Source: Promethearchaeota archaeon
GTDB taxonomy: Archaea > Asgardarchaeota > Lokiarchaeia > Sigyniarchaeales > SOKP01
Direction of reading: 5' to 3'
Assembly: GCA_019057865.1 (NCBI GenBank)
Contig: JAHLWP010000029.1
Span: forward strand, 1 to 55,598
DNA length: 55,598 nt
The translations under genes and the position numbers were made by a program. The notes beneath the pieces are model-generated. The model searched no databases. It had not been told where the DNA came from and saw only the letters and a program-made list of their open reading frames with translations. Positions 1-55,598 of the stretch are shown in pieces. Positions within the stretch are counted from its first letter, which is position 1. The number at the start of each line of letters is the position of its first letter.

Positions 1-1178
1 ACACCTAAAATCGGAAAAAATATTACTGAGAAAATTAAAAATGGGGGTAGTTCAGCACCTCCATTTGAAGGTAAAGCAACATCTACAAATATATATGTCG
101 GGGTAGAGCTGATATCTTTTCCTGCATAATTAACTAATTGAACTTGAATAGGAAATGTCCCATTACCATCTGGAATTCTAAAAGTAGATTCAAAAGTACC
201 ATCAGCTCTCGTTTGAACTGTATCGACAGGGTTATTATCATAAAGAATTGTAATTTCTCTATTATTTATCTTAAGTGAACTATCAGTTAATGAGGAGAGT
301 TCCCCTGTAATAGTATATTGAGCTCCCTCATATGTACTAAGGTCGATATTCAAATCCCAAGCAACATCTGAGAAAACTTTTATAAGAGAACTAACATTTT
401 CGGAATATCCAATATATGGTATATTTGAAAAATTTAACTTTAAAGTTAGTTGACTTGATAAAGTATCAGGTACTTGAATATCTAAAAGATCTCCAGAAGA
501 TCCGGTCCAAAATGAACCTTGATTGATTATATTAAAACCATCAAGCCAGTAATAATAAACTTCTTCGTCAGAGAGACCAGTTCCATTACCATTCTTTAAA
601 TATCCATCTATTGCAAAATATTCTTCTGTTAATTTTGGAATAGTCGGATCATCATAAGATACAATATCAAAATATGAAGTAGTATTTACATTGATAATAT
701 AAAAATCAGGATATTCAACCTCACTTGGAGTTGAATCAATTACTGAGACATTTAATTTATGACTTGAATAAACATCAAGGGAAGGATCAATAATATAATT
801 TATTTGAAAGTATCCATTAATATCAGTAATGTTTTTATATCTTATATCTAATACATCATCAATTTCTATAGAAACATTATATCCTGATATTCCGGGAAAT
901 GTTGGAGGTATATCTATATAAAGCCTTCCTTTTATAGAGATAGTTGAATTATGAGGAAATTGTGTGTTATTAATCTCAGCAGGATTTGTAAGATCTAATG
1001 TTGCCCATGTAGCTGAATTTTTAGAGTTTTCATCATTAAATGAAATAAAACCATTTTGAGAAAAATGTAAATTAAAAATGAATGTGAGATTTATAAATAG
1101 AATAAAAAATATAATTGAAAATGTGAAAAAATTAAAAATTTTCTTATTAAATCGGTATTCAATTTTAAAAATTTTCAT
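1..1178 (-). CDS. Membrane-anchored Ig-like/beta-rich cell-surface protein (3' end outside window)
   Basis: Manually translated open frame from ATG at 1178 (MKIFKIEYRFNKKIFNFFTFSIIFFILF...). N-terminal hydrophobic segment, beta-rich repeats, and a second hydrophobic segment (LPPFLIFSVIFFPILG) at the window edge. Not in the ORF track because it runs off the end. Confidence 0.7.
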   Translation of the reverse strand, partial: MKIFKIEYRFNKKIFNFFTFSIIFFILFINLTFIFNLHFSQNGFISFNDENSKNSATWATLDLTNPAEINNTQFPHNSTISIKGRLYIDIPPTFPGISGYNVSIEIDDVLDIRYKNITDINGYFQINYIIDPSLDVYSSHKLNVSVIDSTPSEVEYPDFYIINVNTTSYFDIVSYDDPTIPKLTEEYFAIDGYLKNGNGTGLSDEEVYYYWLDGFNIINQGSFWTGSSGDLLDIQVPDTLSSQLTLKLNFSNIPYIGYSENVSSLIKVFSDVAWDLNIDLSTYEGAQYTITGELSSLTDSSLKINNREITILYDNNPVDTVQTRADGTFESTFRIPDGNGTFPIQVQLVNYAGKDISSTPTYIFVDVALPSNGGAELPPFLIFSVIFFPILG

Positions 1179-1209
1179 TTCTTATTTTTTCACCTTATTT
1201 TTGTTAATA

Positions 1210-4200
1210 TTAAGGTTCTCTAAAAATTTGTTGTTGAGCTGTATTTATATAAGTACCGTCAGGAATGCCAAAATTAATGGGATCTTCAGGGAAGAAATAA
1301 ACCCAGACTTCAGCAGTATCTTCATCCCATGATAATTCAATAGTAAATGACACATTAAAAAATCCGTCAGATGCAGTAAAACCTAAAAGACTATCTAAAA
1401 TATTACCACTACCATCCCATATAGTAATATTAACCCACTTATTACCTATTGCTGTTCCATTATCCCATCTTAGATAACCATATACATATAAAATATCTCC
1501 TCCATACCATTGCTGATGATATTCTGTATCATAATTTCCAGTAATAGAGGTTCCAGCAATAATTTTTATTGGAATAAGTGAACTATTAGTATAAACCATA
1601 TAATCTGTTAATGTGATATCTGGTAAGCTAATTGGGTATTGTATACCTCCTTCGAAATCAATTTTAATGTAATAATCTCCTCGTGGACAAGTTATATCAA
1701 TCCAATTAGAGAATTGATAGTAACCAGCATTATTTGTTATTCGTGAAGAGGTACCGATTAAATATCCAGAAACATCACTTAAAGTATTGTCCAGTAATTT
1801 AATATTAACAATTAAACCTCTTAAATATTCTCCACTTTCTTGAAGTGTTCCATCAACATGAAAGTTATCAATAACTCTTACTATAGAATTCACTGAATTA
1901 GCAAAAATAGTAACGGTTTCATTAATAATTACATATGTTCTATTAAATGTGCCAGATCCTGACCATTGAGCTCTAACTCGATGGAGTCCTGCATGCCAAC
2001 TAGATGTATTTGCTGAAATCCAAGCCAGTCCATTACTAACAGATGAAGATCCTAAAGGATCGCCTGTGAAAACATCTGTGAATGAGACAGTACCTCCGGT
2101 AACTGGACTTCCACTTAGGGTAATATATACTGAGAAATTAATAGACCCTCCTCGATAATACCATTCAGGAGGATTAGAATTGTTGTAAAATGACCGTGTT
2201 GGAATTCCATCCACGAAAAAGTAGATATTAATATCATCTGGATCAATTACTTTCAAATCATAAAAGCAGGTTTCAGAGTCAGTAAAATTACTCATGAGGT
2301 TTAAATTAAAAAAGTAAGGATAGCTAGTACTTGTATAATCAAATAATCCATTGAATCTAACTTCCAAAGTATAATTTTTAGCAGGTGTTGAGGCAGAAAC
2401 ATAATATGTTAGATCAATTTCTCCAGTCTCGTCAAGAGTCAATGAACCAGAATATAAGTTTAAATAATAGGAAACATCTGTTACCCCATCCATTAAATGA
2501 ACAGAAATTACGCTATTTATAATTGGGTTACCTTTAGAATCGTTTAAATATCCATGAATTAAGAAGTTCCTTCCAACTGAACCACTCCTATTAACTTGAG
2601 GCGGTTGAGGACATCTATCAAGATTAATATTAATTAAATCATCTAAAATATAATAAGAGTAATTATATCTATTATTCCAAGTAGCATAAATTAAATGTGG
2701 TCCTGCTATAGTATTATCATTTATTGGATAAATTAATTCAGCATATCCAGATGTAGTTTGGGCAGAACCTAATGGTTGATCTTGAGTCAGATCATAAAAA
2801 TCTACCCATTCATTATCTGGGATTGGATCTGGTCCATATTGGAGATAAACAGTTAAATTAAGATCATCATTACGATTGATTGTTGGATTAAAAATATCAT
2901 TAGAGGGATATCCATTTATCCAAAAGTTGAATGATAAGGTTGCTGGTGCTTCTACTTTTAATTTATAATAGAAAACTGTTGATGTACTTAAACCTGTAAG
3001 GTTAAACACATATGGGGGTTGATATGGATAACTTGTTAAATCAATTGTTCCATTAAAATCTAACCTTAATGTGTAATTACCTGGTGGTGTGTTAGGATCA
3101 ACTCCAAAAGTTAAATCAAAAGTTCCTGTTGAATCTGTTTGATAAAAGTTACTTCCAAAAGGGGTTAAATAATACCAGTAATCACTACCCCCTCTCAAAA
3201 ATCTCAAAGAAATTACAGAATAGGCTAAAGGTCTATAACTATTAAAACCATCAGTAATATTTCCAATAATGTTAAATGTAGTGCTTCCGCCTCCTGTACG
3301 ATTAATAATTCTTGGAGTTGGTCCAGAAATAGCATTAATCGTTGGATTCTCATCTAAGATAAAATACGAATAATTTATTATTGATTGACTAATGTTCGCA
3401 TATAACAAATTAGGACCTGAAATACAATAATCTCCTACATCATAAGTTATAGAAGCGTTGCCATTTATATCTGAAATAGCACTACCGATTTCAATATTTC
3501 CTCGAGAATAATCATAAAAAAACACTTCCTTATTGGGTTTTGGACCAAAATTTTCAAGCATCACCCTAGCGGTAAGAGTTATAGTATCAAATCTCGAAAC
3601 AAGTGGAATATTAGGATTGATTGCTGGTGTATTATTGATATAAAACCAAACTGATAATGATTTTGTAATATTAAAGTCCCATCTATTACTTGAATTAGTT
3701 ATAGATGGCTGAAAAACAGGAATGGGTCCTATTAGACTATCAATCCACCAAGTTCCATTAAAATCAACTCGTATTTCATATTGACCTGAGGGGACAAAGG
3801 AATTTATACTTAAAGTTGTATCAAATTCACCACTGTTTCCTGTAGTTTGTGATATTGGATTAAATGCCCCAGGTTCTTCGATAGTTGTTCCTTTATGAAG
3901 TAACACAAAATTAACCTCTGCATCTTTAACTCTTTCTCCATTTAATGGGTCATATACATATCCTTGGACGTAAGTTTCATCATCCAAATGATCTGATCGA
4001 TTTACTTCAGTTGGATTCACATCATTGAGACTAACTCCAATATTTCCCAAAATTAAAGGAACATTAGGAGGCCAAGTATAGTTAAAGCTGAAAAAATCAT
4101 ATCTAGCTTCGATATTATGTGGCCCTATGACATAAGAATTATCTATATTAACTGATATGCTTGCAGTACCACTGACATCTGTATCATCTACTCCTAGAAT

Positions 4201-5727
4201 TTGTCCAGTTGCCATGTCCGTAAAAGTTATCGTTTTGTTATCTAGTGGATCTCCATAAAAAGATGATAAAGTAGCAGTTAAATTCAAAACATCTGGTCTA
4301 TTATAAAGAATTTTATCAGAAGTTACAGTGATATTAAATTGATTTCCTGTTATAGGACTTCCACCAGGTCCATAACTGTCAAAAAGGATATCCATTTGAA
4401 CCCATTCACCATTTCCATATTGATCATACGGGACAAAAATTTCAGCCCAATTGTATAAATTTTTATATTTTATAGCAAAAGTGGTTTCACCAAAAGGGGG
4501 ATTCTCATTATAATCTGTAAATTCTTCAATCCATCTGCTATTAAAACCTGTTACAAATCGGCTTGCTACACCAAAAGCACGAGAAAATATGCTAAAAGCA
4601 GAAGCAAAATCTGGCCATAAACCTTGTTGTTGCTCACAGAACCAATCTACTGCGTCTCTACCTGGATCTGGAGAAGGTATGTAGTTAAAATAAAAATTAG
4701 TTTGAAGATAATTTCTAATTTTATTTGCAATTATAAAAGCATTATCATCTACGTTTATAGAGTTATTTAATATGTTAAAATGATTAGTAAAATAAGGATT
4801 ATTTAACATATATGTACTTAAATCAGGAGGTATCTGAGTAAAAGAATTTAATAAATCTAAATATTCTTGTGTAGGATTTGTAGCCTTAACTGCTGAACTA
4901 TTAATATCATCATTCGAGGGTAAATCTAAGCCAAATAAGTTGTAGGTCATATTTACATCATCATTAGATGAGAAGTAGAGATCTGCCTTAGTACTATTAA
5001 AAAGATTTTTCTTTAATTTTGTAAAACCAGGAATTATAGTGGAAACACTAAGATTATTTTGAGCGTCAATACTTTCTTTTATTATACCCGGAATTGGAAA
5101 TAGGGAAGGAAGAGCAATCGAATTTGGGGGCTCAGGCGGACTGCTTGCATTAGGTGATAATGGCATTTTTATTTTTAATAAATCTAAATACCAATATTGC
5201 GAAGAATAATTATCTTTAGTATAAAAATCATCTTCAAGCAAAGGAACTGTAGACTGCCATTTAGATTCTTCCGTTGTATTATAATAATTATAACATTCAT
5301 ATTTCCATAATTTGGCATCCATCTCATTAAAAACAGAATAATTATAAACTCTAAATACTTCTATTTCAGCAGCAGCAGAGGCTAAAAGCGCCATAAGGCC
5401 CTCTGAAAATTGACTTAAATCTAAATCATCTGAAACACCATCTAGAAGATCAGATATCATATCAAGTAAATCTTCCAAATCTACTGGGGGTATATCTGAA
5501 AAATTGAAATCTTCCCAGGGAAAGTAAGGTGTTAATGGTGGAGCTATTTCGTCTTCTTTATCTTCTATTGAATCGTTAAAATCGGATCTTTGAATACCAA
5601 ATAGTAAATTTAATAAAACCGTCGAGAAGGCAAACATGGAGATCAACAATATAGCAATTATAACAATACCCAATACTCTTTTCTTATTGATCTTCTTGCC
5701 TAAGAGATCCTCTCCTATTACTGACAT
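1210..5727 (-). CDS. Large surface protein with transglutaminase-like domain (catalytic residues degenerate) and Ig-like repeats
   Basis: N-terminal TM helix. GLWPDFASAFSIFSRAFGVASRFVTGF...YNWAEI...WVQMD matches the TGc core. Followed by beta-sandwich repeats. Confidence 0.75.
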   Translation of the reverse strand: MSVIGEDLLGKKINKKRVLGIVIIAILLISMFAFSTVLLNLLFGIQRSDFNDSIEDKEDEIAPPLTPYFPWEDFNFSDIPPVDLEDLLDMISDLLDGVSDDLDLSQFSEGLMALLASAAAEIEVFRVYNYSVFNEMDAKLWKYECYNYYNTTEESKWQSTVPLLEDDFYTKDNYSSQYWYLDLLKIKMPLSPNASSPPEPPNSIALPSLFPIPGIIKESIDAQNNLSVSTIIPGFTKLKKNLFNSTKADLYFSSNDDVNMTYNLFGLDLPSNDDINSSAVKATNPTQEYLDLLNSFTQIPPDLSTYMLNNPYFTNHFNILNNSINVDDNAFIIANKIRNYLQTNFYFNYIPSPDPGRDAVDWFCEQQQGLWPDFASAFSIFSRAFGVASRFVTGFNSRWIEEFTDYNENPPFGETTFAIKYKNLYNWAEIFVPYDQYGNGEWVQMDILFDSYGPGGSPITGNQFNITVTSDKILYNRPDVLNLTATLSSFYGDPLDNKTITFTDMATGQILGVDDTDVSGTASISVNIDNSYVIGPHNIEARYDFFSFNYTWPPNVPLILGNIGVSLNDVNPTEVNRSDHLDDETYVQGYVYDPLNGERVKDAEVNFVLLHKGTTIEEPGAFNPISQTTGNSGEFDTTLSINSFVPSGQYEIRVDFNGTWWIDSLIGPIPVFQPSITNSSNRWDFNITKSLSVWFYINNTPAINPNIPLVSRFDTITLTARVMLENFGPKPNKEVFFYDYSRGNIEIGSAISDINGNASITYDVGDYCISGPNLLYANISQSIINYSYFILDENPTINAISGPTPRIINRTGGGSTTFNIIGNITDGFNSYRPLAYSVISLRFLRGGSDYWYYLTPFGSNFYQTDSTGTFDLTFGVDPNTPPGNYTLRLDFNGTIDLTSYPYQPPYVFNLTGLSTSTVFYYKLKVEAPATLSFNFWINGYPSNDIFNPTINRNDDLNLTVYLQYGPDPIPDNEWVDFYDLTQDQPLGSAQTTSGYAELIYPINDNTIAGPHLIYATWNNRYNYSYYILDDLININLDRCPQPPQVNRSGSVGRNFLIHGYLNDSKGNPIINSVISVHLMDGVTDVSYYLNLYSGSLTLDETGEIDLTYYVSASTPAKNYTLEVRFNGLFDYTSTSYPYFFNLNLMSNFTDSETCFYDLKVIDPDDINIYFFVDGIPTRSFYNNSNPPEWYYRGGSINFSVYITLSGSPVTGGTVSFTDVFTGDPLGSSSVSNGLAWISANTSSWHAGLHRVRAQWSGSGTFNRTYVIINETVTIFANSVNSIVRVIDNFHVDGTLQESGEYLRGLIVNIKLLDNTLSDVSGYLIGTSSRITNNAGYYQFSNWIDITCPRGDYYIKIDFEGGIQYPISLPDITLTDYMVYTNSSLIPIKIIAGTSITGNYDTEYHQQWYGGDILYVYGYLRWDNGTAIGNKWVNITIWDGSGNILDSLLGFTASDGFFNVSFTIELSWDEDTAEVWVYFFPEDPINFGIPDGTYINTAQQQIFREP

Positions 5728-6135
5728 ATTAAATCAAAATAAATCTTATCACTAACTAAACAGAGTTAGAATATTAATCAAAATTATTATATATATAATT
5801 TTTCACATAGTAATTTAAATTATTAGATAAATCACAAAATTGTATTTGAATCAAAGTAGAAAAATTCTAGAACTTTTTTATAATAAATGAATGAGAGTTA
5901 AGCTTTTAAAATCAGATTTTACTCTATAATAATGCTATAGAATTTGATGTTCTGAATTTATTAAACAAGAGGATTTAGAAAATTTGACTTAGTTTTTTAG
6001 CAATCGATATTGAGATTTTTTTTCTCTTTGTTAAAAAGATTTGATAGAAATATTCTTGTAAAAAATATCCTAAAAAATGTAAAATATTATATTAATTCAG
6101 ACGACTTAACATTAAATATTAGTCTAATCTCTTTC

Positions 6136-6978
6136 CTAGAATTCAAAACCACACTTAGTACAGACATATTTCTTTGCGTAAGTTGGTTTAGGAATATAGC
6201 TTATGATTCTTGTTTTATCTTCCACCTCCTTCACAGCAAAACCTGACGCTCCACAGCTAGGACACACTCTTCTTCCTGTTCCCACTGGCACAGATGGACT
6301 AGGAGTTGGTGTTGTAGAGGGAGAAATAGAAGGAGTTGTTTCATAACTGGGTGTAGGAGTTTGAGAGGTTATTCCTTGAGCTAAACTAGATGGCATTACT
6401 GCTTTAGGCTCTTTTAATTCTTCAATACGTTTCTCTTTATAAGCTAATTCTTCTTGTAATTTTGTAATTTGACCTTGTAAAGGACCAATTTGTTGTTGAA
6501 GCATTGAATTATGTTGTTGTAATTCTTGAACTTGTTGTTGCAGTCCTGGAATCTGAGCTCTTAATTGAGCATTTTCATTATTTAATTGATTAACTTGATT
6601 TTGATAAGCTTCTGCTGAAGTTTGAAGCGATTGGAGTTGACTGGTTAATCGAGTTACTTGATTATTCTTTTCAGTAAGTTGAGCCCTAAAATTAGAAATT
6701 TCAACACTCATTTCATTCACCTGGCCTAATACAGCGTTATAATCCTCTTGTGAAGGACCAACTGGAATACTAGGGGTGGGCTCATAGGTAGGCATTGAAG
6801 GTGGTTGTTCATAAGAAGGAGGAGGGGCTTCTAAAGGAGGAGGGGCTTCTAAAGGAGGAGGGGCTTCTAAAGGAGGAGGCGTCAAAGGTGGGGTTGCTGA
6901 AGGTGGTGGCATTGAGGGAATTCGTGGGGGACCACGTTCTTCTTCTTCTTCTTCATTTCTATCATTTTCATATGACAT
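6136..6978 (-). CDS. Proline-rich / coiled-coil / C-terminal Zn-ribbon protein
   Basis: PPPLEA repeats, Q/L heptad coiled coil, CPSC...CTKC at the C-terminus. Confidence 0.75.
   Translation of the reverse strand: MSYENDRNEEEEEERGPPRIPSMPPPSATPPLTPPPLEAPPPLEAPPPLEAPPPSYEQPPSMPTYEPTPSIPVGPSQEDYNAVLGQVNEMSVEISNFRAQLTEKNNQVTRLTSQLQSLQTSAEAYQNQVNQLNNENAQLRAQIPGLQQQVQELQQHNSMLQQQIGPLQGQITKLQEELAYKEKRIEELKEPKAVMPSSLAQGITSQTPTPSYETTPSISPSTTPTPSPSVPVGTGRRVCPSCGASGFAVKEVEDKTRIISYIPKPTYAKKYVCTKCGFEF
6818..6879. repeat. 18-bp coding tandem repeat x3.4 (PPPLEA)
   Basis: ggaggaggggcttctaaa repeated three times plus a partial copy. Confidence 0.9.
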
Positions 6979-7092
6979 AATAATCCTCTGTATATAATTC
7001 TTTAATTTTTACTTGCTTATGTAATTTAAATATGGTGTACTATGTTTATAAACTATAGCACAAACATAAGTATAAAAAAGTCATTAAAAATA

Positions 7093-8187
7093 CTAAAAAC
7101 AATTCCAATAAGGATTTAACTTTTTTTTTATAGCAGGTATCAATTTTTCGTTAATATAAGTTAATAATTCCTTGTTTGAGGTCCTAGATTCTTCTTGAAT
7201 AAGATTTTCATCTTCATCATTAAGAACCTTAAGACAATTATAAACAGCTCTTGCTTGTTTATCAACCTCATACCCCCCTTCCAATGTTATTAATATTCTA
7301 TCATTCGAGTAATCTTTTGCGATTTCTTTGATTCTTTTTAAATAATTTGCTGGACCTTGAATGGTCCATCCCATATTCGTTAATGTATCTGTCCAATGGG
7401 TATCAAATCCTGCTGATATAAGTATAAATTCTGGTTTAAATTCTTTACACACTGGTGAAATTATTTCATCAAAAAAGGTAATAATAATATCGTCAGCTGC
7501 TCTTGGTGGCATTGGAAAATTAATTATTTTACCTTCACCTTTCCCAGAGCCAATTTCACCTAAAAATCCACTCCCAGGATATAATGTTCTTCCATCTTGA
7601 TGAGAACTAAACATTACTACTTCACCATTTTCTGAAGGACTGCCTTCATAGAATATTTGTTGTGTACCATTTCCATGATGACAATCCCAATCTACTATTG
7701 CAATTCTCTTAAAACCCTTTTCTCTAATAAGATATTCTGTTGCGATTGCTATATTATTGAATATACAGAATCCGGCACATTTATAAGAATTAGAATGATG
7801 ACCTGGGGGTCTAACTGCGGCAAAAGCATTTTTTATATTTCCTTCTAGAATTTCATCAGCAGCTTGAAGATTTCCCCCAACAGAAAATAATGATGCTTCA
7901 TATGTTTTACCTGATACTGCAGTATCCATATCAAGGTATTGAATATTATTTGTTTTTTCAGCTAATTGACTAACCTCATGAACTTCTCTAATTAGCCTAT
8001 CTTCGTGTACATATTTAATTTGATCTAAAGTTGCTTTCCTTGGTTCTATTAATTTAAAATTTGGGTCTTCAAGAATGTTCGTTTCTTTTAAGAAATTCAT
8101 AATCTCTATAAGTCTCAAATGGCTTTCTACATGCGTACCAATTCGATGCTCTAGATAGATATCATCATAGACTATTCCTGTAGTCAT
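7093..8187 (-). CDS. Histone deacetylase family (AcuC/HDAC class II-like) Zn-dependent deacetylase
   Basis: RPPGHH, GFCIFNN, DWDCHHGNGTQ, SAGFD and LEGGY motifs. Confidence 0.93.
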   Translation of the reverse strand: MTTGIVYDDIYLEHRIGTHVESHLRLIEIMNFLKETNILEDPNFKLIEPRKATLDQIKYVHEDRLIREVHEVSQLAEKTNNIQYLDMDTAVSGKTYEASLFSVGGNLQAADEILEGNIKNAFAAVRPPGHHSNSYKCAGFCIFNNIAIATEYLIREKGFKRIAIVDWDCHHGNGTQQIFYEGSPSENGEVVMFSSHQDGRTLYPGSGFLGEIGSGKGEGKIINFPMPPRAADDIIITFFDEIISPVCKEFKPEFILISAGFDTHWTDTLTNMGWTIQGPANYLKRIKEIAKDYSNDRILITLEGGYEVDKQARAVYNCLKVLNDEDENLIQEESRTSNKELLTYINEKLIPAIKKKLNPYWNCF

Positions 8188-8303
8188 TAATTCACACCTA
8201 AACCTTTAAATATATAATTCTTCTATTTAATATTTTAAAATTTAGTTCTTTTAATATTTAAATATATAAACTTAAAAAATCTTTTTCATAAATTTAATTA
8301 TAT

Positions 8304-8828
8304 ATGAGTGAGAACAAGATATTTTCTTTAAAAGTAATTATCATTGGAGAACCAGCTGTTGGAAAAACAAGTTTAGTTAAAAAATTTGTATTGGGGCAAT
8401 TTTCAAAAGATTATCGTTCAAGTATCGGAACTAATATATTTACAAAGCAAATTGATTTAAAAAAAGATTCTAAAGCATCTATTCAATTATGGGATATTGC
8501 TGGACAGGAACGCTGGGTAAAGATGAGACATGTTTATTATAGAGGTGCTAGGGGCGTAATAATCGTTGGAGATTTAACAAGAAAAAATACATTCGATCAA
8601 ATAGAAGAATTTTGGATTCCGGATATTAAACAGTATTGCTCCAAGGCTCCAATTATTCTTCTTGCTAATAAAAATGATTTAAAAAAAGAATTAAATGAAA
8701 AAGATATTTCATTATTAAGTGAAAGAATTAATTCAACAGCTGTGTTATTTACATCAGCAAAAACAGGAGAAAATGTGGAAAAAGCTTTTAAATTAATTGC
8801 TGAACATGCTGTAGAAATTTTTCATTGA
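8304..8828 (+). CDS. Rab-like small GTPase (Ras superfamily), no C-terminal prenylation motif
   Basis: GEPAVGKTS, WDIAGQE, NKND and TSAK motifs. Confidence 0.93.
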   Translation: MSENKIFSLKVIIIGEPAVGKTSLVKKFVLGQFSKDYRSSIGTNIFTKQIDLKKDSKASIQLWDIAGQERWVKMRHVYYRGARGVIIVGDLTRKNTFDQIEEFWIPDIKQYCSKAPIILLANKNDLKKELNEKDISLLSERINSTAVLFTSAKTGENVEKAFKLIAEHAVEIFH

Positions 8829-8916
8829 ATTTCAATTATTAAATTTACTTTTCCATAAATAAATATTATTTCCTATTAATTCTATTAATAAAAGTACAAA
8901 ATGAGATGTGTTTCTT

Positions 8917-11043
8917 TTATTCTTCCTTATTTGTAAATTTTATATAGTTATTTCTTGGTTCATATAGAGTTCCTTCTTTAATAAGCTCATCTATAGCATT
9001 TTCTATAAACTTCTTATCTAAGCTTTCCTCTAATTCTAAAATTGGAATTACATTATCTCTCTCAAGTGCTTTCCAATTGTTTTCTTCGGAAATTTCTTTA
9101 AGTCTGCTCATTAATGTGTCCAATTTATTGAGATTACTTCGTGATTGTCCAACAAAAATTCTATCCATATCAATCTTTCCAGTAGTTTCGTCATAACCAG
9201 CATCTTTTAAATATCTTTTAAACAGTATAATTATATCTTCTACATCCTCTTTTAATACTTTATTTCTTAAAGCCATTTTTGCATAAGATTCACTCAATCT
9301 AACTAGAGCATCTAAATTTCTTGCTAAGATTGAAATAATCGCATCTTCGCTGTCATATCGACCACGTAATTCTAAATAAAATTCTTTTATCCTTTCTTTA
9401 GCTTCTTCAGTTAAAACAGGATTAAAAGTCCTTTTTGCGTGCTTAACATATTTTTTTAGAAGATCCCCTGGAATGGGTGCTACAGCCGGATTTTCTTTTT
9501 CATAAGATTCTTCTGGCCCTATCATCGAATTTTTTAAGATAAATTCAGCCATTTGAGCATCATCTGCGGGATCAGGTCTATCAATGACTACAAAAATTAA
9601 ATCAAAACGAGATAGAAGAGATGGTGGTAAGCGAATGTTTTGAGTAGGAGTTTTATATCTATCATATCTTCCAGAATGGGGATTTGCAGCAGCAATGATA
9701 GAAGTTTGAGCTTTCAATGTTGCTACGATCCCCGCTTTTGCTATACTTACCGTTTGTTGTTCCATTGCCTCATGGAGCGCTGATCTATCTGCGGTATCCA
9801 TTTTATCGAATTCATCAATAGCAATAATTCCGCCATTAGCCAAAACAACAGCCCCTGCTTCTAAATTCATTTGTCCTGTATCAGAATCTTTAATTACAGC
9901 TGCAGTTAAACCAACAGCTGTTGAACCTTTTCCAGAAGTATATAATCCTCGTGGAGATACTTCTATTAAACTTTTTAGGATTTCAGATTTTCCCGTTCCT
10001 GGGTCTCCAACAAATAAAATGTGAATATCACCTCTTTTGTATCCTCCCCCAGGTCTTTTTCTTCTAGTTCCTCCAAATAAACTTAAGGCAGATGCTAATT
10101 TAAGATCATCTCTTCCATAAATAGTAGAGGCTATAGAACGAGCTATTTTTTTTTGGATCATTGGCTCTTTTGAAAGACTCTCTATTTGTTTTCTATCTTC
10201 TTTTGAAAGTTCTACAATATCTTCACTTTTATCTTCTGGATCTATAAAATTAATATCAATAAAAGTCTTGAATAAAGTTGAGTTATTACTTTTAGTTGAT
10301 TGGGCTAATACAGATTTAAAAATTCCCATAATTTTAACTCTATCCCCTGGCTTAACAGTATCAACTAAATTATATGTTAATATTGCCTGAATTGATCTTG
10401 GAATTCTTCCAGGGGGTAAATCTTCAGGAATTTCTTGAATCATAATACTTTGCCAGTCAATGAATTCAGATTTCTTTGATATAAGGCGGAAATCTGATTG
10501 TGCTCTAGCTTTACATCGCTTGTTTATGCAAAATTTGGGCCATTTTATTCTTGAGGTTAACTGAATGATCTCAAATTGAGCTCCACATATTGTACATTCA
10601 AAATTTGCCTTCGTTAGTTTTGGTCTTATTGTCGAGCTTCTTACTAAAATACCGTTCGACCAAATAAGATTATCAATATGTTTTGCTCTTAATCCTCTTA
10701 AAGGAATTGTTAATAGACTTTTTGGATCTTTAGTTGTTATTCTTACAAAATATTCTTGAGGGGTCAATTTTGCACCTTGAAATTTTAATACATTTTTGAA
10801 GGCTTCAATAGCATCTTCTAATAGAGCTTCCGGATCATTTTTCAACATATTAGCAATCTGAGGGTCAAAAGCTAATAAATCCTCATATAATATAATTAAT
10901 CTATTTCCTCCTTTAGAAAAAATTTCATTTATCTGATCTTGATATTTGTATATACCGGGTTTATCTTGAAATAAACGATAAAAATCATCAAAGCGCTGAA
11001 CCTTATTAATTGGAGGAGTAGGACTTGAGCTTGGGGTTGTCGT
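8917..11043 (-). CDS. mcm: MCM replicative helicase (probable ACG start at 11043; first in-frame ATG at 10848)
   Basis: GDPGTGKS, IDEFDKM, SRFD and a Zn finger (CTIC...CINKRC). The frame is open for 65 codons upstream of the ATG and encodes MCM N-domain-like sequence (RFDDFYRLF...KYQDQI...ILYEDLLAFDPQIA). Confidence 0.95.
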   Translation of the reverse strand, partial: TTTPSSSPTPPINKVQRFDDFYRLFQDKPGIYKYQDQINEIFSKGGNRLIILYEDLLAFDPQIANMLKNDPEALLEDAIEAFKNVLKFQGAKLTPQEYFVRITTKDPKSLLTIPLRGLRAKHIDNLIWSNGILVRSSTIRPKLTKANFECTICGAQFEIIQLTSRIKWPKFCINKRCKARAQSDFRLISKKSEFIDWQSIMIQEIPEDLPPGRIPRSIQAILTYNLVDTVKPGDRVKIMGIFKSVLAQSTKSNNSTLFKTFIDINFIDPEDKSEDIVELSKEDRKQIESLSKEPMIQKKIARSIASTIYGRDDLKLASALSLFGGTRRKRPGGGYKRGDIHILFVGDPGTGKSEILKSLIEVSPRGLYTSGKGSTAVGLTAAVIKDSDTGQMNLEAGAVVLANGGIIAIDEFDKMDTADRSALHEAMEQQTVSIAKAGIVATLKAQTSIIAAANPHSGRYDRYKTPTQNIRLPPSLLSRFDLIFVVIDRPDPADDAQMAEFILKNSMIGPEESYEKENPAVAPIPGDLLKKYVKHAKRTFNPVLTEEAKERIKEFYLELRGRYDSEDAIISILARNLDALVRLSESYAKMALRNKVLKEDVEDIIILFKRYLKDAGYDETTGKIDMDRIFVGQSRSNLNKLDTLMSRLKEISEENNWKALERDNVIPILELEESLDKKFIENAIDELIKEGTLYEPRNNYIKFTNKEE

Positions 11044-11222
11044 ATTACATCACTTCAAATTTAATTTTTTCAAATATTTAATTATTTTTTTTATGATATT
11101 TTAATTCTAATATTAAGGGGATAGGTTATTAAGCTGTCAATAAACTAAAAAAATAAAAAAATCATATGAGAGGGAAGAATTAGTAAAGTTTTTTATTTAT
11201 ATCTAATCAGAAGTATATTTCT

Positions 11223-14200
11223 TTAGCTCTCTTTTAATTGATATAAGGTTTCACATATAATTGGATCTTGAGTCATTTCACATCTTGCTTTGAGTAAAGG
11301 AATAACTCTTTTTTTAATATTTTTATCTCCGTATTTGACAGTTCGACCTAAAATTAAAGCTATTGATTGTTGGGTTTCTAATGATCTTTCAGCACTAAGA
11401 TTTTGTAGGAGCTTTGATAAAATTTTATTAATTCCTACATCTCGAATTATATCAACCAAGATATTAATTATACTAGTTCTTACTTCTTTTGATTTATCTC
11501 CTAATAAATCAATAACTAAATCAAATCTTTCCTCTATTTGATTACTATAAATTTTCAATAATCTCGTTGATGCTTCTCTCACGTTATAGTCTTTACTTAT
11601 AAAATTCTTTGATAATTTTTCGAAAGAGAGATGTGATGCATTAACTTCTTCTATATTCGATAACATCTTTAACGCAGTTCTTTTGACCCAATTTTCTTCA
11701 TCATCAAGTAGATGAACAAGTTTCCCTATGGTTTCTTCTTTATTTTCAATGTAATCAATAAGATTCCCTAAGCTAGAGGCTGCTGCTTCTCGAACAATCC
11801 ATTCCTCATCAATCAAAGCATTATTAATTAAAGAATCAGCTGTTAATGATGGATTTCTTTTACCTACAAAACCTAAAATCCTTGTGCTTGTTTCACGTAT
11901 AAATGAATCTTTATCAGAGAGAAAATTAATAACATTACGGACCGGAATAATTTCTGGTGAATTTTTAGCAATTTCTAACAAAGATTTAAATAATGTAATT
12001 TTTACTGACGACTCTTGCTCATTGATTGCTTGAAAAATTTCAGATATTAAAGGTTTTATTAAAATAGGATTTTTTTTAGCTATTTTTGAAATAATTTTTG
12101 AAGATTCTTTTTTAATCTGCTTATTTTTATCTTTTTCCAATAGCGTGATAATCGGTCTCATTTTAATGGTTTCAAGATATTCCTCTTCTAAACCATTTAG
12201 GGAAGTAATAGCATTAAGTCTTATAACATCATTTTCATCATTGAAGTAGTAAAATAGTTTTGGAATTATATTTTTTGGATCATTTTCTGCTATTTTAATA
12301 ATTGTATTTGAAACAATACCCTTTTTTAGGAATTTTGCAATATCTGGTACTTTAATTAGATTTGTTAATATTAAATCCTGATTCTCTCGAGATTTTTCAA
12401 CGAGAATATTTGATATATTTTCTTTCAATGGTTCATTTTCAAATTTAATGAAAATCAATAGAGTTGTCAATATTTTTTCAGGATTATATCTCCATAATTT
12501 ACCCAGAAGAGATAAAACACTATTTAGAATTTCAAAATTATTCGGGTCAATCTTATCAATAATTGTATCAAAATTTAATAATTTCGGTTCCTCATTAAAA
12601 TATTTCTCGAGAGCTGTAATTGAAGCGTTTCTTACATTTTCATTTAAATCAGTTAATCCATCTAAAAATGGTGATAATGGAATCTTATATTTTTTAAAAT
12701 TTCCAATCTGGCTAAAAACTTCAAATACAGAAGCTCTCACTTCACTATTGGGATCCTTCATTAAAGGGGAAAGTATAGATATAAATTTTTTATCTATATC
12801 TTTTACTTTATAAGATTTTATGGTTTTTATTGCTGCTGCTCTTATTTCCTTATTAATGTGAAATAATTTATTAAAAATGATGCTAATGGGTATTTTAACA
12901 GAAGATAATGATAAAATATTAAGTATTTCTACTTGTACTTGATAATTTGGATCTTCAAGTAATTCATAAATATTTAAATTTTGAATTAATTCATCCTTAT
13001 TTTTAATTATTCTATTAAGTAGCTTTAAACTTAATATTTTTGTACGCCATTCTGAATCTTCAACAAGGTTTAAAATCAATTTTTTTGGCAAATTATCTAT
13101 AAAATCTAAATCAGCATTCAAAAGTGATCTTAGAATAGGTATAATTTTATCGTAATTTGGAGATTCTAAAGTTTCTATTATCCAGGGTCTTATTAAATTC
13201 GGAACATCTTTTTCTAATTGGACTAAAATTTTATAGCATATTCTCCTTGAAGTCGAGTCATAATCACAAATACCGTCTAAAAGTAAATATTTGTATTTCC
13301 AATCGTTGAGATCTATCTCTGTTTTTAGTGGAATTCTTTCAAACATTAAAAGGATTGTATCTTCTGCATATTTTCTTATTATTGGATTCTTATCTTTAAT
13401 ATAAGTAAAAAGAGGGATAGGATCAAAATTTTGACCACACTCACTAATTTTTGAATATTTTATATTATACTTAAATTCACTTTTCGTAGACAAAAAGAAA
13501 TATGATGTAAAAATTATTAGCGCAACTTCTTCTATTAATGCAGCCCATGTAAACATAAGATAATTTGGCACAATTTCTCTGGTGATTGACCAGTAATTAA
13601 AACTATTGGATAATCTATTAATATTAACAAGTATAAAATTCACAAAAACATTAATACCTATAGCTGCCATTAAATATGCAGCAAAATATATATCAATTCC
13701 TCTATATTTGATTTTTCTACCCCAAAAGCGAGTAAAATATCCAATGATGCCAAAGAATAAAGTTACATATACAAAATATGAAGACATTGTTGATATTGCA
13801 AGTGATTTAGTAAAGAAAAAAGCAATTGTCTGAATCATAGAAATCCAAGCCCATACAAAAACAAATAACATAAAACCTAAAATGATATAAGGCTTGGGAT
13901 TTGAAGTGAATTGTTTCATTCCTCTTTTACTATCTTCAAAATTCAGAAAGATTGATCTTTTTATGTCTGGTATATGATAAAACTCATTTGAAATTCCCGC
14001 TATATATCCTTTAGTTCCGTAGTGTACTATAATTATAAGAGGATATGCAAGTATCCAAGAAACCCATATCACCATGAATGGTAAGCCCGAAAGAACCAAT
14101 ATAATCGGGGGTAGAATTAAGAGCAAATATAATATTATTGCCATAAAAAATGATTTTATCTTATTTTCAGATCTATTAATGATTTTATTACCAATTAATT

Positions 14201-14528
14201 TATGAAATGGTGTAAGACCTTCGTCAGATTCTTTACTAAGAGCAATGAATAAAAAATCAATTAGGGGGTAAAAGGATATATAAATTAAACATACTGAAAA
14301 TGGTATAAGAAGTGCTAGCGGATGAACTGTATCAGTAGCGAAAATAAAACCCATTGCAACAACGACCAAAATCGCTATACCAAAAATGAGCCCATATAAA
14401 ATGCATTGAACTCGATCTATGTTGCTGAATTCTCCTTTTTTTACTAGGGCTACTTGTCGATATATTAGGAAAAACCCAACTAGGAAAAAACCTATAAATA
14501 GTATTAACAAAATAATTTCTATCTGCAA
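11223..14528 (-). CDS. Multi-pass membrane protein fused to a long HEAT-repeat solenoid
   Basis: About 8 hydrophobic segments in the first ~345 aa, then repeated L.D.(N/D)..VR..A HEAT-like units. Confidence 0.8.
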   Translation of the reverse strand: MQIEIILLILFIGFFLVGFFLIYRQVALVKKGEFSNIDRVQCILYGLIFGIAILVVVAMGFIFATDTVHPLALLIPFSVCLIYISFYPLIDFLFIALSKESDEGLTPFHKLIGNKIINRSENKIKSFFMAIILYLLLILPPIILVLSGLPFMVIWVSWILAYPLIIIVHYGTKGYIAGISNEFYHIPDIKRSIFLNFEDSKRGMKQFTSNPKPYIILGFMLFVFVWAWISMIQTIAFFFTKSLAISTMSSYFVYVTLFFGIIGYFTRFWGRKIKYRGIDIYFAAYLMAAIGINVFVNFILVNINRLSNSFNYWSITREIVPNYLMFTWAALIEEVALIIFTSYFFLSTKSEFKYNIKYSKISECGQNFDPIPLFTYIKDKNPIIRKYAEDTILLMFERIPLKTEIDLNDWKYKYLLLDGICDYDSTSRRICYKILVQLEKDVPNLIRPWIIETLESPNYDKIIPILRSLLNADLDFIDNLPKKLILNLVEDSEWRTKILSLKLLNRIIKNKDELIQNLNIYELLEDPNYQVQVEILNILSLSSVKIPISIIFNKLFHINKEIRAAAIKTIKSYKVKDIDKKFISILSPLMKDPNSEVRASVFEVFSQIGNFKKYKIPLSPFLDGLTDLNENVRNASITALEKYFNEEPKLLNFDTIIDKIDPNNFEILNSVLSLLGKLWRYNPEKILTTLLIFIKFENEPLKENISNILVEKSRENQDLILTNLIKVPDIAKFLKKGIVSNTIIKIAENDPKNIIPKLFYYFNDENDVIRLNAITSLNGLEEEYLETIKMRPIITLLEKDKNKQIKKESSKIISKIAKKNPILIKPLISEIFQAINEQESSVKITLFKSLLEIAKNSPEIIPVRNVINFLSDKDSFIRETSTRILGFVGKRNPSLTADSLINNALIDEEWIVREAAASSLGNLIDYIENKEETIGKLVHLLDDEENWVKRTALKMLSNIEEVNASHLSFEKLSKNFISKDYNVREASTRLLKIYSNQIEERFDLVIDLLGDKSKEVRTSIINILVDIIRDVGINKILSKLLQNLSAERSLETQQSIALILGRTVKYGDKNIKKRVIPLLKARCEMTQDPIICETLYQLKES

Positions 14529-14631
14529 TTTTTACACTAATTTTTTCAGTCTATTAGTATATTAATATAAGTTTTAATTTTCTAGTTCTAAATTGTTTAG
14601 TATATAAAATTATATTAATTTATTAGATCTG

Positions 14632-15201
14632 GTGAAAATTATATTGGAAAAAGTTGAAAGCCAATTAAATGACTCCCTAAATAGGATAAATTTTATGTTT
14701 ATGAATGAAGAATTAATTATAGAATGTATAAAAAGTTTCAAAGGATTTTCCTTTCTAGGAGAATCATTTGGTCCATTTGAGAAGGGAAACAAATATAGGT
14801 TAAAATTGTTCTCAGCGTTTCCTTTTATTGAAAATGACATTATGAAAATAGCATCAAATGAAAAATGCGATAATGTTGATGTGCAAAGATTTGCTATTGA
14901 TGAACGTGACGATCAAAAGCTAATATATAGAGATAATAATTATTTTCTAAACAAAATAAAGAAATTTAAAATTTTCTTGGAAAAGGATATTAAAGATAAA
15001 ATCAAACCTCCTTTAGATTTAGACAGATATAATTCTTATATGTCAAATATTATTGATAGTCGATTGTCAAAACTCTTAAGATTAGCAAAGGCGGAGTTAT
15101 CCTTGGATGATGAGAGAAGATTAACAAGTTCAGAAAAAATACTATTTAAACATTTATACAAGTATATTAAAGTGTGGAGAAAATTTTATTTAACTCATTA
15201 A
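14632..15201 (+). CDS. gins23: GINS subunit, Psf2/Psf3-type (GINS23)
   Basis: N-terminal B-domain-like FGPFEKG segment followed by helical A-domain RLSKLLRLA...LTSSEKILF...W; close to mcm. Confidence 0.65.
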   Translation: MKIILEKVESQLNDSLNRINFMFMNEELIIECIKSFKGFSFLGESFGPFEKGNKYRLKLFSAFPFIENDIMKIASNEKCDNVDVQRFAIDERDDQKLIYRDNNYFLNKIKKFKIFLEKDIKDKIKPPLDLDRYNSYMSNIIDSRLSKLLRLAKAELSLDDERRLTSSEKILFKHLYKYIKVWRKFYLTH

Positions 15202-15875
15202 GAAAAATATATCTCTCTTGTTCCATAATTTTTAAAATAGTCTTCTATATGTATTGCAATATCCTTATCTATCGTTAAAGTTGGTAATAAATCTACTGCG
15301 TTACTCATCGCATAATACTTGACATCCTCTTCGTGTATTACTTCTTCTACACTTTTTCCATCATCCCTTAGTTCATTTCTGTTAGTTATGCCAATAGCAG
15401 CTATTATATCAACTTTAATTGCCTTTAAGTTTTGAATGCTTGTTATCAAAGATCCACCTGTTGTTGTTACATCCTCAATAACAATTACTTTTCCTTTTGG
15501 CATCCCTAGAAAAAATCTATCCTTTGGTTCACCATGATCTTTTGGTTTACCTCTTCCCATGGGTAAATTATAGATTCTATTATGATAATTCTTTTGCTTT
15601 TTTGCCCATTTGAATTGTGTAATAATCCCAATTTTACTGGCTCCCTCAGGTACTCCATAAAAACAATCAGGTTTTAAATTAAGACTTCCCACAAATGAAA
15701 TTATATAATCAGTTAATTTATCAATTAAATTTACATCCTCAGAAACATTTCTCCAATTTATATAAAAATAGGAAAGCCTATTAGATTTTAATCTTATTGG
15801 TTCCTTAAAGAATCCAATTACTTTATTAACGATTATGAATTCATAAAATTTCTTTTTCTCTTTATCCCAATTCAT
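15198..15875 (-). CDS. pyrE: Orotate phosphoribosyltransferase-like PRTase
   Basis: LKSNRLSYFYIN and PRPP-binding VIVIEDVTTTGGS. Confidence 0.8.
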   Translation of the reverse strand: MNWDKEKKKFYEFIIVNKVIGFFKEPIRLKSNRLSYFYINWRNVSEDVNLIDKLTDYIISFVGSLNLKPDCFYGVPEGASKIGIITQFKWAKKQKNYHNRIYNLPMGRGKPKDHGEPKDRFFLGMPKGKVIVIEDVTTTGGSLITSIQNLKAIKVDIIAAIGITNRNELRDDGKSVEEVIHEEDVKYYAMSNAVDLLPTLTIDKDIAIHIEDYFKNYGTREIYFS

Positions 15876-15886
15876 AAGTAGTAAAA

Positions 15887-16411
15887 CTATTCCTTTAATG
15901 TTAAATAATCTTTTCTTGCTTTCGCATATTCTTCAGCGTTAATTTTTCCAGCTAAGAATTCTTTTTCTTTTTCTCTCATAACCCTCCTTTTTTGAGCTAA
16001 TTTTTTCCTTCTTTCTGCTTTAAGGAAATTATTTGAAATATTCTTAGCGATACTTACAATATCTTTATTTTTTTTGTTAATTAAATTTTCTAAATAAGGT
16101 TTGATTGGGATTATCATTTCAATGTTTTTGTTGGAAAGTTCTTCAATTCGAATTAATGCGAGAATAATCTCCTCCTCATTTTCACCTTCTAAAACACTCA
16201 TCAATCTTGGAATTGCAATATCTTTTGTTATATCGTTAAGATATTCTTCAATTTCCTTTTTTATTTGGGGATCTTTATAACTATCTAATTTCTTACTACG
16301 TATATACTCAACAAAAATAAGTGGTAATTCAATTGGCCAATCTTGCATTTTTTCTTTATCGATTAATTGAATAATTCCACCATCTTTTTTGTGAAAAACT
16401 CTTATATCCAA
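15887..16411 (-). CDS. Hypothetical helical protein, overlapping the end of top6A
   Basis: 174-aa ORF overlapping the top6A stop by 10 nt. Confidence 0.65.
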   Translation of the reverse strand: MDIRVFHKKDGGIIQLIDKEKMQDWPIELPLIFVEYIRSKKLDSYKDPQIKKEIEEYLNDITKDIAIPRLMSVLEGENEEEIILALIRIEELSNKNIEMIIPIKPYLENLINKKNKDIVSIAKNISNNFLKAERRKKLAQKRRVMREKEKEFLAGKINAEEYAKARKDYLTLKE

Positions 16412-17589
16412 TCACCTGTTGTTAATTTTTCTGGAAGGTACGTATTGGTAAGAAACTCAAAACCATGTCGAGAAAGAGCCTGAATTTCTGCTTTTTTCTT
16501 TAGTTTGAGAGCTAGGCTTAAATCAATTTCCCATTGTTTATTCTTTTTAACAAAATCTTCTTTTAATAATTCTTTTGTTCTTTTAACATCCATAGGTTTC
16601 ATAGGAAGTCTGACTTCTTCTGGAATTTTGTATTTATCAAGATCTCTTGTTAAAACTCCAAGTAGTTTAATATTTGGGGTCGCTAAAAAAGGTGATTCAT
16701 AACTTAGTCTTTTTGAACCTCTTAAATATACGCTATGAATATAATGTCCATATGGATCACTATCTACTAGACTAAAAACAGGTAAATTTAATTCTTTACT
16801 TAAGCGTTTCAAAAACATGCGTGTTGCAATATCAGCAGCTCCTTTTGCTGTAAGGATAATACATGGATACTTCTTCCAAAACCTATCTTCAGCTAAACGT
16901 ATCATTGCTGCGTCTTTTTCTACCACTAATATAAATTCCGCATCTGATTCTATTATTTCTATATTATCGAGCATAGGCGATATCATCCAACCACCACTAC
17001 CTAATCCTTCTAGATCGATTATATCATTTCGATCCCTTATTCTGAGTCTTCCAACGCACACACCTTTAGCAGATGCAACTATATGAGTTGAATTTCTTGT
17101 TGTATATAACATTGCAGCAACATCTTCAATACTTTTATCACTGTTCTTCTGTTCTGTAAATAATTTTACATCAGTATAGAATATTTCCCTTTTAGTAGCA
17201 TGGATATCTTTAATTAATAGCTCATTTACGATTTCAAGAACTCTCATTAATCTTGTTAGATCTGCTACACTAGTAAGTGAATGAAATTGCTTTTCTACTA
17301 TTTGTTCACCTAAAAGCAAAAGATCATTCTCTTCATCCCAAATTATATTAGAACTCGTTCTAGCTGGAAGTTGGATGGATGGGCGACCTGTATTGTAAAT
17401 TTTTGTAATAGTATTATCTACTATTGTATATAATCTTTCAAGAGTCTCGTTTCTGTTAAGATCATCAATCTTTACCGTCCCTTTTGGAAGATCAATTGAT
17501 TTTTCTTCTTTCTTTTTTTGTAAATATAAGTTAAATAATTCTCTAGCTGCTTTTAATTCCTTTTTATCATTTTTTTCTTTTTTAGCCAT
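16402..17589 (-). CDS. top6A: DNA topoisomerase VI subunit A (Spo11 family)
   Basis: TKREIFY catalytic Tyr, VVEKDA and DSDPYG TOPRIM motifs. Confidence 0.95.
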   Translation of the reverse strand: MAKKEKNDKKELKAARELFNLYLQKKKEEKSIDLPKGTVKIDDLNRNETLERLYTIVDNTITKIYNTGRPSIQLPARTSSNIIWDEENDLLLLGEQIVEKQFHSLTSVADLTRLMRVLEIVNELLIKDIHATKREIFYTDVKLFTEQKNSDKSIEDVAAMLYTTRNSTHIVASAKGVCVGRLRIRDRNDIIDLEGLGSGGWMISPMLDNIEIIESDAEFILVVEKDAAMIRLAEDRFWKKYPCIILTAKGAADIATRMFLKRLSKELNLPVFSLVDSDPYGHYIHSVYLRGSKRLSYESPFLATPNIKLLGVLTRDLDKYKIPEEVRLPMKPMDVKRTKELLKEDFVKKNKQWEIDLSLALKLKKKAEIQALSRHGFEFLTNTYLPEKLTTGDWI

Positions 17590-17608
17590 GATTAATATAA
17601 TAAAAATA

Positions 17609-20600
17609 TTATTTTAATTTCCAATGTTTTTTACCCATTTTAAGGTCAACTAGAATTTCTCCTTTACGCTCTAGCTCTTTGAGTTTTAATTGAAGGTATC
17701 TAGCATCCATCATATCCTTAATTTTCAATTTGAATATCAAATGTTTTATTGTTTGCCATTCACCAGATAAAACTTTAAAAATTCGTTCTGTTGTAATAAG
17801 AGGTAATGTTTTTTGAATTGTTTTTGGTTTAGATATAACTCGAGGTTCAGGTTTGACTGCTTCTACTACTGCTTCTGTAATTGGTATCTCTACTAGAGGT
17901 TTTTCTTTAAAGGATTCTTGTATATTTTTGATGAGATCAGCCTTTCGTACTTTAGAAGATATAGTTATTTTATTTTCTAAACAATATTCCTTAAGTTCTT
18001 TTATGGTCCAATTATTAAGAGTTTTTTCAGAATAAATTACCTTTTTGGGCTTAACTTTTTCAACAATTGGTTCTATCTTAGGAGGTATTACCTCTTTTTT
18101 AATTTCTACTTCCTTGGTTTCTATTTTCCTGGGTTCTTCTTTCTCTATTTCTTTCTTTTTAACTAGGGGCTTTTCCAATTGAATTTTTTCTTCAACAATA
18201 GGTGATGGTTTTCTACCAATAGCATTTTTCATTAAATCTTCTAATTCCTCTCTGGCAACCTTTCTACCATATTTACCATCACCTTTAGAAGTTATATTAT
18301 ATAAACTTTCAACGAAGATTGGTATATATTTTTCAATTAAACTTGCTCTTTTTTCAGTTCTATGTATACTTGCTCTTCTATTAAGGTAGATTCGTAGTTT
18401 TCTTCCTATAGCTTCAAGACAATATTTTATTTCTTTAATTAAGTCTTCATCATCTGCTAAGGCATTTTTTGATTGAGATTTAAACATTAAATGGACAAAT
18501 GGACCAGAGACATTAACTAATAATTTAATTGGTCCTTTAGGTAAACTATTATCATAAGTATCTAAATTATAATTCTTCCAATTAACTGATTGTACAGCTT
18601 TAGTAATAGCACAATCGGCACTATCTCTTAATTTTGGTGTTCTATTTACAAATCTTGATAAAACATCTCTAGATCGTTTAGGGATTTCAATGTTTTTTGA
18701 ATAAGCCATTACAGCTTCGACAACATAGGCTAAACCTTTTCCACTAGTGGGATCACGTGTTTCTGCTGCTACAAAATCATCGTCTCTTGTAAAATTTTCA
18801 ATAAAATATTCAAAAACATCAGAATAACTTTGAATTGAATCATCTTCGGGAATTATAAGAATTTCATCTATATTTTGCTTAAATTGTTGAAATTCTAGAT
18901 TATCATCTTTAATATCAATATTTGCTAAAATTTTTGAGTCTAAATCAGCAATTTCTCCATAATCTACAGAGATATCTTCGTGAACTTTGGGATCTTCTTT
19001 TTCTAAAGCAAATTTCTTTTCTTCACTTAATATAGAGGAGGTTTGGCTAATCTCGTCTACAGGAGTGTCAAAATCTTCTAGATTTTCTGAAATCCTTAAT
19101 CCTAATTCCTTTATTAATGTATTTTCCAAAATGGAATCACCTACTGGAATAGCAGTATCAGTAGGAGGTGCCATAAATTTCATTGATTTGAAAGAAAGAA
19201 AAAGCGAATTAAACTGTTCTCTTGTCAAATCAGAAGGTTTTGCTTTAGAAATTTGAACTTCACTTACTAAATCCTCAAAATCGCTTCTATTTTTAAATTT
19301 TTTTAATTCAATTAATCCTTCTTTAACATTTTTGAAAAGAATGTTAAGTTGATCTTTAATGTTTTCCTTTTCCTTCTTAATTCCTTCAATATCAATTAGA
19401 AAATGTTTAATTCTTTTTTCTAAATTTTTTACTTCTTTTTTTGTTTCTACTTTTTGAATACGATTATTAAATTTTTTTATCTCTTTATTTATTTTCTCAT
19501 AATCTTTATCAAAAGTATTATATTTTGAAATTAGATCCCAATATTTTTTTCTTAAATCATCTGATTCAACTTCATAAATTATTAATTTATCTCTTGGTTT
19601 ATCAGAACGACCATAAACTCTCTTTTCGTTTCTTAAATAATGAATTTTATCTGTGTGTGTTTGTGTTCTAGTAACAAATCCATCTTTTAGAATTAGGAGC
19701 TTTAAATTATCTTGTAAATCATTTTCAGCCTTATCAACTATTACTCTAGCTGTTTTTGGACTAATTCTCACAAAATTATCTTGCAAGAATGAAGAAATAG
19801 TTTTCTTTTCTGCTTTTGTAATTAAATCTTGCAGATCACCAATATTTACTGATGATGGGTGAGGTTTGGCATATTTAGGTTTTCGTGGAAAAGAAGAAGC
19901 TAATCTTCGATACATCTTTTCCTTGCCATATGGATCAATATACATAATTGTAATATGAGGATTCATGAATGCAGTTTCTTCGATATATTTTTCGACGTAA
20001 CCTCTAATATATTTTACGTTTAAATAGTTCAGTTTTATATAAGTTCCATGGAGAAAGGCACTGTCAATATCTGTTGGATGAATCAAATACTTTTTCTCAT
20101 TTTTAGATGTTGTAAAAAATTCAGTAACAGTAGCATAGATATTGTCCATTGATTTTGAAACAGCAATAACTGGTTTTCCTGTAGTATTTTGCGCATCACT
20201 AAAAGCACTCGGCGCACCAAATCCTTGACTTCCCCTCGTTTGTTTTAATTCCAATGATTTTGAGGAGGCAAGATATTTCCCAAATTTTCGTAAATCAATT
20301 TTAGCCATTCCTGTACCATTATCAAAAATTTCAAAAGTGTAGCTCATTACATTTTTCTGACTTATTTCAGATGTCAAAAATGAAGGAGCTTCAAATTCTC
20401 TCATACGAACAATTACGATAGGTTCTACATCAATGATATTTTCAACTGGTTTAATAATTTCTTCCATATCGTCAATAATTCTTTTAACTTCCTCCTCCAC
20501 CTCTAACTCATCTTTTTCACTGATTTCTCCAGATTCCTCTAGCTTTTCTTTTGATTCTTGAATAACTGATTCTTCAGATTCAATAGGTTCTAAACCTAAC

Positions 20601-20857
20601 TCTTGCATCAATGTGTGTTTTGCTTCATTGTTTAAATGCTGAGTTTTTTTTTCCTCTTTAGCTGTTTCAACGATTGAAAATTTTTCTAAAAATAGTTCTT
20701 GATCTAAGGAGAATTTAATCTTTGAATCAAGTTTTTCTAATTCTCTCCATTGAAAACCTTCAATTGCGTCAAGGGCATTATCAATAAATTCTGCGCAATA
20801 TTGTACATGTTTCCAATAACCAAACTCAAAACCAACTAGTTGAGTTCGCTTACGCAT
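17609..20857 (-). CDS. top6B: DNA topoisomerase VI subunit B with large insertions and C-terminal HeH and winged-helix extension (true start probably up to ~20917)
   Basis: GHKL motifs EFIDNALDA, DNGTGM, RGSQGFG, HGT; RFVNRTP in the transducer. The in-frame upstream IKQGTIAEY resembles the Top6B N-terminal strap. Confidence 0.92.
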   Translation of the reverse strand: MRKRTQLVGFEFGYWKHVQYCAEFIDNALDAIEGFQWRELEKLDSKIKFSLDQELFLEKFSIVETAKEEKKTQHLNNEAKHTLMQELGLEPIESEESVIQESKEKLEESGEISEKDELEVEEEVKRIIDDMEEIIKPVENIIDVEPIVIVRMREFEAPSFLTSEISQKNVMSYTFEIFDNGTGMAKIDLRKFGKYLASSKSLELKQTRGSQGFGAPSAFSDAQNTTGKPVIAVSKSMDNIYATVTEFFTTSKNEKKYLIHPTDIDSAFLHGTYIKLNYLNVKYIRGYVEKYIEETAFMNPHITIMYIDPYGKEKMYRRLASSFPRKPKYAKPHPSSVNIGDLQDLITKAEKKTISSFLQDNFVRISPKTARVIVDKAENDLQDNLKLLILKDGFVTRTQTHTDKIHYLRNEKRVYGRSDKPRDKLIIYEVESDDLRKKYWDLISKYNTFDKDYEKINKEIKKFNNRIQKVETKKEVKNLEKRIKHFLIDIEGIKKEKENIKDQLNILFKNVKEGLIELKKFKNRSDFEDLVSEVQISKAKPSDLTREQFNSLFLSFKSMKFMAPPTDTAIPVGDSILENTLIKELGLRISENLEDFDTPVDEISQTSSILSEEKKFALEKEDPKVHEDISVDYGEIADLDSKILANIDIKDDNLEFQQFKQNIDEILIIPEDDSIQSYSDVFEYFIENFTRDDDFVAAETRDPTSGKGLAYVVEAVMAYSKNIEIPKRSRDVLSRFVNRTPKLRDSADCAITKAVQSVNWKNYNLDTYDNSLPKGPIKLLVNVSGPFVHLMFKSQSKNALADDEDLIKEIKYCLEAIGRKLRIYLNRRASIHRTEKRASLIEKYIPIFVESLYNITSKGDGKYGRKVAREELEDLMKNAIGRKPSPIVEEKIQLEKPLVKKKEIEKEEPRKIETKEVEIKKEVIPPKIEPIVEKVKPKKVIYSEKTLNNWTIKELKEYCLENKITISSKVRKADLIKNIQESFKEKPLVEIPITEAVVEAVKPEPRVISKPKTIQKTLPLITTERIFKVLSGEWQTIKHLIFKLKIKDMMDARYLQLKLKELERKGEILVDLKMGKKHWKLK

Positions 20858-21182
20858 ATACTCTGCGATTGTTCCTTGCTTAATCCTTCCCTCTTCATCT
20901 TTAGTAATTTTAGGCGCACTCTATTATATTGTTATTCTATAATTTTTTAGTATTTAATTATAAATATATATACAATTATTACTGAATTAATTTATATTGT
21001 TATTTAATATTAGATATAGAATCTTATATCTTAAGTTTCTATTATCTTCTTATAGTTTAATTGTTCCTTCACTTTTTAAAGAAATTGAACAAGTATTTAA
21101 ATATTTTCTTTAAGTTGAAAATTATAAAAAGAGAAAAACTTATATTAAAGAACGCTTAAAATTAAAGAGAGCAGAAATAGCT

Positions 21183-22463
21183 TTAGAGATCTTTAATTCT
21201 ATAAGCTTCTAAAGCAGCATCAATTATTTTTGAAGCTATGTATCGTTTGGTATTTTTTTCAACATGAGTTATATGTTTTAATTTATCAATAATAAAAACT
21301 TCATTATCCTTACTTGCAAAACCGACATCATCTCTTCCAATGTCATTTGCAACAATCATATCAATCTCTGATTTTTTGAGGCGTTCGTATGCACGATTTA
21401 TTAATTCACTTTTTGAAACATTAGTCTCTGCTTTAAATCCCACTATGAATAGGTTATAATCTTTCCTTCTAGCAACGTCAATAATTTTTGGTGTCAACAT
21501 CATATTTATTTGTAAGCTTTGAACATTATCAGATGATATTTTACCTTCAATACATTCTACTGGTTTATAATCACTAATAGCAGCAGCAGATATGAAAAAA
21601 TCATAACTATTATAAGCTAACTCATCTTTAACTGTTTTTATAAAATCTTCTGTAGAAACCACGTGAAGTGTTTTAATGTATTCTGGAATTTTTACCATAC
21701 ATTTCCCAGCTATTAATAGGATATCAGCTCCCCGTGCAGATGCCTCCTTGGCTAATTCAATTCCCATACGTCCAGAAGATCTATTTGATACGAACCGAAC
21801 CGAATCTATTGCTTCTCTGGTAGGTCCTGCTGTAATCAAGACTTTCTTTCCTTCAAGATCTTTTTTAGCTACTAATAAATCAATTACTCGATCAATTACA
21901 TCGTCAATTTTAGCTATTTTTGCTTTTCCTTCAGAGATCCTTGGAGCTAATATATCTATACCTGCCTTTCTTAATTTTTTTTCATTTTTTGCCAAAAATG
22001 GGTGGTTATACATGCTTTCATGCATAGCTGGAACAATAACAATTGGTAAGGATGAACCAAAAGCTGTAGAAACCACTGTTGTTACTGGTGTATCATCAAT
22101 CCCACTTGCTATTTTTGAGATAGTATTTGCAGTTGCAGGACATACTAAAATTAAATCTGCTTTTCCTACACCTCTAGGTCTTTCTCCTGCTAAATATACA
22201 TGTTCTACTGCGCCAGTCAATCGGGCTATTACTGGATTACCTGTCGCCCATTCCATTAAAGTGGGATTTATTAATTCTGCAGCAGCTTTAGACATAACAC
22301 AAATTACTTCAGCACCAAGTCTCATGAGTTGTCTTGCAATAATTGGAGCTGAAATAACTGCTACAGAACCTGTTAAACACAGACAGATCGTTTTTCCTCG
22401 GAGAATAGTGCCTTTGCTTTCAACGATGTCTTTTGATGGGTGCTGGAAATTACTGTTTTTCAT
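21183..22463 (-). CDS. coaBC: Bifunctional phosphopantothenoylcysteine decarboxylase/synthetase
   Basis: TGSVA, PATANT, PAMH, ITAGPTRE.ID.VRF.SN.SSGRMG and GFKAE motifs. Confidence 0.95.
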   Translation of the reverse strand: MKNSNFQHPSKDIVESKGTILRGKTICLCLTGSVAVISAPIIARQLMRLGAEVICVMSKAAAELINPTLMEWATGNPVIARLTGAVEHVYLAGERPRGVGKADLILVCPATANTISKIASGIDDTPVTTVVSTAFGSSLPIVIVPAMHESMYNHPFLAKNEKKLRKAGIDILAPRISEGKAKIAKIDDVIDRVIDLLVAKKDLEGKKVLITAGPTREAIDSVRFVSNRSSGRMGIELAKEASARGADILLIAGKCMVKIPEYIKTLHVVSTEDFIKTVKDELAYNSYDFFISAAAISDYKPVECIEGKISSDNVQSLQINMMLTPKIIDVARRKDYNLFIVGFKAETNVSKSELINRAYERLKKSEIDMIVANDIGRDDVGFASKDNEVFIIDKLKHITHVEKNTKRYIASKIIDAALEAYRIKDL

Positions 22464-22638
22464 ATGCTAATTTTTTTATTTGTTTAATATCACTTAAACT
22501 TTCAGATTGTATCTAATATAAACCTATGCATAATATATAAATTATGATATAAAAAGATCAGTCATTTCAATTCACTTCAGTTTAAATCTAAAATCTAACA
22601 GATATATTTTAAAAAAAAATATTGATATTACCAATCTT

Positions 22639-24984
22639 TTATTTTTCATTCTTTATATTTAATTTTAATTTTTTGGCATATTCAATAAATTGGTTGAATT
22701 TATCTGGCTTAAAAATTATTTTACCTTCCATATTTAAGATTTTTAAAAATTTTTTCCCATAATACGTTTTACTAATTTCTGAGACATCATGCAGTTTCTC
22801 TTTCTTATGATATAGTTGAATAATTTTTGAAGATTCAAATTCTTCTTTTCTAATTTTAATGATTTCATTAGAATACTTAAAAAAGGGAGTGTTTCTCAAC
22901 TTTTTCAAATTAAAAATTATAGTACTACCAATTTCTCTTTTATCCAAAAAAAAATTTATGTGAGTGTGGGTCTTATTCAAAAATTTTGATTTAAATTCTT
23001 CTAATTTAATATCTTCATCAAGTAATTTCTTTATTAATTCAGGATAAGGTAAATCTAATCCTGCTAATTCATTGGTTAAATTCAATAAGATTAAGATTTG
23101 ATTAGATTTTATCTCATAATTTGTTTTTAATTCTTTAAAAACATATTCTTTTTCTTTATTAATAAAATTAAATAAAAATTCTTTGAAATCTTTGATAAAT
23201 TGATTATAATTTGGTATAAATAGTTTATTTGGATTATTAAATACAATATCAATAGCATGAAAGGGACTAATTTCTTTATTTAAAACATTTTTAACGAGAG
23301 AGAGGGGATAATATCCTTCTATAAAAGGCATTCCCCTGGAAACGCTTTTAATTGCATCTTTAAATGAACATTTTGTAATTATATTAATGGTTTTAATAAT
23401 ATTGCCCTCAATTTTAGTGGGAGTTTTTTTACAATAACAAAGATCAAACGGTTTTAAATCGTGAAATAACGGATTATTTTGATCTGGTATAATAATTTGA
23501 TTCCCATAAGCATTTACAATACTTCCTTGAATTGGTTTACTTGCTAAATCCCATTCTATTATCATTACATCATTTGAGTATTTCTGGTCAATATCATAGC
23601 CATAATCTATACTTTTAGTTAATAAAGAAAATCCATTGAGTGATTTTATTTCATACTTATCTATTTCTCCCCAAAATTGTTCTCTATAATAGTTTACGTC
23701 TGGAAGATTACTTAGATCGTCCAAAAATAATTCTTTTATAATAAAATAATTAATCCCAATTTCTGAAGATTTTATAATTTGTTCATTTATTCCAGAAAAT
23801 CCTATTCGAGAAATTATATAATAATACACTGGATTTTTTAAATTATCATCGTCGTGAGTAACTCTATATGTGTTTCTTATTTTTCTGAATTCGCCTTTAG
23901 ATCTCTTAATATTGTATTTTTCTATTAAAAGCTTTAAATATGCGAATTTTTTTATATATACTTTTTTCTCTAATTCTTTTATTTCCTCCTTATATTTTTT
24001 ATATTCATCGTAGAATTTTTCTTTAAGAATATTGATAATTTTAAATTGTTCCTTTAATAATTTCAATTTTTCAATAACACAAAAATTATCAATTTCGGAG
24101 AAAAAATAACTTAGTAAACTCTCTCTTAAAGAATCAAGTTGATCTTGTGTAGGTATTGTATTAAAACTAGGATCTATTTTTATTAGATTATCAAGATTTC
24201 TTTTTATGAAATATATTGAAAAATATTTATCATTAAAATTTGTACTATTAACTAGATTTTTTAACTGATTTCTGAAGGGTAATTCATATAAAATTCTGTT
24301 AAATTCTAAAATTTTATCTATAGATTCAATAATTCTTAGTAGATTAAAAAAAGAATAATCAGAAATGCAAATCATAAATCGTTTAAATCCTTTTTCTAAA
24401 TAATCGGTATGCGTGATAAAAAACGTTGCTATTTCATTTTCATAACTATATCTTAAAAATTCAAAGAATTCGATGAATAAATTATTTTCAATCGAATTTA
24501 TTAAATAACTTTCAATGATTTCTTCGCTTTCAAATTGGTTGATAATTGCTTTATTTAGGTAACTTAAAGCTTCAACACAATTATTACTTTCAAAACAAGT
24601 ATTTGCTAGTAATAAATAATTTTTACTTTTTTTTTTTGATCCAAAATCTTCTGAAGTTAATAAGTAGTTTTCTAGATTTTCTAAGATTTTTACAGCAAGT
24701 GAATTCTTAATGATCATTAGTAGTTTTATTAAATGAACACACACTTTTTCACTTCTTTCAGAATGGATAAGAAATAAAGGGCAATCATGAAAAATTTCAC
24801 CATTTTTCTCATCAATAATAAGGTGGAATTCTCTTTCATTATCTAGAACTATACTCCTTATTTTGATTGGCTCTTCCCTTAAATAAATAATGTTAATTTT
24901 ATTATTTGGAAAATTGAATGATTTTTTGTATAATTTTTCCCCGAACTCGTTGATTATTTTCTTTGAAAGAGATGAAGTTGTCAT
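22639..24984 (-). CDS. Hypothetical protein with N-terminal SWIM-like Zn finger
   Basis: FHDCP...KVCVHL pattern; follows the MoxR-vWA genes. Confidence 0.65.
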   Translation of the reverse strand: MTTSSLSKKIINEFGEKLYKKSFNFPNNKINIIYLREEPIKIRSIVLDNEREFHLIIDEKNGEIFHDCPLFLIHSERSEKVCVHLIKLLMIIKNSLAVKILENLENYLLTSEDFGSKKKSKNYLLLANTCFESNNCVEALSYLNKAIINQFESEEIIESYLINSIENNLFIEFFEFLRYSYENEIATFFITHTDYLEKGFKRFMICISDYSFFNLLRIIESIDKILEFNRILYELPFRNQLKNLVNSTNFNDKYFSIYFIKRNLDNLIKIDPSFNTIPTQDQLDSLRESLLSYFFSEIDNFCVIEKLKLLKEQFKIINILKEKFYDEYKKYKEEIKELEKKVYIKKFAYLKLLIEKYNIKRSKGEFRKIRNTYRVTHDDDNLKNPVYYYIISRIGFSGINEQIIKSSEIGINYFIIKELFLDDLSNLPDVNYYREQFWGEIDKYEIKSLNGFSLLTKSIDYGYDIDQKYSNDVMIIEWDLASKPIQGSIVNAYGNQIIIPDQNNPLFHDLKPFDLCYCKKTPTKIEGNIIKTINIITKCSFKDAIKSVSRGMPFIEGYYPLSLVKNVLNKEISPFHAIDIVFNNPNKLFIPNYNQFIKDFKEFLFNFINKEKEYVFKELKTNYEIKSNQILILLNLTNELAGLDLPYPELIKKLLDEDIKLEEFKSKFLNKTHTHINFFLDKREIGSTIIFNLKKLRNTPFFKYSNEIIKIRKEEFESSKIIQLYHKKEKLHDVSEISKTYYGKKFLKILNMEGKIIFKPDKFNQFIEYAKKLKLNIKNEK

Positions 24985-24990
24985 TTTCTT

Positions 24991-27477
24991 TTAAAATCTT
25001 GAATTTATTATTTCAGAGATTAATCTGGGAAATTCATTATAATCTTTAATGGTTATTAACTGACCCCCGGCTATTTTTACCATTTTTTTAGCTTCTTTAA
25101 GATTATAAGACTCTTCAGGACAAACTAAAATAAAATCAACACCCAATGAACGAAAAGTTCTCAATTCCTCAATAGCTTCTCGAAGATCAAAGATTTCTGC
25201 GTCTGTGAATAGTATATTTAACTTTTCACGTGATTGTGCTGCTTCTTTAAATTGTTTTCTTGCCCAAACCAATGCACTTTGAATTTTTGTCCCTCCCTGC
25301 GCTTTAACGCTTAGTAATTCATCAGCGAGTTTTTCTAGATCTATTTTTTGGGTCATTTCCTTTAAGACATGAGTATTTGATTCAAAAAAAGTGATTGCAA
25401 GCTCGTCCTTACGCAAACCATAACACAACATAGTTATACAGATGCTCATATAAGCTAATTTATCACCGCTCATAGAACCACTTATATCTAATTCAAAACA
25501 AGCGCTTCTAAGACCTTTTGCGGTCTCAAAAACAAAGAAATCATCATACTTTATGTGGTCTAATTCTTTACCCTTCTCTAAAATGTTATATATAGTTTCT
25601 TCTAGATCTATATTTTCAAAATCATCTCCAATTGAATAAGGTCTTACAATATTTATAGGAATAGGTCCTGTTGTTGCGCTTCCTAACCGTGCTCGTGAGT
25701 AATAGATGCCCAAGTCAATTAACATTTTTTTTGCCAATTCTTTAACTTTTTGTTTTGTTTTTTCTGGCAAGTCTCTACGATGAATAAACCATTGTTTAAG
25801 TAAATTTTCTCCACTTCCAGCAGATAAGCAAGAAATCATTTTATATTGTCCTTCTTGACCACCAATTTGGGAAGCTCCTTTTAAAGCTTCACTTAAATTG
25901 AAATGACCTAGAGCACCTAATGCCTCTCTATTATCTGAAGCTAAAGCGCTAGCAATAAGCTCTTTTATCCTTTCATAATTCAATTGATCTTGAATTTGAT
26001 TCATCAAATTACTTAAACGTTGAAAATCAGCTTGATTCTTTTCAACTAATTTCTTTAACAGCTGATAATTTGGTTCTATTAATTCATAAATTTCATCTTC
26101 AGGCATATCAAGTTCTTTTCCAATTCTTTTTATATCCTCTGATTCTGGGTTTAGACCTATTTTTCTTAAAAATTCAGTTACATTTCTTAGTTGAGAAGGT
26201 GTTTCACAAGATTCTAACGTTAATGAAGTTAGGTCTGGGAGTTGTTGAGCCATCTTTTGACTACAATGCATATTTGCACAACTATTCATAAGTTGCAGTA
26301 ATTGGTGGGTTAAAGATTTAAATGCCTCAAATTTCTTATTTTCATTTGATGCCTCTGATATTGCATTTTGAAGAGCTTGATTAAAAAGAGAATTCCAAGA
26401 TTTATTTGCAAATGCACTTTTAGTTAAAGTTTCTAAGGAAAGATTCATTTGAGTTTTATTTTGTTCATTGAATTTATCTAATAATGAGGTTCTGAGATTT
26501 GTACCAAAATACTGATCCAATGAGTTAGCTAGATTAAAATTATGTTCAAATGTATTATTTTGTAAAGAGTTACTTAATACGTTTTCTAGATTAAATTTAG
26601 GGGTTTCTCCTAAGTTTTTTGCTGCACTAAATAATTGATCTAAATTATTTATGTGATCTTGAAGTTCATTTTTCAAATTTTGAAGAGTATCTTTTGGAAT
26701 AGCATTAGTCTCATTTAAATATTTTAACGTTTGTAATAAATCCTCTAGATTTCTCGAGTTAAGTAAGTTATTTAAGTCCTCAGAAATATTTTGATTGTCA
26801 AGAGCTTTACTTGTAATTTTTTCCCATGAGCGTTTTGATTTTTCTTGTATCAAATCATCCAAGCCTAAAGAATCACCAGCTTTTAAATCTTTAGGATCTA
26901 ACGAATTTATTTTTTGCATTAACCTTTTTTTCGCTTCTTCTAATAATTTATCTAAAGAAGTTATTTCTTCTTTATATAACTCTGAATCATCATTGAAGAA
27001 ATTAAGAGCGGATTTATAGGGCTCTTCATCCCTTTTTTGATTCAACTCATCGAAAAACTGCTCTAATTGTTGGATAACATCTGTGTCAACTGATTTAGTT
27101 AGTTCAATTTCATCAATTAAATCCTGAAGTTGATCTAACTCTGTTTTTAAATCAGGACTTATCAATTCTTCTCCAATTTCATTAATTTTATTTTCATCGA
27201 AAAAGGATTTCATTAAGTTTTTTTTATAATTTGGAAACAGGATCTCAAAAGCAATATCTTTTGCTAATTTTTGATTGTCTGGAAATGAAGTAACTGAACT
27301 AATTTCAATGAAATCATTTGGAGTAACTGATCCCTTACGATAATATCTCGAAACTATTAATTTAGGTATAGATAATACTTGTCTTGAAGATGGAATTTGT
27401 ACAATATCGGGATGTTTCCTCATTCTCCTAATAAATTCAACAGCAAATTCACATGGATTCTCAGGAAAAATCCCCAA
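24991..27477 (-). CDS. vWA-domain protein (CoxE-like MoxR partner)
   Basis: MIDAS DISGSM, GGT and FTD motifs in the C-terminal domain. Confidence 0.85.
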   Translation of the reverse strand: MGIFPENPCEFAVEFIRRMRKHPDIVQIPSSRQVLSIPKLIVSRYYRKGSVTPNDFIEISSVTSFPDNQKLAKDIAFEILFPNYKKNLMKSFFDENKINEIGEELISPDLKTELDQLQDLIDEIELTKSVDTDVIQQLEQFFDELNQKRDEEPYKSALNFFNDDSELYKEEITSLDKLLEEAKKRLMQKINSLDPKDLKAGDSLGLDDLIQEKSKRSWEKITSKALDNQNISEDLNNLLNSRNLEDLLQTLKYLNETNAIPKDTLQNLKNELQDHINNLDQLFSAAKNLGETPKFNLENVLSNSLQNNTFEHNFNLANSLDQYFGTNLRTSLLDKFNEQNKTQMNLSLETLTKSAFANKSWNSLFNQALQNAISEASNENKKFEAFKSLTHQLLQLMNSCANMHCSQKMAQQLPDLTSLTLESCETPSQLRNVTEFLRKIGLNPESEDIKRIGKELDMPEDEIYELIEPNYQLLKKLVEKNQADFQRLSNLMNQIQDQLNYERIKELIASALASDNREALGALGHFNLSEALKGASQIGGQEGQYKMISCLSAGSGENLLKQWFIHRRDLPEKTKQKVKELAKKMLIDLGIYYSRARLGSATTGPIPINIVRPYSIGDDFENIDLEETIYNILEKGKELDHIKYDDFFVFETAKGLRSACFELDISGSMSGDKLAYMSICITMLCYGLRKDELAITFFESNTHVLKEMTQKIDLEKLADELLSVKAQGGTKIQSALVWARKQFKEAAQSREKLNILFTDAEIFDLREAIEELRTFRSLGVDFILVCPEESYNLKEAKKMVKIAGGQLITIKDYNEFPRLISEIINSRF

Positions 27478-27481
27478 ATAT

Positions 27482-28423
27482 TCAACCTCCGAGGGTTTTA
27501 TGAATAATATTTTCTATAATGTTTTCAACTTTTACTCCAGGTTTGGGTTTAATACTTCCTAATAATACGTGTTTGACTATTTCAGAGAGGTAAACATATA
27601 CAGATTCTTTTTCTTCAGCTTTTTTTTCTTTTTCCAAGAGTCTTTTTCTACCTAACATCTTTGCTATAGCAATTCCAGCCCTTATTGATGCTGGAACATC
27701 AATATCAATTTTATTATGTCTTGTTTCTTTAATTATTGAGTATATTAATTCTAATTCAGATTCTTCTATAATGAAATGTTCTGGCAAATTAATCCTAATA
27801 ATATCTAATTCAGTAGATTTATCAGGATAAGTTAATTTAATCCAAATCTTAATTCTATCTTTTAAAGCTTCAGATAATCGATGAGTCCCTGAAAGTTCTT
27901 CAGGGTTCATAGCACATATGAAGAAGAATTCGTTATCGGCTTTAATTCGTCCAAGATGAGGTATACTGATTGAAGCTTCTTCTAAAGGTTCTAATAGAGT
28001 ATTCTGTGAATATTCAGTTGCTCTATTAATTTCATTTGCGAGAAAAGTGCCTCCTTCTAACATTGCATTAAGTAGAGGTCCAGGATTAAATGCTTCTAAT
28101 ACAAAACCTTTTTTCAAAGTGATAGCAGGATCAAATGATCCTATAAAATGTGATGGTTTAATGCTTTCATCCATTGTTAACCAATTAAAAGTTTTTTTTT
28201 TATTTTCTTGAGCTCTTAAACTTGCAAAGTATCTACATAATATGGTTTTCCCTACACCTGGCGGTCCAACAAGCGCTGGAAATAAACTTGTTGCCTCTGC
28301 ATCTCTCAATAATTCAAGTGCTTTACCATATTGTCCTGAAAGAACGATATCAATTTGTTCTTCAGAAATATCTTTGATAAGTCGTTGATTGAATAATTCC
28401 TCGAATCTTTCTTTATTTATCAT
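27482..28423 (-). CDS. MoxR-family AAA+ ATPase
   Basis: GPPGVGKT, NEINRA, MNP...GTHRLSEALKDR. Confidence 0.9.
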   Translation of the reverse strand: MINKERFEELFNQRLIKDISEEQIDIVLSGQYGKALELLRDAEATSLFPALVGPPGVGKTILCRYFASLRAQENKKKTFNWLTMDESIKPSHFIGSFDPAITLKKGFVLEAFNPGPLLNAMLEGGTFLANEINRATEYSQNTLLEPLEEASISIPHLGRIKADNEFFFICAMNPEELSGTHRLSEALKDRIKIWIKLTYPDKSTELDIIRINLPEHFIIEESELELIYSIIKETRHNKIDIDVPASIRAGIAIAKMLGRKRLLEKEKKAEEKESVYVYLSEIVKHVLLGSIKPKPGVKVENIIENIIHKTLGG

Positions 28424-28662
28424 TTTAGATCTTAATTGAATTTTGAAAACATAGATGTTTTTACTACATGAATATTAAGTGTTAGATAATATAAAACTTT
28501 AAAGTTAAATTTAAAAAAGAAAATAACTCAATTTTGTTATTAAATCATTAATTTCCTCTTGTTTTCTTAATATTTTTTTGATTTTTATGCATAAATTTTT
28601 CTTTAAATAGACAGAATAAAAATAATAATTGATCTATAAAAAATAACAGAAAGGATAAAATA

Positions 28663-29286
28663 ATGATAATTAATAATCCTTATATTTCAGAATACGATGA
28701 TGATATTGATTTATATTCGATAGAATGTTATGAGCGAATTAACGAATTATCAAGACAACTACGCTCATTTCTTAACTATAAAAAAGCTGTAATTCAATTT
28801 AGATTTTCAAAATTAAAAAAATCTGATATAACACTTAAGAATAATCCTACTAAGAAATGGGAGGGAAAACTTTCTTCATTAATTCCTCAATATGTATCAA
28901 AATTGAAAATAATAGGTGTAAAAGAAGGAAATGTAGCAGAAAGGATTCTTATTCTCTTAGAAAAAGTTCGGACTCAACCAAAAAGTTATGAAATAAATCT
29001 CTTAAAGGAGATAAGAAATCTTGGAAGTAAAATTTGGGAAATAATCCACGTCCTTTCGGAGTTAGATATTTATTATCAACCCCATTTGTTAAAGGTTGCA
29101 ATTAAAATTGCTGATACATTATGTAGAGCTGAAAGCACCTTTTTTTCAATATTTTCGGATTTTTATAACGAATTAAAACTAAATTACATACAATTAGAAG
29201 AAGAGCTATCTGGATTGCTCCAAACAAATGAGGAACATCAAATCAAACGAGAGAGAAAAAAGGAACGGGTGAAAATAAAAGAATGA
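28663..29286 (+). CDS. Hypothetical protein
   Basis: 207-aa ORF with ATGA overlap to the next gene. Confidence 0.6.
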   Translation: MIINNPYISEYDDDIDLYSIECYERINELSRQLRSFLNYKKAVIQFRFSKLKKSDITLKNNPTKKWEGKLSSLIPQYVSKLKIIGVKEGNVAERILILLEKVRTQPKSYEINLLKEIRNLGSKIWEIIHVLSELDIYYQPHLLKVAIKIADTLCRAESTFFSIFSDFYNELKLNYIQLEEELSGLLQTNEEHQIKRERKKERVKIKE

Positions 29287-31874
29287 CCGACTCATATATA
29301 GAAGTAAGCAGAAAAACTGTTAAAGAAGATCGTGTCGCTATATGCCCATATTTCGGGTGTATGCATCTTGAGAAGGTAAAACCATTAAAATTTGGTTTCA
29401 TCGGACGTCGTAAATATCCAAAATGCTCGAAACACAAGATTTATTTAGTTTTTGTAGATGAATTCATCGGAAACTTTATTCAAGCGATTGAAGCCTGTTT
29501 AAATGATATTTCAGGCCTACCTCCAGATGATTTGATTATAGAAATTAAGAATTATGCCCCCAATAGTCTAGAAGCCTTTATCAATAGTTGGATATATTGT
29601 AATCCTGTAGGAAGAGGAGCCCAAATTGTCTCGCATTACATGGAAGGTTTATCAAGAGGTTACATAAAACTATTAAGTAGAAAACAAAGAAAAGCTATTC
29701 AGCATGGTAGTAACCAAAAAAAGCGCTATGATATATTACGATTTGGATTAAAAAAAATTGCAGATGAATATAGAATTTTTTTACAAAATCTACGTAAAGA
29801 ATCTGAAGAACGACAAAAACAACAGAACTCGTACTTTTTATCAAAGAAAGTGCGAAATATTATTCATACTTGGTTAAATAGCTATTTAAATACAATTCAG
29901 CTCTCAAATGAGAAAGGGAGTAAAGATAAAATACAACCTAAATCTCTTGTAAAACTCAAAGCTGAATATGATAAGATTCTCCACATTGGAACTTGTACAT
30001 TATTAATTGGTAAATCTCCAGAAATAGTAATTAAAGGAATTTCTGCGTTTGAACTTTTCTCAACATATCATGAATTTCTTAAGGCAGGATTATGCAGAAA
30101 TTTAATGGGTGAAGATATACAAAGAGCAATAAAAGTTAATTCTATCAAAGAAGCTGATTTAGAGCGAAAAAGTTTAATCACTCCAGTAGAATTAGAAAGT
30201 ATATCTAATTATATTAAGTTAAATATCAACTCGGAAGATTTTTTATTGTCAGAATCTGAGATTTTAGAGGTTTTAAGTTATTATCTTGAATTAAAGCGTT
30301 CCAAGATAATGTCAAATGATTTTGATCCCGATAAATTTAAACAACAATTAGAATCATTATTGAGTGGTCCGATTGAGAGATTAAATTTGCCTAATGAATT
30401 CTATATTAGACTTGGGGGGAAATTATATGGTCATAGGAAGATTTTTTCAATAAACCAGAAAATAGCACTATTTCTGGGGCAATCTATAAATTATTTGAGA
30501 CTATCCGAAAAAAAAATCAGTTTTTCATCCATAGAAAGTATGAGTCTAAATTTAATTGAAAAGAGGGCACTTTTTCAAGCTTCAGATCAGAAAAATGTTG
30601 AGGACGCACTTAATTTAATGAAAAAATACTCAATATACAGACTTCAGAATGAAAGTGAAATAAGATCCTTATTTTTATCATTATCAAATCTTTTTAAAGA
30701 TGTATTTAAATTGGAAACCTTTAGTGAAAGAGAGTTATCCAGACTTCTATATGGGAATCCTAATAAATTCAGTTCATTTTATGTGACAAATCGTCAAAAT
30801 GAAATCGGAGTATTATTCGAGTTAGAATATAGAATATCAAGATTAATAGAACATTTCAAGGAAGATAAAATTGAAAGTATAGTTAATGAAACGGGATTAA
30901 AATTACTCATATCCAAGTCTAAAACATTAATTAGATTTTATTTACTCGAAAAGGGTTATATCGTACCAAAAGGATGGAGAACCTTTCATTTTCTATGGGA
31001 TATGTCTTATGCTAAAGCTGATGATGTAGACTTAATTAATATGAAGGGGAAAATAAATATCATCTTTCAATTAGAAAGATTCAATCCAATGAGATTAAGA
31101 AAAGGATCTATACTTTCAAGAAATAAAATTGTACATTTTAAAAAAATCGTTAAACAATTTAAAAACACCCAATCTAAAACCAAATTTATGGAAACCTATA
31201 AATTTTATAAGAATTGGATTGGAAATATGCATGAGACGTTAGGAAGGTCGCGATATATAGGTAGATTATCACATGATATAATTGAAAAAGTAGTAGAAAG
31301 ATTTTTACTTGATAAAGATAAGCAAATCCACGTAGAATCTGAAAAAATGATTAATTATCCTCAATCAAAACATCAAATTGATAACATATTTAACTGGGTA
31401 AGAGAATACTTTAAAGAGAATATATTAATCAAATCGAATGTGCAAAATCACTCCCATTTTCCTGCAAAAATTAAGAAAATATGTGTAGATTATACAATAG
31501 TTACTGATCCTAATAATTTAGGTCATGCAGTTAATAAAATTTATAAAAATTATCAAAGTGATGAAAATTATTTACTTATTGTGCTTTATGGACCAATTAA
31601 TGTTATTTCAATACAAGGTATAAAAGATAGTATATTAGAAGCTGATAAGTGTCCGTATAAAGAACATATCAGTATCTTAACCATCCAAGAGTTTATCAAT
31701 TTTATTAGATTAAAGAATAATGCCTTAGTTCACTTAAATAATCTTCAGCAACGAGTAGAAGAGGTAATAAAATCCTATGATTATCTAAAGAAATTTGAGA
31801 ATTTTTATGATAATTTTGATTATGATAATAAAGCGAAATTATTGCAACCAAAAATTACTGATTTCTCAAAATGA
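29283..31874 (+). CDS. Hypothetical protein with N-terminal Cys/His cluster and possible C-terminal restriction-endonuclease-like domain
   Basis: CPYFGC...CSKH at the N-terminus; C-terminal H..IE...ESEK...IDN...VDYT pattern. Confidence 0.6.
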   Translation: MTDSYIEVSRKTVKEDRVAICPYFGCMHLEKVKPLKFGFIGRRKYPKCSKHKIYLVFVDEFIGNFIQAIEACLNDISGLPPDDLIIEIKNYAPNSLEAFINSWIYCNPVGRGAQIVSHYMEGLSRGYIKLLSRKQRKAIQHGSNQKKRYDILRFGLKKIADEYRIFLQNLRKESEERQKQQNSYFLSKKVRNIIHTWLNSYLNTIQLSNEKGSKDKIQPKSLVKLKAEYDKILHIGTCTLLIGKSPEIVIKGISAFELFSTYHEFLKAGLCRNLMGEDIQRAIKVNSIKEADLERKSLITPVELESISNYIKLNINSEDFLLSESEILEVLSYYLELKRSKIMSNDFDPDKFKQQLESLLSGPIERLNLPNEFYIRLGGKLYGHRKIFSINQKIALFLGQSINYLRLSEKKISFSSIESMSLNLIEKRALFQASDQKNVEDALNLMKKYSIYRLQNESEIRSLFLSLSNLFKDVFKLETFSERELSRLLYGNPNKFSSFYVTNRQNEIGVLFELEYRISRLIEHFKEDKIESIVNETGLKLLISKSKTLIRFYLLEKGYIVPKGWRTFHFLWDMSYAKADDVDLINMKGKINIIFQLERFNPMRLRKGSILSRNKIVHFKKIVKQFKNTQSKTKFMETYKFYKNWIGNMHETLGRSRYIGRLSHDIIEKVVERFLLDKDKQIHVESEKMINYPQSKHQIDNIFNWVREYFKENILIKSNVQNHSHFPAKIKKICVDYTIVTDPNNLGHAVNKIYKNYQSDENYLLIVLYGPINVISIQGIKDSILEADKCPYKEHISILTIQEFINFIRLKNNALVHLNNLQQRVEEVIKSYDYLKKFENFYDNFDYDNKAKLLQPKITDFSK

Positions 31875-32210
31875 ACATCTTTAAACAACGAACATAACAG
31901 ACTATCAATACTTAGGCATTCACTAAATGTTTTTGTCGGATCAACACCCAAAGTCAAGGAATTATTAATCCTAGGAGATATTTTTATATATTTTGACGTT
32001 TATACATTAGATAAGGATTCAAAAATTAAATAAATCATTTTTTAATAAAAAACTGGGAAACTCCTATGTTTTTAAAATATAAAAGTTAATTATATTGGTT
32101 AAAGGAAGAAAAAATTATTTCAAAACAATTAATAATAATTGGTGCAATATTTCTAATCATAAAATAACTATGCAAATAACTACATCAAAGATGAAAAACA
32201 AAAAGAAATC

Positions 32211-32393
32211 ATGATAGAGCCTTATTTTAAAGAGAGAGATTTCACTTTATATCTTGGAGATACTTTGGAAATCCTCAATCAGTTTGAAGATACATTGGAA
32301 ATCCTCAATCAATTTGAAGATACATTGGAAATCCTCAATCAATTTGAAGATACAAAATTCGATTTAATTTATTTCTATTTTCAACAGTTTTAG
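32211..32393 (+). pseudogene. Truncated N4/N6 DNA methyltransferase (beta-class, DpnA/M2-like) N-terminus
   Basis: PYFK..FTLYLGDTLEIL...KFDLI ends exactly where DPPY would be expected; contains an internal 30-bp triplication. Confidence 0.7.
32259..32353. repeat. 30-bp tandem repeat x3 (DTLEILNQFE)
   Basis: gatac(t/a)ttggaaatcctcaatca(g/a)tttgaa three times. Confidence 0.9.
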
Positions 32394-32749
32394 CTTTCTT
32401 TTTGTATTAGCATATATTGTTTTTTATTCTTAATTCTCTCAGATTGTATATATCCATTTATTTCTAATTTATGTAAATAACTACTTAAAGTGTTATAGGA
32501 ATTATACTTTCTTCTCTGTTCACATAAACTAAACATCTCTTTTTTCGTCATTTTTTTCTTTTTCTCTAATTGTGGTTTTAAAAAATCATTAAAAAACTTT
32601 TTTGGTATATATATCTCTTTCTTAGAATAATTCAGAATTTTCTTCATTTTGGTTAATTCTAATGAAAAATTTTCTGCAATTTTATTAAAACCCATAGAAA
32701 TATTATCTAATTTATTTATAATAGGCTTTAGATCCTTTTCGTCGGACAC
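32390..32749 (-). CDS. Small winged-helix protein, divergent from the dam-like gene
   Basis: YNTLSSYLHKLEINGYIQSERIKNKKQY wHTH pattern. Confidence 0.65.
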   Translation of the reverse strand: MSDEKDLKPIINKLDNISMGFNKIAENFSLELTKMKKILNYSKKEIYIPKKFFNDFLKPQLEKKKKMTKKEMFSLCEQRRKYNSYNTLSSYLHKLEINGYIQSERIKNKKQYMLIQKES

Positions 32750-32920
32750 ATTATTATAATAAATTAATATCTTAAAAAGTTACATGTAAATTTTTTAATT
32801 GTAAAATTAATATAAAAAATTGTATAATTAATAACCAAATATTTATATGTAACTTTATTAATAATACATAAAAAGGGTACTTTAAATATTTTTCTTTATA
32901 TAACATGAAAAGATTTTGAT

Positions 32921-33865
32921 ATGAAATATGGAGGGATCAAATTGTCGGATAAGGAAAAAATAATGTTTAGAGATATTACTCAAGATTTTTCCAAGAATAC
33001 TAGTAATTATACATTTTTGCTCCAAAAAAAAAAAAGAACTTTAAAAGGTGAAATCCCCCATCCATTTCTAAAATGGGCAGGAGGGAAGAGACAATTAATT
33101 TCACAGATGTATAAATATTTTCCAAAAAATTTTAATAAATACCTTGAACCATTTGTAGGTGGCGGAGCAGTTCTTTTTTATTTGAAACCAAAATTTTCAA
33201 CTATAATCGATATTAATAAAGAATTAATTAATTGCTACAAGGTTATAAAAAATAATGTAACAGAATTGATAAAATTATTAAAGACTCATAAAAATGAGAA
33301 AGATTATTATTATAAAGTAAGGGCATTAGATAGAGATGAAGAAAAATTTAAAAAACTATCCAATATAGAAAAAGCCTCAAGAATGATTTATTTGAATAGA
33401 TGTTGTTATAACGGTTTGTATAGAGTGAACAGTAAAGGACAATTCAATGTACCGTTTGGTAAATATAAAAATCCTAATTTCTGCGATGAGGAAAATCTAT
33501 TAGCTGTAAGTAAAGCATTAGAAAATGTTAAGATAATTCACGGTTCTTTTGAGCTTTGTTTGAATTATGCTGAAAAGGGTGACTTTGTTTATTTTGATCC
33601 TCCATATTACCCTATTTCGAAAACATCATCTTTTACGAGCTATACTAAAGAAAATTTTGGAGAAGATTCTCAACAAAAATTATTTTATGTTTTCAAAAAG
33701 CTGGATGAGTTTGGTTGTAAGCTTATGCTTAGTAATTCATATAATGAATATATTAAATCATTATATAAAGACTATAATATAATAACGCTGGGTGCCAGGA
33801 GAGTTATTAATTGTAAAGCTGCAAAAAGGGGAAATATAAACGTTTTGCTCATTTTAAATTATTAG
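32921..33865 (+). CDS. dam: Dam/DpnM-family DNA adenine methyltransferase
   Basis: FLKWAGGK, EPFVGGG, YNGLYRVNSKGQFNVPFG and DPPY motifs. Confidence 0.92.
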   Translation: MKYGGIKLSDKEKIMFRDITQDFSKNTSNYTFLLQKKKRTLKGEIPHPFLKWAGGKRQLISQMYKYFPKNFNKYLEPFVGGGAVLFYLKPKFSTIIDINKELINCYKVIKNNVTELIKLLKTHKNEKDYYYKVRALDRDEEKFKKLSNIEKASRMIYLNRCCYNGLYRVNSKGQFNVPFGKYKNPNFCDEENLLAVSKALENVKIIHGSFELCLNYAEKGDFVYFDPPYYPISKTSSFTSYTKENFGEDSQQKLFYVFKKLDEFGCKLMLSNSYNEYIKSLYKDYNIITLGARRVINCKAAKRGNINVLLILNY

Positions 33866-34007
33866 CAATAATATATTCTATTTTTGTAGAAAAAATAGGA
33901 ATCAGGAGAAAGAATCAAAAAGTTTATTATTCTATTATTTTCAATATATAATTAATAGACAGCGAATTACTTTTAAAGAAATTTTTTCTTAAAATTAAAA
34001 CCAAAAG

Positions 34008-34916
34008 ATGATTAAAATGAATTCTACAGATAGAAATATTGAAAATTCTGAAGATCCTATAAGGAGAGCTTATTTTTTCTTAAAGAACCATTCGCGATCA
34101 CCTGATGCATTTTCGAAAGAAGAATTTAAAATATTTGCTAATTATCCGAATCCAAATAATTTTGATACATATTTTTCAAAGAAATTCAAACAATTTTTAG
34201 AAGAAGCTCCAAATGAACCAAGTAAGTTCTTAGTTTCACGCATTTTTAAGAAATATTCTAAATGGGAAAAATTCAGGGCATTCTATTCCCAAAGTTCTAA
34301 GATTAAAGTAAATTATAATGAAGATTATTATAAAAATTTGATAATTTTTGAATTTTTTTTGCCCTTAGCTAATGAAATTGATTTAAGATCATCATTAGAC
34401 GAGCTCTTTTATAGAGATACTGTTAAATTAGCTTTAAAAAAAATTCCTAATGATGAAATAAATAGAGCATTCTCTAAAGAAGATGAAGAAACTGAAGAGC
34501 ATTATATAGAAAGGATATGTGATTGGATGTCTGAAAGATTTGGGGGGTATTCAATTGGTACTGTTAGAGGTAGATTTAAAACAGATGATTTAAAGACTTT
34601 TACTGAAGTGGCGATCATTAGATCTAGAGGACTTGATTATTTGATTGATGAGACTACTGCTATCGTACGCTTTATATTTTCTATTGGAAGTCCTATTAAA
34701 AATCAAGTTTTTTATAATATTGATCAGTTTAGTGAAAATGAAGATGAGTGTATTCACTCAGAAGAAAATATAGAAGAAGCAAATCAAATTAGATATATTT
34801 TTAAAAATCTATTTGTTAAAAGCATACTAGATTTAGTTAATGGTGAAGATGAGATTTGGATGCTTGAAAGGGGTATTAGAAATCGCTTATATATTTGGAG
34901 AATCGAAACTGCTTAA
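34008..34916 (+). CDS. Hypothetical protein in the RM island
   Basis: 302-aa ORF with no recognisable motif. Confidence 0.6.
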   Translation: MIKMNSTDRNIENSEDPIRRAYFFLKNHSRSPDAFSKEEFKIFANYPNPNNFDTYFSKKFKQFLEEAPNEPSKFLVSRIFKKYSKWEKFRAFYSQSSKIKVNYNEDYYKNLIIFEFFLPLANEIDLRSSLDELFYRDTVKLALKKIPNDEINRAFSKEDEETEEHYIERICDWMSERFGGYSIGTVRGRFKTDDLKTFTEVAIIRSRGLDYLIDETTAIVRFIFSIGSPIKNQVFYNIDQFSENEDECIHSEENIEEANQIRYIFKNLFVKSILDLVNGEDEIWMLERGIRNRLYIWRIETA

Positions 34917-34949
34917 AAAATAAAATTGTTGAACATCATCCTACCGTAC

Positions 34950-35519
34950 TTAATGGTTATCATTTTCTGGATAGGAGAGTCCGAAATTTTTATAAATAAA
35001 ATTTTTTAATTTTAATCGACCACTAAAATTCCAGTACCTGATATCTTGCTCAATAAACATCCATTTGATAATTTTCAGTAAAACATCAACATTTTCACCA
35101 GTAGAAAAATTTATTTTTTTTGCTTTTAGCCAATCTATAATGCGATCATCATCTTCACATATATAAATTTTTTCTATACCATTAAGGAGGATATTAAAAT
35201 TATAATGGTTTTCTTCCTGTTTATATTTTAAATCTTGAATTATATCCTGATAACTAGGCATTTTATTTAGATTAGATTTATTCCAATTCTCCATCCATAT
35301 TTGGAAATCAAATCCCATTTTATATTGAGCGGGTCTTATTAAATATAGTTTTCTTCCATCTGAAAATCTTTCCACAATGTATTTATATCTAGAAACAAAT
35401 TTTCCAGTGCCTCGCCCAGGATTTTCTTCCATAAATTTAAGTACAACATACTTTCTCAGCTCATTTCTTGAATTCATTTTAGGAAGGGTCCAGTCTATAA
35501 TTATGTAGGAATAGGGCAT
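34950..35519 (-). CDS. Hypothetical protein, candidate endonuclease associated with the methylase
   Basis: 189-aa ORF with KWMFIEQDIRYWNFSGR segment; function inferred from context only. Confidence 0.55.
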   Translation of the reverse strand: MPYSYIIIDWTLPKMNSRNELRKYVVLKFMEENPGRGTGKFVSRYKYIVERFSDGRKLYLIRPAQYKMGFDFQIWMENWNKSNLNKMPSYQDIIQDLKYKQEENHYNFNILLNGIEKIYICEDDDRIIDWLKAKKINFSTGENVDVLLKIIKWMFIEQDIRYWNFSGRLKLKNFIYKNFGLSYPENDNH

Positions 35520-35637
35520 TTTACATTCTCACTTGTTTATTGGAAATTCTTAATTAAATAATTCTATTATTATTTTATAATTAAAGTTTATAGGATTTAG
35601 CTTTAATGTCAAAAAATATTAATATTTATTAGTCTTC

Positions 35638-35909
35638 TTACCGTTTCTTCTTCCAATAACCGATAGGTGGTTTATCTATATTATATTTTTTCAAATTTCA
35701 CTTATCCTAGTATTTCCAATATTATAAATTTCTGCAATTTTATATAAAGGCATCTCCCAAACAAGTTTCTTAAGATTTTCTAAAAGTTCATCAGTTATTT
35801 TCAATTTTGCTCTTTCAATGCACGTTTGTTTCATTCCTTCTGATTTTTCTTTAGGTTTTTCAAAGATCTTTCTTTTTCTGGGCATGCTAAACTGATAATT
35901 TTTTATCAT
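35638..35909 (-). pseudogene. Frameshifted small HTH protein
   Basis: LVWEMPLYKIAEIYNIG...SEI, then a missing base (tg-aaa aaa tat). Restoring it gives CKKYNIDKPPIGYWKKKR*, completing an LVW..P...A...C....PP.GYW motif. Confidence 0.6.
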
Positions 35910-36052
35910 TTCATTGAATAACTATAAAAAAAGAAAAAACGAAATTTTTTCTTATGATTGATCTTTTTCCTCTGAAAATTTTATTAAATAAAGCAATTAT
36001 ATTTTTAATTAAACTGATTGTACTGAATGATTGATAAAAATTAGGGAGATGA

Positions 36053-38425
36053 ATGCAATTGGAACAAAGTTTTTATTATAATGAACGGATTTTACGAATG
36101 AAAGACAAAATGGTAATGCAACCACATGAAATTTGTATAGAAAGAGCTAAATTTTTTACTGAATCTTATAAAAAAACTAAAGGAGAACTTTCAGCTATTC
36201 GATTTGCGAAAGCTATGGACTATTTATTATCAAATATGACAATTAAAATTTGGGAAGATGAGTTTATAATTGGAAATCGATGCACTAAATTTGTGGGAAC
36301 TCCATTATACCCTGAGGTTCGAGTGGATACAATTGAATTAGATTTAGAACTATATAGTACACGTGATGTTCAGAGATTCTTATTATCTGAAGGAGATAAG
36401 GAAATTTTAAAGAATGAAATTATCCCGTACTGGAAGTCCGAGGAAACCACAGTAAAATCGAGATTTGATTCCTATTTAAGTCCTAAATTATATAATTTAA
36501 TGTTAATGATGCTTTATATTGTAGATGTAAACATCACAAATGGAATGGGACATTTTTTTCCTGGACATGAAAACGTGTTAAAAGAAGGATTTGAGGGCTT
36601 GATTCAGAAAGCAAAAACTAAATTGAATGAGGTTGCTAATAATAAAGAAAAAGTTAATTTCTTAAATTCTATTATTATCGTTTTAAATGGAGCTAAAAAA
36701 TTAATAAAAAGATTTTCTGTTTTAGCAAACGAAATGGCAGAAAATGAGCGAAATCCTAATCGAAAAAAGGAACTCAATGAAATTTCCTTAATTTGCTCTA
36801 ATATTGCAGTAAATGCTCCTAAAACATTTAAAGAAGCACTCCAATTAATTTATTTCACTCACGTTATAGCTGGTTTAGAAGATGGCGGATTTGCTATAAG
36901 TGTTGGAAGGCTAGATCAAATCTTATATCCATATTATATTAATGATAAAAAAACTGGCAAGATTACAGATGAAGAAGTACAATTTCTTATTGAATGTTTT
37001 TACATCAAACTTTCGACTTTATGGAATTATGTTCTTCATAAAGGAATTATCGCTGGAGAGGGTCCTCCAATAGCAGAAAATTTAACCATAGGAGGAATTG
37101 ATAAATTTGGTAATGATGCGACAAATGAATTATCTTATCTATTACTTGATTCATATAATCATTTAAAGACTATTCAACCAGCTTTTTCTATTCGAGTTCA
37201 TGAAAAGACCCCAGATAAATTATTAATAAGAGCTGGAGAAGCAATCAAATCTGGAACTAGTATGGCCTTATTTAATGATATAGTTATGATTCCAGGGTTA
37301 CATCAACTGGGATATTCTCTTGAAGATGCCCAAGAATATGCTCCCATAGGATGTGTAGAGCCTGCGCATCCATATAAATCCTTTGGGTGTACTAATGCAA
37401 GTCAATTAAATATAGTAAAAGTTTTAGAATTAACGCTCAATAATGGAACTGATATGTTTACAAAAAAGAAATATGGGGTTGAAAATACAAAGAAAATCAA
37501 TTCATATGAAGATTTATTGGACAATTTTGCAAATCAACTTAGATTTTTTATGGGTTCTATGGTTGAAACAATGAAATCTCTTGAGAGAGCAATCGCTGAA
37601 CTTAATCCCCAACCCTTTCTATCAGCTACTACAGACGATTGTTTAGATCGAGGTCTTGATATAACAAGTGGAGGAGCAATTTATGATTTTACTACAACTC
37701 AATTAATAGGTCTAGCAACTGTGGCTGATAGTTTAGCAGTTATTAAAAAAATTGTATTTGAAGATGAACTTCTATCATTTGAAGAATTAATTCAAATGCT
37801 ATTAAAAAACTATAGAGGCATTTATAGAGGAAAAAAAGGGGAAGAATGGAGACAAATTTTTATTAATAAGGTCCCTAAGTTTGGAAATGATAATGATTAT
37901 GTTGATTCTATTGCTTATGATGTTGCAAAATTATTTTGTGATGAGCTATTGAATTATAAGAATTTTCGTGGAGGCAATTATAATCCTGGAATTTACTCTA
38001 CATCTTTTCACCTAGCATTAGGTGTGTTTACAGCAGCTTCTGCAAATGGTCGGAAATCAAGAGATCATTTATCGAATGGGGTTGGTCCTACAAATGGAAT
38101 GGATAAAAATGGTCCTACAGCAATTCTTAATTCTATTATGAAACTAGAAAATGAGTTAATGACTAATGGAAATTCAACGATTTTATCTTTTCATCCTAAA
38201 ACAATGAAACCCCAGATATTTCTTTCAGTCATACGCACATTTTTTCAACTTAATGGCGGATATCATATTCAATTTAACGTAATTGGTAAAGATACTCTAT
38301 GTGATGCACAAAAAAATCCTGAAAAATACCCTGGCTTAGTTGTAAGAATTGCTGGTTATCCTGTCCTTTTCAATGAATTATCTAAAACCGCCCAAGATGA
38401 TATAATTGCTCGAACTGAGTATTAA
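36053..38425 (+). CDS. Glycyl radical enzyme (PFL2/eliminase-like)
   Basis: GCVEP Cys loop, KFGND, HIQFN and VVRIAGY Gly loop. Confidence 0.92.
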   Translation: MQLEQSFYYNERILRMKDKMVMQPHEICIERAKFFTESYKKTKGELSAIRFAKAMDYLLSNMTIKIWEDEFIIGNRCTKFVGTPLYPEVRVDTIELDLELYSTRDVQRFLLSEGDKEILKNEIIPYWKSEETTVKSRFDSYLSPKLYNLMLMMLYIVDVNITNGMGHFFPGHENVLKEGFEGLIQKAKTKLNEVANNKEKVNFLNSIIIVLNGAKKLIKRFSVLANEMAENERNPNRKKELNEISLICSNIAVNAPKTFKEALQLIYFTHVIAGLEDGGFAISVGRLDQILYPYYINDKKTGKITDEEVQFLIECFYIKLSTLWNYVLHKGIIAGEGPPIAENLTIGGIDKFGNDATNELSYLLLDSYNHLKTIQPAFSIRVHEKTPDKLLIRAGEAIKSGTSMALFNDIVMIPGLHQLGYSLEDAQEYAPIGCVEPAHPYKSFGCTNASQLNIVKVLELTLNNGTDMFTKKKYGVENTKKINSYEDLLDNFANQLRFFMGSMVETMKSLERAIAELNPQPFLSATTDDCLDRGLDITSGGAIYDFTTTQLIGLATVADSLAVIKKIVFEDELLSFEELIQMLLKNYRGIYRGKKGEEWRQIFINKVPKFGNDNDYVDSIAYDVAKLFCDELLNYKNFRGGNYNPGIYSTSFHLALGVFTAASANGRKSRDHLSNGVGPTNGMDKNGPTAILNSIMKLENELMTNGNSTILSFHPKTMKPQIFLSVIRTFFQLNGGYHIQFNVIGKDTLCDAQKNPEKYPGLVVRIAGYPVLFNELSKTAQDDIIARTEY

Positions 38426-38512
38426 TCTCATTTTCATTTAATATTTAAGAAAAATAATAAAAAATTTTAGTTATTCTGATTTTTAAAATATAAAAATATA
38501 ACAATTATAATT

Positions 38513-38584
38513 GGGCCTGTAGATCAGTGGAAGATCGCTTGATTCGCATTCAAGAGGTCGCGGGTTCAATTCCCGCCGGGTCCA
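38513..38584 (+). tRNA. tRNA-Ala(CGC)
   Basis: Cloverleaf with GGGCCTG/CGGGTCC acceptor stem containing G3:U70, anticodon loop TT-CGC-AT, T-loop GTTCAAT. Confidence 0.93.
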
Positions 38585-38617
38585 TTCTATTGAATAATCA
38601 TCTAAAAAGGATTAATA

Positions 38618-41218
38618 ATGGAAAAAGAAAACAAGTATCCAAAAAGATTTAAATTTAAAGAAATTCAAGAAAAATGGATAAAGTATTGGGCAGATTTAAA
38701 AATATATGCATTTGATAAAGATCGAAACGATGAAATTTTTACAATTGATACACCACCTCCATTTGTTAGTGGAATTCTACATATAGGACAATATTTAAAT
38801 TATGCTTGGATCGATTTTGTGGCACGTTACCATCGGATGAAGGGCGATAATGTGTATTTTCCACAAGGTTGGGATTGCCATGGTCTCCCAGTAGAGCTCG
38901 CTGTCCAAAGAAGTTATGGAATCTCAAAAGATGATAGAGAAAGCTTCTTAGAGAAATGTAAAGAGTGGGTAGAAAATAATATTGAAAATATGACAAGACA
39001 ATTAGATGAATTAGGATATTCTACTGATTGGGAATATGTTTATAGGACTATGAATGATGATTACAAAAAAAAAGTTCAAATCTCTCTCTTAGATTTCTAT
39101 GAAAAAGGTTTACTTTACAGAGAAAAATTTCCGATTCATTTTTGTGTTAATTGCGAAACATCTGTCGCAAAAGCAGAAGTGAGCTACCAAGAGGAAGAAG
39201 GAAAATTGTGGTATATAAAATTGCCAATTGTAGGTAGAGATAATGAGTTTGTTACTATAGCTACGACGCGCCCTGAATACATGGAAGCATGTGTTGCTGT
39301 AATTGTTCATCCAAATGATGAACGATATTATGATCTTTCTGCCGCTGAAATAGAAATTCCATTTACGAACCGTACTGTTCGAGTTTTTAACGATAAAACA
39401 GTTGATATGAATTTTGGTACTGGTGTTGTTTACGTTTGCACTTATGGAGATGAGATGGATATTAAATGGAAAATTGAATATGATCTAGATGAGATTACAA
39501 TTTTTACTGAAGATGGTCATATGAATGAAATTTCAAAATATCACGGTTTAACTATTATGGAAGCTCGAGAACAAATAGTTAAAGATCTTGATAAAGAAGG
39601 ATTAATAGAAAAAATTGAAGATTATGAACATAATTTAATAATTCATTCGGAACGTCCGTCTTGTAGAAAACCTATAGAATATCTACCTGTATATCAGTGG
39701 TTTATAAATGTCAAGGATTTTAAGGATGAAATTATTGAATCTGGAGAATTTATGAAATGGTATCCTGAAAAACAAAAACAAAGATTAATAGATTGGGCAG
39801 AAGGTTTAGATTGGAATTGGGTGATTTCACGTCAGCGTGTTTTTGGTACTCCTATCCCCTTTTGGTATTGTAAAGATTGTGGTGAAATTATACCACCAAT
39901 AGGGGAGGATTTACCATTAGACCCTGTGAAAGTTTCACCCCCAGTTAAAGAATGTCCTAAATGTAAGAGTAAAAATATTATTGGTGAAAAAGATGTTTGC
40001 GATTGTTGGATTGATTCTAGTATTACTCCCTTAGAAATATCAAAATGGAGGGAAGATGATGAATTTTTTAAAAGAACATATTTGGATGCTAAAGTTCATC
40101 GTCCTCAAGGATATGAAATTATACGTACTTGGTTGTTTTACACTTTGTTTCGTTGTAAAGTTTTAACTGGAAAAGCTCCTTTTTATGAAGCAATGATTAA
40201 TGGAATGGTTGCCGGTCCAGATGGAAGACATATGTCAAAAAGTTTTGGAAATTCCATTGCGCCAGAGGAGGTTATGCCAGAATTTGGTACTGATGCAATT
40301 CGATATTGGACAGCAATGGGTTCTTTGGGTGATGACTATCCTTTTGAATTTACTTGGATAGATCTTCAAACAAAAAAACCTATGTCAAATGAATTTATTT
40401 TAGCAGAAAGACAAAAGCTTCTAGAAAGTAAATTTAATAAGAAATATCGGCGAAGGTTTGAACAATTAATTGGTGCTTCAAGATTTTTAACTAAAATCTG
40501 GAATGCGTATAGATTTTTATATTTAAATTTAAATAAGATAAAAATCACAGATATTGAAATTAATACTAAGGATTTATCGGCGATTGACACCTATTTCTTT
40601 TCAGAGTTTAACAAGAATTTAGATTTGATTACGAATTATTTCGATGGATATAATTGGCATGGGGCCACGATGATTTTACGTACTTTTTTTTGGAATGAAA
40701 TTTGCGATAATTATATTGAAGCAATAAAGTATAAATTTTATTCTGAAGACAAACAAACAAGAGAAATTTCTCTAAAGAATGCCTTAAACCTTTTTTACAG
40801 ATTACTAAACATTTCTTCTGTTATAATGCCATTTATTTCAGAAGAAATATATTCAATTCTTTTTAAAAAATACACAAATCTAAAATCAATTCATTTAGAG
40901 AAATGGCCGATAAAATATGAAAATATCTCTGAAGAATTAGCTGGGAGAGGCAAATTAGGTATTGAAATAATGAAGTTTCTAAGAATGAATAAATCAAAAC
41001 TTCAAATACCGTTAAATCAAGAAATTTCGAAAGTATTCATTTTAACTGAAGAAAATCAGATGAGAGACCTTAAAAACTTAAAAGAAGATATTAAAAATAC
41101 AATTAGAATAGATGAATTAAAGATAGTCGATAAATCATTGGAAAATTCTATTAAAGAAAAACCAGATCTTAAACAAGAAGTTAAAGATTTAAACATTTCG
41201 GTTTATATTTTTAAATAA
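38618..41218 (+). CDS. valS: Valyl-tRNA synthetase (archaeal type)
   Basis: DTPPP, HIGQ (HIGH variant), ATTRPE, WVISRQR and HMSKS motifs. Confidence 0.93.
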   Translation: MEKENKYPKRFKFKEIQEKWIKYWADLKIYAFDKDRNDEIFTIDTPPPFVSGILHIGQYLNYAWIDFVARYHRMKGDNVYFPQGWDCHGLPVELAVQRSYGISKDDRESFLEKCKEWVENNIENMTRQLDELGYSTDWEYVYRTMNDDYKKKVQISLLDFYEKGLLYREKFPIHFCVNCETSVAKAEVSYQEEEGKLWYIKLPIVGRDNEFVTIATTRPEYMEACVAVIVHPNDERYYDLSAAEIEIPFTNRTVRVFNDKTVDMNFGTGVVYVCTYGDEMDIKWKIEYDLDEITIFTEDGHMNEISKYHGLTIMEAREQIVKDLDKEGLIEKIEDYEHNLIIHSERPSCRKPIEYLPVYQWFINVKDFKDEIIESGEFMKWYPEKQKQRLIDWAEGLDWNWVISRQRVFGTPIPFWYCKDCGEIIPPIGEDLPLDPVKVSPPVKECPKCKSKNIIGEKDVCDCWIDSSITPLEISKWREDDEFFKRTYLDAKVHRPQGYEIIRTWLFYTLFRCKVLTGKAPFYEAMINGMVAGPDGRHMSKSFGNSIAPEEVMPEFGTDAIRYWTAMGSLGDDYPFEFTWIDLQTKKPMSNEFILAERQKLLESKFNKKYRRRFEQLIGASRFLTKIWNAYRFLYLNLNKIKITDIEINTKDLSAIDTYFFSEFNKNLDLITNYFDGYNWHGATMILRTFFWNEICDNYIEAIKYKFYSEDKQTREISLKNALNLFYRLLNISSVIMPFISEEIYSILFKKYTNLKSIHLEKWPIKYENISEELAGRGKLGIEIMKFLRMNKSKLQIPLNQEISKVFILTEENQMRDLKNLKEDIKNTIRIDELKIVDKSLENSIKEKPDLKQEVKDLNISVYIFK

Positions 41219-41245
41219 AATAAATTTGTCCATATCAAATTTTTA

Positions 41246-42064
41246 TTATTCTTTATTTTCTCCTGGTTGTTCATTTTTTCCTTCTTCCTCAACTCCTAAC
41301 TGGGTGACCATAGCTTTTTTCAATTGACTTATATTTTTTGGTAACCCAAACATATCAGCATATTTATCAGTAGTAGTTAATTCTTGAGATCTTCCTTTTT
41401 TTACTGCATTTACGAACCCATTATCAATAAGATATTTTACATGTTCATAAGCTCCAGTTCCTCTTAATTTTACTACTGTTGATTTTAATATTGGTTGCTT
41501 TAAAGCTATTACAGTCAAAGTTCTCAAATAACGTTCTGCAATAGCTCCACCTTTAGCAAATTTTGATACTTTTTCCGTATATTCAGGTCTTATCTGCATT
41601 TGATACCTATCCCCAATTTGTGCTATTATCAATGCAGTGGAGCGATCTAAATAATCAAATGCTATTTCATTGGTTAATTCTTCCACTTCTTTTTTAGGTA
41701 ATTCTAATTTTGTTGATAGTTCTTCAATATTTAAAGGTCGACCAGCGGCATATAAGGAAGCTTCAATTAAATTTCGATGAAATTCACTTACCTGCCTTTT
41801 TAACAATTCTTCATCCAATTCTTCAACTTCTATAGATTCTCCTTCAATAATAGAATCTACCTTTTTTATCATCAAAAGTTCAGTATCAATTTCATCTACT
41901 TCATCAGTAATATTATTTTCAGAAACAACTTCAAATTCTTCTTCATTCTTTTCAGTTTTGGTAATTTCGTCTAATTCTTCATCAAGATCTTCGGAAACTT
42001 CTTCTAAATCTTCAATAGGTTCTTTATCTAAATTATTATCTAAATTCTCGTTAGAATTATTCAT
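41246..42064 (-). CDS. scpB: Condensin kite subunit ScpB with acidic N-terminal extension
   Basis: IEASLYAAGRPL, TLTVIALKQPI, LRG..AYEHVK.L, TT.KYADMFG. Confidence 0.9.
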   Translation of the reverse strand: MNNSNENLDNNLDKEPIEDLEEVSEDLDEELDEITKTEKNEEEFEVVSENNITDEVDEIDTELLMIKKVDSIIEGESIEVEELDEELLKRQVSEFHRNLIEASLYAAGRPLNIEELSTKLELPKKEVEELTNEIAFDYLDRSTALIIAQIGDRYQMQIRPEYTEKVSKFAKGGAIAERYLRTLTVIALKQPILKSTVVKLRGTGAYEHVKYLIDNGFVNAVKKGRSQELTTTDKYADMFGLPKNISQLKKAMVTQLGVEEEGKNEQPGENKE

Positions 42065-42091
42065 ATTAAAAATTTTTAATTTTTAATTTTA

Positions 42092-43090
42092 CTATCTAGT
42101 AATTACAGAAATATCTTTAAAATCTTCATTTTGAGATAAAGTCAATTTATTTCCATTGGATAAAAACATTAATGCTAAAAACATCCTTACTAAGGCAAAT
42201 TTCCTGCCAATATCACTTTCTTCTTCAGTTTTAATAATATCAGTTAAGTTATAAAAACTAGTTGGTTTATTGTCTAAATCAATTGTAGCTTTTATACGAT
42301 TGAGCCATGATTCGTGTAATTCTTGTATTGTTTGATCTTTTCCACTGATATGTTTTAAGAGTTCCCTTGGTAATTGTGCTTTAGATTTTATTTGTAGTCT
42401 TTGTTGCTTTAATTCTTCCTTTCTCATTTGTCTTCTTCTTATTTTTTCCTTATTTTGCATTACTTCTATGATTGCAGATCTCATTGCATCAAATAATTCA
42501 TCTTTCGTAGCTATTTGCATTTTAGGTTGTATAGGTTGTGGTAATGCTTTTGGAATGGATCGAGCATGTCTTTCTCTAAATTTTTTTAATTCTTCCATTT
42601 TCTGTATTTGTTCTTCTTCTCTGATAATGCTTGAAATTTTATAATGATGCAAACTTGCTGATGTTTTAAGTGCAATACCAGATATTTTATAATTAATTAA
42701 ATCCTCGTGAAGCATATTGTCAAAAAATTTATCAACTAAACTAGCCAAATCATAAAATGCAATTTCCGACTCTTTTGCCAACTCAGGATCTAATAAACTT
42801 GAATAGGGTGGCTTTTGCCAAAATTTCAATTCCATCTTTTCTTTTCTTAATAAAGCAAGATCCTCTTCTTCATCAAATCCAGCAACTAGTTCTTCTTCAA
42901 GTTCTTCTGGTTCTTGAGACCTATCGACAAATTCAGGATGAGAAACAATTTTTTCAAGTAATTCGATAATATCTTTCTTTTTAGACTTTGATGGTATTTT
43001 AATATTATTCTTACTAGCGAATTCTCTTAATTCCTTTACTGTCCATTGAGTAAAATTAAATTTATTATGTAAATCTTGCTTTTCTGATAT
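42092..43090 (-). CDS. scpA: Kleisin ScpA with N-terminal HeH (Rho-N/SAP-like) domain; probable ATA start at 43090 (first ATG at 42835)
   Basis: Lies between the smc remnant and scpB; C-terminal FLALMFL...L.Q.EDF. An 85-codon open in-frame extension begins AGGTGA-6nt-ATA. Confidence 0.8.
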   Translation of the reverse strand: MSEKQDLHNKFNFTQWTVKELREFASKNNIKIPSKSKKKDIIELLEKIVSHPEFVDRSQEPEELEEELVAGFDEEEDLALLRKEKMELKFWQKPPYSSLLDPELAKESEIAFYDLASLVDKFFDNMLHEDLINYKISGIALKTSASLHHYKISSIIREEEQIQKMEELKKFRERHARSIPKALPQPIQPKMQIATKDELFDAMRSAIIEVMQNKEKIRRRQMRKEELKQQRLQIKSKAQLPRELLKHISGKDQTIQELHESWLNRIKATIDLDNKPTSFYNLTDIIKTEEESDIGRKFALVRMFLALMFLSNGNKLTLSQNEDFKDISVITR

Positions 43091-43104
43091 TTTTTCTCAC
43101 CTTT

Positions 43105-43335
43105 TTAATTTTCTGTAATGGTTGGCTCAATATCTTCAAGTTCTAAAAGTCTTTTAGCTTCTTCTTCTAAATCGACACTAAAGATATCGGTGATCCCACT
43201 TTGTTGCATTGAAACTCCATAGATTCTATCTGCATTAACAATGTTTTCCTCACGATGGCTTATCACCATAAATTGAGCTTGAGATGCAAATTCTTTGATA
43301 ACCATACTAACTCTATGTACATTAGGACTACTCAT
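43105..43335 (-). pseudogene. smc: Isolated 3' end of condensin smc (post-D-loop part of the head domain)
   Basis: PNVHRVSMVIKEFASQAQFMVISHREENIVNADRIYGVSMQQSG is the canonical SMC C-terminus (QF.VISH H-loop, AD.IYGV) directly upstream of scpA-scpB. Similarity stops abruptly at ~43327. Confidence 0.85.
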
Positions 43336-43881
43336 ATTTAATCATTTAGCTATAATAACTATCTAAGATAAATTATTCTCTATTCCTTTATTTTATTTAG
43401 CTATAGTATGATGATAGTATTTTACCTTAAAAAATATTAATAGTTTATACTACTATTAATAATCATTTACAAGAAAAATAATTACTCTATTTAACGACTT
43501 AACATATTGAATAAAAATTAATTTCTAAATATTTAGTAATTTTAAATTGGATATTTTTCATATTCTCTTTCATCAATCACCAACTCCTTTATAAATAAAT
43601 GAAGGAAAAGTGGATGCAATTTTCAAAATAAAGAAGATTTTTCAAAAATAATGTAAAACGGGTTATAAAGACGATTAATGAAATTTTTTTTTGATCTTTC
43701 CAAAATAATACAAAACTTATTCTTTAAATTTATGCTAGATATGGTAAAAGAGAAAGCTCTCGAGTAATTTTCTAATAATCAAATCTTTATACGACTCTAG
43801 TAAATAAATTGCATCAACTAAAGCAATAAATATATTTGGATTATAAATTTATAATTATTTTCAATTTTGACTTGGTTGATG

Positions 43882-45879
43882 TTAATCTTTTTTATTGGGA
43901 TCTTTTACCTCATCCAATTCTATCAAATCTGCTCTTGTTTTCTTATTATTAGAAACCTTTGTACTAAGATCATAATCGTATTTTAACACTTCAGACAATG
44001 AAATTATATTAACTTCATCTGAATTTCTAAATTTTCTTGTAAGAGATTCTTCAAATGTAGTTATAATTAATTGGCTGATTAGTCCTTTATCACAAATGTC
44101 TGTTAAATAATCAATAAGGTTAATTCGGTTTTCAAAATTCAAGTGTTCTAATGGTTCATCAATGAATAAGAAAGGAAGGTCTGTATATTTTTTAGCAAGC
44201 ACAGTCTTTATAAGAACTAATAAGATCATTTTTTCCCCTGCGCTGGCATTTTTATAGGATATATTTTCTCCATTTTTTTCAAAGTACGGTAAGTAATCAT
44301 CAGTAAAGAATAATCTTCTTTTCTCTGAGGGAAAAATTTTTTGCCAAATGTTCTGGATCTCATCTTTAATTTCGTTTAGGCTAACATTTCTTTGTTTATC
44401 CAGAACTTTTTTAGTTACCACCTCGATTAATTCACAAATTAAACCCCCTTTTATATTTTTCTGGTATTCTTTCTCATATTCTAAAGCACCTCTTACTTTT
44501 TCAGCAGCTTTTATTTCACTTAGTTTTTTCTGAATTTCTCTTTCCCGACTTTCATACTTTTTTCTTTTATCTTTTGATTGCCTTAATTCAGATTCAATCT
44601 TTTCTTTTTTCTCTTCATACTCAGATTTCTGTTCAGTCATCTCTTTTATTTTACTCGGATCAAACCTCCCTAGAGATTCTATTAATTTTAGAGAATCTTC
44701 TAACATTTGCTCTGAATCTCTTAAATTTTTTTCTTTTTTTCTTAAATCTTTTAATTCCTCATCAAACTGAGAAGTTTCTCTATGTATATGCTCTAATTCC
44801 ACGTGAATGTCCTTATGGAGTTCTAAAAATTCTAATTTTTTTAACGGTTTTTTACATAGCGGGCAGTCCACTTCAGGAATGTCGTATAGGTTATGTTCTA
44901 GTTTATCCATTATTTCCTGTATTTTTTTTCTCTCTTCTGTTTTAACGTTATTTTCTGCAATTTTTTGTTGTATTTTACTTATATCATCTCGATATTTACG
45001 CATATTCTTATGTTTTTGTTCAATCAATTCATTAATATTCTCTACTCTCAATAAAAATCCTTGTAGATTAAATTCTCGAATGTTAATCTCTAGAAATAAT
45101 TCCTTTTTCTGGTTATATATATTTTCGAGTTTTTCTAATTCTTTATTAAAAGTATAATGGTCCCTGTAATCTTTCTCATATTTCTCAGCTAATTCTGATC
45201 TTTCCTTTTCTTTTTTGAGAATTTCATCATCTACGTTCTTAATATTTTGGAGAACCATGTTTTTTTCTCTTTGCAGATCGACTTTTTTTCCTAGATCCTC
45301 CGGTTCTTCTATCTTTTCTAACTTCTCAATATAAGTTTTAGTTTCTTTTTTCTTTTTCTCAAAATCATTTTTTAAGTTTGTCACATATCTATAAAATTCA
45401 TTAATTTTTCCAATTCCGACCAAATTCTCCAAATAATCAATTAGATCTCTCTTATCAACCTTTAAAAAGTTATATATTTCTCCTTCAGGAGAGTATAAAA
45501 CATTTTCTAAAAACGACCGATTTGCTTTAAAAATATCAAGTATAAATTCTAATATCTCCACCTCGTCCTCAATTATTTCCTCCGTATATCTTTTGATTAA
45601 TTTATGTGTCTGTTTTCCATTATAGCACCGAGTAATTTCATACTTATCCTCTAAATGCTCAAACTCTAAAATTACCTCTGTATCGTCAACACTCCCTATC
45701 CTTTTTAATTCTTCATCTTTTCTATTTCTAACTCTTCCAATTAAACCATAAATAATAGCCTCTAGAGTGGATGTTTTCCCAATACCATTAAATCCAATAA
45801 TGAAATTAACTCCCTTTTTAAATTCCAAATTTAATTCTTTATGGCATTTCCACTCTTTTATCGATAGTTTTTTAATCAT
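43882..45879 (-). CDS. Rad50/SbcC-like SMC-family ATPase with zinc hook and short coiled coils
   Basis: GFNGIGKTS Walker A, central CPLC, ASAGEK signature, FIDEP Walker B; no Mre11/SbcD adjacent. Confidence 0.85.
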   Translation of the reverse strand: MIKKLSIKEWKCHKELNLEFKKGVNFIIGFNGIGKTSTLEAIIYGLIGRVRNRKDEELKRIGSVDDTEVILEFEHLEDKYEITRCYNGKQTHKLIKRYTEEIIEDEVEILEFILDIFKANRSFLENVLYSPEGEIYNFLKVDKRDLIDYLENLVGIGKINEFYRYVTNLKNDFEKKKKETKTYIEKLEKIEEPEDLGKKVDLQREKNMVLQNIKNVDDEILKKEKERSELAEKYEKDYRDHYTFNKELEKLENIYNQKKELFLEINIREFNLQGFLLRVENINELIEQKHKNMRKYRDDISKIQQKIAENNVKTEERKKIQEIMDKLEHNLYDIPEVDCPLCKKPLKKLEFLELHKDIHVELEHIHRETSQFDEELKDLRKKEKNLRDSEQMLEDSLKLIESLGRFDPSKIKEMTEQKSEYEEKKEKIESELRQSKDKRKKYESREREIQKKLSEIKAAEKVRGALEYEKEYQKNIKGGLICELIEVVTKKVLDKQRNVSLNEIKDEIQNIWQKIFPSEKRRLFFTDDYLPYFEKNGENISYKNASAGEKMILLVLIKTVLAKKYTDLPFLFIDEPLEHLNFENRINLIDYLTDICDKGLISQLIITTFEESLTRKFRNSDEVNIISLSEVLKYDYDLSTKVSNNKKTRADLIELDEVKDPNKKD

Positions 45880-46633
45880 TTGAATTTCCCCTACTAATTA
45901 TATCATTAAAATTCTTGTCAAATTCTTCCATATCGATATTTTCTAAGATAAAATCTGAAAATAATCTAATAAAGGGATTTATTTCATAAAGGTTGAGTTT
46001 AAGCATTTGTTTTTTTTTATCTTTATGAAATCGCTTTGATTTAAAATTTTCAAAGATATCAGTTAGATATGAACTAAATTGTTCTGTTGGATTTGGTGCT
46101 TGAGATTTCGCAATTTTTTTTATTTGTTTTTCTATGAGTTCTATAAATCGGTAGCGAAAAGTAATTTCCTCATCTAATAATCTTGCTAAGGCTTCAGCTT
46201 CAAAATCTATTAAAATCTCTTGGAGGTCAGAATAAATTTTATTTTTATACAATTTAAAAGATGATAAAGAATTATCGTTCCAAATTATAATGATTCCATC
46301 TTGCCCTTTACTATTAGTAAATAAACTCTGATAATCTTTAAGCTCCTCCTCATTTATGGTTGGCTCAGAATTATCATTAAATATTAACAGATATTCCTTT
46401 TGATTTATCTCAATAATATATCTAAATGGTAAAATTTCTGTAGTCTTAGGTATTTTTTTTAAAAAATCGATTTCTCTTATGCTGATTTCTGGTCGACTGA
46501 ATAATAGCTCTTTAATTCTCTCAAAAAATTCTAGAAATAAGTTCATTCTGTCATAATCATCTGAGAAAGTACTTTCAATTTTCATGAGATCTTCGGGATA
46601 TTTATCTGGGTCCTTACTCAATTTAACATACAC
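45872..46633 (-). CDS. Hypothetical protein overlapping both the PIN and Rad50-like genes
   Basis: 253-aa ORF overlapping its neighbours by 8 and 11 nt; alpha/beta core. Confidence 0.65.
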   Translation of the reverse strand: MYVKLSKDPDKYPEDLMKIESTFSDDYDRMNLFLEFFERIKELLFSRPEISIREIDFLKKIPKTTEILPFRYIIEINQKEYLLIFNDNSEPTINEEELKDYQSLFTNSKGQDGIIIIWNDNSLSSFKLYKNKIYSDLQEILIDFEAEALARLLDEEITFRYRFIELIEKQIKKIAKSQAPNPTEQFSSYLTDIFENFKSKRFHKDKKKQMLKLNLYEINPFIRLFSDFILENIDMEEFDKNFNDIISRGNSND

Positions 46634-47444
46634 CTAAGCTAGTTTTTTCTGCTATCGCAGGTTCAAATACATCAAAAATCCAATCTTCATATTTTATTCT
46701 TTTTCTAATCTTAACTCTTTTTGGTTTGCCTTCAGTCACTTTCTTTAGAATAAATCTTCTAAATTCTCTTAGGTCATCATAATGACAGCATTTATATAGG
46801 TGCGTTAAGTGTGTTAAAAGCATAATCCCATTTACATTTCTGGTCTTGTAAACTTGACCTGCTAATGATATTCGTCCTTGGGCTTTGACATGAGCAACAA
46901 ATTTACGAAAACTGTCATCACCTGTTACAATTAAATATTTATAATTGTGGTGAAGGTTGATTTCTTCTAGCGCGCCTAGTAAAAAAGATAAATCTCGATA
47001 ATCAATTTCTGACAACCGTCTATTAGGATTCCTAGTAAAATTATCTGCTTTAATTTTCAGGTCTCTTAAAGCATCACGGTCCACAATATGGTTGTTTATT
47101 CCATTTAATAAAATATCTAAAAAATTTCGCTGATATGATGCGCCCAAATTGTTTAAAAACCTAACCTCATAGAGAAACGTTCCCTTATACTCCTTTTCAA
47201 TACCTAAATTTGAAGCAAAAAATCCTCCGAAAGAGCAATCTGCTTTTATACCCGCAAAAACATTCCTGAAATCATTCAGTATATCATGGTAATGCCTATT
47301 TCTAAATTCTTGTTCTGAGGGATAATTCTCCTGGCTATATTTAGCTTCAGAAAGATATTGCATATAATGGATTAGGGCATTTGTATCCATAATAGTGCTA
47401 CACCTATTTGGACAATCTCTATTAATTCGGGGACAAATAACCAT
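46623..47444 (-). CDS. PIN-domain ribonuclease-like protein
   Basis: IMDTNAL...E...IDYRDLSFL...LIVTGD acidic PIN pattern. Confidence 0.7.
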   Translation of the reverse strand: MVICPRINRDCPNRCSTIMDTNALIHYMQYLSEAKYSQENYPSEQEFRNRHYHDILNDFRNVFAGIKADCSFGGFFASNLGIEKEYKGTFLYEVRFLNNLGASYQRNFLDILLNGINNHIVDRDALRDLKIKADNFTRNPNRRLSEIDYRDLSFLLGALEEINLHHNYKYLIVTGDDSFRKFVAHVKAQGRISLAGQVYKTRNVNGIMLLTHLTHLYKCCHYDDLREFRRFILKKVTEGKPKRVKIRKRIKYEDWIFDVFEPAIAEKTSLGVC

Positions 47445-48150
47445 TTATTACTCACAACTATTATAAGTAAAAATCTATAAAAATTGAAAACATTGAAAAA
47501 CAAATTTTCCAATTAGAATTATATGATTTTTATCTTTAATATTACCAAAAAAATTACCCTTTTTATAATTATTCAAATTCATCAAAAAGAAAAAGAATTG
47601 GTCTATTTAATAGCTTAACATATTAAATAGAAATTAATTTCTTTGTATATAATAAGATTAATCCAAACAACAACATCATTAGGTTTAATTTCTATTACTT
47701 TTAAAAATGCTTCAATTGCTTAAGTAAAATTTTTTTCGTTAAAAAAATCTGATATCCTTTCCATACAATTGTGACTCAATATTTCTTTATTAGAAGACAT
47801 ACCATTTATCTATGACTTCCTCAAAAGTTTCATTTTCAGAAATACTTATTTCACTTTTTTTTACCTTATTTACTATAATACTATCAAGAATTCTTATTAT
47901 CTTAAATATCCTTAGAATACAGTTTGACTTTAACTTAATAATTTCAATAACAAACAGCATGAAAACGATAAAGAATAGGGATTAATTTTAATATTTACTG
48001 GTGCTGGATACATATCAGTAGGACTAGAATTGTCAACATCAATAGATACGCCTAAAAATAACTTTCCACAATCAAGACATTGGTTTTCAAATTTATTTAT
48101 TAGATCATTTAATTTTTCTTTTCTATTTTCCAAAAATTTTCACAATTAAT

Positions 48151-48312
48151 TTATTTTAAAACTTTTTTAACTATTAGATTATCTTCTTTTAATTGAATAC
48201 CAACATAGGTACCCTTTTTTATCTTTAATTCTTCGCACATCTCTTTCGGAATAACAAGTGCCAAACTATTACCTAATTTTACAACTTTAGATACGCTAAT
48301 ATTTTGAGACAT
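48151..48312 (-). CDS. AbrB/MazE/SpoVT swapped-hairpin DNA-binding protein (53 aa)
   Basis: Manual translation MSQNISVSKVVKLGNSLALVIPKEMCEELKIKKGTYVGIQLKEDNLIVKKVLK; below the ORF-track cutoff. Confidence 0.85.
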   Translation of the reverse strand: MSQNISVSKVVKLGNSLALVIPKEMCEELKIKKGTYVGIQLKEDNLIVKKVLK

Positions 48313-48333
48313 GAAAAATACCTTTAAAATTTA

Positions 48334-50190
48334 TTATATAATGTGTTCTATAGCTAATTCTTCCATAGAGCTTTCAGGGGCTAATTGAGTAATTACAACA
48401 TAATCGGATATATTTGCTATATATTCTTTCAGTTTTTCCATACGATCATCATCATAACTTGTAACAATTTCATCGATTACAAATAATGGAAAATCTGGAA
48501 GATATTCTTCTTTAGCAGCAATTAATAGAGTTATGCCAATTGTGTATCGTTCCGATGTTGAAAGTGCTTCTAGAGCCCAATCAGATAATATTTTTCCATC
48601 CTTTTCTCGAGTGATGTAAATCTTATAATCATCTTTAATTAAAACCTCCTTAAAATCAGTAAAGCCTAGTTCCTCGTATATTTCGTTTATTCTTTCATTA
48701 AATTTTTCAGCCGCTTTTTCTGTTATTTCGTCTTTCCTTCTTTTTAAATAAGAAAAACACTCGTCTAAAAATTCTATCTTATTTGTTAAAATTTCGGCTC
48801 TTTTTGTGCTATCTTCCAATTCTTTGATTCTCTTTTTTGTTTCTTTTATTTTAGATTCAAGAATTTGGATTCTGTCTTCAATTTTATCTCTCTCCTTTTT
48901 TAATTCAAGTATATCATCGCTAACATTTTCTAATAATTTGTAAATTTCCTTTTCTAGTGATTTTTGTTCTTCTATATTATCCTCTAATTCTTTTTGGATT
49001 TTGTCTAAATCTAATTCTCTTCTAGCTAAAGATTTTTCGCTTTTTGATAAATTTGTTCTTTGTATACTTAATTCTCTTTCTTGAATTTGTAAGTCATTAA
49101 TTTCATCTCGATAATCTTCTATTTCTCTATTTACTTTTTTTAATTGTTTTGAATAATCTCTTTTGGCTAATTCAAGACTTTTTTCGAAATCTTGTAATTC
49201 TTTTAGCGTTAATGGTTTTCCACAAGCATAACATTTATCTTCTTCATATTTTTTTCTTTTAATCCAATTATCGTTTATTGATTTTAACTCATCATCAATT
49301 TTTGATAATTCTTGTTGAATTTCTTTCCTCATTTTTATGCTTTCTTGTAATGAATCTTTTAAAACCTCAATTCTTTTTGTAATCTGAGGGTGTTCCTTTT
49401 CAATTTCAGAAATTATTTCTATTAATCTGTTGATTTCCATTTTTAAATTGTTTATTTGTTGATTTAAACTTTCAATTTTTCCCTTTATCTCTCTTATCGT
49501 TTTGTCTATTTTTTCTTTCTCATTTTTTGTCTCAAAATATTTTTCTCTTAAATTTTTATCTTTCAATAGTTGTTCTTCATCAATTTCCGGAAGTTTTTCT
49601 AACATTTTTAAATATTTACTCTTTTCTTTTAAATCATTTTCTAATGTAGTATTAATTTCTTCCAGTAAAATCAAATCTCTTTTATATATTTGGTATTGAC
49701 GATTGTAATTTCGTTGAAATTTTTCTAAAGATTTAGCAATTACATCATAAGATTTACTACCTGAAATATCTTCAATATATTCCCTTATTGATTTACCATA
49801 AAGAATTGAATTCATTAATTTATTTTCAGGAGTTGCGAAACATACTTGTGATAAATTGATTCCTTTTAATGGAAATGGATCTCCAGAAATAGCTAAGAGA
49901 TAATCTTTATTTTGAGGTCTTCTAAATGTACGCTTCCAAGAATCAGTATCAGAAATCAATTCTACTTCTAATTTTTCATCTGGAGCAGTTGCGAACATGT
50001 TCATATAATATCCCTTTCCTTTTAATTCTGAAGTAGGGATTAGAAACAACTCCAAACCTCTTGTAAAACTTGTTTTTCCTTTAGCATTAGGAGCTTTTAC
50101 AACATTTAAGCCCTTTTTTAAATTAAACGAATAAGTGCCTCTAAACACTCCAACATTCTCAAAATTTACTTTAATTTCATCACTACTCAT
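48334..50190 (-). CDS. Archaea-specific SMC-related ATPase (Sph/ClsN/Arcadin-4-like) with central CxxC
   Basis: APNAKGKTS Walker A variant, CYAC hook, LSTSER signature, FVIDE, DYVVITQL. ATG at 50190 overlaps the upstream stop. Confidence 0.8.
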   Translation of the reverse strand: MSSDEIKVNFENVGVFRGTYSFNLKKGLNVVKAPNAKGKTSFTRGLELFLIPTSELKGKGYYMNMFATAPDEKLEVELISDTDSWKRTFRRPQNKDYLLAISGDPFPLKGINLSQVCFATPENKLMNSILYGKSIREYIEDISGSKSYDVIAKSLEKFQRNYNRQYQIYKRDLILLEEINTTLENDLKEKSKYLKMLEKLPEIDEEQLLKDKNLREKYFETKNEKEKIDKTIREIKGKIESLNQQINNLKMEINRLIEIISEIEKEHPQITKRIEVLKDSLQESIKMRKEIQQELSKIDDELKSINDNWIKRKKYEEDKCYACGKPLTLKELQDFEKSLELAKRDYSKQLKKVNREIEDYRDEINDLQIQERELSIQRTNLSKSEKSLARRELDLDKIQKELEDNIEEQKSLEKEIYKLLENVSDDILELKKERDKIEDRIQILESKIKETKKRIKELEDSTKRAEILTNKIEFLDECFSYLKRRKDEITEKAAEKFNERINEIYEELGFTDFKEVLIKDDYKIYITREKDGKILSDWALEALSTSERYTIGITLLIAAKEEYLPDFPLFVIDEIVTSYDDDRMEKLKEYIANISDYVVITQLAPESSMEELAIEHII

Positions 50191-50380
50191 AATATTTCGC
50201 CACAATATCATTAATTAATTTTTCTAATTCATCTTCAGCTTTTTTTGATAGATTTTTTTTATATATTTGATGATTTTCTATCAATTGCCTTATTCCATTT
50301 TCAAATTCACTAAACATTCGATCTTTAGATTCTTTACCTTCTCGAGTTCTTTTTTTATTGTTGGTTTCTTTTCTAGACAT
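50183..50380 (-). CDS. Small helical ORF, possibly the frameshifted C-terminus of the upstream ORF
   Basis: Its stop overlaps the start of the SMC-like gene; overlaps the upstream ORF by 91 nt. Confidence 0.45.
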   Translation of the reverse strand: MSRKETNNKKRTREGKESKDRMFSEFENGIRQLIENHQIYKKNLSKKAEDELEKLINDIVAKYYE

Positions 50381-50640
50381 TTTACTACCTCTTTAACAAT
50401 ATTTGGTAAATCTCTTTCATATATAGGTTCTGTAATAAATAAATCTAATTTATTATTACATCTTTTTTTTAATGACCATAATAAGGTTAACAATTCTCCA
50501 TTTGCTTCCATCAGGAAAGTTCTCGAATCGAGTTTTTCAATAAAATAGTTTTGCAAATTTTTTCTGTTTCTTCCTTTTTTCCAGTTCCAAATAGTTTTTA
50601 ATACACTATTTTCTGTACAATGAACTAATATGAATGTAAT
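50290..50640 (-). CDS. Small hypothetical protein; probable ATT start at 50640
   Basis: AGGTGA-6nt-ATT, then an open frame (TFILVHCTENSVLKTIWNW...) running into the tracked ORF 50290..50556. Confidence 0.55.
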   Translation of the reverse strand: MTFILVHCTENSVLKTIWNWKKGRNRKNLQNYFIEKLDSRTFLMEANGELLTLLWSLKKRCNNKLDLFITEPIYERDLPNIVKEVVKCLEKKPTIKKELEKVKNLKIECLVNLKME

Positions 50641-50657
50641 AATTTTTCACCTTAAAA

Positions 50658-50682
50658 TACTCGCGACGCAGCGTCGCGAGTA
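50658..50682. promoter_or_regulatory. Perfect GC-rich inverted repeat (hairpin or operator/loading site)
   Basis: TACTCGCGACGC-A-GCGTCGCGAGTA with 12-bp arms, in very AT-rich intergenic DNA. Confidence 0.7.
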
Positions 50683-50692
50683 AAATTTTATA

Positions 50693-51412
50693 TTAAACAT
50701 TTGAATCTTTAAGAATTTTATCAATATATAATGATATTATTTTTTTCTCTAATGTTCGCATAGATTTAATCTTTTCAAACTCAATTTTTGTTCTAATATC
50801 TTCAAACTCCAAATTTAACTTTAAACATTTTTTTTTTGTGATTTCTATGAGCGTTTCTTCACTTGGAATAGGAAATTCAATATTGTAAAGTCGATCTTTA
50901 ATCGCTTTGTCTATTAAGTCGTATCTATTCGTCGTTAATATCACTGATATTTTTGTTGTATTTAATTCATCTAATCGATGGAAAAACACATTATTTTGAG
51001 CAAGGTGCCAAGATTCGCCCTTAATCCAATCTCTTTTTGGAAAAATTGATTCACAATCATCTATAAGGATAATAGAATGTCTGAATTGAGTTGCTTTTTG
51101 AAAGAGAATGGAGATTTGTTGTTCTGACTGTCCATATAACGAACGAGCAATATCCGCACCGTCAACAAAAATCAAATGACTATTAAGTTCTTTAGCTATA
51201 ATTTTTCCAATTAGAGTTTTCCCTAATCCAACATCACCATGAAAGAGAAATCCTGATATTCCATCTTCTATATGGTATTTCTGCTGAAATCTTATTATTT
51301 TTCTGACATCTTCTAATATATTTTGATATTCTTCGCCAATAACATCGTTTTTATTTTGTTTAATTTCATCTGATGAATAAATTTTAAAAGCTTCTTCAGT
51401 TCTTCTTGACAA
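50693..51412 (-). CDS. Stand-alone classic-clade AAA+ ATPase (Vps4/Cdc48/Pch2-like module)
   Basis: GDVGLGKT, pore loop SLYGQSE, Walker B IILIDDCES, SRH TTNRYDLIDKAIKDR. Confidence 0.88.
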   Translation of the reverse strand: MSRRTEEAFKIYSSDEIKQNKNDVIGEEYQNILEDVRKIIRFQQKYHIEDGISGFLFHGDVGLGKTLIGKIIAKELNSHLIFVDGADIARSLYGQSEQQISILFQKATQFRHSIILIDDCESIFPKRDWIKGESWHLAQNNVFFHRLDELNTTKISVILTTNRYDLIDKAIKDRLYNIEFPIPSEETLIEITKKKCLKLNLEFEDIRTKIEFEKIKSMRTLEKKIISLYIDKILKDSNV

Positions 51413-51428
51413 TGTATTTCAATCCCTT

Positions 51429-52250
51429 CTACAATTCTCGTTCTTCTTCTAATTTTAATTCTTCTGCTAAATTAACCCATTGTTTCATAGCATATATCGA
51501 GGCTGTGTTAAAAATTATCTTTTTCTCCCCTAAGTGGTGTATTAATTTTATATCTTTTGGTTTTTTTTGATCTCTTTCTATTACATTAGTAAAATGTCTA
51601 TATTCTAACTCGCTGTCCTCAAAAAGTTTCTTAAAATCCTCTAATTTCATTTCTCCCTTAAAATTTTCAGCTACCATTAAAGCAGAAGCAATTGGGTATA
51701 TCAATCTAAATCCTTTTTGTAAAATACCCGATGCTATCATTCTACTAATTGAACTACCATAAATATCTGCTTCATAACCACGCTTTATAGTATCTTCAAT
51801 AAATTTTTCCCAAATAGATGTTAATTTAAGAAAAGAGTTTTCAATGTCTTTTCCAATAATTTCAATGTATCCATGTTCCTGAAGCAAAAACAGATTTTTA
51901 ACGACATTTCTCAATCCACTGCAAGCATTTCTAATAAAGAAAAATGGAATTTCTCCACTTTTCTTTCTTGTCAAGCGTTCTTCCATTTTTTCTAATGTCC
52001 CAGTTTTTTCATAGTATTCTTTATCATCTTTTAATCTTCGTTCAAGATCCTCTGCTTCAATTTTCCCATCAACAATTAATGCAAACATAACGGATAAAAT
52101 TGATTCAATCCCTTCAAGATGTGAGAATGTTGATATATCAAAAGATTGAACTCCTCTTAAAAGACGGTCGTTGCTACTGTCTAATCCGTTATAAATGAGA
52201 TCATCAAACGATTTTATTAAATAATTATACGCTATTCCTTCAATTTCCAT
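51429..52250 (-). CDS. Putative tandem winged-helix protein B (paralog of 52251..53072)
   Basis: LFLLQEHGYIEI...LKLTSIW wHTH pattern; colinear similarity to its neighbour. Confidence 0.7.
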   Translation of the reverse strand: MEIEGIAYNYLIKSFDDLIYNGLDSSNDRLLRGVQSFDISTFSHLEGIESILSVMFALIVDGKIEAEDLERRLKDDKEYYEKTGTLEKMEERLTRKKSGEIPFFFIRNACSGLRNVVKNLFLLQEHGYIEIIGKDIENSFLKLTSIWEKFIEDTIKRGYEADIYGSSISRMIASGILQKGFRLIYPIASALMVAENFKGEMKLEDFKKLFEDSELEYRHFTNVIERDQKKPKDIKLIHHLGEKKIIFNTASIYAMKQWVNLAEELKLEEEREL

Positions 52251-53072
52251 TTACGGACTCCCTCTTGATCTTCTTAGCCGATTTAAATAATCTTGAGCCG
52301 CTGTACGCCATACTTGTAAAGCTCTAACCGAATGTGGGTTAAAAATAACTTTCTCGTTATTTTTATACCCAATTAATCTAATTATTTCGCTCTTTTTTTC
52401 ATCTGTCCTGATTGAAATCGGAAAATAATAGTAAGGTAACCCCATATCAAGATATATATTGAGAAACCCCTCTAAAGAGATTTCATTATCATTGCTTTCT
52501 GCTCGGTTTATTGCTATAATAATAGGTTTAATGAACCTTATCCCTCTTTCTCCCACACCTAAAGCAAGCATTTTTCCTAAGGAGCTAACAAATACCCTTA
52601 ATTCTAATTCATCATTTATTATCATTTCTAATAAAGGATCCCAAATATCTGTTAGAGATATTAAACTACTATCTCTTATTGGTTGATCTGTTGGCTCAAT
52701 GCTAACAAGACCAAATGATGCTAATTTACTTAATTTTTGACGCCTTTTTTTAAGATCACCCAATAAATATCTTAATATTGAATAGGGAAATTTACCTCCG
52801 CTTTCTAAATCAAACTTTTCCCTGATTATATCATATATACCCAATTCATTGTATGTTTCTTCAACTTCGGACTCTGGAAAAAATCTAAAGGGATTTGAAG
52901 CTATCGTTAAATCAACCAATACTGTAACTATAATTTCGACGCCTCTTAAACCCATCCACGGAGATAAATCAAAGGATTGAATGCCTCTCAAAATTTCGAA
53001 ATCTCCACTCCGCATAGCGTCACAAATAACATCACATATCGTTTTTTCATGTGCACTAAACATATCTTCCAT
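52251..53072 (-). CDS. Putative tandem winged-helix protein A (paralog of 51429..52250)
   Basis: LSKLASFGLVSI...ISLTDIW; shares LRG(I/V)QSFD(L/I)S and K(V/I)IFN..S with its neighbour. Confidence 0.7.
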   Translation of the reverse strand: MEDMFSAHEKTICDVICDAMRSGDFEILRGIQSFDLSPWMGLRGVEIIVTVLVDLTIASNPFRFFPESEVEETYNELGIYDIIREKFDLESGGKFPYSILRYLLGDLKKRRQKLSKLASFGLVSIEPTDQPIRDSSLISLTDIWDPLLEMIINDELELRVFVSSLGKMLALGVGERGIRFIKPIIIAINRAESNDNEISLEGFLNIYLDMGLPYYYFPISIRTDEKKSEIIRLIGYKNNEKVIFNPHSVRALQVWRTAAQDYLNRLRRSRGSP

Positions 53073-53075
53073 TTT

Positions 53076-53543
53076 CTAATCGTCCTCCATTCTATTTTGT
53101 ATTTCTTTTTCTAAAAACTTTTGAGTGCCGAATTTTATTGCCTCCTCTTCGATTAATTTTTTCTTATTATTATGTGTTAGAATTACAGCGTTTAATGCAA
53201 TTTCTTCACTTATCCAAGTAATTACTTTATTAATATAATCAACAGTATTCTTAGAAACTCTTTTAGCATCGCTCTTTTCCATTATATCTTTAATATTGGA
53301 GACTGGAAACATTTTAGATTCTAAATTATCAGGATATTTTCCTAAAAAATTATATATTCCTACTTTTATTGAATCTTTTTGGATTGTTTTATTTCCTTTA
53401 AGACGAGTTAATTTTACCGCTATTGAAGTGATTTCTACCGATATTTTTGAAACAATATCATTAAACAAATCAAATGATACTTCAGAAATATCCTCGGCAC
53501 CATTATTTTTAAGAATTTGTGATAATACTTTTTTTGATAACAT
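53076..53543 (-). CDS. Divergent histone-fold doublet
   Basis: Two HMf-like folds: ILKNNGAEDISE...AVKL...GNKTIQ and FPVSNIKDIMEKSDAKRVS...A...KKKLIEEEAI. Confidence 0.85.
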   Translation of the reverse strand: MLSKKVLSQILKNNGAEDISEVSFDLFNDIVSKISVEITSIAVKLTRLKGNKTIQKDSIKVGIYNFLGKYPDNLESKMFPVSNIKDIMEKSDAKRVSKNTVDYINKVITWISEEIALNAVILTHNNKKKLIEEEAIKFGTQKFLEKEIQNRMEDD

Positions 53544-53684
53544 TATTATAAGATGGTTTATACATTTTTAAAATATAAACTTTCCGAAATCATATACTTC
53601 TATTTAATATATATTATTATTAAATATATATTTTATATCATATTAAAAATTTTTATAAAAAAGAAAAAGAATTTCATTATTTCA

Positions 53685-53942
53685 TTATTTTGTCATCTTA
53701 ATATGTTTATTTGCCAAATGTTTCTTTAAACATCCCTTTTCTTTGGCTTTATACTCGCAATAAGGGCACTCGTGCCATTTCACTCCAATATCATGTTTAT
53801 AAGCTAAATGCCTATTGAGATTTTGCTTTGCTTTTGTTTTATAATCACAATGGGAACACTCATGCCATTTTACTCTAATATCATGTTTATATATCTGCCC
53901 AGAGAGAGGTTCAAAAGGTCGTATTTGGGTGAAAACCCGCAA
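53685..53942 (-). CDS. Tandem C2H2 zinc-finger protein (start uncertain, possibly truncated)
   Basis: Two 30-aa repeats HDI.VKWHEC..C.YK.K....L..HLA.KH. Confidence 0.75.
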   Translation of the reverse strand: MRVFTQIRPFEPLSGQIYKHDIRVKWHECSHCDYKTKAKQNLNRHLAYKHDIGVKWHECPYCEYKAKEKGCLKKHLANKHIKMTK

Positions 53943-53988
53943 CTTATAAACTGGGCAGATGCAATTAATAATTCATCTTTTATATTAA

Positions 53989-54189
53989 TTAATTTACTGG
54001 AGAAAAAGAAGTCACCATCATTTTTATTGGGCGTTTTCTAATGAGGTATCCCTCTTTATAATAATGCCTTAAGAGAGATTCACTCGCCCTTGTTGATATG
54101 TCACCAATTTGATTCTCCACTTCCTTTACAGTAAGGGCTTTACCATCTAAAAGATTGAATATCTGCCTCATTCTATTGAATTTTTTCAT
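53989..54189 (-). CDS. Small winged-helix protein (possibly frameshift-truncated)
   Basis: LTVKEVENQIG...ASESLLRHYYKEGYLIR. Confidence 0.55.
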   Translation of the reverse strand: MKKFNRMRQIFNLLDGKALTVKEVENQIGDISTRASESLLRHYYKEGYLIRKRPIKMMVTSFSPVN

Positions 54190-54227
54190 TTTTGTTTACT
54201 CACACATCTTTTTCTTGAATTTCAATA

Positions 54228-54725
54228 TTAATGTTTCATTAATTTTAGAAATTTCATATTATTTGCCCGATCTTCTGGTGTAGCTTTCTTCCATGCGTTT
54301 ATGAAAGAATATGCCCGATATTCAGGACTCATTATGAACAAATATGGATCAATCTCATTTATAATTCCTTTTTTATCCCCCTCTTGAAATGCATCTTTAC
54401 CTAAATCTAATACTTTACTTCTTTCTGGAAGTGGTTTCTCATGAGAGATATGTTTAGATTGTTCATATTCTACTGGTTCAAGAAAGCCCAATATTGCTAA
54501 ATTTTTTTGAGTTTGATTCCAAAAATTTGAATCAAAATAAGCTTTTATTGGAAATTCAAAGCTTCTTTTCTCATCATTCCACAAAACTCTCCAAATAAAG
54601 AAGAAAAGATCACATGGAAAATCATCTACTATTACTATAAAATATTCAATATATTGAATTCTATATTCATGAACATTTCCAGTTTTGAATCTAACGATTC
54701 CTTCCTTGTTTGGGATTAAGTTCAA
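54228..54725 (-). CDS. Hypothetical protein
   Basis: 165-aa ORF; GAGGAG-6nt-ATT at 54743 may be the true start. Confidence 0.55.
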   Translation of the reverse strand: MNLIPNKEGIVRFKTGNVHEYRIQYIEYFIVIVDDFPCDLFFFIWRVLWNDEKRSFEFPIKAYFDSNFWNQTQKNLAILGFLEPVEYEQSKHISHEKPLPERSKVLDLGKDAFQEGDKKGIINEIDPYLFIMSPEYRAYSFINAWKKATPEDRANNMKFLKLMKH

Positions 54726-55282
54726 TAATTTCGGCTTTTTAATTATTATCTCCTCTTTTCTTCATTTATATATTAGTTGAAATACATATATTTAAAGGAA
54801 AATTCAATTCACCCCTTGCAAATAAAAAGTAACTGAACAGAGTAAATGTTTAGAAAAAGAGTTAAGATTCTTAGGTAAGAAAAATGGTTGAAGATTTTTT
54901 CTTTAAATATGAGATCTAAATTATCGTGTTAAAATTTTTCCTTTATATAGGATATTGAAAAAATTATATTATCTTATTTCGTTCTAACAGTAATATTTAT
55001 AATGTTATATTACCTAAGATATAATAGATAAAAAATACAAGCGAATTAGTAAATTTACATAACAAATAGTATTATTTAAAGAAAAAATTTTCATTCAAGC
55101 GGATTTTTTTCTTTATAAATGAAAAATGATAAAGATGATAATTGGTGATTTACATTTTTTTGTTTAAATATAAAGATATTTTTTTATATTGATTAAGATG
55201 AATCGCAATGACCGAAAAATAAAAGAGTGTTTTAAAAGCAATTTTGACAATTTAAAGTCTTAAATTTAGGAGGGGTAGTAAA

Positions 55283-55598
55283 ATAAGTGAAATAGGCGAA
55301 AAAGGCGAATTTAGTGATAAAGCTGAACAGGATGAATTAAATACTGAGAGCGATGAGGAGTTTGATGAAGGATTTCATGAAATGGAAGAATTAGCAGATG
55401 AGACTGATGAGGGGTTTAATAGCGGATTTCATAAGATGGAAGAATTAACAGATGAGACTGATGAGGGGTTTAATAGTGGATTTCATAAGATGGAAGAATT
55501 AACAGATGAGACTGATGAGGATTTTAATAGTGGATTTCATAAGATGGAAGAATTAACAGATGAGACTGATGAGGATTTTAATAGTGGATTTCATGAAA
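55283..55598 (+). CDS. Acidic tandem-repeat protein (partial; probable ATA start, first ATG at 55382)
   Basis: AGGAGG upstream; open frame SEIGEKGEFSDKAEQDEL...(GFHKMEELTDETDE[G/D]FNS)n to the window end. Confidence 0.65.
   Translation, partial: MSEIGEKGEFSDKAEQDELNTESDEEFDEGFHEMEELADETDEGFNSGFHKMEELTDETDEGFNSGFHKMEELTDETDEDFNSGFHKMEELTDETDEDFNSGFHE
55370..55598. repeat. 54-bp tandem repeat, at least 4.2 copies, runs off the window
   Basis: ggatttcataagatggaagaattaacagatgagactgatgaggggtttaatagt units at 55370, 55424, 55478, 55532 and 55586. Confidence 0.93.

Follow-up and report, generated by a model that had tools for sequence, protein, structure and literature searches.

The smc gene of the Promethearchaeota archaeon G000 (a 4.26-Mb MAG of 87 contigs with 5% contamination) is complete and ends in a foreign 3' part, and its original 3' end lies displaced directly ahead of scpA-scpB, at the other side of a genomic island. 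The window, i.e., the whole stretch of 55,598 nucleotides analysed here, is the entire contig C58 of this genome (Table 1). The original prediction, made from the window, was that smc is split by the island, and it is refuted by contig C80, on which this genome has smc in full length. The explanation favoured here, with fair confidence, is that a mobile island entered smc, displaced the native tail and supplied a replacement tail together with a nuclease gene, and that it may well spread in the way of a homing endonuclease, as do the mORFs of fungal mitochondria.

Table 1. Coordinates of the features in the window (no contig prefix) and on other contigs of G000
Feature	Position	Strand	Remarks
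scpB	41246..42064	(-)	PF04079, 1.5e-33; TIGR00281, 93 bits, over the cut-off
scpA (kleisin) with N-terminal SAP-like extension	42092..43090	(-)	probable ATA start
Displaced native smc 3' end	43105..43335	(-)	76-codon ORF: ATG-AGT-AGT, last 73 smc codons and native stop
Non-coding arm, scpA-proximal island end	43336..43475	(-)	about 140 bp, conserved in carriers
Island cargo	43476..55282	(-)	unrelated to the islands at the same site in other genomes
Three-gene module ending in a Rad50/SbcC-like ATPase	43882-47444
Operon of SMC-related ATPase, AAA+ ATPase, two 273-aa paralogues and histone-fold protein	48334-53543
5' end of giant acidic-repeat nuclease gene	55283..55598	(+)	runs off the contig in a 54-bp tandem repeat
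Full-length hybrid smc	C80:33793..38256		1488-codon open frame
3' part of nuclease gene	C80:38285..42028	(-)	convergent on smc, about 25 nt past the hybrid smc stop, runs off the contig
FrhB-like hybrid gene locus (L059, L058)	C23:21-5830 and C34:1-800		foreign 3' third, convergent acidic-repeat giant gene

Displaced and replacement 3' ends of smc

The ORF ahead of scpA, with its ATG-AGT-AGT at 43335-43327, encodes the SMC C-terminus from just past the D-loop via the H-loop (ISHR, read directly) to the stop, and thus contains the C-terminal head segment of SMC. It matched positions 175-219 of the 220 positions of Pfam SMC_N with an E-value of 8.6e-8, whereby the match stays under the gathering score because the ORF is only a fragment. 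The prediction that the last ~73 codons of smc, including the H-loop, precede scpA-scpB with an ATG-AGT-AGT ahead is borne out by both observations. Moreover, intact SMC proteins (approximately 1484-1491 aa, encoded upstream of scpA) of most of the other same-genus genomes searched have C-termini that share 96-100% identity with these 73 residues. Judged from its sequence, the resemblance of the fragment to smc is not a matter of chance, and the 76-codon ORF is the leftover of the original smc tail, outside the working smc. Since its ATG has no Shine-Dalgarno motif ahead of it (in contrast to scpA), is ATA in G129 and is deleted in G012 (in G008 the start codon is TTG), a stable MSSPNVHR... 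peptide is unlikely to be made from the fragment. A function of the ORF as a translational coupler to scpA was also considered and judged unlikely, scpA having a strong Shine-Dalgarno motif of its own and the fragment ATG none.

The smc on C80 is collinear with its orthologues across residues 4-1488 and scores 606 bits against the curated model TIGR02168 (cut-off 567), which, together with the contiguity of the orthologues with scpA-scpB in 13 genomes, identifies it as a true SMC gene. Walker B, D-loop and H-loop lie in one frame of a complete smc in G000 and in every carrier of the island. The SMC linked to scpAB, with its ~1480 aa, is about 300 aa above the usual length, and a Pfam hinge domain was undetected in the C80 SMC. 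The genome also encodes a second SMC paralogue of 1164 aa (C57:5832-9326; locus L057, 833-4327), in which the Pfam hinge is present and to which the SMC equivalog models give far lower scores than to the C80 smc.

The last ~73 codons of the C80 gene and the window fragment share 81% amino acid and about 75% nucleotide identity, and a run of 43 identical residues between them is encoded with many synonymous differences. Because amino acid identity is high despite the many synonymous DNA differences, the two tails do not stem from a recent duplication; each evolved inside a working smc. The longest identical run between the two copies is internal and not located at the breakpoint.

The ends of C80 and of the window carry the same 54-bp tandem repeat array of one gene, on opposite strands, the repeat encoding an acidic motif. 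The best match of the window end is the end of C80 (92% over 247 nt, with the final 35 nt identical), and the orientations of the two contigs are consistent with a single order, in which smc and the nuclease gene are followed by cargo, arm, fragment and scpA. On this evidence, C80 most probably joins the window end, with the caveat that several other contigs, with paralogues, also end in the 54-bp repeat. Of the three possibilities raised originally, the one in which the far end of the insert carries a replacement smc 3' end has therefore held, in the form of the full-length C80 smc with its diverged tail copy.

The other two possibilities, namely synthesis of SMC as two polypeptides, with the supplied ATG as a start, or condensin switched off until the element excises (a skin-like switch), are unneeded with a complete smc. 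An in-frame ATG (TTG in G008) ahead of the fragment in four genomes, and an open fragment ORF in all carriers, are what a truly interrupted smc might leave. However, smc is complete in this genome and in every carrier, no recombinase was found among the island ORFs scanned, and the fragment start is poorly suited to translation as described above, the first 35 codons being gone in G012 and G088. A real interruption of smc is consequently very improbable, and the same two facts of a complete gene in all carriers and no recombinase found speak against a skin-like excision switch.

Layout and turnover of the island in the genus

Related genomes were compared, a check proposed originally. In 13 same-genus genomes, smc is immediately upstream of scpA-scpB and contiguous with them. 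At least six other genomes have the island layout, i.e., smc with a foreign 3' end, convergent nuclease gene, cargo, arm, fragment and scpA. The full layout was found on single contigs in four of them, with islands of 13.4 kb (G012), 17.3 kb (G004), 6.5 kb (G008) and 9.1 kb (G018); G129 and G088 also bear the fragment. The fragment begins at the same codon in G000, G018, G004, G008 and G129. In G012 (L031, G012:C63 ~4085-4100) and G088 (L056, G088:C73 end), a secondary deletion between two AGATAG hexamers (microhomology) cost the arm its end and the fragment its first 35 codons including the ATG.

A chimeric window junction, or the origin of C80 and C58 from different strains, might be suspected in a MAG of this fragmentation and contamination in which both contigs end in repeats. 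The presence of the same architecture on single contigs in four independent assemblies rules out mis-assembly as a general cause, and the arm-fragment junction is conserved in six genomes, so that an assembly or binning artefact is hardly credible. In G129, smc and the nuclease gene are located in the middle (~700 kb) of the 998-kb contig C1, with about 296 kb following, and arm, fragment and scpA are on a separate 28-kb contig, C28 (~17.1 kb; loci L054 and L055). This arrangement may reflect a very large insertion, a rearrangement at the site or strain mixing.

As predicted, the island cuts scpA and scpB off from the smc promoter. The probable ATA start of scpA lies 6 nt past a GGTGA Shine-Dalgarno motif and 17 nt past the fragment stop. 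Residues 2-334 of ScpA have 80-97% amino acid identity to relatives, and the SAP-like extension is kept in all of them. No ATG, GTG or TTG is present at the scpA start (43088-43090); among 18 same-genus genomes, the aligned start is ATA, ATT or ATC (ATG in two), 6-8 nt past a strong GGTGA.

The arm was found solely in fragment-bearing genomes (G004, G008, G018, G129 and G012), each time abutting the fragment on its upstream side; island-free genomes lack it, and it was seen nowhere else. Its nucleotide identity to the G000 arm is 84-86% in the first four of these genomes and 77% in G012; it is better conserved than the adjoining coding DNA and contains a T-rich TATA-like box ~95 nt ahead of the fragment. 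The island genes adjoining the arm side in G012 point the opposite way, hence read-through into scpAB would not be a general solution. The best candidate function of the arm is that of an element-borne outward promoter keeping scpAB expressed, and it is also a candidate for a recognition site of the element. A noncoding RNA was dropped as an explanation, since an Rfam scan of 42800-44000 returned no credible RNA and RNAalifold no conserved structure for the arm. Ahead of the three-gene ATPase module, a segment of 102 nt (47562-47661) is 76% identical to 43444-43545, the island DNA just distal to the arm; this likeness may mark a repeated promoter-like segment.

The cargo includes two SMC/Rad50-like ATPases (43882..45879 and 48334..50211) with AAA_23/SMC_N matches, consistent with the prediction that the island carries SMC-like ATPases of its own. 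No DNA similarity was found between the islands of G000 and of G012, its nearest relative. The smc genes of this pair are 97-98% identical up to approximately C80:37990, whereas past this point identity falls to 63-73% over the last ~260 nt, and the two replacement tails are only about 70% identical. In comparison, the fragments are 99% identical in nucleotides over their 34 shared codons, and scpA is 96-97% identical. The drop in identity, the unrelated islands and the 99% identical fragments together indicate that island and replacement tail were exchanged after the two lineages split, and that the native fragment stayed: the island turns over rapidly between near-identical genomes. The foreign tract in the G000 smc begins ahead of the duplication boundary, by at least 55 nt, an offset that fits repair-associated co-conversion and not conservative site-specific recombination.

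In the ScpA+ScpB tree, the island carriers are scattered so that at least four gains or losses are needed; for instance, G004 is sister to the island-free G002 and G008 to the island-free G005. The smc tails of three island-free genomes (G002, G013 and G005; L019, L023 and L026) group with the island-borne replacement tails and not with the common native type; in these genomes, recombination between the two tail copies may have removed an island and left such a tail as its footprint. The 195-nt tail tree is poorly resolved because synonymous sites are saturated, and donor assignment from it is only suggestive. Exact-pattern scans of metagenome contigs detected no empty-site allele of the species and no other copy of the fragment.

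This pattern has also to be weighed against a single ancient insertion or duplication in the ancestor of the genus, inherited vertically and repeatedly lost in a precise way between the tail copies, with nothing mobile today. Arm and breakpoint are homologous in all carriers, the two direct repeats of ~220 bp would permit precise deletion, and the grouping of the three island-free tails with island-borne copies would follow naturally. Against it stand the unrelated islands and divergent replacement tails of G000 and G012 behind nearly identical smc genes, and a second, FrhB-like locus (see below) that is occupied in G000 and empty in G012. The fragments, moreover, cannot be old pseudogenes because they keep the amino acid sequence of a working SMC while synonymous sites between carriers are saturated. 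Such an ancient origin is, in our estimation, quite unlikely, and recent mobility of the island is preferred.

The convergent nuclease gene and its acidic-repeat paralogues

The convergent nuclease gene is the only gene common to all five islands in an all-vs-all protein comparison. Its probable ATA start in the window (55283-55285) follows AGGAGGGG, and the protein combines an N-terminus of acidic repeats with several treble-clef Zn ribbons and a Vsr-like PD-(D/E)xK domain. It is 65-73% identical among G000, G004, G008 and G018; the G012 protein is distant and has the same Zn ribbons and D-G-Y ... E-Y-Q-G motif. The gene also adjoins smc in seven further Promethearchaeota loci. Of five island-free genomes checked, G006 and G003 have no homologue and three others only ~45% identical paralogues or a remnant elsewhere; viral contigs contained no relative of the nuclease.

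Pfam recognized only DUF4379 treble-clef Zn fingers in the protein, and the Zn-ribbon repeats match PHROG 559, annotated as 'HNH endonuclease' (1.7e-46). The model of the 134-aa central domain (pLDDT 82.5) resembled Vsr with a Z-score of 9.5 in an exhaustive VIA search and the catalytic domain of I-Bth0305I (3r3p_B) with a Z-score of 9.4 (rmsd 3.3, 98/98 residues aligned, 17% identity). Foldseek gave no significant match for the isolated domain against the PDB and only noise for the 605-aa C-terminal model, and a sequence search of the PDB with the nuclease returned nothing. The invariant residues in two alignments (A1 and A2) are E-L-D-G ... E-Y-Q-G-x-Q-H, also read as E-L-D-G-Y, and an E-D-A-L-K stretch; the EDxHD motif is absent from both alignments, so the protein has the Vsr-like fold of that family without its sequence motif. 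By fold and family, the product of the island gene is thus a predicted nuclease.

Two related loci look different. A distant Promethearchaeota locus (L052, 8700-11700) consists of smc, a frameshifted nuclease pseudogene, a small Ras-like GTPase gene and scpA with an ATG start, and has neither smc fragment nor arm. The gene next to a distant Vsr-like nuclease paralogue in G000 (C41:126454-127824) shows no tail duplication.

A second hybrid gene, FrhB-like, is present in G000. This gene is 95-100% identical between G000 and G012 up to approximately C23:5390 and 60-80% identical beyond. The native tail of 226 codons has been displaced to C34, upstream of ribosomal protein genes, and is 95-96% identical to the intact gene of G012, in which the site is empty and the gene uninterrupted. 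The foreign tract begins ~400 nt upstream of the duplication boundary. At this locus, an occupied site and an empty one of two near-identical genomes can be compared for an element of the same kind as in smc. At both loci, smc and FrhB-like, the native copy matches relatives and the inserted copy is divergent in DNA.

The acidic N-terminal region has paralogues on at least seven other contigs of G000 (C83, C49, C23, C77, C48, C69 and C63), at contig ends, and many contig breaks coincide with the 54-bp repeats. The paralogues differ in their C-termini: the one on C48 has a LAGLIDADG domain according to Pfam, and by eye, LAGLIDADG-like motifs were recognized on C69, HNH-like motifs on C23 and C83, and DEDD exonuclease-like motifs in one paralogue. 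Several are convergent on conserved genes, those on C48 and C83 on aminoacyl-tRNA synthetase genes, beside which no displaced tails of the synthetase genes were found.

Proposed entry into smc and relation to known systems

According to the favoured explanation, the island would have entered smc at approximately codon 1416, just ahead of the Asn-Val-His-Arg codons, bringing a diverged version of the last ~73 smc codons so that a full-length hybrid smc was kept. It would also have brought, in order, the convergent nuclease gene, the variable cargo and the ~140-bp arm that abuts the fragment. In smc alleles that lack the island, the nuclease would make a cut near codon 1416. An occupied allele would then serve as the template for repair, by which the cut allele would gain replacement tail, nuclease gene and cargo, and upstream smc sequence would be co-converted to a variable extent. 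Nuclease activity, its target and homing as the mode of entry are what the architecture and the fold of the protein suggest. Several points count against homing. As the NVHR region is intact in the replacement copy as well, base substitutions would have to account for immunity. The motif of the nuclease differs from EDxHD, Foldseek found no significant match for its domain, and neither a viral relative nor an empty-site allele was found. Furthermore, smc and fragment are on different contigs in G129, the join of C80 to the window rests on shared repeats, and islands of up to 17 kb far exceed the typical cassettes of free-standing homing endonucleases.

A classical integrative element would be an alternative mode of entry, with a tyrosine or serine recombinase, a circular form, an att site in smc and an attP carrying the target 3' end, as in elements of the tRNA-gene/guaA type. 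Such elements, directed to the 3' ends of tRNA or protein genes, likewise bring a 3' end that keeps the target functional and leave the displaced end as a mark of the other junction; a replacement 3' end with a displaced native end is their hallmark. Both island ends are conserved (replacement tail with nuclease gene, and arm), and five genomes agree to within ~3 nt in the breakpoint between arm and fragment. However, the integrase expected originally was not found: the ORFs scanned from five islands contained no integrase or recombinase Pfam family, although a recombinase may have escaped detection, as many of these ORFs belong to no recognizable family and part of the G000 island is unassembled. 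The repeat gtcctaatgtacataga, expected at the other junction as well, has only an imperfect counterpart on C80 (13/17 bases at the breakpoint), and no identical repeats at both junctions coincide with the boundary of foreign DNA, as an att core would. The foreign tracts in smc and in the FrhB-like gene, beginning upstream of their duplication boundaries as given above, also differ from such elements. Conventional integration is thus unlikely, and a skin-like switch differs further in that no gene is inactivated here.

The closest parallel to the favoured homing-type spread is provided by fungal mitochondrial mORFs that make hybrid genes, such as atp6-ORF360 of Allomyces macrogynus and those at atp6, atp9, cox2 and nad3 of Glomus sp. 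(PMC3630166, citing Paquin et al. 1994). In these, endonuclease gene and foreign C-terminus travel together, and the native C-terminus stays behind downstream; with a DNA identity of 64-81%, the duplicates encode nearly identical protein, and it is the native copy that agrees with the sister species (PMC3630166). The smc island shares with mORFs an endonuclease gene at the 3' part of a conserved gene, DNA-level divergence of the duplicates (~75% here), a native copy that matches the sister taxon, and a presence that varies among close relatives. A foreign in-frame C-terminus with the native one displaced downstream is found at both the smc and the FrhB-like loci. An endonuclease gene at the insertion is indicated by fold and family evidence for the predicted nuclease, the gene of which always adjoins smc. 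Unlike mORFs, the island resides on an archaeal chromosome and not in an organelle, its target is the condensin operon, its unrelated cargo amounts to 6.5-17 kb, and a conserved arm marks its far end. Its nuclease combines Zn ribbons with a Vsr-like domain and is not of the LAGLIDADG or GIY-YIG type (although a paralogue in the same genome is LAGLIDADG), and, unlike in several fungal mORFs, its gene is convergent and not in phase with the host gene. To our knowledge, the hybrid-gene signature of mORFs has otherwise been described only from fungal mitochondria. A limited literature search found no description of such an arrangement for smc or for Asgard archaea.

The nuclease itself recalls I-Bth0305I and other EDxHD Vsr-like homing endonucleases, as well as the free-standing Vsr-like genes of 'fractured genes' (PMC3239194, PMC2677866). 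Similar to the I-Bth0305I family, it has a Vsr-like catalytic fold and its gene is tied to an interrupted conserved gene. In contrast to that family and to the fractured genes, the locus contains neither an intron nor an intein or split intein, an array of DUF4379-type Zn ribbons serves as the DNA-binding part, and the host gene is mended by a duplicated tail instead of protein splicing. Free-standing homing endonucleases of the seg/mob type in T4-like phages are intergenic, lie beside conserved genes and spread with co-conversion of flanking markers; they involve neither duplication of the tail of the target gene nor a large cargo.

A broader reading can be offered only tentatively, as a possibility to which we give somewhat less than an even chance. 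Chromosomes of Asgard archaea (Promethearchaeota) may host an active family of free-standing homing elements whose giant proteins have acidic-repeat N-termini and interchangeable nuclease heads (Vsr-like with Zn ribbons, LAGLIDADG or HNH-like). These would enter the 3' ends of essential genes (smc, FrhB-like and aminoacyl-tRNA synthetases), a foreign tail would keep the host gene alive, the outward arm would restore expression of scpAB, and 6-17 kb of cargo (defence-like and SMC-like systems) would be carried between species.

The analysis corrects a tempting misreading, since condensin in this archaeon is neither split nor switched off. Displaced tails and 54-bp arrays are a recurrent cause of contig breaks and of mis-annotated 'split genes' in these MAGs, and sharp drops of identity at the 3' ends of genes serve as markers of transfer between species. 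The hybrid-gene signature of mobile endonucleases now extends to chromosomes of the archaeal lineage closest to eukaryotes, where its sites are the essential operon of chromosome organisation and at least one further locus. Provided that the nuclease is the driving force, large cargo islands could in this way pass from one Asgard species to another with no need of an integrase, and such cargo would include defence-like modules and an SMC-related/histone operon.

Follow-up and report, generated by a model that had tools for sequence, protein, structure and literature searches.

A conserved, mobile archaeal operon encoding an SMC-related ATPase with winged-helix, AAA+, histone-fold and small-protein partners

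Introduction

Archaea-specific SMC-related proteins (ASRPs) include ClsN (coalescin) of Sulfolobus and Sph1-4 of Halobacterium and Haloferax; family members have Walker A and B motifs at their ends, a coiled coil and a zinc hook, ClsN and Sph are zinc-hook ATPases associated with DNA or the chromosome, and the genes beside ASRPs were reported to show no consensus (Yoshinaga, Nakayama and Inagaki 2022, PMC9389158). In haloarchaea, the Sph3-RdfA pair shows an ASRP role in rod/disk cell shape (Schiller et al. 2024, PMC10869688). Of all branches of the SMC superfamily, that of the ASRPs is the least well understood, and their partners had been reported as non-conserved.

Here we describe an ASRP subfamily that differs from those of PMC9389158 in having fixed partners, namely winged-helix (WH) protein, AAA+ ATPase and two small proteins (S116 and S65), and in being mobile, with a histone-fold protein and an AbrB protein usually joining the set. 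It resembles Sph3-RdfA in that the ASRP lies beside a conserved small neighbour gene, but it has no RdfA, and AAA+ and histone partners are unreported for Sph3-RdfA. Like the SMC-kleisin-kite complexes (Smc-ScpAB, MukBEF, JetABC, Smc5/6), it encodes an SMC-superfamily ATPase together with tandem winged-helix proteins, and the two WH paralogs found here recall Nse1/Nse3 (with Nse4) of Smc5/6; unlike those complexes, it has no recognisable kleisin gene and no JetD-type nuclease, its ATPase carries a zinc hook in place of a hinge, and AAA+ and histone are added. With Rad50-Mre11/SbcCD and Lamassu it shares a short zinc-hook coiled-coil ATPase (the ASRP gives weak Rad50 matches), but the Mre11/SbcD phosphoesterase is missing. 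TRIP13/Pch2-HORMA (CBASS) and IetA likewise place a classic-clade AAA+ inside a multi-protein module, whereas here there is no HORMA or protease partner, the AAA+ Walker B reads DD and its nearest solved relatives are VAT/CDC48.

The partner set was found undescribed in the published literature searched, as had been supposed from the sequence: the ASRP ATPase is known, but not its association with a dedicated histone, winged-helix proteins, a Cdc48-like unfoldase and two very small proteins. It is unusual for a histone-fold protein to be the regular operon companion of an SMC-like ATPase and an AAA+ unfoldase, and equally unusual for the entire set to travel on mobile DNA in Asgard and other archaea; three chromatin machineries are thereby linked in one small cassette. 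Because one ASRP subfamily now has fixed candidate subunits, an SMC-like complex of archaea can be put directly to the test. The operon is relevant to the policing or upkeep of foreign DNA by archaea, and perhaps also to the origin of SMC-accessory and histone-handling systems in eukaryotes.

Gene content

The operon lies on the minus strand, at positions 48151-53543, of a 55,598-nucleotide stretch of Promethearchaeota archaeon DNA (GCA_019057865.1, JAHLWP010000029.1; "the window"). Its nine features are given here in order of transcription, followed by the island border.

53076..53543, minus: histone-fold doublet, 155 aa, first gene of the operon (Pfam PF00808 and NCBIfam)
52251..53072, minus: WH-A, 273-aa tandem winged-helix protein without a Pfam family (AF2 model)
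51429..52250, minus: WH-B, 273-aa paralog of WH-A (30% identical to WH-A)
50693..51412, minus: classic-clade AAA+ ATPase, 239 aa, without N-domain (PF00004)
50658..50682, no strand: perfect 12+1+12 palindrome between AAA+ stop and S116 start (direct reading of the sequence)
50290..50640, minus: S116, conserved ferredoxin-like protein, 116 aa (AF2 model and homologous loci)
50183..50380, minus: S65 microprotein, 65 aa, or 44 aa from a Met at 50317 (conserved loci)
48334..50190, minus: ASRP zinc-hook SMC-like ATPase, 618 aa (NCBIfam NF045487)
48151..48312, minus: AbrB/MazE-type DNA-binding protein, 53 aa, last gene (PF04014, 8.5e-11)
43105..43335, minus: duplicated smc 3′ end, the island border, outside the module (identity to complete smc)

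Gaps measure 3 nt between the histone doublet and WH-A, 0 nt between WH-A and WH-B, 16 nt between WH-B and AAA+, 52 nt between AAA+ and S116 (a spacer that contains the palindrome) and 21 nt between ASRP and AbrB. S65 overlaps both S116 and the ASRP start, its stop overlapping the ASRP ATG (ATGAGTAG); an alternative ASRP ATG lies at 50211. Translational coupling is indicated by the gaps of 3, 0 and 16 nt and by the overlap of S65 stop and ASRP start. The sequence-only reading had named histone, two WH, AAA+, SMC-like and AbrB genes, all of which hold at the coordinates above; its single "small protein" is indeed conserved but is actually two overlapping genes, S116 and S65.

Judged by sequence, the 618-aa SMC-like protein is a member of the published ASRP family, which includes coalescin and Sph; it had been taken for an archaeal SMC-related ATPase, and NF045487 makes it an ASRP (310.5 bits, curated equivalog cut-off 300, E 2.4e-92), its residues 12-606 spanning the whole model (positions 1-593 of 593). 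It has Walker A (APNAKGKTS) near the N-terminus and Walker B (LFVIDE) near the C-terminus, separated by a coiled coil, and in mid-protein a CxxC zinc hook (CYAC). Invariant in 31 homologs are G38 and K39 of Walker A, C320/C323 of the hook, D573 of Walker B and E547 of the LSTSE signature, and E574 is nearly so. The H-loop histidine is absent.

The AAA+ protein belongs to the classic clade, as proposed, by its matches to PF00004 (8.9e-23) and, best among PDB entries, to VAT/CDC48 (~1e-35). The motifs GxGKT, SLYGQSE, LIDDxES and TTNR are invariant in nine homologs. Its Walker B is LIDD, so that Asp takes the position of the catalytic Glu in all nine sequences, while the other features of the classic clade (Walker A, pore-loop aromatic residue, sensor-1/SRH) are present. 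Since the AAA+ has this DD and the ASRP has no H-loop histidine, ATP turnover may be slow or purely regulatory.

Two stretches of the histone doublet match Pfam CBFD_NFYB_HMF (PF00808), and two stretches match NCBIfam NF043032 (72.8 bits, cut-off 50, 2.3e-20). Its best solved relative is 1F1E, the Methanopyrus HMk doublet, aligned over residues 5-136. The genome has seven histone genes, of which the operon's is the sole doublet and the six elsewhere are singlets. The idea of a dedicated histone is thereby upheld: it is a divergent doublet, distinct from the six singlets.

That the 273-aa proteins are tandem winged-helix paralogs is confirmed by their 30% identity (E 3e-36) and by an AF2 model of WH-A (pLDDT 85), with WH domains at about residues 40-150 and 160-245. 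WH-A has 18 close homologs, and a profile search extends the family to about 50 clusters at 50% identity; single-WH relatives score slightly nearer WH-B than WH-A. No Pfam match was found among 34 members, and the family profile found DnaD alone among PDB sequences (E 0.04). Two tandem winged-helix domains, as in kite proteins, are present in the WH-A model and, by paralogy, in WH-B. Fold matches of WH-A include JetB (Z 7.6), a Smc5/6 chain (Z 7.2) and MAGE-G1/NSE1 (Z 6.8), along with winged helices of MCM8, ORC and MarR (Z 7-8), which the kite-related matches do not outscore. There is no sequence or profile link from the WH pair to kite proteins, the winged-helix matches being generic (Z up to 8), and kite membership is unproven. 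No module protein matched the kleisins ScpA, MukF or JetA in Pfam, NCBIfam or PADLOC.

The AF2 model of S116 (pLDDT 94) has a beta-alpha-beta-beta-alpha-beta fold with a C-terminal helix. Its fold matches are generic (Foldseek E 0.007 or weaker, Z up to 8) and include weak ones to Cas2/Csy4. S65, conserved in 22 loci, looks like two helices and in this may recall Mre11, which has Rad50-binding helices. S116, S65, WH-A and WH-B matched no NCBIfam model, RdfA included. When the WH family was compared by hhalign with three proteins that are RdfA or occupy its position, the probability was <1%. ASRP-RdfA pairs are annotated on Halobacterium and Methanohalobium plasmids as well.

Conservation

Searching metagenomes with the AAA+ motif yielded 68 loci, in 50 of which the AAA+ gene is accompanied by partners from the core order WH-AAA-S116-S65-ASRP. 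Individual partners were scored only where a locus had enough DNA, using the motif-derived loci and seven found earlier: WH was present in 40/41, S116 in 44/45, ASRP in 34/34 and AbrB, after ASRP, in 22/34. A histone-fold ORF adjoins the WH gene in 26/40 loci. The order is conserved in independent contexts (L011, L013, L015, L016, L019, L032-L035), with WH and AAA+ genes overlapping in L016, L032 and L033; three loci (L090, L091, L100) have the rearranged order AAA-S116-ASRP-WH and keep the same set. The module holds together down to ~29% ASRP identity. Chance is very far from explaining the arrangement, since the order is repeated in dozens of loci that are independent of one another.

The synteny test proposed with the first reading, i.e. 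whether the gene order recurs in other archaea, is therefore positive, and the module is self-contained and conserved. Of the gene set in that reading the core recurs, but the WH duplication and the histone doublet are lineage-specific: most relatives have a single WH gene, together with a histone-fold protein of singlet form or, in its stead, a zinc-ribbon protein.

The operon's only sizeable intergenic gap is the one that holds the palindrome. The perfect 25-bp palindrome at 50658-50682 is unique in the genome. Among 39 homologous gaps before S116, 28 contain a perfect palindrome with arms of at least 8, compared with 23 of 3900 shuffles (0.6%), positioned 12-29 nt upstream of the start codon. 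An A-run and a T-run flank it, and a TATA-like stretch is found just upstream. The conserved palindrome divides the operon into halves that could be expressed and act separately.

Genomic setting

The module is carried by an island, at least 16 kb long, whose insertion point is the 3′ end of smc, the condensin gene. The smc 3′ duplicate at 43105..43335 shares 84% of amino acids and 76% of nucleotides with the corresponding end of the complete smc gene on contig C80. Eleven of 14 congeners lack the island and have smc and scpA side by side; the other three have different cargo at the same smc site. The island location suggested earlier is thus borne out. Six of 400 genomes of the phylum have the module (this one and five others), and all 53 other genomes of the genus searched lack it. 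The module is accessory and mobile, and moves between genomes.

This island has no recognisable integrase or replication gene. Elsewhere, the neighbours are integrase and methylase, D5-like primase and HNH, Prim-Pol, or MCM, and at further loci DUF262/GmrSD-like, SIR2-like or Schlafen/AlbA_2 genes. A Rad50/LmuB-like module lies next door both in the window and in L015. Some loci have housekeeping surroundings: tRNA synthetases (L073), TGT (L041), PolD-small and Cdc6 (L016).

PADLOC matched the module to no named system, in keeping with the original expectation; it gave only generic matches, to LmuB, PbeC and JetC for the ATPase and to IetA (4e-14) and TRIP13 (3e-12) for the AAA+, and the latter two reflect the shared ATPase core only. 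The module does not fit Lamassu (LmuA/LmuB/LmuC): the ASRP match to LmuB (5.5e-17) is partial, covering residues 323-605 only, and PADLOC found no LmuA effector and no LmuC in the module. The island's true Rad50/LmuB-like gene is that of a neighbouring 665-aa protein, which matches LmuB over its full length (1.4e-31). Nor does it fit Wadjet (JetA kleisin, JetB kite, JetC MukB-like SMC, JetD Toprim nuclease), with JetC matches at the coiled-coil level only (best 1.5e-7, partial) and no PADLOC match to JetA, JetB or JetD.

Possible functions

The operon is predicted to handle foreign or mobile DNA, and probably does so. With moderate confidence we regard it as one mobile accessory operon built around the ASRP, encoding a DNA-handling machine for non-destructive control in genetic conflict. 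Its products would form a single machine in which an ASRP dimer bridges or entraps DNA, and the tandem winged-helix and histone-fold proteins would be the DNA-binding or targeting subunits, with a role like that of kite or Mre11 accessory proteins by analogy, without shown homology. S116 and the two-helix S65, whose translation is coupled to that of the ATPase, may be subunits associated with its head. The N-domain-less Cdc48-like AAA+ would act as a hexamer that remodels or dismantles the assembly, and AbrB and/or the WH proteins may regulate the operon through the conserved palindrome. The job could be to compact, silence or exclude DNA that comes in, or to maintain the element that carries the operon. 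Non-destructive DNA control in conflict is the most likely role because the module encodes no nuclease and is carried by islands and mobile elements; we consider a housekeeping role in chromatin less likely.

Strict defence against viruses or plasmids, as in Wadjet and Lamassu, would have the SMC-like ATPase sense foreign DNA and trigger an effector, which might be the AAA+ unfoldase, an unrecognised nuclease in S116 or WH, or the neighbouring PIN/Rad50-like module. Patchy distribution, the adjoining LmuB-like module (repeated in L015), the DUF262/GmrSD-like, SIR2-like and Schlafen-like neighbours elsewhere, the partial LmuB, PbeC and JetC matches of the ASRP, and the ferredoxin-like fold of S116 with its Cas2/Csy4 matches all point this way. 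We nevertheless think it unlikely: no core gene has a nuclease, protease, NADase or membrane effector domain by Pfam, PADLOC or NCBIfam, PADLOC calls no system, the S116 matches are generic, and several loci are on elements with their own replication genes, where element maintenance fits equally. With no recognisable effector, a defence role rests on context.

Maintenance of the mobile element by partition, compaction or silencing is a little less probable again. Here the palindrome would be a cis-acting centromere-like or loading site bound by WH, histone or AbrB, and the ASRP would hold copies together or segregate them. Such a role gains from the perfect dyad symmetry inside the operon at 28/39 loci and its uniqueness in this genome, from integrase, D5-like primase, Prim-Pol and MCM as direct neighbours, from the missing effector gene, and from the many plasmids of haloarchaea and Methanosarcinales (75 plasmid records) that carry ASRP relatives. 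However, the present island has no recognisable integrase or replication gene, a palindrome 12-29 nt before a start codon equally suits an operator or attenuator, some loci are plain chromosomal insertions amid housekeeping genes, and 2.9 million viral contigs gave one partial match only.

More speculatively, and in our estimate doubtful, the cassette may be an SMC-like system, built on a histone, that turns episomal or invading DNA into chromatin and keeps it silent while leaving it uncut. Targeting would then fall to the histone-fold and winged-helix subunits, entrapment and compaction to the zinc-hook ASRP, and resetting of the complex to the AAA+ unfoldase, and the internal palindrome would be a self-site or loading site. 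If true, eukaryotic Smc5/6, which restricts extrachromosomal DNA, would have a functional counterpart among prokaryotes, in the archaeal lineage closest to eukaryotes.

It is quite improbable that two independent units merely travel together, one for chromatin remodelling (histone/WH/AAA+) and one of S116/S65/ASRP/AbrB, forming no common complex and separated by the palindrome as terminator or promoter: the conserved palindrome with its A-run, T-run and TATA-like stretch in the only sizeable gap, the occurrence of the AAA+ subfamily alone beside sulfur-metabolism genes (in a separate clade), and the pairing of other ASRPs with RdfA and no AAA+ would fit, but both halves are present together wherever there is enough DNA (40/41, 44/45, 34/34), despite rearranged order (L090, L091, L100) and down to ~29% ASRP identity.

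Several observations weigh against the favoured reading, among them the division of the operon by the palindrome and the unusual ATPase residues of AAA+ and ASRP described above. The only ASRPs studied by experiment act in chromosome organisation (ClsN) and cell shape (Sph3 with RdfA, PMC10869688), which speaks against a conflict role, as does the position of some loci between housekeeping genes. S116 starts here with ATT where its relatives have ATG at the same position, so the protein may be poorly expressed in this genome.

Operon layout

Judged from its sequence, the module is a real, recurrent and mobile operon of the archaea-specific SMC-related proteins (ASRPs; NCBIfam NF045487, a family that includes coalescin/ClsN and Sph), with a set of partner genes that is undescribed in the literature searched. 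Eight genes, all co-oriented, occupy 53543-48151 on the minus strand of the window (28% GC), and the close gene spacing described in the sequence-only reading was read there with the same values. In order, they are:

Gene 1, minus strand: histone doublet, 155 aa
Genes 2-3, minus strand: two abutting genes of 273 aa (WH-A and WH-B, tandem winged-helix paralogs)
Gene 4, minus strand: AAA+ gene, 239 aa, followed by a 52-nt spacer
Genes 5-6, minus strand: overlapping small genes S116 (50640-50290) and S65
Gene 7, minus strand: ATPase, 618 aa, its ATG overlapping the preceding stop (ATGAGTAG)
Gene 8, minus strand: AbrB, 53 aa, matching PF04014

Small genes. What had been taken for one small protein is present and is really two genes. 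S116 is kept in nearly every related locus and is often missed by gene callers; its start is ATT in this genome and ATG in relatives. The ATT (50638-50640) lies 6 nt after a Shine-Dalgarno-like AAGGTGA and is a possible non-canonical start. In the structural model of S116 (pLDDT 94) a helix at the C-terminus follows a ferredoxin-like fold, and the fold matches are generic only (UreE C-domain, Z 8; Cas2 and Csy4, Foldseek E 0.01-0.08). A PAS-like assignment from the protein atlas (score 0.92, with few common features) was rejected, the model being ferredoxin-like instead. S65 lies in a different frame, overlaps the end of S116, and has a conserved part of about 45 residues with the appearance of two helices.

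Proteins of the module

Histone. The first protein matches PF00808 with two stretches, as well as the NCBIfam archaeal-histone model, and its alignment to the Methanopyrus doublet 1F1E spans 132 residues. Since the six other histone genes of the genome are all singlets, and the module histone is the weakest match of the seven, it is a dedicated, divergent copy.

WH-A and WH-B. The two are paralogs (30% identity, E 3e-36) with no family assignment in Pfam, NCBIfam or PADLOC. In an AlphaFold2 model (pLDDT 85), WH-A has a pair of helices at its N-terminus, two winged-helix domains and, at its C-terminus, a long helix. Fold searches with it gave generic winged-helix matches only (Z up to 8), with MCM8, ORC, MarR, ArsR and HxlR tying with JetB, Scc1-C, an Smc5/6 chain and MAGE-G1, and a WH profile search of PDB sequences found nothing better than DnaD at E 0.04. 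The tandem winged helices are confirmed; membership of the kites, the tandem-WH subunits of SMC complexes, is not. No fused WH forms were found among proteins of 505-2000 aa, which is weak evidence. A complex prediction for WH-B with S116 and the ASRP head, given as two chains (1-215 and 425-618), returned a score of 0.00, which speaks neither for nor against binding.

AAA+ protein. It belongs to the classic clade, with VAT/CDC48 closest, and has only about 50 residues ahead of the ATPase core. Its invariant motifs are the pore-loop SLYGQSE and LIDD, the latter with Asp at the usual position of the Walker B catalytic Glu.

ASRP. Aligned over its full length, the 618-aa ATPase passes the curated cut-off of NF045487 ('archaea-specific SMC-related protein'). 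Its Walker motifs and CxxC zinc hook, family features set out by Yoshinaga et al. (2022; PMC9389158), are invariant across 31 homologs.

Conservation across loci

Recurrence of the gene order was a check proposed with the sequence-only reading; when run, it found the order kept at other loci in different neighbourhoods. WH-A has 18 close homologs (54-90% identity), and on each long contig carrying one the order is identical and the surroundings differ. A WH profile search gave about 50 clusters of relatives of about 270 aa, and a genome-collection scan with a narrow WH alignment added one extra locus only. Distant loci have a single WH gene and retain AAA+, S116, S65 and ASRP.

A metagenome scan using the very distinctive AAA+ motifs as query returned 68 loci, 50 of them with at least one partner gene. 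Over these 50 and seven loci found earlier, wherever the contig reaches far enough, WH is present in 40 of 41, S116 in 44 of 45, ASRP in 34 of 34 and AbrB in 22 of 34; as loci were chosen for having at least one partner, the counts measure co-occurrence among partners, not how often the AAA+ gene occurs without them. In three loci the order is AAA-S116-ASRP-WH. A search with a wider histone-fold profile placed an ORF of this fold immediately ahead of the WH genes, or between them, in 26 of the 40 loci with upstream DNA (Pfam-confirmed in L019, L034, L055 and L062); two loci of a histone-less clade, L032 and L033, have a zinc-ribbon protein. The WH duplication and the histone doublet are therefore lineage-specific variants of one shared plan.

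Partner-less loci. The other 18 of the 68, 12 of which form a separate high-GC AAA+ clade, were treated as a stand-alone paralog. Members of the stand-alone clade (L074-L096, metagenomic, GC 0.46-0.64) are 43-48% identical and keep the DD of the Walker B region. At the one such locus examined (L075) the gene adjoins TusA, a sulfur transporter, DUF169 and a thioredoxin-like gene, without ASRP or WH. Viral contigs gave a single partial AAA/S116 match, at a contig end with uninformative neighbours.

Palindromic spacer

Between the AAA+ gene and S116, the spacer contains one further feature:

50658-50682: palindrome TACTCGCGACGC-T-GCGTCGCGAGTA

Its GC-rich sequence stands out from the AT-rich genome and has no second copy in it. 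Among 39 distinct homologous spacers, 28 have a perfect palindrome whose arms measure at least 8 nt (23 of 3900 shuffles) and 21 have one with arms of at least 10 nt (1 of 3900). The arm sequences differ even among close relatives while their complementarity stays perfect, the unpaired centre is 0-2 nt in 28 of 28, and the distance from the palindrome end to the S116 start is 12-29 nt in most of the 28 loci. It may be an operator, an attenuator or a loading site. That it serves as an RNA hairpin only seems doubtful, since a simple hairpin does not require dyad symmetry that reaches as close as 0-2 nt to the centre.

Island at the smc 3′ end

Only the last 76 codons of smc lie ahead of scpA-scpB in the window. 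The complete smc is on another contig of this genome, C80 (33814-42029 region), where the next gene, in convergent orientation, encodes a 1237-aa repeat protein; the 5′ repeats of this gene match the open end of the window, so the two contigs join there. The smc copy in the window is:

43105-43335: diverged duplicate of the smc 3′ end, last ~73 codons, directly before scpA-scpB (84% at the amino acid and 76% at the nucleotide level against the complete smc)

The DNA between the complete smc and this duplicate is therefore an insertion of at least 16 kb, and the duplicated 3′ end and the join to C80 bear out the earlier placement of the module in an island. Among 14 congeners smc and scpA are contiguous in 11, and the same smc fragment is found in three, with islands of 6.5, 13.4 and 17.3 kb that have the repeat-protein gene and a short border segment in common and differ in cargo. 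The pattern marks the smc 3′ end as an insertion hot spot in the genus. No integrase was recognised in the island, including by Pfam on the large repeat protein.

Repeat protein. Its gene (window 55382-55597, continuing at C80 41995-38282) encodes more than 1237 aa and begins with many tandem MEELTDETDE(D/G)FNSGFH repeats, at which the assembly broke; it adjoins smc in the other islands as well. The only Pfam match is a treble-clef zinc finger close to the C-terminus.

scpA start. At 42835-43090 the scpA reading frame extends through 334 codons in every congener, but the first ATG gives 247 aa only, a possible case of a non-canonical start.

Distribution and mobility

The WH family was found in six of 400 genomes of the phylum, this one counted, and in none of the 53 other genomes of the genus. 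Elsewhere the module neighbours an integrase and a methylase (L085), a D5-like primase and HNH (L091), Prim-Pol (L100), MCM (L055), a DUF262 protein (L032), a SIR2-like protein (L033) or a Schlafen/AlbA_2 protein (L042). It also lies between tRNA-synthetase genes (L073) and beside PolD-small and Cdc6 (L016).

Comparison with published systems

The ASRP family itself is already known. Yoshinaga et al. (PMC9389158) reported genes flanking ASRPs without consensus, and Schiller et al. (PMC10869688) described a conserved pairing of Sph3 and RdfA whose phenotype is in cell shape. RdfA, the conserved small neighbour of Sph3 in haloarchaea, is annotated beside an ASRP gene on one Halobacterium and one Methanohalobium plasmid. 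The Sph-RdfA pair differs from the module in that RdfA has no detectable relation to the module proteins, and the idea that the WH family are RdfA homologs was dropped. In the prokaryotic histone survey of Schwab et al., operon histones occur with RdgC-like or IHF-like genes and none with SMC-like or AAA+ genes. Our literature search for an ASRP with WH, AAA+, S116, S65 and histone partners found no description of the set.

Plasmid WH proteins. A protein of about 160 aa, whose sequence by eye resembles two WH domains, follows ASRP-RdfA on the Methanohalobium plasmid and is in the matching position on a Methanomethylovorans plasmid (L037 8669-9154 and L039 8518-9015, both Methanosarcinales); in one of them the RdfA position is taken by an unannotated protein. 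This arrangement would be a second, independent ASRP-WH association.

Interpretation

That the genes are inherited together and translationally coupled speaks for a single multi-subunit machine centred on the ASRP, with roles of the individual subunits that we infer. The carriage of the module on islands and mobile elements favours a function in genetic conflict or in maintenance of the element. As no nuclease or other effector was recognised in the module, we favour non-destructive DNA handling, which may be bridging, compaction, silencing or segregation, over a system that cuts DNA in the manner of Wadjet or Lamassu. The observation behind the sequence-only reading is confirmed, and its interpretation is supported in part.

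Island neighbours of the module

Just upstream of the operon (53685-53942, minus strand) is a gene whose 85-aa product carries two zinc fingers of the C2H2 type (Pfam zf-H2C2_5, 7e-11), followed by 66-aa and 165-aa ORFs without any family. A second island module (43882-47444, minus strand) has three genes, for a 273-aa protein with a faint PIN match, a 253-aa protein of no known family and a 665-aa Rad50/LmuB-like ATPase with a CPLC hook (PADLOC LmuB, 1.4e-31). Such a Rad50/LmuB-like module follows the ASRP module both in the window and in L015, where the related pair (248 aa and 629 aa), with a Metallophos protein ahead, is downstream. A repeat of about 75 nt (43450-43520 and 47570-47640, ~76-80% identical) lies downstream of each island module and could be a common terminator or cassette boundary.
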